From positions 1,349,642 to 1,413,641 of the forward strand of contig JBLWFJ010000001.1 of the NCBI GenBank assembly GCA_048320885.1: DNA of 64,000 nucleotides, written 5' to 3'. The notes below the pieces were generated by a model. The model saw only the letters and a program-made list of their open reading frames with translations. It ran no database searches and had not been told where the DNA came from. This DNA is from Nannocystaceae bacterium ST9. GTDB lineage: Bacteria > Myxococcota_A > Polyangia > Nannocystales > Nannocystaceae. This document shows, one piece after another, positions 1 to 64,000 of this stretch; positions within the stretch are counted from its first letter, which is position 1; every line of letters starts with the position of its first letter. A program made the translations under genes and the position numbers.

Positions 1-1
1 T

Positions 2-382
2 CAGCTCGGTGACGTCGAGGTTGATGACGTAGTTCTCGTACATCCGCCGGGCCTTCTTGAGGTGCTCGACGTCGTTCGAGAGGTCGTACCAGCGCGTGTA
101 GGCCTGGCCGAGATCGAAGAGCAGCGCGGGCTCCTGCGAGAGCTGGTAGGCGCGCTCGAAGTGGCCGATCGCCTGCTCGTAGTTGCCGAGCGCGTAGGCG
201 TCGCTGGCCAGCCGATACTCGGCCTTGGCCGCCTCGAGATCGATCTCGGCTTCGCCCTCGCCTTCCGCGGCACCGCCCCCACTCGCGGGCGCCTGCTCGA
301 TCGCCCAAGGGCTGAGCGCGCGCGCGTCGAAGGGGGCCATCGACAGGGCGAGGATCGTCACCGCGGCGATCAGTTGGCGCAC
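2..382 (-). CDS. secreted helical-repeat (TPR-like) protein; 3' end lies beyond the left window edge
   Basis: The reverse frame stays open to position 2, so it is absent from the stop-bounded ORF track. GTG at 382-380 is followed by signal-like VRQLIAAVTILALSMAPFDARA. G/C third positions are strong. TPR-like text: ASDAYALGNYEQAIGHFERAYQLSQEPALLFDLGQAY. The start overlaps the upstream stop by 13 nt. Confidence 0.5.
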   Translation of the reverse strand, partial: MRQLIAAVTILALSMAPFDARALSPWAIEQAPASGGGAAEGEGEAEIDLEAAKAEYRLASDAYALGNYEQAIGHFERAYQLSQEPALLFDLGQAYTRWYDLSNDVEHLKKARRMYENYVINLDVTEL

Positions 383-1344
383 GTGAACCAACCCTCGGGC
401 GTCATCCCACAGCCGTTCGTGCAGCCGCTGATCACGACCTTGCCCTGAAAGCAGAGGTGCAGCTCGTTGCCGAAGCAGCCCAGTTGCTCGCCGACGCAGT
501 CGGGAGCCGCGATCGGCTGACAGGCGCAGGCCGCATCCCCGATCCCGCCGCAAGCGTCGACCGGCGCCCCGACGCCCAGGCAGATGTCGCCACAGACCGA
601 GGGGAAGAGGTCGGTCGACTCGAGCTGCATCTGATCGTTGCAGAGCAGCGGGATGCCGGCGTCTTCGGGCTCGGGCGCGCCCGAACAGTAGAAGCCGAAC
701 AGCACCTCGCAGTCGTCGCCGGGCTTGGGTCCAGGCGGATCGCCGGAGGTGTCGGTGGTCTCGCTCGTGTCGGTCGTGTCGGTCGAGGTGTCGAGCGTGT
801 CGCTCGACGACGAGTCCATCGTGTCGCTCGACGACGTGTCGACGTCGTCGCTCGACGTGTCGAGCGTGTCGCTCGACGACGAGTCCAGCGTGGTCTCGAC
901 CGACTCGCCCGACTCGGTGCCCTCGCCGATCAGCTCGGCGCAGTCGGCCGCGAGCTCGCCGAGCACCAAGACCTCGCCGGCATCGGGCACGCCGACCTCG
1001 TCGTAGACCGCGATCGCGTCGGCCTCGGCGATCGGCCCCGCGGCTGGCTCGACGAACCACCCGACCCGAAAGCGGGCTCGCTCGACGTCGCCATGCTTGC
1101 GATAGCCGACCGTCGCGTAGCCGTCGGCGAAGGTGCTGGCCGCGATGTCGTCGAAGGGCACTTCGAAGGTCTCGACCACCGTGCCCTCGCCGTCGTAGCC
1201 GGTGATCTCGACGGTGACCGACTGCGGCTCGATGCCCGCGAACTCGCAGGGGTAGAGTCGGAGCTCGACGAGTTCTTCGGCCCGGCAGCCTGGGAGGGCG
1301 CCAGGCAGCGCGAGCGCGAGCAGTAGGGCCCTGAACCGGCTCAT
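370..1344 (-). CDS. lipoprotein with acidic Ser/Thr/Asp linker and Cys-rich C-terminal domain
   Basis: ORF 370..1560 trimmed to ATG 1344: MSRFRALLLALALPGALPGC (signal plus lipobox). ATGA overlap with the upstream stop. Linker DSSSSDTLDTSSDDVDTSSSDTMDSSSSDTLDTSTDTTDTSETTDTSGD, then a ~110-aa tail with 14 Cys. Confidence 0.8.
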   Translation of the reverse strand: MSRFRALLLALALPGALPGCRAEELVELRLYPCEFAGIEPQSVTVEITGYDGEGTVVETFEVPFDDIAASTFADGYATVGYRKHGDVERARFRVGWFVEPAAGPIAEADAIAVYDEVGVPDAGEVLVLGELAADCAELIGEGTESGESVETTLDSSSSDTLDTSSDDVDTSSSDTMDSSSSDTLDTSTDTTDTSETTDTSGDPPGPKPGDDCEVLFGFYCSGAPEPEDAGIPLLCNDQMQLESTDLFPSVCGDICLGVGAPVDACGGIGDAACACQPIAAPDCVGEQLGCFGNELHLCFQGKVVISGCTNGCGMTPEGWFTCAN

Positions 1345-2633
1345 CGCGAGTCTCGAAGCGAGCGCAACTCTACCAGGCCCGGGCCGAACTCGACACGGAC
1401 CAGGTGGGGGTGCGCCCAGCCGAGCTCGATCGTCCGGGCCTTCGACCCGCTGAACACCTCGATCAACCAACGGCACCAGCCGGGGTGCGGAGCGTCGTTC
1501 CCCGAGCGCGCGGGCTCGAAGCGCACCCACATCCAAGGCAGCTTGTGACGTAGGCTCCACTGCTTGGCGAACTCCCGCATCTGCCGGGCCACCGCGCGCT
1601 GGTTGACGTCGCTGAGGTAGGCCGTGACGTAGGTGTTGTAGGCGATCACCGGGGCGACCGGGTGATCGGGCAGCGCCGATTGGAGGAAGTCGACGAGCTC
1701 GTCGGGCAGCTCCATCGTGCGCAGCTCGGCTGGGACCAGGCTGCGCTCGCGCACGTGGCGGCGATGGACCTCGATGCCCTCGCGCATCCGCTCGAGCCGA
1801 CGTCGCTGATCGCCCCAGACACAGGCTTCGAGGGTGACCTCGGCGTCCGGCTTGCCGAGATCGATCGGGTTGATGTCACCGCCGACCCGCCGCAGCACCT
1901 CGGGTCCGGCTCGCTCGGCCTCGCCGAATTCCTCGAGCGCCGGCTGGGGCCCGCTGCACGGGATCAAGAAGGGCTCGCGCTGACCGCCCTTGCGCGGGTC
2001 GAAGCCACGCCCGAGCCGCAGTCGCGCGCTGCGGCTCCACGCGAGTTCGAACGCACGCTGCTCGGCGTAGAGATTGAGCCCCGCCGCGCATCCGAGCTCG
2101 ACGAGGTACACGGCCTCCGCCCCAACGCACACGGCCGGCAACAACCAAGCGATCCCCCGCGAGGTCTCGTTGCTCTGCACCCGCCAGGTCTTGGCCCGCT
2201 GGAAGAGCTCGTCGCCGAGCCGCTCGGCGGCCCGCAAGAGTCGACCCGCGAACTCGGCATCGAAGGGATCGCGCGCGTCCGGCCCGTCGCCCTCCGGCAC
2301 GGTCGTGTAGTAGGGCCGCAGCTCGACCACGCGCGGGTCGTTTTGCAGCACGTACCAGTGCAGGCAGGCGTGGAGGCGCAAGGTCGGCTCGAGATCGTTG
2401 ATCCACGCGCCTTCGAGGCTGGGGTCGCCGACTTCGAGCAGATCGACCACGCGCTCGGCCGCACGCTGGACCGCCTCGGGGTTGCCGAGCTCGCGCCCTC
2501 GTGCGTCGGGATCGCTCAACCAGCCGACGACCTGCTCGAGCAGAGCGGCGGTCAACGGCGAATAGCCTCGCACGAACAACGCTTGGAGGCGAAGGCTCGA
2601 GCAGTGTCGGTCCCATGCCGGGTCGCGCGGCAT
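1341..2633 (-). CDS. DUF2332-family protein (function unknown)
   Basis: ORF 1341..2858 trimmed to ATG 2633 (MPRDPAWDRH...). Texts GYSPLTAALLEQV, VELGCAAGLNLY and GGDINPIDL...EACVWGDQRRRLERM match my recollection of DUF2332. Divergent from the aminotransferase across a 161-bp spacer. Confidence 0.65.
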   Translation of the reverse strand: MPRDPAWDRHCSSLRLQALFVRGYSPLTAALLEQVVGWLSDPDARGRELGNPEAVQRAAERVVDLLEVGDPSLEGAWINDLEPTLRLHACLHWYVLQNDPRVVELRPYYTTVPEGDGPDARDPFDAEFAGRLLRAAERLGDELFQRAKTWRVQSNETSRGIAWLLPAVCVGAEAVYLVELGCAAGLNLYAEQRAFELAWSRSARLRLGRGFDPRKGGQREPFLIPCSGPQPALEEFGEAERAGPEVLRRVGGDINPIDLGKPDAEVTLEACVWGDQRRRLERMREGIEVHRRHVRERSLVPAELRTMELPDELVDFLQSALPDHPVAPVIAYNTYVTAYLSDVNQRAVARQMREFAKQWSLRHKLPWMWVRFEPARSGNDAPHPGWCRWLIEVFSGSKARTIELGWAHPHLVRVEFGPGLVELRSLRDSR

Positions 2634-2794
2634 GTCGTCCCTGTACCACCAATGTCCCGCATTCCCAACTGCCGCGTCGTCCACGTGACCGACGACCACT
2701 GGTCTTTTCTGCACCGTGAATGCGATTCGAATAGCGCCTGACCCGCGGACGATGGCTTGCGGGGTGAGGGGAGTTCTGAAACCATCCCCCGACC

Positions 2795-3967
2795 GTGAAG
2801 GGCCGGTTGCGACCTGTCGACTATCTGGGCTGGGCGCTGACCGTCCCTGCCCAGGCACGTTTCGACCTCACGGGCAGCGGTGTCCCGGACACCTGCGGAC
2901 CGGGGTCGCTGGTCGGCCGCGAAGGGGTCGGCGAGGACGAGCCGCCCGGGTTGCCCGGTCCGGACTGGGCCCCCGATCTCGCGCTCGCCGATCTCTGCCG
3001 CCGCGATCATCGACCCGAGCTCCACGCCGACTTCCTGCGGGTGGTGGCCGCCCGCTACGGCGTCGCGCCGGAGTGCGTGGTCCCGACGCTGGGCGCCAGC
3101 CAAGCCATCCCGCACGTGCTCTTCGCCCTCGCCCGCCCTGGCGATCACGTGATCGTCGAGCGCCCGACCTACGAACCGCTGCACCGCGTCCCGGAAATGT
3201 TGGGGCTCTCGGTGTCGAGGCTCGAGCGAAAGATCGAGGAGGGTTGGAGTCCGCTCCCCGATCGACTCGCTCGCCTGCTCACGCCCAAGACCCGGGCCGT
3301 GATCCTGACCAACCTCCACAACCCCACGGGCGTCGCCATGCGGACCGAGACCCTGGTCGCGATTGGCGAGATGGCCGCGCGAGTCGGAGCCGCGGTGCTG
3401 GTCGACGAGGTCTACCTCGACTTCGCGTTCGACTCGTCGGGCGAGACCCAGCCCTGGCGACCCGCGGCGGTCGCGATCGACAACGGCGTGAGCTGGTCGT
3501 CGACCACCAAGTGCTTCGGGTTCTCGGCCTTGCGCGCCGGCTGGGTCGTCACCCGCGACCTCGAGCTCGCTCAGGCCCTGCGTGCGTCCGCGCTCTATTT
3601 TCATGTCGACACTCCCCTGGCCTCGCTCGCCTTGGCCACGCGTGTGATGCGACACGCACCCGAGTTGGCGGCCCGCGCCAACCGATCGATCGAGCGTGTG
3701 AGAACGGTCGTCGATCGCTGGATCGCGAGCGAGCCCCGTGTGACCTGGATCCCACCCTCCGCGGGCCAGACCGGCCTCGTCCGCCTGCCCGATCTCATGC
3801 AGGACCTCGTGTTCGCCCAGCACCTGCGCGAGCGCTACGACACCCAAGTCGTCCCCGGCGCAATGTTCGAAGCCCCCGGCGCCGTCCGGCTGAGCTTCAA
3901 CCTCCCGCTCGAGGTGCTCGAGCAAGCGCTCGCAAATTTCTCCGCCGCGCTGGATGACTTGGCATGA
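2795..3967 (+). CDS. PLP-dependent aminotransferase, class I/II
   Basis: GTG start, 390 aa. Motifs LTNLHNPTGV and VLVDEVYLDF, plus the PLP-lysine motif SSTTKCFG. Confidence 0.85.
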   Translation: MKGRLRPVDYLGWALTVPAQARFDLTGSGVPDTCGPGSLVGREGVGEDEPPGLPGPDWAPDLALADLCRRDHRPELHADFLRVVAARYGVAPECVVPTLGASQAIPHVLFALARPGDHVIVERPTYEPLHRVPEMLGLSVSRLERKIEEGWSPLPDRLARLLTPKTRAVILTNLHNPTGVAMRTETLVAIGEMAARVGAAVLVDEVYLDFAFDSSGETQPWRPAAVAIDNGVSWSSTTKCFGFSALRAGWVVTRDLELAQALRASALYFHVDTPLASLALATRVMRHAPELAARANRSIERVRTVVDRWIASEPRVTWIPPSAGQTGLVRLPDLMQDLVFAQHLRERYDTQVVPGAMFEAPGAVRLSFNLPLEVLEQALANFSAALDDLA

Positions 3968-3976
3968 GCTCCAATA

Positions 3977-4001
3977 GGGAGGCCGCGCCGCGCGGCCTCC
4001 C
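3977..4001 (+). terminator. GC-rich hairpin after the aminotransferase stop (outer end of the left arm)
   Basis: GGGAGGCCG-cgccgcg-CGGCCTCCC starts 10 nt after the TGA at 3965-3967. A second hairpin, CCTCAGCTCGC..GCGAGCTGAGG, follows. No U-tract. Confidence 0.4.
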
Positions 4002-4158
4002 CCTCAGCTCGCTCCGCGAGCTGAGGAACCCCCTCCATGCGACCCTGCCTACGTGGGGCATTGCGTGGTTCCCCTGCTCGGGCCGTCTCGCCCTCGCGGG
4101 GAATGGACAACGGGTTCGGCTTCGCCTCCCCTCGCTCCCTGCTTCGGCGAGATCCCTT

Positions 4159-4316
4159 CGCCGAAGCAGAACCAACCTGCGCCGAAGCAGAACCAACCTG
4201 CGCCGAAGCAGAACCAAACTGCGCCGAAGCAGAACCAGCCTGCGCCGAAGCAGAACCAAACTGCGCCGAAGCAGAACCAAACTGCGCCGAAGCAGAACCA
4301 AACTGCGCCGAAGCAA
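4159..4316. repeat. 21-bp tandem repeat, 7 full plus 1 partial copies
   Basis: Head-to-tail units CGCCGAAGCAGAACCA(A/G)(A/C)CTG start at 4159, 4180, 4201, 4222, 4243, 4264 and 4285, with a partial unit at 4306. There are no spacers, so this is not a CRISPR array. Confidence 0.9.
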
Positions 4317-4462
4317 ACGACCCTCCGCCGAAGCGAGCAAGGGGAGCGAAGCGAACCCGCTGTCCATTCCCCGCGAGGGCGAGACGGCCCGAGCAGGGGA
4401 ACCACGCAATACCCCAAGTAGGCAGAGCCGCGTGGAGGGGGTTCCTCGAGCGAAGCTCGAGG

Positions 4463-4485
4463 GGGAGGCCGGCGGACGGCCTCCC
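4463..4485 (-). terminator. GC-rich hairpin after the OMP gene stop (outer end of the right arm)
   Basis: GGGAGGCCG-gcggac-GGCCTCCC mirrors the hairpin at 3977-4001 and lies 11 nt downstream of the minus-strand stop at 4496. Confidence 0.4.
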
Positions 4486-4495
4486 TATTTCAGCC

Positions 4496-5239
4496 TCAGA
4501 ACCGCCACTCGACGATCAGCGGCAAGATCTGGATCGGCAGCGAGAACGCCGGATCCTTGTCGATCCCCTGGTTCGGCGGATGGTTGCGGTGGATCATCAG
4601 GCTCGGCCGAAATTCGACGTCGAGGCCGATCGCAAGCTCGCGCAGCAGGAAGAGCCGCAGGCCGACGCCGGCTTGGAAGCCGAGGGTCCAGCTGAGCTCG
4701 CGGCTCTGCTCGCGGGTGCCGTAGAGGTTCGGGTACTTCCAGAATCCGCCGGCCAGGCCGCCGCGGAAGATCGGGACCAGGAAGGGCGCCTTCTCGATGT
4801 AGAGCTTGTAGGTGTAGCCCAGCCAGACGTCGGCGCCGGCGACCGTGCCGGCGTCGCAGGTGCCGGTCTGGTTGTCCATGCCACACGAGGGCATGCGGAA
4901 GTCCTTGTACCCACCGCGATCGAAGAGCCCGGCGACGCCGATGTGAACCCAGTGCGCGCGGTGGATCTGGCGGTCGTACTGGATCCCGATCCGACCGCGC
5001 GGGACGTAGCCGACGATCCCGACCTGAACGGGCGCGAGCAGCGAGATCGCGTTGCCTCCGTACACGAAGTCCGGCAGCTTGAACCCGGTGTCCTGGCTCG
5101 AGGGGTTGGGCTTGCTGGCCCCGCTCGTCGGCGGCCCGGCGAGCGCCTCCGGGGCGAGCGCGAGCAGGATCATCGCGACGAGCAGAGGAAGGATCCGCTG
5201 GGCACGGGCTCGAAGTGGACGGGGGAGCGGACGTGACAT
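4496..5239 (-). CDS. outer-membrane beta-barrel protein
   Basis: Signal peptide MSRPLPRPLRARAQRILPLLVAMILLALAPEALA. Alternating hydrophobic beta-strand text. C-terminus ...LPLIVEWRF ends in an aromatic residue. Confidence 0.7.
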   Translation of the reverse strand: MSRPLPRPLRARAQRILPLLVAMILLALAPEALAGPPTSGASKPNPSSQDTGFKLPDFVYGGNAISLLAPVQVGIVGYVPRGRIGIQYDRQIHRAHWVHIGVAGLFDRGGYKDFRMPSCGMDNQTGTCDAGTVAGADVWLGYTYKLYIEKAPFLVPIFRGGLAGGFWKYPNLYGTREQSRELSWTLGFQAGVGLRLFLLRELAIGLDVEFRPSLMIHRNHPPNQGIDKDPAFSLPIQILPLIVEWRF

Positions 5240-5283
5240 CGGACGCGACCGAATAAACCACGGGCTGCTATGCTTGGCCAGCC

Positions 5284-5913
5284 GTGTACCCCCTGTTCCT
5301 GCTCGCCGTGCTCACGGTGCTCACGCTCGGACTGGCCCAGCGCCTCGGCCTGCTGGGCGACACGACCCTGATGATCGGGGCCTCGCTGCTCGGCGGCGTG
5401 ACCTTCCTTTCCGTTCACCCCGACCTCGACTGGATCGGCGAAGAACCGCAAGATCAGACCTGCGGACTCGAAGGCGAAGACGAGCTGGCGATCCGGGTCG
5501 AGCGAATTTCGGTCGATGACGCGCAGGCATTGCTGGGCGACGAGACCGTGACCTTCGTCGACGCTCGCAGCGGCGACGACTACGTGGCGGCGCACATCCC
5601 CGGCGCCGTGAGCCTGCCGGCCAGCGACGCGGCCGGGATCCTCGAGATCCAGTCGGTGCCGATCCTGCCCGAGGGGCAGGTCATCACCTACTGCAACGGT
5701 GGCGCCTGCGAGCAGTCCGAGTACCTCGGCGTGCTGCTGCGCGACCGCGAGGTCTGCAAGCAGGTCATGGTGCTCGAGGGCGGCTGGGCGGCGTGGGTCG
5801 AGGCCGCGGCGCCGACGGTCAGCGGCGAGGGCCAAGATGGATCGATCTCGGTCGACGTCGCGAACCCGAGCCCGAGCGAGCCCTGCGAGCCGAGCGAGGC
5901 GGTGCGCGGATGA
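5284..5913 (+). CDS. membrane-anchored rhodanese-domain protein
   Basis: GTG start. Two N-terminal hydrophobic helices, then rhodanese text ISVDDAQALLGDETVTFVDARSGDDYVAAHIPGAVSLP...ITYCNGGACEQS (active-site Cys loop). Confidence 0.8.
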   Translation: MYPLFLLAVLTVLTLGLAQRLGLLGDTTLMIGASLLGGVTFLSVHPDLDWIGEEPQDQTCGLEGEDELAIRVERISVDDAQALLGDETVTFVDARSGDDYVAAHIPGAVSLPASDAAGILEIQSVPILPEGQVITYCNGGACEQSEYLGVLLRDREVCKQVMVLEGGWAAWVEAAAPTVSGEGQDGSISVDVANPSPSEPCEPSEAVRG

Positions 5914-6374
5914 CCACGCTCGACACGACCTCGAAGGATCCCGAGTGGATGCGCGCGGCCGGCTGGATCGGTCGCTTGGTCGCGGGCGGCGTGTTCGTGT
6001 ACGCGGGCGGGCTCAAGCTGCTCGACCCGGCCGCGTTCGCGCAGGACATCGGCAACTATCAGGCCTTCCCCTGGTGGACCTGGAACCTCGCCGCCGCGGT
6101 CGTGCCGATCGCCGAGATCCTCGCCGGGCTCGCCCTGATCAGCGGCATCAAGCGGCGCGCCGGCGCGATCGTGCTCGGCTCGCTGACGGTCGCGTTCCTC
6201 GGCTTGATCGCCTCGGTGATCGTCCGCGGCATCGACTTGAACTGCGGCTGCTTCGGCGACGCGGCCGAGGCCAGCGCCGTCGGCTGGCCGCTCTTCTTCC
6301 GCGATCTCGCGCTGCTGGTCGCGATCGTCGCGGCCTACCTGCCGGCCGAGGCTCGCTCTTCGACCACGCCCTGA
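5910..6374 (+). CDS. MauE/DoxX-family redox-associated membrane protein
   Basis: ORF 5793..6374 trimmed to ATG 5910 (ATGA overlap with the rhodanese stop). Four TM helices and an LNCGCFG motif. The rhodanese-MauE pairing is common. Confidence 0.75.
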   Translation: MTTLDTTSKDPEWMRAAGWIGRLVAGGVFVYAGGLKLLDPAAFAQDIGNYQAFPWWTWNLAAAVVPIAEILAGLALISGIKRRAGAIVLGSLTVAFLGLIASVIVRGIDLNCGCFGDAAEASAVGWPLFFRDLALLVAIVAAYLPAEARSSTTP

Positions 6375-7354
6375 GCGTCCTCGGCCAGCGCCGCCGACTC
6401 GACCCGCGCAGCCGACTCAGACGCCGGCTCGGCCACCGGAGGGGGCCGGCCGATCAGGCTCCGCGCACGCGACCCGAGATCCCGCGCGAGCTTGGTCAGC
6501 GCGGCATAGTCGGAGTCCGACAAGAGCAGCATCTCCGCGCCGATCATGATCACCGCGAAGCTGTTGAGCCCCATGAACGAGAAGATCCCGAGGTGGAAGG
6601 AGATCGCACAGATCACCGCCACCCGACGCGGCCACGGCTTGCCGAAGAAGTAGACCCAGGGGAACGCGAGTTGGAGCATCAGCGGGGCCCAGGTCATCAG
6701 GCCGAGCAGGTAGCGGTTGTTCCAGATCAGCGCCCCGAACCCGGTCATGCCGAAGTCCTCCGAGGCGAGCACGTAGTAGAACGCCGTGCCGTTCTGCCAG
6801 TACTTGCCCGGCACCTTGGCGATGCCGGCGGTGAAGTACATGATCGAGATCTGGATCGCGCAGGCCAAGAGCGCGGCGTTGTGCAGCGTGATCCGAGTCC
6901 GCGACATCGGCTTGCCCTGGGCCGGCGAGTTCCACAGGTCGGCGAAGATCGCGAAGATCATGATGATCTCGGCCAGGTTGTCGCCGCCGTCCCAGAGCGC
7001 CGGACAGCGTGCATGCAGGCTGTGGACGACCCACCAGGCCAAGAGCGTTCCGACGTGGCCGCCCAAGCCGACGGTCCACAGGCCGAGCACGACCAGACCG
7101 GCGAGGTACCCGAACCACTGCCAGGCGTTGCTCCCGGACAGCGCCATGTACGAGTAGTGGATCCGGCCGAAGCTGGCGGCGAAGCCATCGTAGGGAAAGA
7201 TCGACCCCGGGCCCATCAACAGGTCGAACTGGCCGATGAGCATCGTCAACTGCAAGAGCAGCGCGGTGCCGACGATGACGCGGAACAGCACCGCGCCCCG
7301 GAGTTGGCGAGGCTCCTCGCTGAAGGAGTCCAAGACACGCGTGATTTCATTCAT
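6335..7354 (-). CDS. HTTM-domain (vitamin-K gamma-carboxylase-like) polytopic membrane protein
   Basis: 339 aa, multi-TM. N-terminal text LRGAVLFRVIVGTALLLQL, plus ...HARCPALWDGGDNLAEIIMIFAIFADLW... and ...NGTAFYYVLASEDFG... fit HTTM as I recall it. 8-nt overlap with the upstream DUF5819-like gene. Confidence 0.75.
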   Translation of the reverse strand: MNEITRVLDSFSEEPRQLRGAVLFRVIVGTALLLQLTMLIGQFDLLMGPGSIFPYDGFAASFGRIHYSYMALSGSNAWQWFGYLAGLVVLGLWTVGLGGHVGTLLAWWVVHSLHARCPALWDGGDNLAEIIMIFAIFADLWNSPAQGKPMSRTRITLHNAALLACAIQISIMYFTAGIAKVPGKYWQNGTAFYYVLASEDFGMTGFGALIWNNRYLLGLMTWAPLMLQLAFPWVYFFGKPWPRRVAVICAISFHLGIFSFMGLNSFAVIMIGAEMLLLSDSDYAALTKLARDLGSRARSLIGRPPPVAEPASESAARVESAALAEDAQGVVEERASAGR

Positions 7355-8165
7355 GGAAGTCGACCTCGGTCGGAGTCGGCGACGCGATCGGACCCGCTGG
7401 TTCCGTCAGCCCGGCTGCTTTCTGTTCGAAGTAGAGATCGAGGTACTCGCGGGCGCGGACATCGAGATCCTCGATCTCGGCGGGCCGCAGCCACGGCACG
7501 CTGACCGCGGTCGGCTCCTCGACGTGGTCGGGATCGTTGCGGTACGAATAGGGCGTGATCTTGCGGGTGACGATCCGGTAGCGGATGCGATCGACCTCGC
7601 CGACGCCATCCTGCCGACAGTAGTGCCAGATCAGGTGGTAGGCCGTGCGGCTCGAGGCGATGTTCTCGGCGACCTTGTGGGCGATCAGATCGTTGATCGC
7701 GTCGCGCTGCTCGGGCGGGGCCTCGTCGAGGCTGGCGATCAACTGATCGAGCAGGACGTCTTGACCGCCCAAGGTCGCGAGCACCGCGGCTTGCTCGATC
7801 CGGCGCAGGCGACCGGCGGGCCCGAAGCGGCGCCCCGCGTGGCTCTCGAGCAGCTCGTCGCCGCGGCTCAGCCACTCGGTCTCGACGCCGTCGCGATCGC
7901 ACTGGTAGTCGAGCCGGCGATCGAGCAGCGGCGGATCGGGGGCGAACAGAGTCCAGCGCTGACGGAAGAGCGGCTCGAGGTACGCGAGCGCCTCGTTGCG
8001 CCAGTGCAGACCGACGACGCTGACCGAGTTGAGATAGACGGCCGTGATCGTGAAGTGCACGGTCAAGACCGCCAAGCAGGCGACCGTCAGCGCTCGCGTG
8101 CGCCACGAGGGGGCCGCGAGCTGGGGTGGATTCGACGCGACTCGGGGATCGGGTTGGCTCGACAT
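7347..8165 (-). CDS. DUF5819/SdpA-like partner of the HTTM protein
   Basis: 272 aa with one N-terminal TM (ALTVACLAVLTVHFTITAVYL). The motif FRQRWTLFAPDPP matches what I recall for DUF5819 proteins encoded next to bacterial HTTM genes. The call rests partly on position and needs an HMM check. Confidence 0.6.
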   Translation of the reverse strand: MSSQPDPRVASNPPQLAAPSWRTRALTVACLAVLTVHFTITAVYLNSVSVVGLHWRNEALAYLEPLFRQRWTLFAPDPPLLDRRLDYQCDRDGVETEWLSRGDELLESHAGRRFGPAGRLRRIEQAAVLATLGGQDVLLDQLIASLDEAPPEQRDAINDLIAHKVAENIASSRTAYHLIWHYCRQDGVGEVDRIRYRIVTRKITPYSYRNDPDHVEEPTAVSVPWLRPAEIEDLDVRAREYLDLYFEQKAAGLTEPAGPIASPTPTEVDFHE

Positions 8166-8175
8166 GACTCTCGGC

Positions 8176-15969: not shown

Positions 15970-17682
15970 ATGCGACCCCTACTCACGATCTCTTCGTTAT
16001 CGACCCTCGCGCTCGGCCTCGGCCTCGCGCTCGCGCCCACGCCCGCCGACGCCTGCGGCGGGACCTTCTGCGACGGCGGCGGACCGACGGTGATGCCCGT
16101 CGATCAGACCGGCGAGAACATCCTGTTTTGGATCGATCACTCGGGCACGGAGCCGCACACCGAGGCGCACATTCAGATCCAGTACGAGGGCGAGGCGCAG
16201 GACTTCGCGTGGATCATCCCGGTCCAGCAGGTCCCCGAGGTCCTGGTCGGCAACCAGGCGCTCTTCGACAACCTGCTCGCCGCGACCGTCCCGACCTTCA
16301 CGATCACCACCACCAGCCAGACCTGCGACGACGGCTCGGTCGGGCTGTGTGCCGCGCGGGCCGAGGACAGCCAGTTCGCCGACGACGAGGCCGGTGACAT
16401 TGGCGGCGACGAAGGCGACACCGGCGACGGGACCGGCGGGCCCGAGATCCTCGATCGTGGGTTCGCGGGCGCCTTCGAGTACGTCGTGCTGACCGGCGAC
16501 TCCGTCCAGGAGATCGTCGACTGGCTCGACATGGCCGGCTACGCCCAGGACGACGACGCACCCCCGATCCTGCAAGAGTACCTCGACGACGACTTCGTGT
16601 TCGTCGCCGTCAAGCTGCGCGGCGGCGTCGACGTCGACGAGATCCATCCGCTCGCGATCCGCTACCCCGGCGTCGAGCCCTGCATCCCGATCAAGCTGAC
16701 CCGGATCGCCGCCGTCGACGACATGGCCATCCGCGCGTTCTTCCTCGGCGAGTCGCGGGCCGCCCCGATGAACTGGCCGCACGTGGTGCTCAACCCGGTC
16801 GCGTTCGATTGGGTCAACACCGCCAGCAACTACCTCGAGGTCGCCTCGCTGGCGATCGACGAGGCCGGCGGGCGAGCCTTCCTCACCGAGTACGCCGGCA
16901 TCGACGACATCGTCTCGACCAGCGGGGTCGACAGCCCGGCTTGGAACCCGAGCGCGTTCGAGGCGATCGAGCCGGTCGACGTCGTCGACGAGCTGACCAG
17001 CCAAGGCCTGGGCCTGACCTGCGACCCGTTCTCGAACGTGTGCAGCTTCGGCCACCCGCAGGTCGAGCCGCTGCTCGCCAAGTACCTGCCGGCCCCCGAT
17101 GGCGTGGACCCCTACGAATTCTGGGGCTCGCTCGCGTCCTACGAGGGCCTGATCGACCTCGCCGCCTGGTCGGGCACCGGCTTCGCCACCGACTTCGCCG
17201 AGCGGATCTCGACCCCGGGTCAGCACGCGATCGAGATGCTCGAGAGCGCCTCCTACCTGACCCGCCTGATGACCCTGCTCTCCCCGCACGAGATGATCGA
17301 GGACCCGACCTTCCACGAGACCGACTCGCTGCCCACGCTCGGCAACCAGTTCTCGGCCACGCGGACGATCGCCTGCGAGACCAACGACTGGGTCGACCTG
17401 CCCGACGAGCGCCAGGTCGCGCTGACCAACGGCAGCCTCTACCCCAGCATCGAGGGCATGCCCTTCGCCGAACGGATCGAGCAGATCCCGGCCATGGGCC
17501 CTGCCCAGATCACCACCGACAACCGCGCGACGATCGACGACCTGCTCGCCGACTGGAACGCCGGCAAGCTCTCGGGGCCCGAGCCCGGCTGCGCCGTCAC
17601 CCGCCTGCGGGCCGAGGCGCTGCTGACCATGCTCGCGCTGTTCGGGATCGCCGGGGCGACCCGCCGTCGGCGTCGGGGATGA
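15970..17682 (+). CDS. DUF2330-family secreted protein with MYXO-CTERM-like tail, paralog 2
   Basis: ORF trimmed to ATG 15970 (MRPLLTISSLSTLALGLGLALAPTPADACGGTFC). Collinear with paralog 1 along its whole length. Tail GCAVTRLRAEALLTMLALFGIAGATRRRRRG. Confidence 0.75.
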   Translation: MRPLLTISSLSTLALGLGLALAPTPADACGGTFCDGGGPTVMPVDQTGENILFWIDHSGTEPHTEAHIQIQYEGEAQDFAWIIPVQQVPEVLVGNQALFDNLLAATVPTFTITTTSQTCDDGSVGLCAARAEDSQFADDEAGDIGGDEGDTGDGTGGPEILDRGFAGAFEYVVLTGDSVQEIVDWLDMAGYAQDDDAPPILQEYLDDDFVFVAVKLRGGVDVDEIHPLAIRYPGVEPCIPIKLTRIAAVDDMAIRAFFLGESRAAPMNWPHVVLNPVAFDWVNTASNYLEVASLAIDEAGGRAFLTEYAGIDDIVSTSGVDSPAWNPSAFEAIEPVDVVDELTSQGLGLTCDPFSNVCSFGHPQVEPLLAKYLPAPDGVDPYEFWGSLASYEGLIDLAAWSGTGFATDFAERISTPGQHAIEMLESASYLTRLMTLLSPHEMIEDPTFHETDSLPTLGNQFSATRTIACETNDWVDLPDERQVALTNGSLYPSIEGMPFAERIEQIPAMGPAQITTDNRATIDDLLADWNAGKLSGPEPGCAVTRLRAEALLTMLALFGIAGATRRRRRG

Positions 17683-17815
17683 GCCGAGGGCTCTCCGCGG
17701 CGAGCCGCGGAGAGAGCGGCGTTCGCTATCCGTCGCCAGCGCCGTGTGAACGGGCTCTCGCACCTTCGCCGACGCCACTCCCGGACCGCCTCCAACTCCG
17801 ATAGCATCGTGCCGC

Positions 17816-18355
17816 ATGGTCCATCCGGTCCAGAGCGTGGTCGAGTCGCTCTACGCCGCCGGGCGCTGCCCACGGCTGCACGTCAACGCGACGTGCGAGG
17901 GCGTCGTGTGTCCCGACTTCATCCGCGAGCAGTGGCAGGAGCGTCTGATCATCGATCTCGACGCCACCTACCCGCTCGACCTCTCGTTCACCGACGAAGG
18001 CATCGGAGCCGACCTCTCGTTCGGCGGCTACGTGACCCGCTGCGCCTTCCCCTGGAAGGCGATCTACGTGGTCGCCGATCGTGCCACCGGCCGCGGGATC
18101 GTGCTCGACCAGAACATGCCCGAGTCGGTCCGCCGCAGCCGTCACCAGCCCGTGACCGGCCCGCTCCCGCCCGGCGCCGAGCTGCGGCCCGCGCCCGCGC
18201 CCGAGCCCGACATTCGTCCGGCTCGCGTGAAGCCGGCCCAGCCGATCGCCAAGCCCAGCGCCGTCCCGCAGAGCTCCGCGTCGAGCGGCTCCGGGCACGA
18301 AGGCGAGGCTCAGCGCCGCCGGGCCGCGTTCAAAGTCATCGACGGCGGAGGCTGA
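17816..18355 (+). CDS. SspB-like ClpXP adaptor (stringent starvation protein B family)
   Basis: Aligns by eye to E. coli SspB: P.LHVNAT.EGVVCP...LIIDL...LDLSF.DEGI.ADLSFGG....C.FPW.AIYVVADRATGRGIVL. A disordered Pro/Ala linker follows, then a short C-terminal tag, AAFKVIDGGG. Confidence 0.55.
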   Translation: MVHPVQSVVESLYAAGRCPRLHVNATCEGVVCPDFIREQWQERLIIDLDATYPLDLSFTDEGIGADLSFGGYVTRCAFPWKAIYVVADRATGRGIVLDQNMPESVRRSRHQPVTGPLPPGAELRPAPAPEPDIRPARVKPAQPIAKPSAVPQSSASSGSGHEGEAQRRRAAFKVIDGGG

Positions 18356-18358
18356 CGC

Positions 18359-18661
18359 GTGTCCTCGGGCAAGATCGCCGGGCTGATCGTGTCGGGGATC
18401 GCCGTGGCGATCTTCGTGTTTTGGTGGGTGATGGTCCGGGCTCCCAGCCCGCAGGCGATCTGCAAGCACAAGATCCAGCTCGTGCTGAACGAGGTGCCGC
18501 AAGATCAGCAGGTCGGGGCCGACGCGCTGATCATGCAGCTCGAGCTGCGCTGCGTCGAGGCGGCCGAGAAGAAGATCCAGTTTCGCGGCAAGCTCGTGTA
18601 CGCCGAGTATGCCCGCTGCGTCGCGGCGGCCCAGACCCTCGGCGAGGCCGAGCGCTGCTGA
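18359..18661 (+). CDS. small membrane-anchored protein (100 aa, 4 Cys)
   Basis: GTG start 3 nt after the upstream stop. TM IAGLIVSGIAVAIFVFWWVMV. G/C third positions are strong. No family recognised. Confidence 0.5.
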   Translation: MSSGKIAGLIVSGIAVAIFVFWWVMVRAPSPQAICKHKIQLVLNEVPQDQQVGADALIMQLELRCVEAAEKKIQFRGKLVYAEYARCVAAAQTLGEAERC

Positions 18662-18676
18662 GGCATCCTCTCCCGC

Positions 18677-19444
18677 GTGCCCTTCGCCCCTGCCCTGCTC
18701 GCCGCGACGCTCGCGGTGGTGTTCCTCGCCGCGCTGGTCCGCACGACCTGGGGCTTCGGTGACGCGGTCGTGGCGATCCCGCTGCTGAGCTTGCTGGTCA
18801 GCATGCAGGTCGCCTCGCCGATGCTGGTGATGGTCAGCATCGTGCTCTCGCTGCTGCTCTTGCGCCGAGGCATGAGCCTGCTCGACTTCGGCGTGATCGC
18901 CCGGCTCCTGCTCGGAGCGCTGGCCGGCATCCCGCTCGGGCTGCTCGTGCTGACCGACCTGCCCGAGTCGCTCGCGCGCAAGGGCCTGGGCGGCGTGCTG
19001 CTCGGGTTCGCGATCTGGTCGCTGATCCGCGCTCGCCGAGCGAAGCCCGCGCTCGCGCGCGAGCCCACGCCACCGCTCGCGCTGGCCAAGGCGCTCCCGC
19101 TCGACCTCGGGTTCGGCGTGCTGGTCGGCGCATGCAGTGCGGCCTTCGACATCTCCGGCCCGGTCTTGCTGATCCACGCGACCGCCCGGCGATGGACGCC
19201 CGAGCAGCTGCGCATGAACTTGCAGGCCGTGTTCCTGCCGCTCGGGTTGCTGACGATGACCGGCCACGCGCTCTCGGGCCTGTGGACGCGCGACGTGCTC
19301 CTGCTCGCGGCCTGGTGCCTGCCGGTGGTGATGCTCGCGCGAGTGTTCGGCGAGCGGCTGCGGGTCCGACTCGAAGGCCAGCGCGGGGTGGTCGTGCTCT
19401 ACCTGCTGATCTTCGCGCTCGGCGTGCTGATGCTCGCGGTCTGA
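18677..19444 (+). CDS. TauE/SafE (DUF81) family anion exporter
   Basis: 255 aa, 7-8 TM. N-terminal GFGDAVVAIPLL and second-half GACSAAFDISGPVLL repeat text typical of TauE/SafE. Confidence 0.8.
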   Translation: MPFAPALLAATLAVVFLAALVRTTWGFGDAVVAIPLLSLLVSMQVASPMLVMVSIVLSLLLLRRGMSLLDFGVIARLLLGALAGIPLGLLVLTDLPESLARKGLGGVLLGFAIWSLIRARRAKPALAREPTPPLALAKALPLDLGFGVLVGACSAAFDISGPVLLIHATARRWTPEQLRMNLQAVFLPLGLLTMTGHALSGLWTRDVLLLAAWCLPVVMLARVFGERLRVRLEGQRGVVVLYLLIFALGVLMLAV

Positions 19445-19547
19445 GCGGATCTTTATGCGTTCTTGATCCCCGCCGGCCCGCTTCCGCATGCCGGCCCGAC
19501 ACCGCGCCGCCCAGGCCCGACTACGCTGCGCGCCGGAGACCCTGGCC

Positions 19548-19688
19548 ATGCCCGAACTCGAAGTCGTGCTCGAGCGCCTCGTCGGCGTGATCGTGCTCGT
19601 GATGCTCGTGACGCTCGCCCTGCTCGCGACCGTGTCGATCGTCTGGACCCTGGCCAGCGACGATCACGAGCAAGACCGGCTCGGGTGA
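19548..19688 (+). CDS. 46-aa single-TM sORF upstream of the kinase gene
   Basis: Internal ATG of ORF 19488..19688: MPELEVVLERLVGVIVLVMLVTLALLATVSIVWTLASDDHEQDRLG. G/C third positions are strong. Ends 17 nt before the kinase ATG. Confidence 0.4.
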   Translation: MPELEVVLERLVGVIVLVMLVTLALLATVSIVWTLASDDHEQDRLG

Positions 19689-19705
19689 GCGAAGATGGTC
19701 GCGGC

Positions 19706-20821
19706 ATGCCGACGCGCACCCCCGCTCGCGTTCCGCTCGTGCTCGAGTTCGTGCTCGCGTTGGTGGTCGTCGCCGCGGTCAGCCTGGTCGCGCTGCTGCT
19801 CGAGCCCTTCCTCGCGCAGACCGACCACGTGATGCTCTACCTGCTCGGGGTGATCGCGGTCGCGTTCCGAGCCCGGCGTGGCCCGGCCTTGCTCGCCGCG
19901 GTCGCGAGCGTGGCGGCCTTCGACTTCCTGTTCGTCGAGCCGCGCTTCACCTTCGCGATCAGCGACACCCGCTACCTGCTGACCTTCGCGGTCATGGCGA
20001 CGATCGGCGTGGTCGTGGTCTCGCTGGTCGCCGAGGTCCGCAAGCAGGAGCGCGTCGCGTTCGAGCGCGAGGTCGCGGTTCAGGGCGAGCGGCTGCGCTC
20101 GGCCTTGCTGGCCTCGGTCTCGCACGATCTTCGCACGCCGCTCGGGGCGATCCTCGGGGCCGTGACCACGCTCGAGCAAGATCGCGAGAAGCTCGATCCC
20201 GGCGTGCAGACCAGCTTGCTGGCCAGCATCCACGACCAGACCGAGCACCTCAACCGACTGCTGCGCAACCTGCTGGAGATGACCCGGCTCGAGGGCGGCG
20301 CGGTCGTGCTCGCGCGCGAGCTGGCGGCGATCGAGGAGCCGATCGGCACGGTGCTGGCCTCGCTGACCCACCGGATCGGCGATCGGCGGATCGAGGTCGA
20401 GCTCGACGCGGTCGAGGGGCCGCTCTTCGCGACCTTCGATCCGATCGCGGTCGAGCTCGTGCTCAGCAACCTGATCGAGAACGCGCTGCGCTACGGCGGC
20501 GATCCGATCGAGATTCGAGCGGCGCGCGAGGGCGATGCGATCGCCGTGCGCGTGCTCGACCGTGGGCCCGGGCTCGATGAACACACGCTCGCCCACGCGT
20601 TCGAGAAGTTTCAGCGCGGGCTGGTCGGCGAGCGCAAGGGCGGCCCGGGCTCGGGCGGCGCCGGGCTCGGGCTGGCGATCGTCCGCAGCCTGGTCGAGGC
20701 CAGCGGCGGGCGCGTGTGGGCCCGCAACCGCGACGACGGACGGGGAGCCGAATTCGGGTTCACGCTCCCGCGCGCCGAGCTGCCGATCTTGCCCGAGGGG
20801 CTCCCGGAGGACTCGCCATGA
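19706..20821 (+). CDS. kdpD: KdpD-type histidine kinase lacking the N-terminal sensor domains (TM/DUF4118-like + HisKA + HATPase)
   Basis: ORF 19463..20821 trimmed to ATG 19706. Four TM helices (DHVMLYLLGVIAVAF...), H-box SVSHDLRTPL, N/G boxes NLIENALRY and GGAGLGLAIV. ATGA overlap with kdpE. Confidence 0.8.
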   Translation: MPTRTPARVPLVLEFVLALVVVAAVSLVALLLEPFLAQTDHVMLYLLGVIAVAFRARRGPALLAAVASVAAFDFLFVEPRFTFAISDTRYLLTFAVMATIGVVVVSLVAEVRKQERVAFEREVAVQGERLRSALLASVSHDLRTPLGAILGAVTTLEQDREKLDPGVQTSLLASIHDQTEHLNRLLRNLLEMTRLEGGAVVLARELAAIEEPIGTVLASLTHRIGDRRIEVELDAVEGPLFATFDPIAVELVLSNLIENALRYGGDPIEIRAAREGDAIAVRVLDRGPGLDEHTLAHAFEKFQRGLVGERKGGPGSGGAGLGLAIVRSLVEASGGRVWARNRDDGRGAEFGFTLPRAELPILPEGLPEDSP

Positions 20822-21519
20822 CCGAGCTGCGCCCGACCATCCTGGTCGTCGAAGACGAGCCGCAGATGCGCCGCTTCCTGCGGGCGCTGATCGGCAGCCA
20901 CGGCTACGCGCTGGTCGAGGCCGAGACCGGCCGCGAGGCGCTCGCGCTGGCGGCCAGCCATCGCCCCGATCTGATCGTGCTCGACCTCGGCCTGCCCGAC
21001 GTCGACGGGCTCGAGCTGGTCGGCAACCTGCGCGGCTGGACGCAGACGCCGATCATCGTGGTCTCGGCGCGCGGGCAAGAGCAAGACAAGGTCCGCGCGC
21101 TCGATCTCGGCGCCGACGACTACCTGACCAAGCCGTTCGGATCGCACGAGCTGCTCGCCCGGATCCGCGTGGCCCTGCGCCACGCCGCCCACGTCGGCGA
21201 GCAGGACGGCCCGGTGTTTCGCTCGCACGGCCTGATGGTCGACCTCGCGGCCCGCCGAGTCGCGCGCGGCGACGACGAGGTCCACCTGACCCCGCTCGAG
21301 TACAAGCTGCTGACCACGATGATCGAGCACGCCGGCAAGGTGCTCACGCATCGCCAGCTGCTCGAGCGCGTGTGGGGGCCCGCGCACGCCGACGACACCC
21401 AATACCTGCGCGTCTACATGGCCCAGCTGCGCCGCAAGATCGAGGCCGATCCGGCCCGGCCGCGGCTGCTCAAGACCGAGACCGGCGTCGGCTATCGGCT
21501 CGAGGTCGACGAGGGTTGA
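20818..21519 (+). CDS. kdpE: OmpR-family response regulator KdpE
   Basis: ATG 20818. REC domain (ILVVEDEP...LIVLDLGLPDVDG...TKPF) plus winged helix (LTPLEYKLLTTMIEHAGKVLTHRQLL...GVGYRL). Lies next to kdpFABC. Confidence 0.85.
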   Translation: MTELRPTILVVEDEPQMRRFLRALIGSHGYALVEAETGREALALAASHRPDLIVLDLGLPDVDGLELVGNLRGWTQTPIIVVSARGQEQDKVRALDLGADDYLTKPFGSHELLARIRVALRHAAHVGEQDGPVFRSHGLMVDLAARRVARGDDEVHLTPLEYKLLTTMIEHAGKVLTHRQLLERVWGPAHADDTQYLRVYMAQLRRKIEADPARPRLLKTETGVGYRLEVDEG

Positions 21520-21620
21520 GGCTTGCAACTCGCACGATCGCGATCACTGGGGCTCGCGATTCGCAGGGCCTCGCGAACCCGCATCGGCGCGAGACCCAGA
21601 CCCAGCCAGCCGAGCCGCGC

Positions 21621-21636
21621 TGGCACGAGCGATGCA
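21621..21636 (+). promoter_or_regulatory. sigma-54-type promoter upstream of kdpF-kdpABC
   Basis: TGGCACG-AGCG-ATGCA versus the consensus TGGCACG-N4-TTGCW (one mismatch, exact GG/GC spacing). Lies in the 230-bp gap after kdpE. Predicted start near 21647. Confidence 0.45.
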
Positions 21637-21649
21637 CGGCGAGCGGGGC

Positions 21650-21754
21650 ATGCAGATCCTCGTGTTTCTCGCCATCGGCTGGGTCGCCTACGCGGCTTGC
21701 CTGGCCATCCTGCCCGCGATCGATCGCGTCGTTCATGAAGGAGTCGGGCGATGA
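21650..21754 (+). CDS. 34-aa hydrophobic sORF immediately upstream of kdpF
   Basis: MQILVFLAIGWVAYAACLAILPAIDRVVHEGVGR. G/C third positions over the first ~27 codons. Its stop overlaps the kdpF ATG (ATGA). Too short for the ORF track. Confidence 0.25.
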   Translation: MQILVFLAIGWVAYAACLAILPAIDRVVHEGVGR

Positions 21755-21831
21755 CCTGGATCTCCGCCGTGTGTGCCGGGCTGGCGTTCGGCTACCTGCT
21801 CTTCGCGATCTTGCGGCCCGAACGATTCTGA
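21751..21831 (+). CDS. kdpF: K+-transporting ATPase subunit F
   Basis: 26 aa: MTWISAVCAGLAFGYLLFAILRPERF. The C-terminal YLL.A.LRPE(R/K)F is the KdpF signature. GAAGGAG SD upstream. 13 nt before kdpA. Confidence 0.75.
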   Translation: MTWISAVCAGLAFGYLLFAILRPERF

Positions 21832-21844
21832 ACCGGAGACCACC

Positions 21845-23515
21845 GTGCACGACCTCGTCTACGCCTTCGCGCTGCTCGCCGCAGCGCTCGCGCTGTCCTG
21901 GCCGCTCGGGCGAGCCATGGCCGCCATCGCCCAACCTCCACGCAGCCAGCCCGACCGGCTCGATCGCGCGATCGTCCGGGTGCTCGGACCGGCCGCGATC
22001 GCCGAGCAGACCTGGAAGAGCTACGCGCTCGCGCTGCTCGGGTTCAACGCGCTGATGTTCACGATCACCTACGCGATCTTGATCTTGCAGGGCTCGCTGC
22101 CGCTCAACCCGGCCGGCAAACCCGGGCTCGAGCCCTCGCTGGCGTTCAACACCGCGATGTCGTTCGCGACCAACACCAACTTGCAGCACTACTCCGGCGA
22201 GGTCGCGCTGTCCTACTTCTCGCAGCTGTTCGGGCTGACCTGGCTGCAGTTCGTGTCGGCCGCGACCGGCATCGCGGCGTTGGCCGCCATCGCGCGAATG
22301 CTCGGTCCGAGCGGCGCCGTCGGCAACTATGCCCGCGATCTGATCCGCTTCACCCTGCTGATCCTGCTGCCGCTCGCGCTGGTCGTCGGCGCCACGCTGA
22401 TCGTCGCCGGCACACCGATGACCTTCGCCGGGCCGGTCGAGCTGACCACGCTCGAGGGCGACTCGCAGACGATCGCTCGCGGACCGGTCGCGGCGATGGT
22501 CGCGATCAAGCAGCTCGGGACCAACGGCGGCGGCTACTTCGGCCCCAACAGCACGCACCCGCTCGAGAGCCCGAGCTTCTTCACCTGCTCGCTCGAGAAC
22601 CTGTCGATCCTCGTGGTCTCGATGGCCTGCCTGTGGATGTTCGGCCGACTGATCGGGCGGATGCGCGACGCCTGGCTGCTCTTCGCGGTCATGGCCGCGC
22701 TCTTCGTGGCCATGGTGATCCCGGCCGTGCTGCTCGAGGCCCAGCCCAACCCCGGCCTCGCCGATCTGCCGATCGTCGAAGCCCGCGGCAACCTCGAGGG
22801 CAAGGAGCTGCGCTTCGGCAGCGCGGCCGGCCCGGTCTGGGCGGTGACGACGACCGCGACCAGCAACGGCTCGGTCGCGGCCATGCACGACAGCCTCAAC
22901 CCGCTGACCGGGCTGCTGCCGATGATCGGCATGTGGCTCAACGTCAGCTACGGCGGCGTCGGGGTCGGGCTGATCGGCATGCTGCTCTACGTGGTCGTCG
23001 CGGTGTTCATCGCCGGGCTGATGGTCGGGCGCACGCCCGAGTATCTCGGGCGCAAGGTCGAGGTCCGCGAGATGAAGCTGGCCGCGCTGGCCTTGCTGCT
23101 GCATCCCTTGCTGATCCTCGGTGGCACCGCATTGTTCGTGGCCACGCCCCTCGGGACCGAGACCATGTCCAACCCGGGCAGCCACGGGTTCTCGCAGGTG
23201 CTCTACGAGATGAGCTCGGCCGCGGCCAACAACGGCTCGGGCTTCGAGGGCCTGGCCGACAACACCACGCCCTGGAACCTGATCACCGGGCTGTGGATGT
23301 TCCTCGGTCGCTACCTGCCGATCGTGCTGCCGCTTTCGATCGCGGCCTCGCTCGCCCGCAAGCAACGCGTACCCGAGAGCGCCGGCACGCTGCGAACCGA
23401 CTCGCCGACCTTCGCGCTGGTCCTGCTCGGCTGCGTGGTCCTGCTCGGCGCGCTGCTCTTTCTTCCCGCCGCCGTGCTCGGCCCGATCGCCGAACACCTG
23501 GAGATGACCCGATGA
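21845..23515 (+). CDS. kdpA: K+-transporting ATPase subunit A
   Basis: ORF 21773..23515 trimmed to GTG 21845 (556 aa). Texts [36 protein letters not shown]. Polytopic. Confidence 0.9.
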
Positions 23516-25572
23516 ACGAACCCATCACGCGGCGAGCGAAGACTCGCTCGTTGGTCACGCCCGAGCTGGCCCGCGCCGCGCTGCGCGAGTCGGTGATCAT
23601 GCTCGACCCCCGACGAATGGCCCGCAACCCGGTGATGTTCGTGACCGAGGTCGGGGCCCTGCTGAGCACGATCGCGGCCGCGCTCGCGCTCGGCTCGGGC
23701 GACGCCGGCTTCCCGATCACGATCTCGATCGTGCTGTGGCTGACGGTGCTGTTCGCCAACTTCGCCGAGGCGCTGGCCGAGGCGCGCGGCAAGGCGCAGA
23801 CCCAGGCGCTGCGAGCCACTCGCACGCAGACCGAGGCTCGTCGGCGGCGCGACGACGGCACGATCGAGTCGGTCGGGTCGACCGAGCTGCGCAAGGGCGA
23901 CGTGATCGTCGTCGCGCTCGGCGAGCTGATCGCCGCCGACGGCGAGATCATCGAGGGCGTGGCCAGCATCGACGAGTCGGCGATCACCGGCGAGTCGGCG
24001 CCGGTCGTGCGCGAGGCCGGAGGTGATCGCTCGGGCGTGACCGGAGGCACCCGCGTGCTCTCGGACTCGATCGTCGTGCAGGTCACCGCCGCGCCCGGCG
24101 ACTCGTTCCTCGATCGAATGATCGCGCTGGTCGAGGGCGCGCAGCGGCAAAAGACGCCCAACGAGATCGCCCTGACCGTCACGCTCGCCGGGCTCACGCT
24201 GGCGTTCTTGCTGGTCACGGTCTCGCTGGTCCCGATGGCCGCCTACTTCGACGCGACCATCGACATCCCGACCGCGGTCTCCCTGCTGGTCTGCCTGATC
24301 CCGACCACGATCGGCGGGCTGCTGGCGGCGATCGGGCTGGCCGGCATGGATCGGGCGTTGGCCGCCAACGTGCTGGCCAAGTCGGGCAAGGCGGTCGAGC
24401 TGGCCGGCGACATCGACACGGTCCTGCTCGACAAGACCGGCACGATCACCCGCGGTAACCGGCAAGCCACGCATCTGTATGCGGCCGGGACCTTCGAGGA
24501 GCGCGAGCTGGCCGAGGCCGCCATGTTGGCCTCGCTCGCCGACACGACCCCGGAGGGCCGCTCGATCGTCGGGCTCGGCGAGGGCCTGCTCGGGCGGCGG
24601 CCGAGCGAGCCGCTCGGGGCCAAGCCGATCAGCTTCTCGGCCCAGACCCGGCTCAGCGGGATCGACCTCGCCGAGGGCACGAGCATCCGCAAGGGCTCGG
24701 TCGACGCGATCGCCAAGTGGTTGATCGAGCATGGCAGCTCGCTGCCCGACGCGGTCCGCACGATGACCGAGGCGATCGGCCGCGAGGGCGCGACCCCGCT
24801 GGTCGTCGTGAGGGCGCGACCCGGCCAGGCCGCGCACACGCTCGGCGTGGTCCAGCTGACCGACGTGCTCAAGCCCGGGATCGCGGCTCGGCTCGCCCGC
24901 CTGCGCGCGATGGGCCTGCGCGTGGTCATGGTCACCGGCGACAACCCGCTGACCGCCAAGGCGATCGCCGGCAAGGCCGGGGTCGACGACTTCATCGCCG
25001 AGGCCACGCCCGAGGACAAGCTGGCCTACATCCGCCGCGAGCAGGCCGAGGGCCGGCTGATCGCGATGATGGGCGACGGGACCAACGACGCGCCCGCGCT
25101 CGCCCAGGCCGACATCGGCGTGGCCATGAACTCGGGCACCCAGGCGGCCAAGGAGGCCGGCAACATGGTCGATCTCGACAGCGATCCGACCAAGCTGATC
25201 GAGGTGGTCGAGATCGGCAAGCAGCTGTTGATGACCCGCGGCGCGCTGACGACCTTCTCGATCGCCAACGACGTCGCCAAGTACTTCGCGATCGTGCCGG
25301 CGCTCTTCGTCGCCGCGCTGCCGCAGCTGGCCGCGCTCGACGTGATGGCCCTCGGCTCGCCGCGCAGCGCGATCTTGTCGGCGGTGCTCTTCAACGCCAT
25401 CGTGATCCCGCTGCTGGTGCCGATCGCCCTGCGGGGCGTTCGCTACCGGCCCGAGGGCGCCGACAAGCTGCTGCGCCGCAACTTGCTGATCTACGGGCTC
25501 GGCGGGGTCGCGGCGCCCTTCGTCGGGATCAAGCTCTTCGACCTCGCGCTCGCGCTGATCGGGATGCCATGA
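23512..25572 (+). CDS. kdpB: K+-transporting P-type ATPase subunit B
   Basis: ATGA overlap with kdpA. Motifs [55 protein letters not shown]. 686 aa, in frame with the tail of ORF 22633..25572. Confidence 0.95.
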
Positions 25573-26153
25573 CCAGCTTCACGTCCACGCTTCGAATCCT
25601 CTCGGGTCTCACGCTCGGCACGCTCGCGCTGGTCGGCGCCTACGCGCTGATCTTGCTCGGCGTCGGGCTCGGCCTCGCGCCGGCGGCCGCCGAGGGCTCG
25701 CTGATCCGCGGGCCCGAAGGCGAGCTCGTCGGCAGTCGCCTGGTCGGCCAGTCGTTCACCGAGCCCGGCTACCTGTGGCCGCGGCCCTCGGCGGTCGACC
25801 ACGCCGCGGACGCGGCCGGCGGCAGCAACCTCGCGGCCAGCAACCCGGCCCTGCGCGAGCGAGTGCTCGCCGACCTCGCTCGCCATGCGGCCAGCGACGA
25901 GCGACCGATCCCCGCCGATCTCGTGACCGCGTCGGGCTCGGGCCTCGACCCCGACATCACGCTGGCCGGCGCGCTCTACCAGGCCCCGCGGATCGCCGCC
26001 GCACGCCGGGTCGATCGCCACGAGATCGAAGAGCGGCTGCGCTCGCTCGCCCACACGCCCAACCCCTGGTCGCCGCCGCTGATCAACGTGCTCGAGACCA
26101 ACCTCGAGCTCGATCGCACCTTCGGCGCGCTCCCGACGAGGCCGGCGGAATGA
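25569..26153 (+). CDS. kdpC: K+-transporting ATPase subunit C
   Basis: ATGA overlap with kdpB. One N-terminal TM, texts GSRLVGQSF and [12 protein letters not shown]. 194 aa. Confidence 0.9.
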
Positions 26154-27292
26154 GCCCGACGGATCGCGCCGAGGACTTCCTCGCGCTGGTTCGTCGGGCT
26201 CGCCAAGGTCGGCTCAAGCTCTTCCTCGGGCCCGCGCCCGGCGTCGGCAAGACCTACCGGATGCTGCAAGAGGCCCAGCAACTGAGCGCGACCGGGGTCG
26301 ACGTGGTCATCGGCGTGATCGAGACCCACGGACGACCCGAGACCGCGGCGCTGATCGAGGGGCTCGAGCAGGTGCCGATGCGGCGGATCGAGTATCGCGG
26401 GGTCGGCCTCGACGAGCTCGACCTCGACGGCGTCCTCGCCCGCGCGCCCGAGATCGCGCTGATCGACGAGCTCGCGCACACCAACGCGCCCGGCAGCCGC
26501 AACCGCAAGCGTCACCAGGACGTGCTCGATCTGCTCGAGGCCGGGATCCACGTGTTCGCCACGCTCAACGTCCAACACCTCGAGAGCCTCAACGACCTGG
26601 TCTCGCGCAGGGTCGGCGTGCAGGTCCGCGAGACCGTGCCCGACGTGTTCCTGCGCCGCGCCGATCAGATCGTCAACATCGATCTGCCGGCCGAGGATCT
26701 GCTCACCCGCCTGCGCGCGGGTCGGATCTATCCGCTCGAGCGGGTCGAGCGGGCGCTCGCCAACTTCTTTCAGGCCGGCAAGCTCGAGAGCCTGCGCGAG
26801 CTGGCCTTGCGCGAGGTCGCCGAGTCGATCGAGCGGGCCCAGCAGCGCGAGCGCGAGGTCAGCGGAGAGCGTGTGGGCCGAGTCGCGCTCAGTCGGCTGA
26901 TGGTCGGGCTCTCGAGCTCGCCGAACGCCGCGGCGCTGCTGCGTCGCGCGTCGCGACTGGCCGGTCGACTCAACGCGCATTGGTTCGCGGTCCATGTCCA
27001 GACCCGACGCGACGCGCCCGATCGGATCAGCGCGACCGACCAGCGCCGCCTGTTCGAGGCCCAACAGCTGGCGGTCGACCTCGGCGCGGAGGTCCAGGAG
27101 CTCGAGAGCGACGACGTGATCGCGGCGCTGATCGACTTCGCCAGCGCGCATGGGGTCTCGGACATCGTGATCGGGGCTCCGCCGCCGACCCACCCGATCC
27201 TGGCGTGGTTCACCCGCAGCGTCGCCCGGCGAATGCTCGACCACGCCAACCGCTTCAACCTCCACGTGCTGGCCACGGAGGTCTCGCCATGA
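26150..27292 (+). CDS. stand-alone KdpD N-terminal sensor domain plus Usp-like domain (no TM, no kinase)
   Basis: ATGA overlap with kdpC. LKLFLGPAPGVGKTYRML (P-loop), ALIDELAHTNAPGSRNRKRHQDV, TLNVQHLESLND, then Usp-like LMVGLSSSPNAAALLRRASRLA...DIVIG. 380 aa. Confidence 0.85.
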   Translation: MSPTDRAEDFLALVRRARQGRLKLFLGPAPGVGKTYRMLQEAQQLSATGVDVVIGVIETHGRPETAALIEGLEQVPMRRIEYRGVGLDELDLDGVLARAPEIALIDELAHTNAPGSRNRKRHQDVLDLLEAGIHVFATLNVQHLESLNDLVSRRVGVQVRETVPDVFLRRADQIVNIDLPAEDLLTRLRAGRIYPLERVERALANFFQAGKLESLRELALREVAESIERAQQREREVSGERVGRVALSRLMVGLSSSPNAAALLRRASRLAGRLNAHWFAVHVQTRRDAPDRISATDQRRLFEAQQLAVDLGAEVQELESDDVIAALIDFASAHGVSDIVIGAPPPTHPILAWFTRSVARRMLDHANRFNLHVLATEVSP

Positions 27293-29109
27293 CGCTGCGG
27301 ATCAAGCTCTTGCTCGCCCAGCTGCCCATGCTGCTGGCGACCGCGCTGACGATCGCGGTCGCGATGCTGGCCGCGCGTCGCTTGGGCGGCGAGCCGGACG
27401 CGATCATCGAGGAGAACTTTCGCAGCTTCGATGCCGCACGCGCGATGCTCACCGCGCTCGAGCGGATCGACGCCGAGCTGACCCGCGGCGCGCTGGTCGG
27501 TGAGCCGCCCGATCCCGCGAGCGTCGACGCGGCGGTGGCCGAGTTCGAGGCGCCGCTGGCGATTCAGCGGGACAACGTCACCGAGCCCGGCGAGCACGAG
27601 GCGACCGCCGAGCTGGTCGCGGCTTGGCAGCGCTACCGAGCCGAGCTGCCGCTCGAGCCCGGCGCGAGCCTCGAGGATCACCGCGCCCGCTCCGACCAGC
27701 TGCGCGATCGAATCGAGGTGATCTTCGCGATCAACCGCGCTGGCATGCGCAGCAAGGCGGACGCGGCTCGCGTCGAAGCTCGCCGCGAGACGATCGTGAT
27801 CGCGGCGACCGGACTGATCGCGCTGGCCGTCGCGCTGCCCTTCGGCGTCGTCCTGGTCCGTCGACTGCTGCGCCCGGTCAAGGTCATGGCCGCGACCGTG
27901 GCCCGGCTCGCCAGCGGCGACTTCGACGTCCGAGTTCGGCTCGAGGGTCGCGGCGACGACGAGGTCCATCGCTTGGCGCTCGCGTTCAACGAGATGGCCG
28001 AGCGGCTCGGGGCCTATCGCGCCAGCTCGCTCGGTGATCTGCTCGAGGCCAACCTGCGCATGCAGTCGGTCGTCGACAGCCTGCCCGAGGCCGTGCTGGT
28101 CTGCGACACCGCCGGGGTCGTGGTTCAGGCCAATGTTTCGGCGCATCGGCTCTTCGGTGAGCCGACCAGCCTCGCGCGCCTGCCCAGCTCGATCGCCGGC
28201 CCGGTCCGCGCGGTGTTCGATCGCGTGGTCCGAACCGAGCGGGCCAGCGAGTGGGCCGGGATCGCCGACGCGCTGGCCTTCCCGCGCGGGACCGAGGTCG
28301 TGTGGCTGGCCGTCGGCGCGACCCCGGTGCTGCGTGACCAACGGTTGGCCGCGGTCACGCTCGCGCTGCGCGACGTCAGCCAGGCCCGTCGACTCGAGGG
28401 CTTTCGCGGCGACCTGGTCTCGGCCGCCGCCCACGAGCTGCGGACCCCGCTGACCTCGCTGCACATGGCCGTGCATCTGTGCCTGGAGGAGGCCGCCGGC
28501 CCACTCGACGATCGCCAGAAGGATCTGCTGACGGCCGCGCGCTCCGACTGCGAGCGCCTGCAGTCGGTCGTCGACGAGCTCCTCGATCTCGCGCGGGCCG
28601 AGGCCGGCACGATCCGGCTCGAGCTGCGCCCGCTGGTCGTGCAGTCGGTCCTGCACGAGGCGCTCGCCCGCCACGAGCTCGACGCCGAGCGCCAGGGCGT
28701 CACGATCGTCGTGGTCACGCCCGAGGCCGGCCTGCGCGTGCTCGCCGATCGCTCGAGGCTCGCGCAGGTGTTCGACAACCTGATCACCAACGCGCTGCTG
28801 CACGCCGCGGGCGTCCGGCGGATCGAGCTGGGCGCCGAGCAGGTCGGCGAGCGAGTCCACTTCCGGGTCGACGACGACGGCCCCGGCATCCCGCTCGAGC
28901 TTCGGCCCCGCGTGTTCGACAAGTTCGTGCGCGGACCCGCGACCGAGGCCGAGGGCACCGGGCTCGGGCTCAGCATCGTTCGCGATCTCGTGCGAGCGCA
29001 TCGCGGCGAGGTCGGGGTCGACGACGCGGCGATCGGCGGCGCGCGAGTGTGGTTCGAGCTGCCGACCGCCGCGGACGGCGGACCGATCCACGACATGCTC
29101 GCGCCGTGA
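27289..29109 (+). CDS. sensor histidine kinase (2 TM, HAMP, PAS-like, HisKA, HATPase)
   Basis: ATG 27289 overlaps the upstream stop (ATGA). HAMP text VRRLLRPVKVMAATVARLASGDFDVRV...EVHRLALAFNEMAERL, H-box SAAAHELRTPL, G-box GTGLGLSIVRDLV. Confidence 0.85.
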   Translation: MTLRIKLLLAQLPMLLATALTIAVAMLAARRLGGEPDAIIEENFRSFDAARAMLTALERIDAELTRGALVGEPPDPASVDAAVAEFEAPLAIQRDNVTEPGEHEATAELVAAWQRYRAELPLEPGASLEDHRARSDQLRDRIEVIFAINRAGMRSKADAARVEARRETIVIAATGLIALAVALPFGVVLVRRLLRPVKVMAATVARLASGDFDVRVRLEGRGDDEVHRLALAFNEMAERLGAYRASSLGDLLEANLRMQSVVDSLPEAVLVCDTAGVVVQANVSAHRLFGEPTSLARLPSSIAGPVRAVFDRVVRTERASEWAGIADALAFPRGTEVVWLAVGATPVLRDQRLAAVTLALRDVSQARRLEGFRGDLVSAAAHELRTPLTSLHMAVHLCLEEAAGPLDDRQKDLLTAARSDCERLQSVVDELLDLARAEAGTIRLELRPLVVQSVLHEALARHELDAERQGVTIVVVTPEAGLRVLADRSRLAQVFDNLITNALLHAAGVRRIELGAEQVGERVHFRVDDDGPGIPLELRPRVFDKFVRGPATEAEGTGLGLSIVRDLVRAHRGEVGVDDAAIGGARVWFELPTAADGGPIHDMLAP

Positions 29110-29164
29110 TCGTCCGGCCACGGATCCCTTTACGGCGTGCACCTCGCTCAGTAGCCTCGCCCGC

Positions 29165-30514
29165 GTGGACGAGCTCGAGCCGCCGCTGACCAAGACCCAT
29201 CGCGCCGCGCTGGCCATCCACGCCGAAAAACGCCCGGGTCGACTGAAGCTGCGCTTGGTCGACGGGCCGAGCGGGTCGACCGACTTCGAGCTGACCAAGC
29301 CGACGATTCAGGTCGGCCGAAGCCCGATGGCCGACCTCGTGATCGACGAGCGCTCGATCAGCAAGATCCACTTCGAGCTGCGCCTGGCCGGGGGCGGCGT
29401 CGACCTGCGCGACCGCGAGAGCACCAACGGTTGCTGGCTGCAGGGTTGTCGAGTCTTCCACGCGCGCTTGCGGGTCGGCGACTCGTTCCGCGCCGGCGAC
29501 CTCCAGTTCATGATCGTCGGCGTCGACGAGGTCGACGTCGTGGTCACCTTGGCCCCGCGCTGCGGCGCGCTGCAAGGCGCGAGCGTGGTGATGCGCGAGC
29601 TGTTCGCGTCGATCGACGCGCTCTCGCTCGCGCCGCTCGACATCCTGATCCTCGGCGAGACCGGCACCGGCAAGGAGCTGACCGCCCGCACGCTTCATCA
29701 GCTCTCCGAGCGCCGATCCAAGCCCTTCGTGACCCTCGACTGCGGCGCGATCTCGGCCTCGCTCGCCGAGGGCACGCTCTTCGGGTTTCGCAAGGGCGCG
29801 TTCACGGGCGCCGACCATGATCAGCCGGGCGTGTTCGAGGAGGCCAACCGCGGGACCATCTTCCTCGACGAGATCGGCGAGCTCGTGCCCGAGCTGCAAG
29901 TCAAGCTGCTGCGAGTGCTCGAGCGACGCGAGGTCACCCGCATCGGCGAGCCGGCCAAGCCGCGAGCGCTCGACATCCGGGTCGTCGCGGCCACGCATCG
30001 CGACTTGCGGCGCGAGGTGGCCGAGGGCCGCTTCCGCGAGGATCTGTTCTATCGCTTGGCCCGCGGCCTGATCACGCTCCCACCCCTGCGCGAGCGTGGC
30101 GAGGACATCCTCATGCTCGCCGACGATTTCCTGGGCAAGCTGCGCGACGAGTTCGGCCGCGACGTCCGAATGAGCGCCGCGTGCAGGGACGCGATGCTGC
30201 GGCATCCCTGGCCCGGCAACGTCCGCGAGCTGCGGAACTGCATCGAGCAGGCCTTCCACATCAAGCGCTCGGGCGAGCTCGCGGCGAGCGACCTGCGACT
30301 CGGCACCCTGGCGTGGAAGAGCCAAGGCACGTCCGAGCTGGCCGACGCGACCAAGACCTACGCCGACGCCCACGTCGCGCTGGACAAGGTGTTCTTGGCC
30401 AAGGTGCTCGAGAGCACGAGCGGCAACCTCTCGGAGGCGGCCCGCCGACTCGGCCTCAGCCGCGACACGCTGCGAGTCAAGCTGAAGGCCGCTCGGCTCT
30501 ACCCCGACGGCTGA
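29165..30514 (+). CDS. FHA-domain sigma-54-dependent transcriptional activator
   Basis: GTG start. FHA-like [25 protein letters not shown]...STNG, then AAA+ [18 protein letters not shown] (GAFTGA loop), [18 protein letters not shown], and a C-terminal Fis-type [19 protein letters not shown]. Confidence 0.85.
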
Positions 30515-31255
30515 GGGATTCTCGTCACCTGTCGCGCCGTCATGGTTCCGGCACGATCGTGAGCCAGACATCGACCGGTTCGTGCAACACGTCGACGCGC
30601 CAGACCCCCGAGTGCTCGAAGTCCACGATCGAGTAGTCGTCGACCAGCGTGAAGAACACCGGCTGGCGAACTCGCTCATCGAGGGCCTCTTGCTCGGTCG
30701 CTGGGTTTTCGGCCAGACAGCGCTCGTACCAGATCACCAGCCCCTCGGAGCGCTCCAGCCGGTAGGTCCCGGGCTCGGGCATGTCGATCAGGAAGCTCTG
30801 ATACATGTCCGTGGAGCCGTTGGCCTCGTTCTGATTGGTCTTCTCGTAGGGCCCGAGCGTGGCCTCGTCCTCACAGTCGAACTTCGCCTCGAACACCCAG
30901 CCACCTTCCGCTCGGGCCTCGAGCAGCAGCATGTCGGCGCACTGCCGATGTTGAATCCACATCGCCGGCGACTGGCTCGCGTAGTCCGTCGCCAGCGACG
31001 CTCCATACGCGGACTCCATGGCCGACCAGACGCCCTCGTCGTAGGTCGCGGTCCGGTAGAGCGCCGCAAATTCCTCCGGGCCCAATTGCTCGGCCAGCCA
31101 ACGCGTGAAGTGGCCTGCACGAGAATAGAAGGGGCCGAAGTCGCTCGAGTGGACCTCGGAAAACTCTCGCGGATCGGACAGCGATTCGTTGATCGAAGGC
31201 TCGAAGCTGACGGCGAGGCCCTCGGCCAAGATCGAGGGGGCACCGGTTCGAATCT
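30507..31255. repeat. segmental duplication, copy A (~750 bp)
   Basis: Matches 31837-32593 with few differences, including ~328 nt that look identical by eye (30578-30905 versus 31916-32243) and a 6-nt indel near the 3' end of the gene. It also covers the stop codon of the upstream activator gene. Confidence 0.85.
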
Positions 31256-31673
31256 CGCATGCGACTCCGTGCGCGAGCTCGTGGTATGCGGTCCATGGCG
31301 TCGCGAACACGACCCCGTCGCGGCTGGTACATGCCGCCGCATCGGGGTTGGAGCAGTAGTCTTCGATGTCTTTGATCGCGTAGACCGGCACTCGCCTCTG
31401 AACGTCGATCCCGAGTTGGTCGGCCACGTACTGCACGTGGCGCTCGTAGTCGATCACCGACCCGGCACAGAGGAAGCGGTTTGGACCGATGTGGACATCG
31501 AGGTGCTCGGTCTCGTAGCTCACCGGGAGGTCCGGCACGTCCGAGACGATCTCCTCGAAGTCCAGACAAGTGAGCGGTCCCTCGGGCTCCGGGTCATGAG
31601 TCTCGTTGCATGCCAGGCTCAGCGCTCCCGCCAGTCCAAGGCTGACACGTCGGATGCAGTGGCGTTCGAGCAT
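30540..31673 (-). CDS. lipoprotein with HExxH motif (putative zinc metallopeptidase)
   Basis: ORF trimmed to ATG 31673: MLERHCIRRVSLGLAGALSLAC (lipobox). Contains AYHELAHGVAC (HExxH). No family recognised beyond that. Confidence 0.6.
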   Translation of the reverse strand: MLERHCIRRVSLGLAGALSLACNETHDPEPEGPLTCLDFEEIVSDVPDLPVSYETEHLDVHIGPNRFLCAGSVIDYERHVQYVADQLGIDVQRRVPVYAIKDIEDYCSNPDAAACTSRDGVVFATPWTAYHELAHGVACEIRTGAPSILAEGLAVSFEPSINESLSDPREFSEVHSSDFGPFYSRAGHFTRWLAEQLGPEEFAALYRTATYDEGVWSAMESAYGASLATDYASQSPAMWIQHRQCADMLLLEARAEGGWVFEAKFDCEDEATLGPYEKTNQNEANGSTDMYQSFLIDMPEPGTYRLERSEGLVIWYERCLAENPATEQEALDERVRQPVFFTLVDDYSIVDFEHSGVWRVDVLHEPVDVWLTIVPEP

Positions 31674-31836
31674 GACCGCTCCAGTAAAGCACGCCCTTCT
31701 GGGCATCCTCCATCGCCATCCTCACGTCGAACATGCTGCGAGTCGAGCTGAAGCCCGAGGGATTCTTGGTCGGAGGCTGACGAACGACTCGTCGACCTTC
31801 GTTGTTCGGACCAGATGCGCCGCGCGAGCGCCCGAG

Positions 31837-32593
31837 CGGCGAGGGATTTCTCGTCACCTGTCGTGCCGTCATGGTTCTGGCACGATCGTGAACCAGACAT
31901 CGACCGGCGGCCCATGTTCGTGCAACACGTCGACGCGCCAGACCCCCGAGTGCTCGAAGTCCACGATCGAGTAGTCGTCGACCAGCGTGAAGAACACCGG
32001 CTGGCGAACTCGCTCATCGAGGGCCTCTTGCTCGGTCGCTGGGTTTTCGGCCAGACAGCGCTCGTACCAGATCACCAGCCCCTCGGAGCGCTCCAGCCGG
32101 TAGGTCCCGGGCTCGGGCATGTCGATCAGGAAGCTCTGATACATGTCCGTGGAGCCGTTGGCCTCGTTCTGATTGGTCTTCTCGTAGGGCCCGAGCGTGG
32201 CCTCGTCCTCACAGTCGAACTTCGCCTCGAACACCCAGCCACCCTCCGCTCGGGGTTCGAGCAGCGGCATGTCGGCGCACTGCCGATGTTGAATCCACAT
32301 CGCCGGCGATTGGCTCGCGTAGTCCGTCGCCAGCGACGCTCCGTAGGCGGACTCCATCGCCGACCAGACCCCCTCGTCGTAGGTCGCGGTCCGGTAGAGC
32401 GCCGCAAACTCCTCCGGGCCCAATTGCTCGGCCAGCCAACGCGTGAAGTGGCCTGCGCGATCGTAGTAGGGGCTGAATTCGTCCAAATGGACCTCGGAAA
32501 ACTCTCGAGGATCGGACGGCCACTCGTTGATCGAGGGCTCGAAGCTGACGGCGAGGCCCTCCGTCAAGATCGAGGGCGCCCCGGTTCGAATCG
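31837..32593. repeat. segmental duplication, copy B
   Basis: See copy A. Similarity ends abruptly after CCGGTTCGAATC (32581-32592). Confidence 0.85.
31869..32593 (-). pseudogene. 5'-truncated duplicate of the HExxH lipoprotein gene (C-terminal ~240 codons only)
   Basis: The tail of ORF 31869..32771, from ...IRTGAPSIL onward, is nearly identical to the paralog at 30540..31673. The signal peptide, lipobox and HExxH are missing. The listed N-terminus is antisense to a plus-strand coding frame. Confidence 0.6.
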
Positions 32594-33135
32594 AGCCCTT
32601 CGTGCCGCAGCCCGACCAAGCCTGCGACTCGACGCCCAACATCCCGCTGGTCGACGACGAATCGAGCACGCATGGCATCGCGGCCGCGGGCGCGGTCACG
32701 ATGTTCGGGCCCAACGATGACGCGGTCACCGAGCTCTCGAACATCAGCTTCGAGGTCCGCGAGGTGTTCAAGCGCGACGGCTCGATCGACGTCCACCTCG
32801 CGGGCTTCGACGCCGACGCCGACGAGGGCGGCTACGGCTCGCTCTCGTTCCTCGATCCGCACATCCACCTCGCCGCGCCGGTCAGCGCCCCGCTCGTCGC
32901 CGACACCGTCCGCTTCCCCGCGGGCTCGCTGCGCATGGAGGTCTCCGGCGTGGTCGTCTCGAACGGCGAGGTCGCGTTTGGGGGTCAGCGCTCGTCCGGC
33001 ATCTACGTCAACACCGGCACGGCCACGCTCGCCCGCACGCCGGACGGCGGCTTCGCGTTCGTGGACGCGCCCTTCGAAGCGGGCGGCTACCTGTTCGTGC
33101 TGAACACCGAGCAAGCGAGCGCGCAGGCCGAGTGA
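32594..33135 (+). CDS. hypothetical protein, probably 5'-truncated at the duplication junction (possible restart at ATG 32701)
   Basis: The frame of ORF 32527..33135 shows strong G/C third positions from the junction (32594) to the TGA at 33135 and is followed by a perfect 16-bp terminator hairpin. No signal peptide and no credible native start. Confidence 0.4.
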
Positions 33136-33140
33136 GCGAC

Positions 33141-33177
33141 CGGAGACGTCGGCGGCGAGCTGCCGCCGACGTCTCCG
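33141..33177. terminator. bidirectional terminator-like hairpin between convergent genes
   Basis: CGGAGACGTCGGCGGC-gagct-GCCGCCGACGTCTCCG is a perfect 16-bp stem. It lies 6 nt after the plus-strand stop and 7 nt after the minus-strand stop. Confidence 0.6.
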
Positions 33178-33183
33178 CATCGA

Positions 33184-34521
33184 TCACTCGCCGGACTCGA
33201 AGCGCTTGAGCCGACGCCAGAGCGTCGAAGGGTTGATCCCGAGGATCTTCGCCGCCTGCTCGCGAGTCTCGCACTCGGCCAGTACGCCGAGGATGTGGCG
33301 CTGCTCGATCGCCGCGAGCGTGGTTCGACTGCCGAGCTCGGGCCCTCGCTCGACCCGGGCGCGCACGCGCTGCGAGAGCTGCTCGGCGGCGATGGTGGGT
33401 CCGCGCGCCAGGACCAGCGCGCGCTCCATCTCGTTGCGAAGCTCGCGGACGTTGCCCGGCCAGGCGTGGCCGCGCAGGGTCGCCTCGGCCTCGTGGCTCA
33501 GGCTCGGCGTCGGTCGATTCGCTCGCATCGCCGCGCGGGCCAGGAAGTGGCGGGCGAGCTCGGGAATGTCGGCCGCTCGCTCGCGCAGCGAAGGGACCTC
33601 GACCTCGATCACGTTGAGCCGGTAGAGCAGGTCGAGGCGCATGCGACCGGCGGCGACCTCGAGGTCGACGTCGCGGTTGGTCGCCGACACGATCCGCAGG
33701 TCGGCCCGCCGCGTCCGCGCCTCGCCGACCCGCTCGAACTCGAAGTCCTGGACGAAGCGCAGCAGCTTGGCCTGCGCGCCGCTGCCGATCTCGGCGATCT
33801 CGTCGAGGAACAAGGTCCCGCCCTCGGCCTCCTCGACGCGGCCGACCTGATCGCGGACCGCCCCGGTGAACGCCCCGCGGACATGACCGAAGAGCTCGCT
33901 GGTCAGCAGCTCGTCGCCGAGCGTCGGGCAGTTGATCGTGACCAGCGGACGCTCGGCTCGCGCGCTGCCGCGGTGAAGCAGGCGAGCGAGCACGCCCTTG
34001 CCGGTCCCGCTCTCGCCTCGCAGCAGCACGGGCGCGTCGCTGCTCGCGGCTTGCCGGATCGTATCGATCGCCGCCTGCATCGCGGCCGAGTGGGTGTGCA
34101 GCAGGACCTGGTCGGGATCGCCGGCCTCGGCTCGCCCGCCGACGTCGAGGACGTCGAGCTCGACGCGCGCTCGCTCGACGACCTCGCGGACCTGCGCCGG
34201 CGTGAAGGGCTTGGCCAGGTAGTCGCGCGCGCCTCGACGGATCGCCTCGACCGCGGTCGCGATGCTCGCGTAGGCCGTGATCAGCACGGCGTAGAGCTGC
34301 GGGTGATCGTGCACGAGCGAGGCGGTCAGCGCGATCCCGTCGTCGCAGCCGAGCCGGAGATCGACGAACGCGAGATCGAAGGCCTTGCTCTGCGCGGCCG
34401 CTTGCGCCTCGGCGGCACTGGCCGCGCGATGGACCGCGCAGCCGATCGCCTCAAGGCACATCCCGAGCGTCGCGCGAATGTTGGGCTCGTCGTCGACGAC
34501 CAGCACCCGAAGCCCGCTCAT
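33184..34521 (-). CDS. NtrC-family sigma-54-dependent response regulator
   Basis: REC (RVLVVDDEP...DLAFVDLRLG...AKPF), AAA+ ([36 protein letters not shown]) and a C-terminal HTH (AAKILGINPSTLWRRL). Confidence 0.85.
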   Translation of the reverse strand: MSGLRVLVVDDEPNIRATLGMCLEAIGCAVHRAASAAEAQAAAQSKAFDLAFVDLRLGCDDGIALTASLVHDHPQLYAVLITAYASIATAVEAIRRGARDYLAKPFTPAQVREVVERARVELDVLDVGGRAEAGDPDQVLLHTHSAAMQAAIDTIRQAASSDAPVLLRGESGTGKGVLARLLHRGSARAERPLVTINCPTLGDELLTSELFGHVRGAFTGAVRDQVGRVEEAEGGTLFLDEIAEIGSGAQAKLLRFVQDFEFERVGEARTRRADLRIVSATNRDVDLEVAAGRMRLDLLYRLNVIEVEVPSLRERAADIPELARHFLARAAMRANRPTPSLSHEAEATLRGHAWPGNVRELRNEMERALVLARGPTIAAEQLSQRVRARVERGPELGSRTTLAAIEQRHILGVLAECETREQAAKILGINPSTLWRRLKRFESGE

Positions 34522-34997
34522 GCCTCGCCTCGCAAGATCGCGAGCACTTCGCTCGCTCGCTCGGCCGCCGAGATCCGATCGATCGTGCTCGGATCGGCGA
34601 ACCAGCGGCTCACGCTCGCCAGCGCCCGCAGGTGCTCGCTGGGCTGCATCGACGAGACCAGCGCGACGAACACTCGGACCGGCCGATCGTCGGGGGCCCC
34701 GAACGCGATCCCCTGCGCCGCGATCCCGAGCACCGCTCGCGACCCGGTGATCTCGGCCTTGGTGTGCGGCAACGCCAGTCCGCGACCGATCGCCGTCGAG
34801 CCCAACGCCTCGCGCTCGCGCAGCCCGCTCGCGAGCTTCGCCGACGACAGCCCGGTCTGCTCGGCCAGCGCGAGCGCGAGCTCGCCGAGCACCTCGTCGG
34901 CCTCGCGTGCGCGCAGCGTCACGATCGCGGATTCGCCGGAGAGCAGGTCGTCGATCGGCACGCCGGCGATATAGCCAGGGTCGGGCCGCGAGGGCAT
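34518..34997 (-). CDS. PTS EIIA-Ntr (PtsN)-like protein, paralog 2
   Basis: EIIA type-2 text: ...REREALGSTAIGRGLALPHTKAE... (phospho-His site), VRVFVALVSS. ATGA overlap with the NtrC-like gene. Start set at ATG 34997; the track uses TTG 35000. Confidence 0.75.
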   Translation of the reverse strand: MPSRPDPGYIAGVPIDDLLSGESAIVTLRAREADEVLGELALALAEQTGLSSAKLASGLREREALGSTAIGRGLALPHTKAEITGSRAVLGIAAQGIAFGAPDDRPVRVFVALVSSMQPSEHLRALASVSRWFADPSTIDRISAAERASEVLAILRGEA

Positions 34998-35024
34998 CAA
35001 GAAGCCATAAAGAGGCGCGGCGGT

Positions 35025-35486
35025 TCAGGCCTCGCCGCGCAGGATCGCCAGCACGCTCGCCGGCTGCCCGGCGGCGGCGACGACTCGATCGATCACGCGC
35101 GGATCGACGAAGCTCCGGCCGACCGTCGCCAGCGCCCGCAGGTGCTCGTTGGGCTGGGTCGACGAGATCAACGCGACGAACACACGCACCGGCCGATCGT
35201 CGAGCGCCGCGAACGAGATCCCCTCGGGCGCGATGCCCAGCACGCCTCGCGATCCGCTGATCTCGGCGGCCTTGGCATGCGGCAGCGCGAGCCCGTGGCC
35301 GAGCCCGGTCGAGCCCAGCGCCTCGCGCTCGCGCAGCCCGGCTTCGATCGCGATCGCCGAGAGCCCGGTCTCACGGGCGAGCGCGAGAGCCAGCTCGGCG
35401 AGCACCTCGTCGGCGCTGCGGGCCGCGAGCATCACGATCGCGGACTCCCCGGACAGGATGTCGTCGAGCGGCACGGCCGAGCTCAC
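35025..35486 (-). CDS. PTS EIIA-Ntr (PtsN)-like protein, paralog 1
   Basis: Tail of ORF 35025..36845. GTG 35486 overlaps the upstream TGA (GTGA). ...REREALGSTGLGHGLALPHAKAAE..., VRVFVALISS. Collinear with paralog 2. Confidence 0.75.
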   Translation of the reverse strand: MSSAVPLDDILSGESAIVMLAARSADEVLAELALALARETGLSAIAIEAGLREREALGSTGLGHGLALPHAKAAEISGSRGVLGIAPEGISFAALDDRPVRVFVALISSTQPNEHLRALATVGRSFVDPRVIDRVVAAAGQPASVLAILRGEA

Positions 35487-36406
35487 TTCTTTTTCTTCTT
35501 CGCCTTCTTCTTCTGGAATTTCTTGGCGTGCGCGACGTTGCGGTTGGCCTTCTCGATCACCCGGCCGTCTTGCTGCATGCGCTGCGGGGCCTCGCCGACC
35601 TCTTGGATCAGCTGGCCCTCGGCGAGCTGAAGCAGCTGGAGCTGGCTGGCGTAGGCGAAGGGCGAGAGCCCGAGCGCCATCCGGCGATCGAGCTGGGTCA
35701 GCGCGACCTGGGCCCGGATCGGGATGCGGATGTTGACGACCTGGACCTCGGCGTGGCGCTCGTGACGAGGATCGGCCAGCGCCTTGTCGCCGCGGGTGAA
35801 GTGCTGCCGGCAACACGAGGGCCGGACCTCCCAGATCCGACAGCGCCCCTTGGCCTGATCGAGGAAGGGGCAGGGCAGGCCGCGCTCGGCGAACTGCTTG
35901 CGACCGAGGCCGGCGGCCTTGCTGGTCATGCGGATCTTCTCGGGATCCTTGCCGGTGTGCAGCGCCTGGATGTCCTTGAACTGCTGCTCGCCGAGCTCGC
36001 CGAGCTTCTGAGCGACCTGCGGAAAGTCCTTCCAGGTTCGGATGGTCCGGTAGATCAGCAGCGACTCGGGGCCGCTGACGCCGAAGGGCCCGGCGAAGCA
36101 GGCACCCTTGCCCTCGGGGGTCCCGGCCGCCGCAGCGTCGTCGAGCCCGAGGCTGGCGCGGACCGACTCGATGTAGCGGTCGTGCGCGGCGTGAAAGGTT
36201 TCGACCTGCTCGAAGAACCCCTTGGGCAGACGCTTGAGCTTGCTGACGTCGGCGATCCCCGGCAGCCCGGCGAGCACGTCGACCGCCTTCTGCATGGCGG
36301 CGGTGTGCGGCTGGGCGGCCTTGCGTGCGGCACGAGGGATTCGCGTGACCCGGTCGCGCGGCAGCTTGATGCGCGAACCGAACAGGGCGGCGAGGAAGTC
36401 GAGCAC
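35483..36406 (-). CDS. Cys-cluster (YkgJ/CxxCxxCC-like) protein with poly-lysine C-terminus
   Basis: The text LPCPFLDQAKGRCRIWEVRPSCCRQHF fits the C-terminal half of the YkgJ zinc/iron-chelating domain. The tail is AKKFQKKKAKKKKK. The start is uncertain: GTG 36406 was chosen and ATG 36295 is possible. The ORF track N-terminus overlaps the divergent lipoprotein gene. Confidence 0.5.
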   Translation of the reverse strand: MLDFLAALFGSRIKLPRDRVTRIPRAARKAAQPHTAAMQKAVDVLAGLPGIADVSKLKRLPKGFFEQVETFHAAHDRYIESVRASLGLDDAAAAGTPEGKGACFAGPFGVSGPESLLIYRTIRTWKDFPQVAQKLGELGEQQFKDIQALHTGKDPEKIRMTSKAAGLGRKQFAERGLPCPFLDQAKGRCRIWEVRPSCCRQHFTRGDKALADPRHERHAEVQVVNIRIPIRAQVALTQLDRRMALGLSPFAYASQLQLLQLAEGQLIQEVGEAPQRMQQDGRVIEKANRNVAHAKKFQKKKAKKKKK

Positions 36407-36542
36407 GGCGGCTCGGCTTGTAGCAGGCGCCCGCGAGACCCGAAAGCAGCGCGGGCGAAGTGAGCGAAGGCCCCCGCGAGCCCGGTCGGGGACGGCTTGC
36501 GTGGTGTTGATACCGCCGGCTGCGCAAGTCATCCTCGCGGCC

Positions 36543-37475
36543 ATGCATCGCCGTGCCGTCTCGCTCTCGCTTCCTCGCTTCGCCCGCGGCCTCGTGCTCG
36601 CGGCTCTGGTCCTCGCGGTCCCGGCCGGCTGCGACAAGTCGGGCGGCACCAGTGATCCCGGCGGCGGTACGGACAAGCCGAGCAAGGCCGGCGGCATCGA
36701 GTTCGCCTACGCCGAGAGCTTCGCGATCGACGGCCAGGTCAGCGTCGAGATCGAGAGCGACAGCCCCGAGGGCAAGGGCGCGGCCAAGATCGTGGCCAAG
36801 ACCCGACTCGACGCCGCGCCGGCGGCCGGCAAGACCAAGATCCACGCCAAGGTGCTCGAGCTGGTCGAGTTCAACGGCAGCGGCTCGCTCGATCCCGAGT
36901 TCATCAAGCAGCAGATGGTCACGGCCGGCACCGCCGACTTCGATCTGCTCGCCACGCTGAAGACCGCCGAAGAGTGGTCGATCGTCGACGCCCGCGGCGA
37001 GACCGACGACGACGCCACCAAGGCGCTGGCCGAGAACGCCAACCCCAAGCCGATGGGCGGCGACCAGTTCGGGCTCTTCGTCCTGCCCGACCTGCCGAGC
37101 GTCCCGCTGGAGATCGGCAAGCAGGTCAAGCTCCCGACCGAGTCGGAGGAGCAGGACATGTTCGGTCAGCCGGTCCCGACCGAGTCCGACGTCACCTGGA
37201 CGCTGGTCTCGATCGGCGACGTCGGCGGGCGCAAGGTCGCCAAGCTCGAGGTCCTGCTCGAGACCTCGGGCGCGGCCGAGCTGCAGGGCGGCCAGGCGAT
37301 GCTCTCGATCGCCTCCGAGGCCAGCTTCACGATCGAGTTCGACGTCGACGCCAAGCTGCCGATCTCGCTGACCGGCGAGTCGACCCAGGAGCTCGCGTTC
37401 GAGAGCGCGGGCCAGAGCGGCAGCGTGCAGAACACGACCAAGTTCGCCGCCACCTACACGCCCGCGGGCGTCTAA
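36543..37475 (+). CDS. lipoprotein (310 aa), function unknown
   Basis: ORF 36222..37475 trimmed to ATG 36543: MHRRAVSLSLPRFARGLVLAALVLAVPAGC (lipobox), then a Gly/Ser/Asp/Lys linker. Confidence 0.7.
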   Translation: MHRRAVSLSLPRFARGLVLAALVLAVPAGCDKSGGTSDPGGGTDKPSKAGGIEFAYAESFAIDGQVSVEIESDSPEGKGAAKIVAKTRLDAAPAAGKTKIHAKVLELVEFNGSGSLDPEFIKQQMVTAGTADFDLLATLKTAEEWSIVDARGETDDDATKALAENANPKPMGGDQFGLFVLPDLPSVPLEIGKQVKLPTESEEQDMFGQPVPTESDVTWTLVSIGDVGGRKVAKLEVLLETSGAAELQGGQAMLSIASEASFTIEFDVDAKLPISLTGESTQELAFESAGQSGSVQNTTKFAATYTPAGV

Positions 37476-37481
37476 CCTGGC

Positions 37482-38015
37482 TCAGAGCCCGGTGTAGCTC
37501 AGGTACGAGGTCGTCTGCCCGTCCTTGCCGGGCCCGCAGACGACCGTGTACGAGTACTCGCCGGTCTTGCCTTGCAGGGTCATCCGCCCCTTGTCGCCGG
37601 CGACCGGCTCGACCACGTCGGGCACGGTCTCGAGCATCGTGGCCCGCACCGCGGCGATGCAGTCTTGCGGCGTGGTCCCGGGCTGCATCTCGAGCAGCAT
37701 CGCGGTCGCCATGCTGGTTCCGACCTTGGCCTGGTTCTTGGCCTGCAAGATCTTCGCATGATCGATCTTGGCCGTGTCGAACCAAGCCGGAGTCGCCGGC
37801 TCGGAGATCGCTCCCTCGGAGGCCGACGGCTCGGCGCGGGTCGGAGGCTCGAACTCGATCGGCTTGGCCGGCTCGCTCGGTGGTTTTTGCTCGCCACCCT
37901 GCGAGGCTTTTCCCTCCGACTTTCCTTCCTTCTTAATGTCGGCCTTGGTCGGGGTCGGAGCGGAGGGGCAGCCGGTGAGCAGGCCGAGGATCGACAGCGT
38001 GGCAAAAAGTCGCAT
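37482..38015 (-). CDS. lipoprotein (177 aa), function unknown
   Basis: MRLFATLSILGLLTGC lipobox. Lys/Glu/Pro-rich linker followed by a small globular C-terminal domain. Confidence 0.7.
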   Translation of the reverse strand: MRLFATLSILGLLTGCPSAPTPTKADIKKEGKSEGKASQGGEQKPPSEPAKPIEFEPPTRAEPSASEGAISEPATPAWFDTAKIDHAKILQAKNQAKVGTSMATAMLLEMQPGTTPQDCIAAVRATMLETVPDVVEPVAGDKGRMTLQGKTGEYSYTVVCGPGKDGQTTSYLSYTGL

Positions 38016-38039
38016 GACAGCGAGCGAGGATACGTCAGC

Positions 38040-38320
38040 TGGACTGCGCGGTCGCCCCGGGGGAGCTCGATCTCGACGATCGGCGATCGGTCCTCGCCGG
38101 CCGCGAGGATGTCAGCCCGGCGTACAGGTTGTGCTCGGCGTAGTCCCAGGTGAGTCGCTCGCCGGTCGAGCCGGGTCTCGCCATGGTTCGCGAACCCGGC
38201 CAGGGTCCCGCCGAAGATCCTCCGAGCCTCGGCCTGCAGATTGGAGTGGCGTCCGGCGAGACCCTGGTATGCTCCGCGGAGTGAAGCCGTTCGCTCGCCG
38301 TCGAGCACGAGGTCCAGCAC
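38040..38320 (-). pseudogene. possible decayed ORF with SET-like motifs (frameshifted)
   Basis: The best G/C third-position signal jumps between two reverse frames: ...RRIFGGTLAGFANHGE.. then ..TGERLTWDYAEHNLYAGL.. then back. FANHGE and GERLTWDY resemble the SET NHSC and GEELxxDY motifs but lie only ~6 aa apart. Very tentative. Confidence 0.2.
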
Positions 38321-38561
38321 CCGCTGGACTCACACGATCGCTCCGCCCGGGAGCGGCTTCATCGAGCGACCCCGACCTGCGAGTTCGGGGTGGATTCTCG
38401 GCGCGGGGATCCTATATATGTCGTCGGGTCGGTGCATCCTCTCGGACGCCCGCGGCTCCAAGCCAGTGGCGACCCGCCCCCTCAGGAAGCAGACGTTCTC
38501 CAGCCGAAGACATCGCCCGCGGCCCGTGGCGCTCACCCGGGCCCGATCCCACCGAGAACAA

Positions 38562-39161
38562 GTGAACCCACGACCATCCTGCTGGATCGCACCAACCCTC
38601 ATCGGCCGTCCCCACCCCCACAAAGGTGGTCATGCGGTCTTCGCTCGCCGGTCCATCGGAGCCGGTGAACTGTTGGCAGTGTTCGGCGGTGACGTCGTGC
38701 CTGGGCAAGAGCTCACCCGGGCCGCGCCCGAGCTGCGTCGACTCTCCCTGCAGATCGACGAAGACCTCTATGTGGTCTCGGGCGTCGAGGGTCCCGGCGA
38801 CTGGTTCAATCACTCGTGCGAGCCCAACGCGGGCCTGCGAGGCCAGCTCTCGCTGGTGGCGTTGCGACCGATCAAGCGCGGCGAAGAGGTCTGCTACGAC
38901 TACGCCATGAGCGACGGCTCGTCCTACGACGAGTTCTCGTGCGCGTGCGGGGCCAGCCTGTGTCGGCGGCGAGTGACCGGCGACGACTGGCGACTGCCCG
39001 AGCTCTGGTCCCGCTACGAGGGCTACTTCTCGCCCTACCTGCAGGCCCGAATCGAGCGGTTGGTCGCCAGTCGCATGATCGAGCTCGAGGAGCCGATGAC
39101 CCGCATGCGGGTTCGTTCGCTGCCGACCCCCGAGGCCACACCGATCCGGCTCGGGCCATGA
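38562..39161 (+). CDS. SET-domain protein with post-SET Cys motif (putative lysine methyltransferase)
   Basis: Tail of ORF 38241..39161: GHAVFARRSIGAGELL..., WFNHSCEPNA, IKRGEEVCYDYA, FSCACGASLCRRRV. Start GTG 38562 is a guess and ATG 38418 is possible. The 5' part has more A/T-ending codons than neighbouring genes. Confidence 0.75.
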   Translation: MNPRPSCWIAPTLIGRPHPHKGGHAVFARRSIGAGELLAVFGGDVVPGQELTRAAPELRRLSLQIDEDLYVVSGVEGPGDWFNHSCEPNAGLRGQLSLVALRPIKRGEEVCYDYAMSDGSSYDEFSCACGASLCRRRVTGDDWRLPELWSRYEGYFSPYLQARIERLVASRMIELEEPMTRMRVRSLPTPEATPIRLGP

Positions 39162-39186
39162 TCGGTGGAGGGTCGACGCTCGACGC

Positions 39187-40050
39187 TCACTTCTTGAACA
39201 GGTCGATCGGCAGCTTCAAGTAGCGCCGACCCTTGGCGTGGGCCGCAGGAAGCCGGCCCGCGTCGACGTTGACCTGCACGCTCTGGAAGAGCAGCCGCGG
39301 GGCAGCCAAGCTGCGATCGCGGGCCTGCCGAAATTCGATGAACTCGGCCGCGCTGGTCTCGGCCCGCAGCTGCGGGTTGGCCAGCTTCGACTTGCCGATC
39401 GTCGTCTCCCAGCGGACCTCGCGACCGCCGGGCTGATAGTCGTGACCGACGAACACTCGGGTCGCGTCGGGCAGCGCGTAGAGCTTGGCGTGGATCGACT
39501 CGTAGAGCGCGGCCGCGCTGCCGCGCGGGAAGTCGCAGCGCCCGGTCCCGTAGTCGTCCATGAACAGCGCGTCGCCGGTGAACAGCGCGTCGTCGATCAG
39601 GTAGCTGACGCAGGCCGGCGTGTGCCCGGGCGTGGCGATCACCCGCACGGCGAGCGTACCGGCCTGCAGCAGCTCGCCGTCCTTCAGCAGCCGATCGAAC
39701 TGGCTGCCGTCGGTCGGGAACTCGTCGCCGAGATCGAACACCGGCTTGAAGGTCTGCTGGACCTCGGTGATCCGCTCGCCGATCGCGACCGGGGCGTCGT
39801 AGCGGCCGCGCAGCACCTGCGAGCTGCTCAGGTGATCGGCGTGCGCGTGGGTCTCGAGCACGAAGCGCAGGCGCAGGCCCTCGCTCGTGATGATCGCCGC
39901 GAGCTGCTCGACCGACGCCTCGCCGATCTGCGAAGCCAGCGGGTCGTAGTCGAGGACGGGATCGATGACCACCGCGTCCTTGCTCTGCGGATCCCAGACC
40001 AGGTAGGTCAGCGTGTAGGTGGCTTGATCGAAGAGCGCTCGAATTTCCAT
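39187..40050 (-). CDS. MBL-fold metallo-hydrolase, persulfide-dioxygenase (ETHE1/Blh)-like
   Basis: ORF trimmed to ATG 40050, preceded by [62 protein letters not shown]...[21 protein letters not shown]. Confidence 0.75.
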
Positions 40051-40194
40051 GGGTCCTCCTGCTCGACTCGATTGCATGCGTCGGGCCAGCGCCGGATCGC
40101 GTCGCGCGGGCGAGATTCGGGCTTGCCACGTTTCAGCCTCGTCGCGCCGGGTTGCAGGCCCGCGCAACACGGCAATCTCTGCGATGCTGGGCGA

Positions 40195-40479
40195 GTGAGC
40201 GAGCCCCGACTCGAGATCCACTACTGCACCCGCTGTCGCTGGCTGCTGCGCGCCGCGTGGCTGGCCCAAGAGCTGCTCACCACCTTCGATCAAGGCGAGC
40301 TCGGCGAGCTCGCGCTCGTGCCCGTGCGCGAGCCGGCCGGGACCCTGAAGGTCGTGCTCGCGGGCGAGACGATCTTCGATCGAGCGGCGCTCGGGCGCTT
40401 CCCCGAGGCCAAGGAGCTCAAGCAGCTCGTGCGCGATCGAGTCGCGCCGCAGCGCGAGCTCGGCCACTCCGATCGCTGA
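40195..40479 (+). CDS. SelW/SelT-like Rdx-family CxxC protein
   Basis: GTG 40195 in the tail of ORF 39238..40479: [26 protein letters not shown]...[25 protein letters not shown]. 94 aa. Confidence 0.7.
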
Positions 40480-40481
40480 GG

Positions 40482-41000
40482 CTAGCGATAGGGATTCGGC
40501 GGCGTCTGCATGCGCTCCTCGAACAGCCGCAGCTCGCCGACGATCGCCCGCAGGCGATCCCGCAGCGGCGGCTGGCCCGGGTTGCGCTTGCGCTCGAACG
40601 ACCAGTCTTCGACCTCGAAGAGCGAGCGGATGCGATCCGGCTCGGCGCCGAGATCGGCGACGTAGTCACGATCGACCGGCGGCAGACGATCGAGCTCGCG
40701 CAACCACTCGCCGAGCTCGCGGGCCGCGTCGCGCAGGCGTTGCTGGAGCTCGTCGTACTCGCCGAGCATCGGCGAGCTCGGGGTCTCTTCGAGCTCGCGC
40801 AGCGGACCTTCGAGGCCGAGCCGCAGCGCTCGCGTGCCGCGGACCAGCGCCTGCAGCGAGCGCGAGAGGTGCGAGAGCTGGAGCGGGCTCTCGTCCGGGC
40901 TGCCCTCGAGATAGCGGCGGCCGCGAGCCTGCGAGCGGACGGTCTGGGCCAGGCCGATCGCCGCGAGCCCGGCCACGACGAGGTAGATCACCGTCGTCAC
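40482..41000 (-). CDS. hypothetical N-terminally anchored protein (172 aa)
   Basis: GTG start. [17 protein letters not shown], then helical Arg/Glu/Leu-rich text. Codon bias is good. No family recognised. Confidence 0.5.
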
Positions 41001-41032
41001 GGGCGGCAGTGTAGCAAGGTAAGGTTGCGGCG

Positions 41033-41800
41033 ATGACCCGCCTCTTGCTCGCCGGCCTGCTGCTCGGCCCGCCCGCCTCCGAGCCCGCCTCGGCGCCCGA
41101 GTACGACGAGGCGATCGTCATCGAGCCCGCGCCCGTGGTCGCCGAAGCGCCACCACCGACCTCGGTCGAGATCGAAGCCGAGCCGCTCGCGCTGCCCGAA
41201 GGCCCGACGACGATCGGCTTGCCGCCGCTGCCACCACCGCCGCCGCCTCCCGATGGATCGGGTCGACTGGTCGGCGGCTCGCTGGCGCTCGGCCTGGGCG
41301 TCGCCGCGTTCGTGACCGTCAGCCAAGAGGCCCAGCGCGTCGGCGGCAACACGACCTACGTCGCCGCGACCTTCGTGCCGCTCGGCCTCGCCAGCCTCGG
41401 GATCGGCACCTACTTGCTGGTCAAGGGCGGCCAGGCGCGCGCCAACTTTCGCCACTGGAAGCAGTACACCGGCTACGAGGTCCCGCCGCAGGGCGCCGGG
41501 CTGCTGGTCGGCGGCACGATGATCACGGCGATCGGCGGTGTCGTGCTGATCGCCGGCGCGTCGCGGTCGGCTCGCGGCGAGCAAGACACGCTGACCACCG
41601 CGCTGCTCTCGTTCGGCGGCGCCGGTCTGGTCGCGGGCGGCATTCAGCTCGCGCTCGGCTTCGTTCGGCGCGAGCGTCATCGTCGCTGGCGGCACAACAG
41701 CTTGTTCGTGCTCGGCCCTCCGACGATCGCACCGCTCGCGCCGATCGGCGCGCGCGCTCGCGTGGACGGGCTCGCGCTCGGCCTCTCGGGCAGGTTCTGA
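41033..41800 (+). CDS. hypothetical membrane protein with Pro-rich N-terminal region
   Basis: Signal-like MTRLLLAGLLLGPPA, a PPLPPPPPPP tract, then 4 hydrophobic segments. Ends ...GLSGRF. Confidence 0.55.
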   Translation: MTRLLLAGLLLGPPASEPASAPEYDEAIVIEPAPVVAEAPPPTSVEIEAEPLALPEGPTTIGLPPLPPPPPPPDGSGRLVGGSLALGLGVAAFVTVSQEAQRVGGNTTYVAATFVPLGLASLGIGTYLLVKGGQARANFRHWKQYTGYEVPPQGAGLLVGGTMITAIGGVVLIAGASRSARGEQDTLTTALLSFGGAGLVAGGIQLALGFVRRERHRRWRHNSLFVLGPPTIAPLAPIGARARVDGLALGLSGRF

Positions 41801-41824
41801 GCGCGTCGTGCTATCAACGATCTC

Positions 41825-42637
41825 GTGCCCTTCGCCCAAGGAGCCCGAGATCACCGCATCCACTATCGCGACGTCGGCGAGCGCGGCCCGGCGCTCGTGC
41901 TGGTCCAAGGCATCGGGCTCGACGGGCGGTTCTGGTTCGACACGCCCGAGCGGCTCGCCGCCGACCTCGACAACCCCTGGCGCGTGCTGGTCCCCGACAA
42001 CCGCGGCGTCGGTCGCAGCGATCTTCCGAGTCGGCCCTGGTCGATGGCCGACATGGCCGACGACGTCGCGGCCGTGCTCGATCACGCCGGCGTTCGCCAA
42101 GCCGTGATCGTCGGGATCTCGATGGGTGGCATGATCGCCCAGCACGTCGCGCTGCGCCACCCCGAGCGCGTGAACGGCCTGGTCTTGATGGCGACCACGC
42201 CCGGACTCCCGCACGGCAAGCTGCCCGAACTCGACACCCTCGGCGCGCTGCTCAGCGCTCCGCTGCGCAAGGCCGGCCACCTGCAGACGCTGGCCAAGCT
42301 GGTCTTGCCCGAGCACGCGCACGATCGTGCGTCCGAGCTGCTCGCTGGTTGGATCGGATTGATGCGCGAGCATCAGCCGCGCAAGCCGGCGTTCTTCGGG
42401 CAGCTCGGCGCCGTGCTCGGTCACTCGACCGGCCGCCGGCTCGCGCGGATCCGCGTGCCGACTCGCGTGGTCACGGGCGATCGCGACAGCCTGGTCCCGC
42501 CGGCCAACAGCAAGCTGCTCAGCGAGCGGATCCCCAACGCCACGCTCGAGATCCTGACCGGCGTCGGGCATGGGATCCCGCTCTTGGATCGCGAGGTCGT
42601 GCTGCGCAACGCCAACCTCGTGCGGCCCGCGAACTGA
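41825..42637 (+). CDS. alpha/beta-fold hydrolase
   Basis: GTG start. VLVQGIGLDGRFW, nucleophile elbow VGISMGGMIA, late GDRDSLVP and GVGHG. Confidence 0.8.
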   Translation: MPFAQGARDHRIHYRDVGERGPALVLVQGIGLDGRFWFDTPERLAADLDNPWRVLVPDNRGVGRSDLPSRPWSMADMADDVAAVLDHAGVRQAVIVGISMGGMIAQHVALRHPERVNGLVLMATTPGLPHGKLPELDTLGALLSAPLRKAGHLQTLAKLVLPEHAHDRASELLAGWIGLMREHQPRKPAFFGQLGAVLGHSTGRRLARIRVPTRVVTGDRDSLVPPANSKLLSERIPNATLEILTGVGHGIPLLDREVVLRNANLVRPAN

Positions 42638-42656
42638 TCCGCGATCGGATCCGCGA

Positions 42657-43511
42657 TCACGCCGGTCGCAGCAGCGCGCCCTCGCGGACGAGCTCGCCTT
42701 CGCGGATCAGCTTGCGCAGGTGAGCCTCGACCGACATCGCGGCCAGCGGCCACGGAGCGCTCGGCGAGTCGGCGTAGGCCAGCCGGACCACCGCCGCGAA
42801 CTCGCGTGCACCCTGCTCGACGATCGCTGCGCGCACCTTCTGTTCGCGCGCCAACCTATGGGAGACATAGTATCGAGTGATGGCAATCGAATCGCGCAGC
42901 ACGGGTCCATGCGCCGGCACGAAGATCGGCGGCGCCCCGCGCTCGACCACGCTGCGCTCCGCCAGCGCCTGCATGCGCCGCAGCGAGTCGAGATAGAGGC
43001 CCATGTCGCCGTCGTCGCTCGGATCGACCAGGATCGTGCCTTCGCCCGCGACCAGATCGCCGACGTGCGCGACGTTGCTGGCCCGCTCCCACACGACCAG
43101 GTGGCCGGGCGCGTGCCCGGGCGTGTGCACGAGCTCGACTCGGTGACCGCCGCCGAGCTCGAGCGACCAGCCCTCGTCGACGTGCTCGTCGACCGCGAAG
43201 CCCAGCCGCGCCGCCGTGGCCGAATGGGCCCAGATCGGCACGCCAAGCCGCTCGCGCAGGCCTTCGGCATGGCCGACGTGATCGCCGTGATGATGCGTCA
43301 GCAAGATCCCGACCACCTCGCGGCCCTCGGCCTGAAGGCCGGTGATCAAGCCCGCCAGTCGAGCTTGCTCGTCCGGTCGCGGCGTCGCGGGCTCGACGAT
43401 CACCAGGCGCTCGTCGCCGAACACCACGGTGTTGGTGCTCGTCGCCGGCGGCAGGGTCGGAGTTCGCAGGGCCAGTGACCAGACCCCCTCGGCCAGCTTG
43501 GGCTCGTCCAC
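42657..43511 (-). CDS. MBL-fold metallo-hydrolase
   Basis: ILLTHHHGDHVGH, VHTPGHAPGHL, HVGDLV. A C-terminal helical domain follows. Confidence 0.8.
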   Translation of the reverse strand: MDEPKLAEGVWSLALRTPTLPPATSTNTVVFGDERLVIVEPATPRPDEQARLAGLITGLQAEGREVVGILLTHHHGDHVGHAEGLRERLGVPIWAHSATAARLGFAVDEHVDEGWSLELGGGHRVELVHTPGHAPGHLVVWERASNVAHVGDLVAGEGTILVDPSDDGDMGLYLDSLRRMQALAERSVVERGAPPIFVPAHGPVLRDSIAITRYYVSHRLAREQKVRAAIVEQGAREFAAVVRLAYADSPSAPWPLAAMSVEAHLRKLIREGELVREGALLRPA

Positions 43512-43669
43512 CTCCCGAGCATAGCCGCTCAGCTCACCTCTCGGGCAAGCTCACCCCTCGGGGGAATGTCGACGGTTGCCGTCACCATGCCGAAACGCGA
43601 AACTCGCTAGTCTTCGCGAAGCGTCGCAATTTCCTCGCGCTCGTTCCTCACACTGTCGAGTCCGCGCCC

Positions 43670-44503
43670 ATGGCCGAAGAACCCTACTTCAAGAAGAATC
43701 CCGGTGACCTGATCCGCAGCAAGGACTGGAACGACCTCCAGATCACGCTGCGCACCGAGGTCGTCACCGTCCAACAGACCGCCGCCGCGCTGCAAGCCGC
43801 GCTGCAGACCGTGCAGCAGGCCGCGACCGCGACCACGCAGCAGGTCACGGGTCTGCAGACCGCGGTCGCGAGCGCGGCCAAGGCCGCGCCCACGCAGGCG
43901 AAGGTGCTGGCGATCATGTCCAGCCACGGACCCTACTCGCAGACGGCCCTCGATCCCGGCAGCGAGTTCGACATCGCCCACCTGCGCTTCGGCATCCGCG
44001 TCGACTTCGACGAGCTGCCCGACCTCGACGCGATGGCGCTGCGCCGGCTCTGCGAGGTCCAGGTGCTGGTCCCCTACCCGCTCGGCGCCAACGTTCCGTT
44101 TCAGGCGCCCGACAGCTTCGGCTTGCAGTGGCTGACGGTCCGCGCGGGCGTGACCCGAGTCGGCAACAGCGTGGTATGGACCGCCAACCCCGTCGAGCTG
44201 TTCCGGCTCGGCGAATCCATCTTCGCCTCGATGGTCCGCAACTCGCACGACACTCGCTTCCAAGCCCGGCTGATCGTCCACGCCGACTTCATCGGCTCGA
44301 CCACCGAGGTCCCCGGTCGGATCACGCCGAACTTCGTCGCCGCCGATCAGCTCGGCGTCGGCGAGTTCGAAGTGCCCTTCCGCGTGACCGTGCCGGTCGC
44401 GACCTTCAACCCCTACACGTTCAGCTACCCCCACCCCTACTGGCCCTGGTCGTACACGAGCTACGTCGGCAACTTCCAAGGCATCGGCGGAGGTCTGCTC
44501 TAG
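43670..44503 (+). CDS. hypothetical protein with N-terminal Q/A/T coiled-coil-like segment
   Basis: ORF 43475..44503 trimmed to ATG 43670: MAEEPYFKKNPGDLIRSKDWNDLQITLRTEVVTVQQTAAALQAALQTVQQAATATTQQVTGLQTAV.... The aromatic-rich tail is PYTFSYPHPYWPWSYTSYVGNF. Confidence 0.55.
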   Translation: MAEEPYFKKNPGDLIRSKDWNDLQITLRTEVVTVQQTAAALQAALQTVQQAATATTQQVTGLQTAVASAAKAAPTQAKVLAIMSSHGPYSQTALDPGSEFDIAHLRFGIRVDFDELPDLDAMALRRLCEVQVLVPYPLGANVPFQAPDSFGLQWLTVRAGVTRVGNSVVWTANPVELFRLGESIFASMVRNSHDTRFQARLIVHADFIGSTTEVPGRITPNFVAADQLGVGEFEVPFRVTVPVATFNPYTFSYPHPYWPWSYTSYVGNFQGIGGGLL

Positions 44504-45399
44504 TGAAGGCCCTGTGGTCGCTGTGGACCAAGCCGGCCCTGCGACCCGGGAGCGCGCGCTGGCTGAGCGAGCGCCATCACCTGCTGGCCTGGGCGCTCTC
44601 GTTCGCCCGGGCCCGCGAGTTCTACCCTCGCACCGCGCTGATCACCGACAGCCTCGGCAAGCGCTGGTTGGTCGACGAGCTCGGCCTGCCCTTCGACGAG
44701 GTCTCGACCGAGCTCGACGCGCTGGCCGACGCCGACCCGCGCTTCTGGGCGCTCGGCAAGCTCTACGCCTACCGAGCGCAGACCGAGCCCTTCGTGCACC
44801 TCGACAACGACGTGTTCTTGTGGAAGCGCCTGCCCGCCGCGCTCGAGCAGGCCGCCGTGCTCGCGCAGAACCCCGAGTACTTCACGCCCGGCGATCCGAT
44901 GGCCTACTACCAGCCGACGATGCTGAGCTCGGCCTTGCTCGAGCACGGCGACGATCCTTGGTTGCCCGAGCCCTGGCGCTGGGCCGTCGAGCGACCCGGC
45001 GTGCACACGGCCGCGTGCTGCGGGATCTTCGGCGGCAACGATCATGCCTTCATCCGTCGCTACGCCGAGCAGGCGATCCGCATGGCCGAGCACCCCGGCA
45101 ACCGCTCGGGCTGGGCGGCGTTCGACAGCCACTTCGATCCCAACGTCCACTTCGAGCAGTACCTGCTCTCGGCCTGCCTCGATCACCAGCGCCACCACGG
45201 GACCGAGGTCGAGATCGCGTATCTCTTCCCTACCCACGACGCGCCCTTCGTCGCCGACGAGGCCGCGCGGGTCGGCTACACCCACTTGATCGGGAACGCC
45301 AAGCAGAACCCCGAGCTTATGGAGCGGCTCGATCGTCGCGTGCTCAGCGAGCACCCGCAGCTGCACGAGCGGGCCGCGGCCTGTTCGAAGCTGGCCTGA
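44503..45399 (+). CDS. hypothetical protein (DxD-containing, possibly glycosyltransferase-like)
   Basis: GTG 44503 overlaps the upstream TAG by 1 nt and is in frame with the tail of ORF 44128..45399. Texts FWALGKLYAYRAQTEPFVHLDNDVFLW and CCGIFGGND. No firm family call. Confidence 0.5.
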   Translation: MKALWSLWTKPALRPGSARWLSERHHLLAWALSFARAREFYPRTALITDSLGKRWLVDELGLPFDEVSTELDALADADPRFWALGKLYAYRAQTEPFVHLDNDVFLWKRLPAALEQAAVLAQNPEYFTPGDPMAYYQPTMLSSALLEHGDDPWLPEPWRWAVERPGVHTAACCGIFGGNDHAFIRRYAEQAIRMAEHPGNRSGWAAFDSHFDPNVHFEQYLLSACLDHQRHHGTEVEIAYLFPTHDAPFVADEAARVGYTHLIGNAKQNPELMERLDRRVLSEHPQLHERAAACSKLA

Positions 45400-45412
45400 G
45401 GCGGCTCGAAAC

Positions 45413-45448
45413 GCGCCACGGCTTGCTCGCGAGAGCGAGCCATGGCGC
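45413..45448. other. imperfect hairpin shared by convergent transcripts (after sORF-1 and after the 44503..45399 gene)
   Basis: GCGCCA..GCTCGC-gaga-GCGAGC..TGGCGC. It shares the CCATGGC and GCTCGC cores with the hairpin at 45564-45602. Confidence 0.4.
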
Positions 45449-45461
45449 ACCGGACTCGGCC

Positions 45462-45515
45462 TCAGAGGCCGGACACGTTGAGGCCGCCTGCCTTCACCTT
45501 GGTCTTGGTCTTCAT
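45462..45515 (-). CDS. 17-aa sORF-1 (MKTKTKVKAGGLNVSGL)
   Basis: Preceded by AAAGGAGGAG, 7 nt upstream of the ATG. This is the strongest SD seen in the window. The N-terminus is shared with sORF-2. Confidence 0.4.
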   Translation of the reverse strand: MKTKTKVKAGGLNVSGL

Positions 45516-45563
45516 GGTTCGCTCCTCCTTTCTCGGCCGCGCGACGCGGCTCGACCGAAGTGA

Positions 45564-45602
45564 ACCACACCATGGCTCGCTCGCGCGAGGCCATGGTGTG
45601 GT
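45564..45602. other. strong hairpin between the two sORFs
   Basis: ACCACACCATGGC + TCGC / loop tcgc / GCGA + (g) + GCCATGGTGTGGT gives 13 + 4 bp. No U-tract. Confidence 0.55.
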
Positions 45603-45618
45603 GGAAGCGAGCCGGGCC

Positions 45619-45672
45619 TCACTGGCCGGTCGGGAGACCGGAGCCGGCCTTGATCTTGGTCTTGGTCTTCAT
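45619..45672 (-). CDS. 17-aa sORF-2 (MKTKTKIKAGSGLPTGQ)
   Basis: Starts 13 nt after the CYP51 stop. The first 10 codons are nearly identical to sORF-1 at the DNA level. SD is weak. Confidence 0.3.
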   Translation of the reverse strand: MKTKTKIKAGSGLPTGQ

Positions 45673-45685
45673 GCGGACGAGCCTA

Positions 45686-47092
45686 TCAAGCCGCGCGCAC
45701 GAAGGTCCGGCTCTTTCGCCGCCGATAGCGAAGCCGGCAAGGATGCCGCGGCCCGACCAGCAGACGCGAGTAGTCCGGCTCGTAGACGTCGCCCTCGACC
45801 AGCTCGAAGTCGAAGTTGCGCAGCACGTGGCTCCACAGCGCGCGCAGCTGCAGCTGGGCGAACACGATGCCCATGCAGCGGTGCCGGCCGGCGCCGAAGG
45901 GGATGAACGCCATCGGGTTGGCCTTGTCCTCGCTGCGCGGGGCCAGGAAGCGGGTCGGGTCGAAGCGGTGCGGCTCGGGGAACACCTCGGCGATGTAGTG
46001 CGAGACCGCGGGCGACGAGAAGATCATCGAGCCATGCGGGAAGTCGTAGCCGGCGTACTCGAAGTCGTTCATCACCTTGCGCATCATGATGATGATCGGC
46101 GGGTACATGCGCAGGACCTCCTTGATCGTCGCTTCGAGCTTGGGCATCGAGCGCAGATCGTCGAGGGTCAGGTCGTCGCGGTTGCCGAGCAGCTCGGCCT
46201 GCTCGGCGCGCAGCTCGGCCGCCCACTCGGGGTGCTGGGCGAGCAGGATGCCCGTCCACGAGAAGGTCACGCCGCTGGTGTGATGGCCGGCGAACATGAT
46301 CGTCAGCAGCAGGCCGGTGATCTCGTCTTCGCTGAGCGCTCGGCCGTCCTTGTAGTGGGCCTCCATCAGCGACTGCAACATGTCGTCGCCGACGTGGCCG
46401 CGAGCGCGGCGGTCGGCGACGATGCCCTTGATCAGCTCGACCAGGCGCACGCGGGCCTGATCGCGGCGGCGAAACGCCGGGACCAGCGGCAGGTCGGGGT
46501 TCAAGAACGCCAGCACGTTCAGCCCGCCCTCCATCTCCTGATAGAGCTTGGCGAACTCGCCCGAGAGCTTCTGGCGAAACTCGTTGCCGAGCAGCGAGCG
46601 GCTCGACGTGTAGATCGTCAGCTCGTTGCCGACGTCGTACATGTCGACGATCCCCGAGTCCTGCCAGCTCCCGAAGTACTGCTCGGCCTCCTCGATGAAG
46701 CCCTGCGCGTAGGTCCGCATCCGCTGCTCGCGGAGCGCCTCGTGGAAGAAGCCCAGCTGCTCGCGCATGATCGGCGGCGGCGCGTCGTAGGCGATGCCCT
46801 TGCCGAAGATCGGCGTCATCAGCCGGTACGACTCGGCCTGGCTGACGTCCTCGTCGCTCATGCGGAAGAACTTCTCTTGCGCCTTGGGTCCCGTCATCAC
46901 GATCGCGTCGGCGCCAGGCAGCGCCATCGTGAACAGGTCGCCGTAGAAGGCTCGCCCGCGCTCGAGCAGGCGGACCGGGTTGCTGCGCATCTCGAGCGCG
47001 TGGCCGAGCAGCGGAAGCCCGCCTTCGAGCCGCGGCGGCAGCTTGGCGGCCCCCTTCGAGGGTTGGGACGGAGCGCTGAAGAGCGTGACCAT
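45686..47092 (-). CDS. cyp51: cytochrome P450, CYP51-like sterol 14-alpha-demethylase
   Basis: Collinear by eye with M. tuberculosis CYP51: YRLMTPIFGKGIAYDA, ELTIYTSS, FAKLYQEME, FRRRDQAR, EITGLLLTIMFAGHHTSG, and the heme loop FIPFGAGRHRCMG. Ends ...CRLRYRRR. Confidence 0.85.
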   Translation of the reverse strand: MVTLFSAPSQPSKGAAKLPPRLEGGLPLLGHALEMRSNPVRLLERGRAFYGDLFTMALPGADAIVMTGPKAQEKFFRMSDEDVSQAESYRLMTPIFGKGIAYDAPPPIMREQLGFFHEALREQRMRTYAQGFIEEAEQYFGSWQDSGIVDMYDVGNELTIYTSSRSLLGNEFRQKLSGEFAKLYQEMEGGLNVLAFLNPDLPLVPAFRRRDQARVRLVELIKGIVADRRARGHVGDDMLQSLMEAHYKDGRALSEDEITGLLLTIMFAGHHTSGVTFSWTGILLAQHPEWAAELRAEQAELLGNRDDLTLDDLRSMPKLEATIKEVLRMYPPIIIMMRKVMNDFEYAGYDFPHGSMIFSSPAVSHYIAEVFPEPHRFDPTRFLAPRSEDKANPMAFIPFGAGRHRCMGIVFAQLQLRALWSHVLRNFDFELVEGDVYEPDYSRLLVGPRHPCRLRYRRRKSRTFVRAA

Positions 47093-47180
47093 GGCGCGTC
47101 GACGCTACCCGCTCGCATGCTGGCTCGAAAGCCGCGCGAGCGCAGGTGTGGCCGGGATCACCGGGGGCCGCTCACGCGCA

Positions 47181-48374
47181 TCACGGCTCGTCACAGCGCG
47201 GATCGAGCACCGGGACTGGTTGCACCTGCGTGATGCTCGGGTCCAGCCCAATCACGTCTTCGCCTCCATAGCCAAGACCGCCGCTCCAACAGTATACGGA
47301 ACCCGACTCCCCCAGAGCGCACGCGGAGCCATAACCAACGCTGATCGTCACGGCCGGCTCCGGCAAGGGAATGGGATCGACCACGAGCGGATCGAGAACA
47401 TCTTCGCCCCATGGATCGAGTGGCGTCGCTACCGGAGCGCCCCCCCAGCAACGGACCGAGCCATCGGCCGCGAGTAGGCACGCAGCACCTGTCCCCACGT
47501 CGACCTGCTCGACGCCTTGGTCGAGGGCGAGCGGCGGCAACGAAGCAGGTGTTTCATCGTCACCGATGTTACCTCCACCCGCCCCTCGACCCACCAATCG
47601 CTCGTCGCCCCAACAAGTGAAAGATCCCCCTTCCAGACGAGCGCATGCCGCCAACGTTCCAACGCTGACCTCGAGCGCGGCAGTGGGCATCTCGATCAGC
47701 TTGGGCGTCGATGACTCCAAGCTGCCGGGAACCCCCAGGATTCCACATGGTTCGTCCAGCTCACATTGTGGATCCGACCCCCAACAAGCCACTTGACCAT
47801 CGTCCAACACCGCACAAGCGCTATCGAAGCCGAGCGCCACTCCGATCACCGCCCCCGGTAACACCACCGTCGAGGGCTCGTCGTCGTCGCCCAGAGGTTC
47901 GTTGGTTTCTACGCCGACGATGCTCCGGTTTCCCCAACAGCGAAGCGTGCCGTCGTCCAACACCGCGCACGCACCGGAGTGTCCGACGGCGACGCTGGCG
48001 ACCGGTCGTCCGAAGTCGAAGCCGTCGATGACGGGGTCACCCTCGTACTTCGAGAACGGCTCCAGACAGCCGAGCCTGCCCTGTGCACGGCCGCACACGT
48101 CCAGTCCAACCGATACCGAGTCGAGCTCGAGATTCAGCCACTCGGCCATCCATGCCGGTTCGTCGTCACCGATGATCTCGCCATCGAGTTGCTCGCCCCA
48201 ACAGCGGACGCGTCCGGTCGACGCGCGAGCGCAGGTCCGGAGATCGGCGACGGCCGTCTCGACCTCGACGATCTCGACGCACTCCTGCGCGGGATCGAAG
48301 TCGTCGGGCGGCACGAGAGGCTCCGGCCCACATGCGGGGCACAGGAGCACGATGAATGGCAAGCGACGTGTCAC
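47181..48374 (-). CDS. RCC1-repeat (beta-propeller) secreted protein/lipoprotein
   Basis: GTG 48374 overlaps the upstream TGA (GTGA). N-terminus VTRRLPFIVLLCPACG. Recurrent units ...ACAVLDDG.(V/L)(A/R)CWG.... Confidence 0.75.
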   Translation of the reverse strand: MTRRLPFIVLLCPACGPEPLVPPDDFDPAQECVEIVEVETAVADLRTCARASTGRVRCWGEQLDGEIIGDDEPAWMAEWLNLELDSVSVGLDVCGRAQGRLGCLEPFSKYEGDPVIDGFDFGRPVASVAVGHSGACAVLDDGTLRCWGNRSIVGVETNEPLGDDDEPSTVVLPGAVIGVALGFDSACAVLDDGQVACWGSDPQCELDEPCGILGVPGSLESSTPKLIEMPTAALEVSVGTLAACARLEGGSFTCWGDERLVGRGAGGGNIGDDETPASLPPLALDQGVEQVDVGTGAACLLAADGSVRCWGGAPVATPLDPWGEDVLDPLVVDPIPLPEPAVTISVGYGSACALGESGSVYCWSGGLGYGGEDVIGLDPSITQVQPVPVLDPRCDEP

Positions 48375-49390
48375 TTGCACTTGTCGTCGTCGGCCACGCA
48401 GGCGAAGCGCACGTGCAGATGATCGTCGTGCTTGGGCTCGTGACGCACGATCCCGTGCTTGGCCCACTGCCCGTCGGGGTACTGAAACACGTCGACCAGC
48501 TTCTTCTTCGACCAGCCGCGCTTGCGGGCCTCGGCGTAGAGCCAGCCTTGCAGCTCGTAGTCGACGAACACCTTCTCGACCCCGCCCGGCTTGCCGGCGG
48601 TGGTCAGCAGGGCCTCGAGCAGCGCCCAGGTCGCGGCGGCGTCGAAGCTCGACTTGGTCGCGACCACGAACTCCTGCGGGTACTCGGCGGGCAGCTCGCG
48701 ATAGAAGAGCCCGAGGTCGATGTCGCGGCCCGACTGGTGCGAGGCGTGGCCCGAGAGCGCGCCGCCGTCCTCGTCGGACAGGTCGCCGATCGCCAGGCGA
48801 TGGGCCTTGGGGAAGCGCTCGTGCACGGCCGCGATCGCGTTGAGCGTGTGGTCGATCAGGTGGGCGGCGGCGTAGGTCCGCTCGACCCGTCGCCGGTAGT
48901 ACTGGCTCGAGCGCGGCAGTCGAGTCGGCTTGCGCAAGTAGCCATGATCGGGCCGGCCGATGCTCTGCCCGGCGATCGCTCGGATCGTCCGCTCACTCGA
49001 GCCCGGCAAGCGCAGCGTCTGGCCAACGCGGATCAGGCTGCCCTCGATGTCGTTGAGCTCGCGCAGCTCGTCGACGCTGGTCGCGTGGCGCTCGGCGATG
49101 CTGGCCAAGGTGTCGCCCGACTTGACCACGTACTCGCGCGAGCTCGCCCCGCCTCCGCCCTCGCAGCTCGACACGTCGAGCTCGCGCCCGACCACGAGCG
49201 GCTCGTCGGGCTCGAGCTCGTTGGCCTCGCGCAGGCTGCTGATCGAGCAGCCGTGCTCCTGCGCCAGGTCCCAGAGCGTGTCGCCCGGCTGAACCACGAC
49301 CGTGCGGCTCGCCCCCCGAGCGGGCTCGATCCCGACCGCCAGCGACAGCCAGCAGGCGCTCAGGATGCAAATCGGGCGAGACCAGCGCAT
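48371..49390 (-). CDS. LysM x2 plus MepA-like (peptidase M74) murein endopeptidase
   Basis: ORF trimmed to ATG 49390 (MRWSRPICILSACWLSLAVG). LysM texts VVQPGDTLWDLAQEHG and YVVKSGDTLASIAERH. Catalytic texts SGHASHQSGRDIDL and HDDHLHVRF. Confidence 0.8.
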   Translation of the reverse strand: MRWSRPICILSACWLSLAVGIEPARGASRTVVVQPGDTLWDLAQEHGCSISSLREANELEPDEPLVVGRELDVSSCEGGGGASSREYVVKSGDTLASIAERHATSVDELRELNDIEGSLIRVGQTLRLPGSSERTIRAIAGQSIGRPDHGYLRKPTRLPRSSQYYRRRVERTYAAAHLIDHTLNAIAAVHERFPKAHRLAIGDLSDEDGGALSGHASHQSGRDIDLGLFYRELPAEYPQEFVVATKSSFDAAATWALLEALLTTAGKPGGVEKVFVDYELQGWLYAEARKRGWSKKKLVDVFQYPDGQWAKHGIVRHEPKHDDHLHVRFACVADDDKCK

Positions 49391-49502
49391 CGATCTCCAC
49401 CCTCCGCCATGTCGCGCGAGCGAGCAAGTTTTCGGCGTCAGCGAGGGTCGAGTCGGCGACCTGTGGTCCAAGCCATGCCCACGCATGCTAGGTTTGGAGG
49501 GC

Positions 49503-50246
49503 ATGAGCGTGGGCACCCGGCGTCCGCGACTGCTCGACGGTCATCCGCCCGAGCTGCTGGTCTACGACGAGGACACCAACTGTCCCTACCTCGACGCCAA
49601 GATCGCCCGCCTGCCGATGCGCCTGCCGACCCGGCCGCTGACGGCCGCCGAGTTCAGCGAGCGCCTGCACGTCGGCGATCGTCGGCAGGGGCTCGTGCTC
49701 TACCGGCCCTCGTGCGCCGAGTGCAACGCCTGCGAGGCGATCCGGCTCGACATCCAGAGCTTCCAGCCGAGCAAGACCCAAAAGCGAATCTTCAAGCGTG
49801 GCGAGGCCGAGCTGCGCGTCGAGATCGGCGAGCCGCGGCTGAGCAGCGAGAAGGTCCAGCTCTACAACAAGCACAAGGTCGGCCGCGAGCTGATGGGTGA
49901 AGGCGACCCGATCGACGAATCGGGCTACGGCGCGTTCCTGGTCGACTCGTGCACCGAGAGCTTCGAGATCCGCTACCTGTTCGGCGAGCGGCTGATCGGC
50001 GTGGCGATCGTCGACCGGGGCACCGACGCGCTCTCGGCCGTGTACACCTACTTCGATCCCGAGTTCGGCCAGCTCAGCCCGGGCGTGTACTCGATCATGA
50101 AGCAGCTCGACCTGTGCCGGCAGTGGGGGCTTCGCTGGCTGTATCTCGGGCTCTACGTGCGCGACTGCTCGTCGATGGCCTACAAGGCCAAGTACTTGCC
50201 CCACGAGCGGCTGCGCGAGGGCAAGTGGGTGCTCTTCGACGAGTAG
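49503..50246 (+). CDS. bpt: arginyl/aspartyl/glutamyl-tRNA--protein transferase (ATE/Bpt family)
   Basis: ORF 49302..50246 trimmed to ATG 49503. CPYLDAKIARLPM, YRPSCAECNACEAIRL, PSKTQKRI, SAVYTYFDPEF...SPGVYSI, YLGLYV..C..MAYKAKY. Confidence 0.8.
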   Translation: MSVGTRRPRLLDGHPPELLVYDEDTNCPYLDAKIARLPMRLPTRPLTAAEFSERLHVGDRRQGLVLYRPSCAECNACEAIRLDIQSFQPSKTQKRIFKRGEAELRVEIGEPRLSSEKVQLYNKHKVGRELMGEGDPIDESGYGAFLVDSCTESFEIRYLFGERLIGVAIVDRGTDALSAVYTYFDPEFGQLSPGVYSIMKQLDLCRQWGLRWLYLGLYVRDCSSMAYKAKYLPHERLREGKWVLFDE

Positions 50247-50258
50247 TACACTCGGCGA

Positions 50259-52961
50259 GTGTCTGGCTTGGTCCTGCCCGACTTCGTCTTGCCCTTCTTC
50301 GCGATCGATCGTGACTCGATCGCGGTCGTCGGCGGCAAGGCGGCCAAGCTCGGCGCGATGGCTCGAGCCGGCTTCCCGGTCCCGCCCGGCTGCTGCGTGA
50401 CCACCGAGGCGTTTCGTCGCTTCATGATGATCTCGCCCGCGCTCGCCGGGCTGTTCGAGCGGCTCGCCGCGCTCGCACCCGACGACCTCCCGGCCGTCCG
50501 CGAGCTCGGCGAGGCCCTGCGCTCGCACCTGCTCGGGCTGCCGATCCCGAGCGAGGTCGAGGTCGCGATCGTCGAGGCCTGGCGCGCGCTCGGGGACTCG
50601 CACGCCTACGCGGTCCGCTCGAGCGCGACGGCCGAGGATCTGCCCGGAGCCTCGTTCGCCGGCCAGCAAGACACCTACCTCGCCGTGGTCGGCCGCGCGG
50701 CGCTGCTCGAGCGCGTGCGCGCCTGCTGGGCCTCGCTCTTCACCGATCGGGCGATCCTCTACCGCGCCCGGCAGGGCTTCGATCACCGCCGAGTCGAGCT
50801 CGCGGTGGTGATCCAGCGGATGGTCCGCCCGCAGACCTCGGGCATCCTGTTCACCGCCCACCCGATCGACGGACGCCGACACGTGCTGACGATCGACGCC
50901 GGGTTCGGGCTCGGCGAGGCGCTGGTCTCGGGCCTGGTCAACGCCGATCTCTACGAGGTCGACAAGCGCTCGGCGACGATCCTGCGCAAGACCATCGCCG
51001 ACAAGCGGCTCGCGATCGTGCCGCTCGCCGAGGGCGGCACCGAGCAGGTCGAGCTCGACGAGACCCGCCGGCACGCCCAGGTGCTCACCGACGAGCAGAT
51101 CCTCGCGCTCGCCGAGCTCGGTCGGCGGATCGAGGCCGACTTCGGCGAGCCGCAGGACATCGAGTGGTGCATCGAAGACGGCGAGCTGTGGTTGGTTCAG
51201 GCCCGGCCGATCACCACGCTCTATCCCCTGCCGGCGCATCCGCTCGACGACCAGCTGCGGCTCTACGTCTCGCTCGGTCACGTCCAGGTCATGACCGACG
51301 TCATGACCCCCTTCGCCCATGGGATCTGGAAGCGCTTCATCCCGATCGATCGCGATCCGCAGGGGCGCGCGCGAGTGCTGCACTCGGCCGGCGGTCGACT
51401 CTTCATCGACCCCAGCGACTTGCTCCGGCTGCCGCGGCCCGCCGCGTTGATGCCCGAGGTGCTCGGCCTGGTCGATCCGCGGACCGCCGAGGCGGTCCGG
51501 CAGATCGTCGCGCGGCCCGAGTTTCGAGCGGCGCCGCGGCGCGTCGGTCGAATGCGGCTCGCTCACGGGATCGCGTGGTTCGCCCAGCGGATCATCCCGC
51601 GCGTGCTGTGGCGGCTCTGGTTCACGCGCACGCTCGGCATCGCCGCTCGCACGCGCGCGCGCATGGACAGGTTGCTCGAGCAGACCCGCGCTCGCCTCGA
51701 CGACGAACGAGTCGCGCCCGATGCCGGCGCCCGCCTGCGCGAGGCGATCGCGACGGTCTCGCGGCTCTTCGTCGACATGTTCTTCCCGATCGTGCCTTCG
51801 ATCATGGCCGGGGGCTTGGCCGGCGTGCTGCTGCGCAAGCTGACCCGCGTGTCCGACGACGACCTCGCCGCGCTCAAGCGCGGGCTCGAGGGCAACGTGA
51901 CCACGCAGATGGACCTGCGGATCGGCGATCTGGCCGACCTCGCCCGCGAGTCGAGCGAGCTGGTCGCCTGGCTGCGCGCGCAGGACCACCCCACCCGCGC
52001 GGACCTGGCCGCGCGCGCCGACACTGGCCCGCTGCTGGTCGCGCTCGATCGCTTCTTGGCCGAGTACGGCATGCGCGGCGGCTCGGAGATCGACATCGGC
52101 CGACCTCGCTGGCGCGACGATCCCAGCCTGCTCTTGCAGGTGCTGCGAGGCAACGTCGCCCGCGAGCAGGCCGGGGCCCACCGCGTGCATCACCAACGCA
52201 TGACACTCGAGGGCGAGGCCGCGGCCGCGCGGGCGGTCGCGTCGGCCCGGCCCTGGGCGCGGCCGCTGGCGCGTCGACTGGTCCGGGTCTACCGCGATCT
52301 CTCGGCCCTGCGCGAGCACCCGAAGTTTCAGCTCGTCCGCGTGCTCGGGTTGATCCGCGAAGCCGCGCTGGCCTACGCCGCCGAGTTGGTCGCGGCCGGC
52401 CGACTCGAGCGCGCCGACGACATCTGGATGCTCGAGATCGACGAAGTGCTCGCGACGATCGCCGCGGATCCGAACGACGATCCACTGCCGCTCGCGACGA
52501 TCGTCGGCGAGCGCCGAGCCGCGTGGGCCCACTTCGCCCGGCTCGCGCCGCCGCGGGTGATGACCAGCGAAGGCGAGATCGTCGGCGGCGAGCAGGTCCG
52601 CACCGATCTACCCGCGGGCGCCCTGCATGGCACCGCGGCCTCGGCCGGCGTGGTCGAGGGCCTCGTCCGGGTCGTCCTCGATCCCCACCGCGAGGTCCTG
52701 CACGCCGGCGAGATCCTGGTCGCGCCCTTCACCGATCCCGGCTGGACCCCGCTCTTCATCAACGCCGCCGGACTGATCATGGAGGTCGGCGGATTGATGA
52801 CCCACGGCTCGGTCGTCGCCCGCGAGTACGGGATCCCGGCCGTGGTCTCGGTCGACGCCGCGACCACGCGCCTGCGCACCGGCCAGCGCGTGCGCCTCGA
52901 CGGCACCCGGGGAATCATCGAGGTGATCGACGACCCCGAGTCGAAGTCGACCGAGCGCTAG
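50259..52961 (+). CDS. PEP-utilizing enzyme (PEP synthase / rifampicin-phosphotransferase-like architecture)
   Basis: GTG start, 900 aa. N-terminal ATP-grasp text VGGKAAKLGAM...GFPVPPGCCVTT. C-terminal swivel domain GEILVAPFTDPGWTPLF..AAGLIMEVGGLMTHGSVVAREYGIPAV. Confidence 0.8.
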   Translation: MSGLVLPDFVLPFFAIDRDSIAVVGGKAAKLGAMARAGFPVPPGCCVTTEAFRRFMMISPALAGLFERLAALAPDDLPAVRELGEALRSHLLGLPIPSEVEVAIVEAWRALGDSHAYAVRSSATAEDLPGASFAGQQDTYLAVVGRAALLERVRACWASLFTDRAILYRARQGFDHRRVELAVVIQRMVRPQTSGILFTAHPIDGRRHVLTIDAGFGLGEALVSGLVNADLYEVDKRSATILRKTIADKRLAIVPLAEGGTEQVELDETRRHAQVLTDEQILALAELGRRIEADFGEPQDIEWCIEDGELWLVQARPITTLYPLPAHPLDDQLRLYVSLGHVQVMTDVMTPFAHGIWKRFIPIDRDPQGRARVLHSAGGRLFIDPSDLLRLPRPAALMPEVLGLVDPRTAEAVRQIVARPEFRAAPRRVGRMRLAHGIAWFAQRIIPRVLWRLWFTRTLGIAARTRARMDRLLEQTRARLDDERVAPDAGARLREAIATVSRLFVDMFFPIVPSIMAGGLAGVLLRKLTRVSDDDLAALKRGLEGNVTTQMDLRIGDLADLARESSELVAWLRAQDHPTRADLAARADTGPLLVALDRFLAEYGMRGGSEIDIGRPRWRDDPSLLLQVLRGNVAREQAGAHRVHHQRMTLEGEAAAARAVASARPWARPLARRLVRVYRDLSALREHPKFQLVRVLGLIREAALAYAAELVAAGRLERADDIWMLEIDEVLATIAADPNDDPLPLATIVGERRAAWAHFARLAPPRVMTSEGEIVGGEQVRTDLPAGALHGTAASAGVVEGLVRVVLDPHREVLHAGEILVAPFTDPGWTPLFINAAGLIMEVGGLMTHGSVVAREYGIPAVVSVDAATTRLRTGQRVRLDGTRGIIEVIDDPESKSTER

Positions 52962-54751
52962 TCCTCGTCGGGATCTTTCGGCATCTGACTCGGACCCTTG
53001 AACACCGGCTCGGGCTCGTCCTCGGTCTCGCTGCCCTCGTCCTCGTCGTCCTCGTCCTCGTCGTCCTCCGAGCCCTGCGCGGCCTCCTTGGCCTCCTCCT
53101 CGGCCATGATCTCGGCCATGGTCTTCACCTTCTTGCCGGTCGGTCCGACGGTCGGCACCGGCGGGGCCTGGAAGGCGTCGCCGACGACGTCTTCGTCGCT
53201 GTCCTCGTCGTCGACCATCACGTGGACCTCGCGGGCCTCGGGGAAGGGCTCGTAGAAGTCCTTCTCGCGCATGACCTTGTTGACCGGACCGAGCGCGATG
53301 CTCGGTACGTAGGTGACCGCGACCAGCCCGATCAGCATCATGCCGATGAAGGGCACGACGCCGCGGGTGACCTCGCCGAGCGGCTGGCGGAACACCGACG
53401 ACGACACGAACAGGTTGATGCCGATCGGCGGGGTCAGGTAGCCGATCTCGAGGTTGACGATGAAGATGATGCCCAGGTGGATCGGGTCGATGCCGAGCTC
53501 GACCCCGATCGGGGCGAGCAGCGGCGCGATGATCAGGATCGCGCTGATCGAGTCCATCAGCGCGCCGACGATCAACAAGAAGATGTTGACGATCAGCAGG
53601 AAGGTGACCGGGGTCAGGTCCTTGTCGAGGATCCAGGCCACGACCTTCTGCGGGATCATCTCCTCGACCAAGAACGCGTTGAGGCCGAAGGCCAGCAACA
53701 TGATGATCAGGATCGTCCCCATGTTGACGACCGACTCGGTCAGGATCTTGGGGATGTCCTGCGGGCTGATGTCGCGGTGGATCAGCAGCTCGATGATCAG
53801 CGAGTAGACCACCGAGATCGCCGCGGCCTCGGTCGGCGTGAACACGCCGGTGTAGATGCCGCCGAGGATCACCGCCGGCAGGCTCAGCGACCAGATGCCG
53901 TCGCGGATCCGCTGGAGCACGACCTTGAACTCGAAGGTCTCGCGCGCGACCTTCTTGGCGTTGAAGGGCGCGAGCAGGGCGAGCAGCAGGCCGATCATCA
54001 GGCCCGGCAGCACGCCGGCCAAGAACAGCTCGGCGACGTCGATCGGCTTCGAACCCGACGCGACGATCGCGTAGACCAACATCGGGATCGAGGGCGGGAT
54101 CAAGATGCCCAGCGAGCCGCCCGCGGTGACCAGCCCGAGCGAGAAGCGGCGCTCGTAGCCGGCCTCGACCAGGCGCGGGTACATCATCGAACCGATCGCG
54201 ATCACGGTGACCGGGCTCGAGCCCGAGATCGCCGCGAAGATCACACACGCGCCGACGGCCGCGATCGCCAGGCCGCCCGGCATCCAGCCGACCAGGGCCC
54301 GCGCGACGTCGACCAGGCGGCGAGCGATGCCACCCGCGCTCATGATCGCCCCGCTCGCGACGAAGAAGGGGATCGCCAGCAAGACGTCCTTCGTCATCAT
54401 CTCGGCGCCGGTGTCCGAGAGCCGATCGAGGGTCAGGAGCCCGTCGAAGTTCTCGCTCAGGAACAAGAAGCACGAGGTCGCGATCAACCCGATGATCACG
54501 AAGAGCGGCATGCCGAGCACGACCGCGAGCGCGAGCGTGGCGAAGAGCACGGCCAGGCCGGCGCCGAGGCTGAGCACGGGGCCGTTTTGACTGATGCCGC
54601 CTTCGGCCATCGCGGTCGCGGCCAAGAGCAGCACGAACGCGAACACGCAGACGCTGCCGAACAGCGTCGCGCGCTTGCGGACTTGCGCCGAGGGGGCCGG
54701 GGCGAGCAGGCTGGGCCCACGATCGCGCTTGGACTGGTTGGAGTTGCTCAC
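52958..54751 (-). CDS. dctM: TRAP transporter large permease with N-terminal extension and ~110-aa acidic C-terminal tail
   Basis: GTG 54751 (GGAGGTG SD) overlaps the dctQ TGA (GTGA). DctM text LLAIPFFVASGAIMSAGGIARRL, GGLAIAAVGACVIFAAISGSS, GILIPPSIPMLVY. The tail is ...EDDEDEDDEDEGSETEDEPEP. Confidence 0.85.
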   Translation of the reverse strand: MSNSNQSKRDRGPSLLAPAPSAQVRKRATLFGSVCVFAFVLLLAATAMAEGGISQNGPVLSLGAGLAVLFATLALAVVLGMPLFVIIGLIATSCFLFLSENFDGLLTLDRLSDTGAEMMTKDVLLAIPFFVASGAIMSAGGIARRLVDVARALVGWMPGGLAIAAVGACVIFAAISGSSPVTVIAIGSMMYPRLVEAGYERRFSLGLVTAGGSLGILIPPSIPMLVYAIVASGSKPIDVAELFLAGVLPGLMIGLLLALLAPFNAKKVARETFEFKVVLQRIRDGIWSLSLPAVILGGIYTGVFTPTEAAAISVVYSLIIELLIHRDISPQDIPKILTESVVNMGTILIIMLLAFGLNAFLVEEMIPQKVVAWILDKDLTPVTFLLIVNIFLLIVGALMDSISAILIIAPLLAPIGVELGIDPIHLGIIFIVNLEIGYLTPPIGINLFVSSSVFRQPLGEVTRGVVPFIGMMLIGLVAVTYVPSIALGPVNKVMREKDFYEPFPEAREVHVMVDDEDSDEDVVGDAFQAPPVPTVGPTGKKVKTMAEIMAEEEAKEAAQGSEDDEDEDDEDEGSETEDEPEPVFKGPSQMPKDPDED

Positions 54752-55686
54752 GACACCACCTCCGCCTGCTCTGCCTTCTCGAGCTCGCGCAGCTCCGGCA
54801 GCGTCTCGTCGAGCTCGCCGCGGAACGCCAGCACCCCGGTACCGATGAAGCGCATCGCCATGATCACCCAGGCGACCGGGACGACCATGAAGCTGGCCCA
54901 AAACGGGATCGGCGTGGAGTCGTGCAGGGCCCCGAGGTGATTGGACAGATCCCACTCCTCGTATTTGACCACGCAGTAGCGGTAGCCGAGGTAGGCGAGC
55001 AGCAGGCAGAAGCTCGCGGTCAGGATGCCGGCGAGCAGGCCGGTGATCTTGCGCAGCTTCTCGGGCAGCGCCTTGTTGGCGGCCTCGAGCTTGAGGTGGA
55101 GGTTGTCGCGGGTCGCCATCGAGGCGCCGAGGAACGAGACCCAGAGCATCAAGACCAGCGAGAACGAGGCCGCCCACTGCAGGCCGGCCGGAAACATGCC
55201 GCAGGCGAGGTCGGTCTCGCCGGCGAGGTCGAGCTCGATGCACTCGGACTGCTCGATCGAGCCGGTCCCGAACAGCAGGATCATCAGGCCCCAGCAGCCG
55301 AGCGAGGTGACGACCGTGTAGATCAGGCACTTGACGTGCGGCAGCGGCTCGCCGTGGATCTCGGCCAGCGTGGCCCCGGGCTTGGGCGTGGGCCGGTTCC
55401 ACAAGGGTCGGCGCGAGGCGGTGCGGAAGCCCAGGTAGACCAGGATCACCAGACCGAGCGGGACGGCCCAGTCGGCGACCCCCTGCATCGACTGCCAGGT
55501 CGCATCGTCGCGCTCCGCCCCGAGCAGGGTCGAAGCGAGCTTTCCGAACAGGACGCTGTCTTCGTCGGCGTAGCTCCGATGCAGCACGGCCAAGAACATG
55601 ACCAGCGACATCACCAGGAGCGAGCTGACGACGATGAAACGCTCGACCTGGTACACCCAGCCGTTGAGCTTCTTGAGGAACTCCAC
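54748..55686 (-). CDS. dctQ: TRAP transporter small permease, unusually long (312 aa)
   Basis: GTG start. DctQ-like ends (VERFIVVSSLLVMSLVMFLAVLHR and SMATRDNLHLKLEAANKALPEKL) are separated by an extra ~100-aa segment. Confidence 0.6.
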   Translation of the reverse strand: MEFLKKLNGWVYQVERFIVVSSLLVMSLVMFLAVLHRSYADEDSVLFGKLASTLLGAERDDATWQSMQGVADWAVPLGLVILVYLGFRTASRRPLWNRPTPKPGATLAEIHGEPLPHVKCLIYTVVTSLGCWGLMILLFGTGSIEQSECIELDLAGETDLACGMFPAGLQWAASFSLVLMLWVSFLGASMATRDNLHLKLEAANKALPEKLRKITGLLAGILTASFCLLLAYLGYRYCVVKYEEWDLSNHLGALHDSTPIPFWASFMVVPVAWVIMAMRFIGTGVLAFRGELDETLPELRELEKAEQAEVVS

Positions 55687-55808
55687 CCGCGCATCCTAAC
55701 CCTGGAGCCGGCCACGCCCCAAGCCGGAAAGCAGGCACCCGACGTGCTCGACGAGCAGGTCGGGTGCGCCGAGGCCGGGAAGACCTCGCGGGTCCGCGAA
55801 CGACGGAC

Positions 55809-56834
55809 TCAGACGTGCTTGATGATGGCGTCGTAGAGCGTCGAGCCGTACTTGTCGGTGAACAGCTTGTGGGTCGGCTCGGTGGCCTTCTTGAACGCCG
55901 CGGTCTCCGAGGACGTGGACGTGTGCAGCTGGATCCCGAGCGCCGTGAAGTTGTCGAGCAGGCCCTGCTTGAGCGCGCGGACCTTCTTGCGGCCCCACTC
56001 GGACTCGACCTGGATGTCGCCGATCAGCGCGGCCTGGGTGGCGGCGTCGAGCGAGTTCCAGATGTCCTTGTTCATGACCGCGACCGCCGGCTGGTAGCTG
56101 TGCTCGGTCAGCGTGAAGTGGGTGATCGCCTGCGACCACGAGGCGGCGAAGGTGAAGAGCGGGGTGTTGTCGAACCCGTCGACCACGCCGGTCTGCAGGG
56201 CCGGAAGCACCTCGGTGACCGCGATCGGCTGGGGCGAGGCACCCAGCGCGCGCCAGGTGTTGGTGTGCACGTCGCCCTGCTGCGAGCGCATCTTCTTGCC
56301 CTTGAGGTCGGCGGTGCTCTTGACGAACCCGAAGTTGCTGCCGATCGAGCGGTAGCCGTTCTCGGCGAAGAAGAGCAGCACGAAGCCGGCCTTGTCGAGA
56401 ATCTTGATCACATCGGCCTTGATGTGATTGTCGAGGATCTCGTCGGCCTTCTTCTCGCTCGGGAACAGGTAGGGCAGCCCGAACACGGCCAGCTCGGGGA
56501 CGATGCTGGCGAGCGCTTCGAAGGTGCCGGCCCAACCAGCGATCGCGCCCTTGCGGCAGCGGCTCGCGGTCGAGTTCTCGTCACCGAGCGCGCCGCCGAG
56601 GTAGGCCTTGACGCGGACCTTGCCGCCCGTCTCGTCCTTGACCCGCTTCTTGAGCCGATCGACATGCTTCGACCAGGGCGTGTCGGGCGGGGCGACGGTC
56701 GCGAACTTGAGCGTGATCTCGGCGTCTCCGGCATGCGCTCGCGGGCGACCAATGAAAAAGGTCGACACCGCTGCCGCGGTACCGACCATGAAGTTTCGGC
56801 GATTGGTCTCGAGGGGCTTCTTGAAGTCGGTCAT
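55809..56834 (-). CDS. dctP: TRAP transporter substrate-binding protein with Tat signal
   Basis: NRRNFMVGTAAAVSTFFIG twin-arginine signal. DctP text LKFATVAPPDTPW, GLPYLF, KMRSQQ, GVVDGFDNTP. Confidence 0.85.
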   Translation of the reverse strand: MTDFKKPLETNRRNFMVGTAAAVSTFFIGRPRAHAGDAEITLKFATVAPPDTPWSKHVDRLKKRVKDETGGKVRVKAYLGGALGDENSTASRCRKGAIAGWAGTFEALASIVPELAVFGLPYLFPSEKKADEILDNHIKADVIKILDKAGFVLLFFAENGYRSIGSNFGFVKSTADLKGKKMRSQQGDVHTNTWRALGASPQPIAVTEVLPALQTGVVDGFDNTPLFTFAASWSQAITHFTLTEHSYQPAVAVMNKDIWNSLDAATQAALIGDIQVESEWGRKKVRALKQGLLDNFTALGIQLHTSTSSETAAFKKATEPTHKLFTDKYGSTLYDAIIKHV

Positions 56835-56874
56835 GACAGCAGGCCTTCTGACGGGTGCTTCGAGGTGGTCTTCA

Positions 56875-56900
56875 CACGTGGATCCACTTCATCTCACGTG
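56875..56900. promoter_or_regulatory. pair of CACGTG-core palindromes upstream of dctP
   Basis: caCACGTGGATCCACtt (GTGGATCCAC is a perfect 10-bp palindrome, 56878-56887) and TCACGTGA (56894-56901). The CACGTG cores are 20 bp apart and lie 40-70 bp upstream of the dctP ATG. Confidence 0.3.
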
Positions 56901-57053
56901 AATGTCCGGTCGTACCGGAGGGTGCGTGGCGCAAACCAGAACCCTGGGAGAGCGCTCGATAACGTCGTTTGATGATGATTCGAGGAGCGGTGCGAGTCTG
57001 CGAAGGGCGCTGCGCACCGATTGTTCGTTCAGGCTCGGACACGGCCCGGCGGC

Positions 57054-58016
57054 TCAGAAGAGCTCGTCGTCGACCTTCTTCTTCTGCAGCTCGCGGGCCT
57101 TCACCTGCTCGGACTGCATCTCGGGGAGGATCTCCTCGGGCACGGTCGAGAGATCGGCCGCGAGGACTTCTTCGAGCAGCTTGTCGAACAGCGCCTCGTC
57201 GTCGGCCTTGGTCGCGTAGTTCTCGGCCATCAACACCTTGGTGCCGATGAAGTAGGGCGCGATCTCCAGCGACTTCTCGTAGTGCTCGCGCGACTTGTTG
57301 AGGTCGCCGCCGGCGAAGTCGGGCGCGACCGAATAGAAGGTGCCGAAGTAGCGGTGCGGGCCGCCGTGATAGAAGTTGGGATCGAGCTCGAGCAGGCGAG
57401 TCATCGTCGCCTTGATCTTGTCCTTGTTGCCGACCAGCACGGCGAAGCCCTTGACGCGGGCCCACTTGCCGAGCGCGCTCGCGTACCAGTAGGCCCCGGG
57501 CACCGCCGGCGCCCCGATCGTGACGATCGCCTCTTCGAACTTGGCCTTGTCGCGCATCTTCTCGGCGAACTCGGGCGAAGCCGCGATCACGGCCCGCTCG
57601 CCCCACCAGACCGCGCGATCCATGTAGTCGAGGTAGCCCTCTTCGTCGCCGCGCAGGAAGGCGTCCGCGTAGTAGTAGTTGGCCCGCGTGACCATGGCGA
57701 GCAGATCGATCTGATCGGCCCCGGTCGCGACTTCGGTGCAGCGGACCGAGGGCGCGCTGGTGCCCTCCTTGCAACCCGCGAGCTGCTCGAACGCGGCGAT
57801 GGCCTTCAGCGCGCCGGCCTTGTCGCCGCGGCCCTTCCAGGTCTCCATCGCGCTCTCCAGGCTGGCCGGAGCCGCCGCCGTGTCGCCACCGTCCTTGGTC
57901 GCGTCCGGGGTCTTGGTCGGCTTCTCTTCCCACGCCGACGTGCGGCCCTTGCATGCGCTCGCTCCGAGCGTGAGGGCGAGTGCCAATACCAACCGTTCGA
58001 TCGATCGCGTGCTCAT
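57054..58016 (-). CDS. TatT-family TPR lipoprotein (TRAP T-component)
   Basis: ORF trimmed to ATG 58016 (MSTRSIERLVLALALTLGASAC). The text LELDPNFYHGGPHRYFGTFYSVAPDFAGGDLNKSREHYEKSLEIAP fits TatT as recalled. Lies upstream of dctPQM. Confidence 0.7.
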   Translation of the reverse strand: MSTRSIERLVLALALTLGASACKGRTSAWEEKPTKTPDATKDGGDTAAAPASLESAMETWKGRGDKAGALKAIAAFEQLAGCKEGTSAPSVRCTEVATGADQIDLLAMVTRANYYYADAFLRGDEEGYLDYMDRAVWWGERAVIAASPEFAEKMRDKAKFEEAIVTIGAPAVPGAYWYASALGKWARVKGFAVLVGNKDKIKATMTRLLELDPNFYHGGPHRYFGTFYSVAPDFAGGDLNKSREHYEKSLEIAPYFIGTKVLMAENYATKADDEALFDKLLEEVLAADLSTVPEEILPEMQSEQVKARELQKKKVDDELF

Positions 58017-58132
58017 GGGCGGTACCTGGTAGTTCGATATCCCGGTCGGTGGGTCGGGGTCAACCACGAGCAGCATGAGAGCCATCCTCTCGTCGCGGCC
58101 CGACCGCGTGAGACTCGGATATCCTGACACTC

Positions 58133-59401
58133 GTGCCCGCTCGCGAGGTCACCCGCATCCGCACCGGTTGGCTGGTCGCCTGGGCGGTCGCGGCCGCCTT
58201 CTCGGCGTACTTCTGCATGTACGCGTTCCGCAAGCCCTTCGCGGCCGGGACCTATCCGGGCGAGGTGTTCGAGATCCAGCTCAAGATCGCCTTGGTCGTC
58301 AGCCAGGTGATCGGCTACGCGCTCTCGAAGTTCATCGGCATTCGACTGGTCAGCGAGACCGCTCGCTCGCGGCGTGCGATCACGCTCCTGGGCCTGATCG
58401 CGATCGCCGAGCTGGCCCTGGTCGCGTTCGGCCTGCTGCCGCCCGCCGGCCAGGTGGTCGCGATGTTCTTCAACGGCCTGCCGCTCGGCGCCGTCTGGGG
58501 GCTGGTGTTCGGGTTCCTCGAGGGCCGCAAGACCACCGAGCTGCTCGGAGCCGGCCTCTCGACCGCCTACATCGTGGCGAGCGGCGTCGTGAAGTCGATC
58601 GGTCGCGCGCTGATCGACGCGGGCGTGCCCGAGGTCTGGATGCCGGCGCTGACCGGGGCGCTGTTCTTCCCGCCCTTCCTGCTCGCGGTCTGGGCCCTGA
58701 GTCGACTGCCGCCGCCCAGCTCCGAAGACGTCGCCGCGCGAGTCGAACGCGAGCCGATGGACGGCCCGCAGCGGCGCGCGTTCTTTCGTCGCTTCGCGCC
58801 CGGCCTGATCGCGCTCACGGCCCTGCACGTGTTCGTGACCGCCTACCGAGACTTCCGCGACAACTTCCAGGCCGAGATCTTCGCCGAGCTCGGCCAGCTC
58901 GACGCCGGCGTGTTCGCGCGCAGCGAGGGCGTGGTCGCGATCTGCGTGCTCGGCCTGCTCGCCGCGATCTTCCTGATCCGCGACAACCGACGCGCGCTGC
59001 TGATCCTGCATGGCCTGATGATCGCCGGGCTCGGCTTGATCGCCGTGTCGACCCTGATGATGCGGGCCGGCTGGATCGACGGCCTGACCTGGATGATCCT
59101 CGACGGCATCGGGCTCTACCTGGCCTACGTGCCCTACGGCAGCGTGCTCTTCGATCGCCTGATCGCCGCGACCGGCGTGGTCGGGACCTCGGTGTTCATG
59201 ATCTACGTGAGCGACGCGTTCGGCTACGTCGGCTCGATCAGCGTCACGCTGGTCAAGAATTTCTCCGACGTCGAGCTGAGCTGGCTCGACTTCTTCGTCG
59301 GGTTCTCGTGGGTGACCGTGGCGGTCGGCGTGCTCGGTTTCGTGATCAGCGGGGTCTACTTCGCCAGGATCACCCGCGATGGACCGGCAACGCCTGCGTG
59401 A
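58133..59401 (+). CDS. MFS-like 12-TM membrane protein (recalled as DUF5690 family)
   Basis: GTG start. N-terminal AAFSAYFCMYAFRKPFAAGTY. 422 aa, polytopic. Confidence 0.55.
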   Translation: MPAREVTRIRTGWLVAWAVAAAFSAYFCMYAFRKPFAAGTYPGEVFEIQLKIALVVSQVIGYALSKFIGIRLVSETARSRRAITLLGLIAIAELALVAFGLLPPAGQVVAMFFNGLPLGAVWGLVFGFLEGRKTTELLGAGLSTAYIVASGVVKSIGRALIDAGVPEVWMPALTGALFFPPFLLAVWALSRLPPPSSEDVAARVEREPMDGPQRRAFFRRFAPGLIALTALHVFVTAYRDFRDNFQAEIFAELGQLDAGVFARSEGVVAICVLGLLAAIFLIRDNRRALLILHGLMIAGLGLIAVSTLMMRAGWIDGLTWMILDGIGLYLAYVPYGSVLFDRLIAATGVVGTSVFMIYVSDAFGYVGSISVTLVKNFSDVELSWLDFFVGFSWVTVAVGVLGFVISGVYFARITRDGPATPA

Positions 59402-59479
59402 GCGCGACGCGTACCCGGCAGCTCTTGCGGGCCCACGCCGGTTGCCGAGCCCGGCGTGGATCCACATCGTGATGGACTC

Positions 59480-59899
59480 ATGAAGCGCAACGAGCCCGTC
59501 AGCCACATCATGACCCGCGACCTCCAGACCGTCCACGTCGGGCAGAAGCTCAGCGAGGTCCGGCGACTGCTGGCCAACAATCCCTATCATCACGTGCCGG
59601 TCGTGAGCGGCGACAAGCTGATCGGACTGATCAGCTCGACCGACATCGTCCGGTTGAGCCTGGCGATCTTCGGCGTCGACGAGCGAGCCGTCGACGCCAT
59701 GCTCGACAGCCAGCACACGATCGAGAGCGTGATGACCCGCAACCTGACCACGATCGCCGTCAAGGACACGGTCCGGCAGGCGGCCGAGCTGCTCGCCGAG
59801 GGCAAGTATCACTCGCTGCCGGTCGTCGACGAGCAGGGCAAGCTGCTCGGCCTGGTCACCAGCACCGATGTGATCCGCTATCTGCTCGCGCAGTACTGA
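59480..59899 (+). CDS. CBS-pair domain protein
   Basis: Two CBS units: IMTRDLQTVHVGQKLSEV...HHVPVVSGDKLIGLISSTDI and VMTRNLTTIAVKDTV...HSLPVVDEQGKLLGLVTSTDV. Start at ATG 59480; the track uses GTG 59456. Confidence 0.8.
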   Translation: MKRNEPVSHIMTRDLQTVHVGQKLSEVRRLLANNPYHHVPVVSGDKLIGLISSTDIVRLSLAIFGVDERAVDAMLDSQHTIESVMTRNLTTIAVKDTVRQAAELLAEGKYHSLPVVDEQGKLLGLVTSTDVIRYLLAQY

Positions 59900-60672
59900 G
59901 ACCGAGCCCGAGACCGAGACCGAGACTGGTCGATTTTCTCCCCACGGCCCGGCGACCGCTGCTTCGAGAGCGGACGCCGGGCCGAGCTGCGCTTGGAACT
60001 CACCGCCGCATCGCCACCCAGCACGCCGAAGCGATCGGGGTGGCTACCGCAATTCCCGAGCATCAATCTCCACGACGACCCCGCAGCCATCCTCGAGTTC
60101 GACAGACCTGCGGGCCGATGGCGTCGAGGCCCGCATTCATTACTTTCGTTCGCGCGCACCTTCGTGTTCGCGAGCGCCGATCTCGGCCGCACCGCACAAT
60201 GCCGATTCGTAGGTGTCGACACGACATCCATGGTTTGGGGGACGCCGAGTAGGCATCGACATGACTCCTGGCAGGTTGTCGGAGTGCGATGTACCGCCCG
60301 GAGCACCTCGAAAGGACTCTTTTGGTACCTCTCCCCATGCGCATGCCACTCACTTCCGCTTGCTACACCTGCATCGGGCTCGGTGGAGCCTCTCGCATCG
60401 TGAGTTCGCGTACACGCACGAGAAAAACGCGACGGCCAAATGGCCGGATGCCCAAAAGGCCAGTGGCATGAGTCATAGCGAAGAATCGCATTTCCGCGCC
60501 GGTCATTTTCAATACACACGGCGCGAGCGCATGCCCGTGTACGTCTGTACAAATCGCGGCAGAGTGGATTTGCGTTTTCAGCGACCCTGCAATTAACGAC
60601 GCATCGCGAATCGCATCATTGCGTGAACCCTCGGCTGCTTGCCACGACACATCCTCGTGGCAGGTTGCAATC
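59900..60672. other. ~770-bp lower-GC stretch without a credible ORF
   Basis: All six frames give short or compositionally odd ORFs with no G/C third-position periodicity. A hairpin TGCCACGA-cacatcc-TCGTGGCA (60639-60661) abuts the GGCAGG just upstream of ATG 60673. Confidence 0.5.
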
Positions 60673-62028
60673 ATGATCGCACGTTCGACATCGACGATGG
60701 CCTTCGCACTGCTCTTGACCGCCGGTTGTGATGGCGAGCCGATCGACGAGCTCCGCTCGTCGCAAGGCCATCACGGTGGCGGGCACGGCCATGGCGGAGG
60801 CCATGGCGGGCACGGCCACGGCCATCATCACGGCAATCACGGTCATCATCACGGCAATCACGGTCATCATCACGGCAATCATCATGGCCATCATGGCCAT
60901 CATGGCCACTGCACGCAGCTCGACATCGGCGATCTACTCGAGGGTTACGACGAATCGACCAATCCTTATACCGATCCGGCGATGTGGCTCAGCGGCCCCG
61001 ATTCGAGCGACGATTTCGTACTTTCCGTGAACTTGGATACCACGATCGTCCATCCAGACCTCTCGACCGAGGTGATTCATCCCGAGCGGCCCGAGGACCC
61101 CGACCTCGACATCTTCTTCGTCCACCCCACGGTCAACTTGAGCCCGGCGCTCGGCAACGATGATTTGTCCGATCTGGCCAACACCAAGGCGTTCGTGGCC
61201 GAGAGCGTCGCGCGCTTCTCGACGATCGGCCGGGTGATCACGCCGCTCTATCACTCGGCGACCGCCGGGGCGTTCCTGCCTGGAAATCGTGCCGTCCGCG
61301 ACGCTTACTTCGAAATCGCGTACCAGGACGTCGAGGACGCCTTCACCCACTATCTGGCCAATCACTGGAACGGGCGAAAGCTCGTGCTGATGGGGTTCTC
61401 GCAGGGCAGCATCATGACTCGAATGCTGCTCCAGCGCTTCATCGCGGGCCACCCCGACTTGATGAGCCGAGTCGTGGTGGTGATGCCGCTGAGCGGCGAT
61501 TTCCAGGTCGACTCGGTCGACTTCGTGCCGCCCTGCGAGGACGACGATCAGACCGGCTGCTACGTCACCTATCATGCGTTCGTGGACGGATTTGGGCCGA
61601 GCGACACGCCCCCGTCCACGGTCGGGGAATGGGTATGCAGCGACACGGCGGCCTGCACCCCCGTGACCGACGATGGCGTGCTCTCGATGTCCTATTTCTC
61701 GCTTCCGCAGGTCCCGGGCGCGCTGCCGGGCGACGCGCTGGCGGACATCCCGATCGAAATCGACACGCCCTTCATGGCATTCCCCGAGTTCTACGCCGCC
61801 GATTGCGTCGACGAGGGTGGCGAGTACCTCCAGGTCCAGCAAGCGGACCTCGACGACGAGCGCTGGACGCCGATCGACTACACGCACCCCTTCGCGTCGA
61901 ACGCCCCGCCCTTCGGCCTGGGATTGCACATCTTCGACTTCAGCCTGGGCATGGGTGACCTGCTCGAGCTCGTCGAGGACAAGGCCGACGAGCTCGACGA
62001 CGAATCGGCCTTCTGTGTGCTGAAGTAG
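60673..62028 (+). CDS. lipoprotein with 47-residue His/Gly tract plus DUF3089-like alpha/beta-hydrolase domain
   Basis: ORF trimmed to ATG 60673: MIARSTSTMAFALLLTAGC (lipobox). HHGGGHGHGGGHGGHGHGHHHGNHGHHHGNHGHHHGNHHGHHGHHGH. Then DIFFVHPT, ITPLYHSAT and LMGFSQGS (GxSxG). Confidence 0.7.
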   Translation: MIARSTSTMAFALLLTAGCDGEPIDELRSSQGHHGGGHGHGGGHGGHGHGHHHGNHGHHHGNHGHHHGNHHGHHGHHGHCTQLDIGDLLEGYDESTNPYTDPAMWLSGPDSSDDFVLSVNLDTTIVHPDLSTEVIHPERPEDPDLDIFFVHPTVNLSPALGNDDLSDLANTKAFVAESVARFSTIGRVITPLYHSATAGAFLPGNRAVRDAYFEIAYQDVEDAFTHYLANHWNGRKLVLMGFSQGSIMTRMLLQRFIAGHPDLMSRVVVVMPLSGDFQVDSVDFVPPCEDDDQTGCYVTYHAFVDGFGPSDTPPSTVGEWVCSDTAACTPVTDDGVLSMSYFSLPQVPGALPGDALADIPIEIDTPFMAFPEFYAADCVDEGGEYLQVQQADLDDERWTPIDYTHPFASNAPPFGLGLHIFDFSLGMGDLLELVEDKADELDDESAFCVLK

Positions 62029-62061
62029 CGCGTGCTGAAGTAGCGCGTGCTGAAGTAGCGC
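62017..62061. repeat. 15-bp tandem triplication that contains the stop codon
   Basis: GTGCTGAAGTAGCGC x3 (62017, 62032, 62047). The first copy encodes the terminal V-L-K-stop of the His-rich lipoprotein. Confidence 0.9.
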
Positions 62062-62071
62062 CGAAGTCCGC

Positions 62072-63544
62072 TCAGCGCGTGCGAATGCAGCGAACCAAGA
62101 GCGCCGGGTCGGCCGCGGGCTCGACCGCCTCCCACTCGGCGGTCTGGGTGTCGACGAAGGTCTGCTCGGCCGCGCCCTCGCTGGTCCAGAAGGGGCCGGG
62201 ACCCGCGAACCACAGGTAGGTCGCGCGGATCTCCGCGAGCGAGGGCAGGCGCCAGCCGGTCTCGCCCTGCTCGGGATCCCCGGGCACGCGCAGCGCCTTG
62301 CAGAACGCCTCGGCCTCGCGGCGATCGACGGCCTCGGCCACGCCGAGGAAGAGCTCGTAGTTGCCGTCCTGGCGGAGCAAGGGCAAGCGGACGGCCGGCT
62401 TGGGCGAGCTCAGGATCGTGTCTTCGCCGGCGAGGTCCTGCGCGCAGCGAAACCCGACCAGCGAGTGCTGGGCGAGCGCCCGCGTCCGCTCGAAGCTCTC
62501 TTTGGGCAGCGTGCTGGCCAGCGTGACGCCGGCCGGGAAGTCGTAGGCGCCGCCGCGCTGACCCGCGCGGCCGCCCTTGATGACGTGGCGCTTGCCGAGC
62601 TCCCCGATCACGCAGGTCGGATCGGCGGCGCGCTCGGGCCCGCACACCAAGGTCCGCAGGTAGGTCTGCTCGGCGCGCGCGAGCGGGCCGTCGGCGGCCC
62701 GGAATTCGCCGCGCAGGTAGACCTTCAAGTTGGCCTCGGGATCGAACTCGTCGGCGACCCACTCCATCGAGTTGCCGCCGAAGCCCTTGAGCCCCCAGTA
62801 GCTGATGTCGAGCGGATCGTAGCCGACCGGGCCGATGGTCTGGCCGATCTCGTCGCGCAGCTCGTTGCCCCACGGGAACGCCCAGGCCTCGGGCCCGCGC
62901 GCGGCGAACTCCCACTCGGCCTCGCTCGGCAGGCGAGCGCCTCGCCACTCGCAGTAGTCGGCGGCCTGCGAGTGCGTCACGCAGGTCTGCGGGAAATTTT
63001 CGAGATCCTGGCGGCCGATCTCGCGATCGGGACGACCGTCGCTGCCGTCGAGGCACTTGGCCTCGCCGCACTCGCCCGCGGCCACGCACTCGGCGTAGGC
63101 GCGCCGGCTGATCTCGAACCCGTCGATCCAGAAGCTCGGCAACGCGTCCTCGCGCAGCGGCTGACCCGACCAGTGGATGTAGGGGAATTCGCGGTTGGCG
63201 TCGGCGTCGTAGCGGACCGGGATGTCGCCGCGCAGGAACGCACCGGCCGGGATCTGGACCATGCCGCCGTAGGGCAGCTTGCGGGTGTTCAACACCACGC
63301 ACGCGCCCTCGGGATCGATCCCGCGACCGCGTCCGCACTCGTCGCTCGGCTCGGCCGGCTTGGTCTCGATCTCGGTCTGCTCGCCGACGTAGGGCGAGCC
63401 GGCCGGGAACGAGTGCGGATGATCGTAGAAGGCCAGCGCGGGATCGTGGCCGCCCTCGGCTTCGCAGCCGAAGGGTACGCAGCCGAACGAGGCGATCGTG
63501 AAGAGGACCAGGGCCCGAGGGGCTCGCGGCGATTGGGTGGTCAT
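62072..63544 (-). CDS. FGE-sulfatase (SUMF1/EgtB/PvdO)-domain lipoprotein
   Basis: N-terminus MTTQSPRAPRALVLFTIASFGC. THSQAADYCEWRGARLPSEAEWEFAARG, FPWGN, GNSMEWV. A second partial FGE-like unit lies at the C-terminus (EAEAFCKALR...GWRLPSLAE). Confidence 0.8.
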   Translation of the reverse strand: MTTQSPRAPRALVLFTIASFGCVPFGCEAEGGHDPALAFYDHPHSFPAGSPYVGEQTEIETKPAEPSDECGRGRGIDPEGACVVLNTRKLPYGGMVQIPAGAFLRGDIPVRYDADANREFPYIHWSGQPLREDALPSFWIDGFEISRRAYAECVAAGECGEAKCLDGSDGRPDREIGRQDLENFPQTCVTHSQAADYCEWRGARLPSEAEWEFAARGPEAWAFPWGNELRDEIGQTIGPVGYDPLDISYWGLKGFGGNSMEWVADEFDPEANLKVYLRGEFRAADGPLARAEQTYLRTLVCGPERAADPTCVIGELGKRHVIKGGRAGQRGGAYDFPAGVTLASTLPKESFERTRALAQHSLVGFRCAQDLAGEDTILSSPKPAVRLPLLRQDGNYELFLGVAEAVDRREAEAFCKALRVPGDPEQGETGWRLPSLAEIRATYLWFAGPGPFWTSEGAAEQTFVDTQTAEWEAVEPAADPALLVRCIRTR

Positions 63545-64000
63545 GACTCGAAGCGGCGCAGCAGCTCGGCCGAGGGCCGAGGTCCCGCGAGCGAGAAGCT
63601 GACCATGCCGACCACGTTCACGACAAGCCCGATCAGCCCGATCTCCAGCTCGAGCGGGTTGAGCGTGGCCGCGAGCGTCGGCGCGATGCGCTGAACCAGG
63701 AAGAGCGCGACGATCGTGACCAAGCCCGCGCCGAGCCCGACCTCCGCGCCAACTCGGTTGGCACGCTTCCAGTAGAGCCCGAAGAGCACGATCGGCAGGA
63801 ACTGGATCGGCACCGCGTAGGCCAGCAGCAGCAGATCGACGATCGAGGTCCCGCCCGCGGCCTCGAGCACGACGAACGCGACCAGCAGCAGCGCGACGAT
63901 CGTCACGCGGATCGCCCGAGTCTGGCCGGCGTCGTCCTGGCGCAGCGACGCGCTCGGCGTGGGCGGTCGCGGCAGCACCCGCGAGCGTCGCAGCGCGCGG
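63541..64000 (-). CDS. C-terminal part of a sodium:solute-symporter-like membrane protein; 5' end beyond the right window edge
   Basis: The frame is open to position 64000 upstream of the listed GTG 63978. TM text ...LLLLAYAVPIQFLPIVLFGLYWKRANRVGAEVGLGAGLV.... Its stop overlaps the FGE gene ATG (ATGA). Confidence 0.5.
   Translation of the reverse strand, partial: RALRRSRVLPRPPTPSASLRQDDAGQTRAIRVTIVALLLVAFVVLEAAGGTSIVDLLLLAYAVPIQFLPIVLFGLYWKRANRVGAEVGLGAGLVTIVALFLVQRIAPTLAATLNPLELEIGLIGLVVNVVGMVSFSLAGPRPSAELLRRFES

Follow-up and report, generated by a model that had tools for sequence, protein, structure and literature searches.

Several described systems come close to the short peptide genes examined here. 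Double-glycine leader peptides, which include class II bacteriocins, the ComC/CSP pheromones and NHLP/Nif11 precursors such as prochlorosins, have leaders of 15 to 30 amino acids with conserved hydrophobic positions (about −4, −7, −12 and −15) that end in GG, GA or GS directly before the mature peptide, and are exported by C39-peptidase ABC transporters with an accessory HlyD protein. In Anabaena, the 13- to 17-amino-acid morphogen peptide PatS is paired with HetC, a C39-type ABC exporter. Biarylitides and cittilins derive from minimal precursors cross-linked at aromatic residues by a dedicated P450, and selfish short elements such as the Rickettsia palindromic elements can reside inside coding genes. 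The locus examined here, within a 64,000-nucleotide stretch of the Nannocystaceae bacterium ST9 genome (contig JBLWFJ010000001.1; hereafter the window), carries two 17-codon small open reading frames (sORFs) next to a P450 gene. They belong to a family of very short peptides that we could not find described or annotated, which shares some features with each of these systems.

The duplicated sORF-hairpin unit

The initial annotation, which reported two minus-strand sORFs each followed by a hairpin, was confirmed. sORF1 (45672 to 45619), encoding MKTKTKIKAGSGLPTGQ, has its ATG at 45672 and its TGA at 45621 to 45619, and sORF2 (45515 to 45462), encoding MKTKTKVKAGGLNVSGL, has its ATG at 45515 and its TGA at 45464 to 45462; both encode 17 amino acids plus a stop. 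The shared 26-nt start matched only these two sites in the 64 kb, even with three mismatches allowed, and none is expected from 100 shuffles. The duplication is in tandem with a period of roughly 157 nt and covers more than the reading frame, as units 45700 to 45516 and 45560 to 45380 align over about 170 nt at 75% identity, including the hairpins. Hairpin 1 (45562 to 45604, minus strand) has 13-nt perfect arms at 45564 to 45576 and 45590 to 45602 plus inner pairs, and hairpin 2 (45413 to 45448, minus strand) has 16-nt arms at 45413 to 45428 and 45433 to 45448 that are 88% complementary. The 296-nt region folds at −150 kcal/mol compared with −123 kcal/mol for shuffled sequences (z = −5.1), and the 70 nt after each stop fold at −40.1 and −44.3 kcal/mol, against −23.0 and −29.0 kcal/mol for shuffles. 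Neither hairpin is followed by a T-run, and a consensus scan for Rho-independent terminators found no sites, although its rules may be too strict for a genome of 69% GC. A search of Rfam 15 returned only two chance-level hits (19.7 against a gathering score of 90 bits, and 17.9 against 45 bits).

Some details required correction. The Shine-Dalgarno (SD) sequence of sORF2, AAAGGAGGAG (45531 to 45522), is separated from the ATG by 6 nt rather than the 7 nt originally given, whereas sORF1 has no SD motif at all. The same GAAAGGAGGAG-N5/6-ATG layout was seen at a Nannocystis radixulma locus (L007; sORF MKTKTKIKAGGGITAI) and a Bradymonadales locus (L010). No sigma-70, sigma-54 or ECF-type promoter was found in front of either window sORF.

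sORF1 begins 13 nt after the stop codon (45688 to 45686) of a CYP51-type cytochrome P450 gene (45686 to 47092, minus strand), a sterol 14-demethylase homologue whose product is 78% identical to the Enhygromyxa salina lanosterol 14-alpha-demethylase homologue. Downstream lies a convergent plus-strand DUF6734 gene (44500 to 45399, start uncertain), and the pair is therefore located in a convergent intergenic gap. Hairpin 2 lies 14 nt beyond the stop of the DUF6734 gene, so it could act on both strands. The association with CYP51 implied by the initial annotation was not supported. Four orthologous cyp51 loci (81 to 93% identical) were retrieved and none had the sORFs, the genes downstream differing in each; the window pair sits at a synteny break. 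Neither DUF6734 nor a neighboring 342-amino-acid protein was found in any family locus. tblastn searches of the window with C39-ABC, HlyD, ADOP, kinase, ECF sigma factor, LanM and S8 peptidase seeds identified only two distant sigma-54 activators, 11 to 15 kb away.

A peptide family with a shared N-terminal module

The window peptides belong to a widespread family with the N-terminal module M-K-[TI]-K-T-x-[VIL]-K-A-G followed by a variable tail, with a modal length of 16 amino acids. sORF1 has a KAG-S junction and the tail SGLPTGQ, while sORF2 has a KAG-G junction and the tail GLNVSGL; its KAGGLN start resembles the first unit of multi-unit family proteins (KAGGLNxNHNQT...). A degenerate nucleotide pattern with free third positions identified 22 genome loci across five phyla, where about 0.03 would be expected by chance (estimated from the information content of the pattern and 596 Gb searched). 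A slightly wider pattern identified at least 120 metagenome loci but none in 2.9 million viral contigs, which does not support a phage origin. Together these gave 281 distinct peptides in 320 instances, often in arrays of two to eight. Carriers are soil and sediment bacteria of the Myxococcota, Acidobacteriota, Chloroflexota, Planctomycetota and some Pseudomonadota.

Conservation is at the level of the peptide, the criterion that had been set beforehand for a genuine coding sequence. Third codon positions vary freely across genomes of 41 to 76% GC, and all synonymous codons for Lys, Thr, Ala and Gly are used in the leader. An SD-like motif precedes 305 of the 320 sORFs, compared with 15.5% of control ATGs. 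The tail varies between families of copies but is conserved within each tail class, and tail classes (YIGETEKN, IIVVC, LNPQPLPP and xAVWGS) recur across loci with synonymous-only differences. The 70 nt downstream of family sORFs are more structured than shuffled sequences (Wilcoxon P = 1.5e−9), and both window copies are among the strongest, but only 23% of family sORFs have a clearly stable downstream hairpin and the hairpin sequences are not conserved.

Recurrent neighbors were regulators and exporters. Among 71 loci of at least 4 kb, 26 have a Ser/Thr kinase, 12 an ECF sigma factor and 14 a sigma-54 activator, with 36 carrying at least one of these, counts that stand without a background rate for kinase adjacency in phyla that are rich in kinases. 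Near-consensus sigma-54 promoters (TGGCAT-N5-TTGCA) lie 46 to 51 nt upstream of the sORFs in loci that carry FHA-GAF sigma-54 activators. Where an ECF sigma factor (TIGR02999) and a Ser/Thr kinase sit divergently 60 to 100 nt away, a conserved motif, GTTAGCCGTTT-N9/10-TTTACGAA, is found upstream of the first sORF. C39-ABC genes are present in 12 and HlyD genes in 13 of the 71 loci, in the order sORFs, HlyD, C39-ABC, and Bryobacterales loci carry an ADOP permease instead; overall, an exporter was seen within 5 kb in 21 (about 30%) of the 71. The C39-ABC exporters form one clade sharing a nearly invariant C39 N-terminus with the catalytic Cys (DCGPA motif) across Gammaproteobacteria, Polyangiaceae, Anaerolineae and soil metagenomes. 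Neighbor clustering found only kinases, sigma factors, activators and exporters; no modifying enzyme recurs, with LanM found in 2 of 135 loci, next to a peptide without Cys.

NCBIfam and Pfam scans of 16 longer members and of 74 members found nothing apart from one Hcp hit, and all database entries for the family are "hypothetical." Full-text literature searches with family peptide strings and topic terms returned nothing relevant, although sequences shown only in figures would be missed. AlphaFold2 modelling of the multi-unit proteins with a 63-sequence alignment gave a pLDDT of 55, a pTM of 0.12 and no secondary structure, which does not support a folded beta-hairpin scaffold.

The Hcp hit led to a striking and so far unexplained arrangement. 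At L010 (contig JAFGEP010000106.1), an hcp gene, encoding a type VI secretion tube protein, is interrupted at many positions, at codon boundaries, by inserts of 47 to 98 nt that consist of a stop codon, SD, ATG and leader, leaving separately translated pieces that each carry the leader. No terminal repeats, target duplications or palindromic ends were seen at the junctions. The possibility that most family tails are Hcp fragments was examined with a local Hcp profile and shuffled controls, but only 9 of 133 tails, from three loci, were supported, and concatenated tails of six other arrays hit nothing.

Possible function and alternative explanations

The interpretation offered by the initial annotation was partly supported. 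Of its two readings, genuine small peptides of a RiPP-like kind are supported as far as translation and selection go, though "RiPP-like" holds only for the layout of conserved leader and variable tail, and a 3′-UTR element that happens to contain an ORF is not supported. We consider it most likely, with moderate confidence, that the sORFs are translated genes for signal-induced, exported peptides. In this view, expression would be switched on by dedicated signalling modules, either a Ser/Thr kinase acting through an adjacent ECF sigma factor or an FHA-GAF sigma-54 activator. The N-terminal module would serve as a minimal export and processing leader ending in A-G(-G/S), and where the partner genes are present, the C39-peptidase ABC transporter with its HlyD adaptor would cleave and export the peptide, releasing the tail as a secreted signal or bacteriocin-like peptide. 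The hairpin after each sORF would end or stabilize a very short, abundant transcript. The window pair would be a tandemly duplicated orphan copy, inserted in a variable gap after cyp51 and possibly transcribed by read-through from it, in which copy 2 has a strong ribosome-binding site and copy 1 has lost its own, which would fit decay. The analysis establishes that the family exists and is under peptide-level selection, that its gene neighborhoods recur and that the promoter motifs are present; leader removal, the cleavage site, export and extracellular function are inferred, and expression and export are unproven for the two window copies, which have no kinase, ECF sigma factor, C39-ABC, HlyD or ADOP gene in the window.

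It remains possible, although less likely, that the peptides are genuine but act inside the cell, as small cationic outputs or feedback elements of the adjacent regulatory modules that are neither cleaved nor exported. Regulators are the commonest neighbors, most loci including the window show no exporter, and the two conserved Thr residues of the leader sit next to Ser/Thr kinases and FHA domains. However, a single C39-ABC/HlyD clade travels with the sORFs across phyla in an operon-like order, a hypervariable tail on a constant head is typical of exported peptides, and a regulator next to its target is expected in any case. A selfish or recombination-spread cassette that seeds sORFs wherever it lands, with the window pair as a nonfunctional relic of insertion and local duplication, is somewhat less likely again. 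The L010 hcp gene, the absence of the pair from the closest cyp51 loci, the missing SD of sORF1 and the lack of partner genes would fit, and part of the family's spread could be cassette-driven rather than selected for each tail. Peptide-level conservation with free third positions is not expected for an element selected as DNA, though, tail classes are under purifying selection, and arrays have dedicated promoters and regulators.

The remaining alternatives are very unlikely. A purely RNA element, in which two terminator or stabilizer hairpins mark the cyp51 3′ end and the ORFs are incidental, would suit the strength of both hairpins and their position at a convergent gene end, but it is contradicted by the cross-phylum conservation of the reading frame and is not favored by the absence of hairpin conservation, an Rfam match or a T-run. 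The notion that the peptides are substrates of the adjacent P450, or leader peptides attenuating a downstream operon, rests on adjacency and on a Lys/Thr-rich start that superficially recalls amino-acid attenuators; no gene follows on the same strand, and no P450 recurs near the family.

A more speculative and unlikely reading is that the constant part is a portable cassette that could be installed at codon boundaries inside other genes, turning them into arrays of separately translated peptides with the same export tag. At L010, two copies of hcp have been cut this way into at least ten in-frame leader-tagged pieces that together cover most of the protein. If directed or selected, this would be a natural system for producing and exporting fragment libraries of a protein, which might serve as decoys or signals related to type VI secretion, and the tail diversity of the family, including the window tails, would then come from such captures.

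Gene callers skip ORFs of 14 to 30 codons, and a family with hundreds of members has therefore gone unannotated. If these are exported peptides driven by Ser/Thr-kinase, ECF-sigma and sigma-54 circuits, they would represent a widespread peptide signalling or antagonism system in Gram-negative soil bacteria, in which peptide communication is poorly documented. They would also give a concrete output for the many orphan ECF sigma factors linked to kinases and for the FHA-type sigma-54 activators, the targets of which are, to our knowledge, largely unknown. The family is directly testable with synthetic peptides, one conserved protease domain and cultured carriers, and the hcp gene points to an unusual way of generating new small genes.

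Comparison with described systems

As in double-glycine leader peptides, the family has several tandem precursor genes with a constant N-terminal leader and hypervariable tails. The putative leader ends in small residues (A-G-G or A-G-S in the window copies), and in part of the loci, though not in most and not in the window, the genes are linked to a C39-ABC with an intact catalytic Cys and a HlyD adaptor. The leader is only 10 to 11 amino acids long, however, is Lys/Thr-rich, has a single conserved hydrophobic position and lacks the LSxxELxxIxGG-type pattern, and tails can be as short as 2 to 6 amino acids. Only A-G is invariant family-wide. The next residue is Gly in 31% of peptides in exporter loci and 20% elsewhere, and otherwise I, L, S, T, P or Y, so that GG is not required and the cleavage site is uncertain. 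The NHLM bacteriocin export models (TIGR03796/TIGR03797) are the top hit for the transporter of one family locus (L009) and among the top hits for that of another (L023), but at 141 to 169 bits against cut-offs of 853 and 709.

PatS and HetC similarly involve an ultrashort gene product in a Gram-negative bacterium, whose C-terminal few residues would be the active part, paired with a peptidase-ABC exporter; there is no sequence similarity, PatS is a single gene rather than an array and its regulation is different, so the resemblance is one of functional analogy only. Biarylitides and cittilins share with the window a very small ORF next to a P450 gene, but the P450 here is a housekeeping-type CYP51 whose orthologues lack the sORFs, and the window tails contain no Tyr, Trp or His to cross-link. 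Like the Rickettsia palindromic elements, the L010 cassettes are short and sit inside a protein-coding gene; they differ in that they are not read through in frame but break the gene into separately translated pieces, and are conserved as peptide rather than as DNA.

The tandem sORF pair and its genomic position

Two 17-codon ORFs on the minus strand of the region spanning 45413-45672, MKTKTKIKAGSGLPTGQ (45672-45619) and MKTKTKVKAGGLNVSGL (45515-45462), were identified as described in the initial annotation, and that observation held. Their shared 26-nt start occurred only at these two sites in the 64-kb window, even when three mismatches were allowed, and none would be expected from shuffled sequence. 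The repeat is a duplication of a whole unit, ∼157 nt from start to start, and the two units align over ∼170 nt at 75% identity, including the hairpins that follow each stop codon. Hairpin 1 has a perfect 13-bp stem (45564-45576/45590-45602), hairpin 2 has 16-nt arms (45413-45428/45433-45448), and the region folds far better than shuffled sequences (z = -5.1). Small corrections were required. The strong AAAGGAGGAG site of sORF2 is separated from its start codon by a 6-nt spacer rather than the 7 nt first proposed, sORF1 has no ribosome-binding site, and neither hairpin is followed by a T-run.

The upstream gene (45686-47092, minus strand) encodes a cytochrome P450 whose named relatives are sterol or lanosterol 14-demethylases of Enhygromyxa and Pseudenhygromyxa (76 to 78% identity), and the source is therefore a Nannocystaceae-like myxobacterium. 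The next gene downstream, encoding a DUF6734 protein, is convergent (plus strand, ending at 45399), and the pair therefore fills a convergent intergenic gap. To assess whether the sORFs are a feature of CYP51 loci, DNA surrounding the four closest P450 homologues (93, 92, 91, and 81% identity) was examined, and none carried such an sORF after the P450 gene or anywhere within its 7-kb locus. The genes downstream of the P450 gene differed in all four. In the most syntenic of these, locus L001, a different 221-aa gene lies between the P450 gene and a gene encoding a metallo-beta-lactamase-fold protein, whereas the window carries a 342-aa gene of unknown function, the DUF6734 gene, and the sORF pair in that position. 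Comparison with L001 placed synteny breaks on both sides of cyp51 (43475-45399 and 47181-48467), and an RCC1-repeat gene lies between the LysM/M74 peptidase gene and the P450 gene in the window but not in L001 to L003. Thus, the pair sits in a variable spot and is not tied to sterol biosynthesis.

A widespread family of short coding sequences

One genome per bacterial species was scanned with the back-translated start, ATGAARACNAARACNAARRTNAARGCNGG, in which all third codon positions were left free, and 22 loci were identified, compared with ∼0.03 chance matches estimated from the information content of the pattern and 596 Gb of sequence. According to their record titles, these derive from Myxococcota (Nannocystis radixulma, Polyangiaceae, Bradymonadales, and "Deltaproteobacteria" metagenome-assembled genomes [MAGs]), Acidobacteriota (Bryobacterales, Terriglobia, and Thermoanaerobaculia), Anaerolineae, Planctomycetota, and gammaproteobacterial MAGs. 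Every hit is an ORF of 15 to 42 codons that starts MKTKTK[IV]KAG and then diverges completely, and a relaxed peptide motif revealed further copies beside them in arrays of up to eight. A slightly wider pattern identified at least 120 metagenome contigs, mostly from soil and peat, but none in 2.9 million viral contigs. In total, 281 distinct peptides were found in 320 instances, with a modal length of 16 aa.

A profile search of the protein database identified 415 further entries of 38 to 74 aa, all annotated only as hypothetical and none with a Pfam domain. In these multi-unit relatives (proteins P0121 to P0240, for example, P0121, P0125, and P0134; loci L027 to L029), the head is repeated two or three times and the units are joined by a conserved linker, such that KAG is followed by mostly four variable residues (G[LIV]xx), NHNQTxARGL, and the next KVKTxVKAG. 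The last unit ends in tails of recurring classes (PPTIRD, IVMPD, LLPAV, and IIVVC). Structure prediction of a three-unit member gave no confident fold (pLDDT 55), which fits a processed precursor better than a folded domain, although this is weak evidence. Some sORF tails (L037:940 [minus strand], L071:1325 [minus strand], L054:216-1155 [plus strand], L055, L006, and L098) are Cys and Gly rich (PTCNSCRG, VCPGGCNGRS, PRDCGGGGGGG...) or carry a Gly/Cys stretch followed by a hydrophobic segment (GGGGCNSCGCGGGGLLIGIVVAVGVGIFL), and these may be a chemically distinct subclass.

Several features indicate that these are coding genes under selection. In the ten leader codons all synonymous codons are used, for example, four Ala, four Gly, four Thr, and both Lys codons, while the amino acids stay the same, in carrier loci ranging from 41 to 76% GC. 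As the retrieval pattern fixes the leader residues of the seed hits, their conservation is partly by construction; however, the extra copies in arrays, the Shine-Dalgarno (SD) sites, and the tails provide independent evidence. An SD-like motif at -18 to -4 was present for 305 of 320 sORFs, against 15.5% of other ATGs in the same DNA. The tails fall into recurring classes whose copies in different loci differ only synonymously; YIGETEKN uses TAC/TAT, GGC/GGA, ACC/ACG/ACA, GAG/GAA, and AAC/AAT, and IIVVC, LNPQPLPP, and xAVWGS behave in the same way. The reading frame therefore passes the comparison of synonymous and nonsynonymous substitutions that had been set beforehand as a test. The hairpins are not conserved in sequence, and although downstream structure is enriched overall (P = 1.5e-9), it is clear in only about a quarter of copies.

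One family member (L069) reached the Pfam gathering score for the type VI secretion tube protein Hcp, and two others picked out Hcp structures in the PDB, at the homologous region, as their second-best and best match, but only at an E value of ∼1. The tails of the first array in locus L010 (Bradymonadales MAG contig JAFGEP010000106.1), joined in genomic order, hit the Hcp model across a tail junction, whereas in reverse order they did not. A full-database search with the L010 40-mer identified an intact 167-aa Hcp that is 90% identical over the tail (L150:173-676), and comparison of its gene with L010 showed that two copies of hcp (L010:2272-3015 and L010:4821-5672) are cut into at least ten separately translatable pieces by inserts of 47 to 98 nt consisting of a stop codon, an SD site, ATG, and nine leader codons. 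In array 1, hcp codons 7-29, 34-58, 59-72, 110-138, and 139-159 follow each other in order, separated by inserts of 59, 47, 59, and 88 nt, and at these mapped junctions each stop codon is placed directly after an hcp codon and the next hcp codon follows the leader in frame. The second array, 2 kb away, holds further pieces (codons 46-56, 78-87, 96-105, 106-118, and 132-144) in scrambled order. A local Hcp profile with shuffled controls supported Hcp origin for 9 of 133 longer tails (seven from L010, one from L112, and one from L069), while other arrays hold paralogous tails whose concatenations matched nothing; this is therefore a special case and not the rule. Whether through a directed mechanism, selection for Hcp fragments, or an accident, it shows that the head with its ribosome-binding site can be placed in front of foreign coding sequence, which suggests one route by which new tails arise.

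Neighboring genes and candidate promoters

All ORFs within 5 kb of the sORFs were clustered and named using Pfam and NCBIfam, and two recurrent groups emerged. The first comprises regulators. Of 71 loci of at least 4 kb, 26 carry Ser/Thr protein kinases with TPR or WD40 tails, 12 carry an ECF sigma factor of the TIGR02999/PF07638 type, 14 carry FHA-GAF sigma-54 activators, and 36 have at least one of these. The ECF sigma factor typically sits 60 to 100 nt away, divergent from the first sORF, with the kinase next to it. These counts stand without a background rate for kinase adjacency, and the close, divergent arrangement and the shared promoter motifs are the stronger argument. The promoters fit the regulators. 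Near-consensus sigma-54 promoters (TGGCAT-N5-TTGCA) lie 46 to 51 nt before the sORF start codons (L014:2529-2544, L015, L016, L019, L020, L022, and L026), and most of these loci carry an FHA-GAF sigma-54 activator. A conserved promoter-like motif, GTTAGCCGTTT-N9/10-TTTACGAA (or TTCCGAA), was found upstream of the first sORF of each array in L018 (5040-5090), L024 (5700-5760), L031, L039, L061, L109, and L115. It occurs only where a TIGR02999-type ECF sigma factor and a Ser/Thr kinase lie divergently next to the array, and is a candidate target promoter for this group of sigma factors.

The second group comprises exporters, with a C39-peptidase ABC transporter present in 12 and a HlyD adaptor in 13 of the 71 loci. 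In L009, L023, L013, and L028 the order is sORFs, HlyD, and C39-ABC, followed in some by a second ABC protein. The transporters (L009:158-2788, L023:2311-4893, L013, L028, L030, L038, L042, L053, L091, L116, L123, L136, L142, and L144) form one clade spanning loci assigned to different phyla, in which the C39 N-terminus is nearly invariant (PEVVQTSAMDCGPAALKCLLEGFGIPVSYGRLREACQTDVDGTSID) and carries the catalytic Cys; their N-terminal 45 residues are almost invariant across phyla. The NHLP-bacteriocin exporter models are among their best NCBIfam matches, but the scores are far below cutoff, and they appear to be a distinct, unnamed exporter clade. Five Bryobacterales loci have an ADOP duplicated permease instead. 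No modifying enzyme recurs among the neighbors. LanM appears in two loci only, and in the one examined, L012, a 42-aa two-unit member (5824-5949, minus strand) that has no Cys lies upstream of a class II lanthipeptide synthetase gene (DUF4135 plus LanC-like; 1678-5022, minus strand), and this member may be a neighbor by chance or use a different chemistry.

The window itself holds no kinase, ECF sigma factor, C39-ABC, HlyD, or ADOP partner gene and none of the promoter motifs at the sORFs, and the two copies are orphans. Two sigma-54 activator genes (∼29570-30442, plus strand, and ∼33364-34092, minus strand; 45 to 49% identical to the AAA+ core of the Bryobacterales activator) lie 11 to 15 kb from the sORFs, but as no sigma-54 promoter was seen at the sORFs, a link is doubtful.

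Proposed mechanism and comparison with known systems

The comparisons establish that the window sORFs belong to a conserved peptide family that is, on this sequence evidence, translated, that the family has dedicated promoters and regulators, and that in part of the loci it has a dedicated peptidase-exporter; it is an inference that the 10-residue head is a minimal export and processing leader ending in A-G and that the C39 transporter cleaves and exports the tail. In this view, the window copies would then read G (KAGG) and S (KAGS), both acceptable double-glycine-type junctions. However, Gly follows A-G in only 31% of peptides in exporter loci, which argues against a strict GG rule, and cleavage, if it happens, is probably set by the invariant A-G or differs between subfamilies. 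The orphan copies could be transcribed from cyp51, because sORF1 starts 13 nt after its stop codon, and the peptides would have to use partners encoded elsewhere in the genome. The missing SD site of sORF1 may mean that it is decaying or that it depends on coupling to cyp51 translation. The hairpins most simply end or stabilize the short transcript, and hairpin 2 could also terminate the convergent DUF6734 gene. That the two sORFs are genuine family members under peptide-level selection can be held with high confidence, whereas it is about as likely as not that the peptides are exported and leader processed. The interpretation in the initial annotation, which offered either genuine small peptides, possibly RiPP-like precursors or regulatory peptides, or a duplicated 3′-untranslated element that happens to contain an ORF, is thus supported only in part.

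The main alternative is that the peptides act inside the cell as part of the kinase and sigma factor circuits, given that regulators are more frequent neighbors than exporters. The second alternative is a cassette that spreads by itself and leaves functionless orphans, and although this fits the variable insertion site and the lost SD site of sORF1, it does not fit the peptide-level conservation or the conserved tail classes. Readings in which the functional element is RNA only, the peptides are substrates of the P450, or the sORFs are attenuators are contradicted.

No match to the family was found in Pfam, NCBIfam, or Rfam, the source annotations state only hypothetical, and full-text literature searches likewise returned no match. 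In how it probably works, the family is closest to double-glycine leader peptides with peptidase-ABC exporters, but it fails the defining leader architecture of these, and its transporters fall outside the curated NHLP-exporter models. It appears to be a previously undescribed micropeptide family with a minimal leader, unusual regulators, and a very wide distribution in soil phyla.
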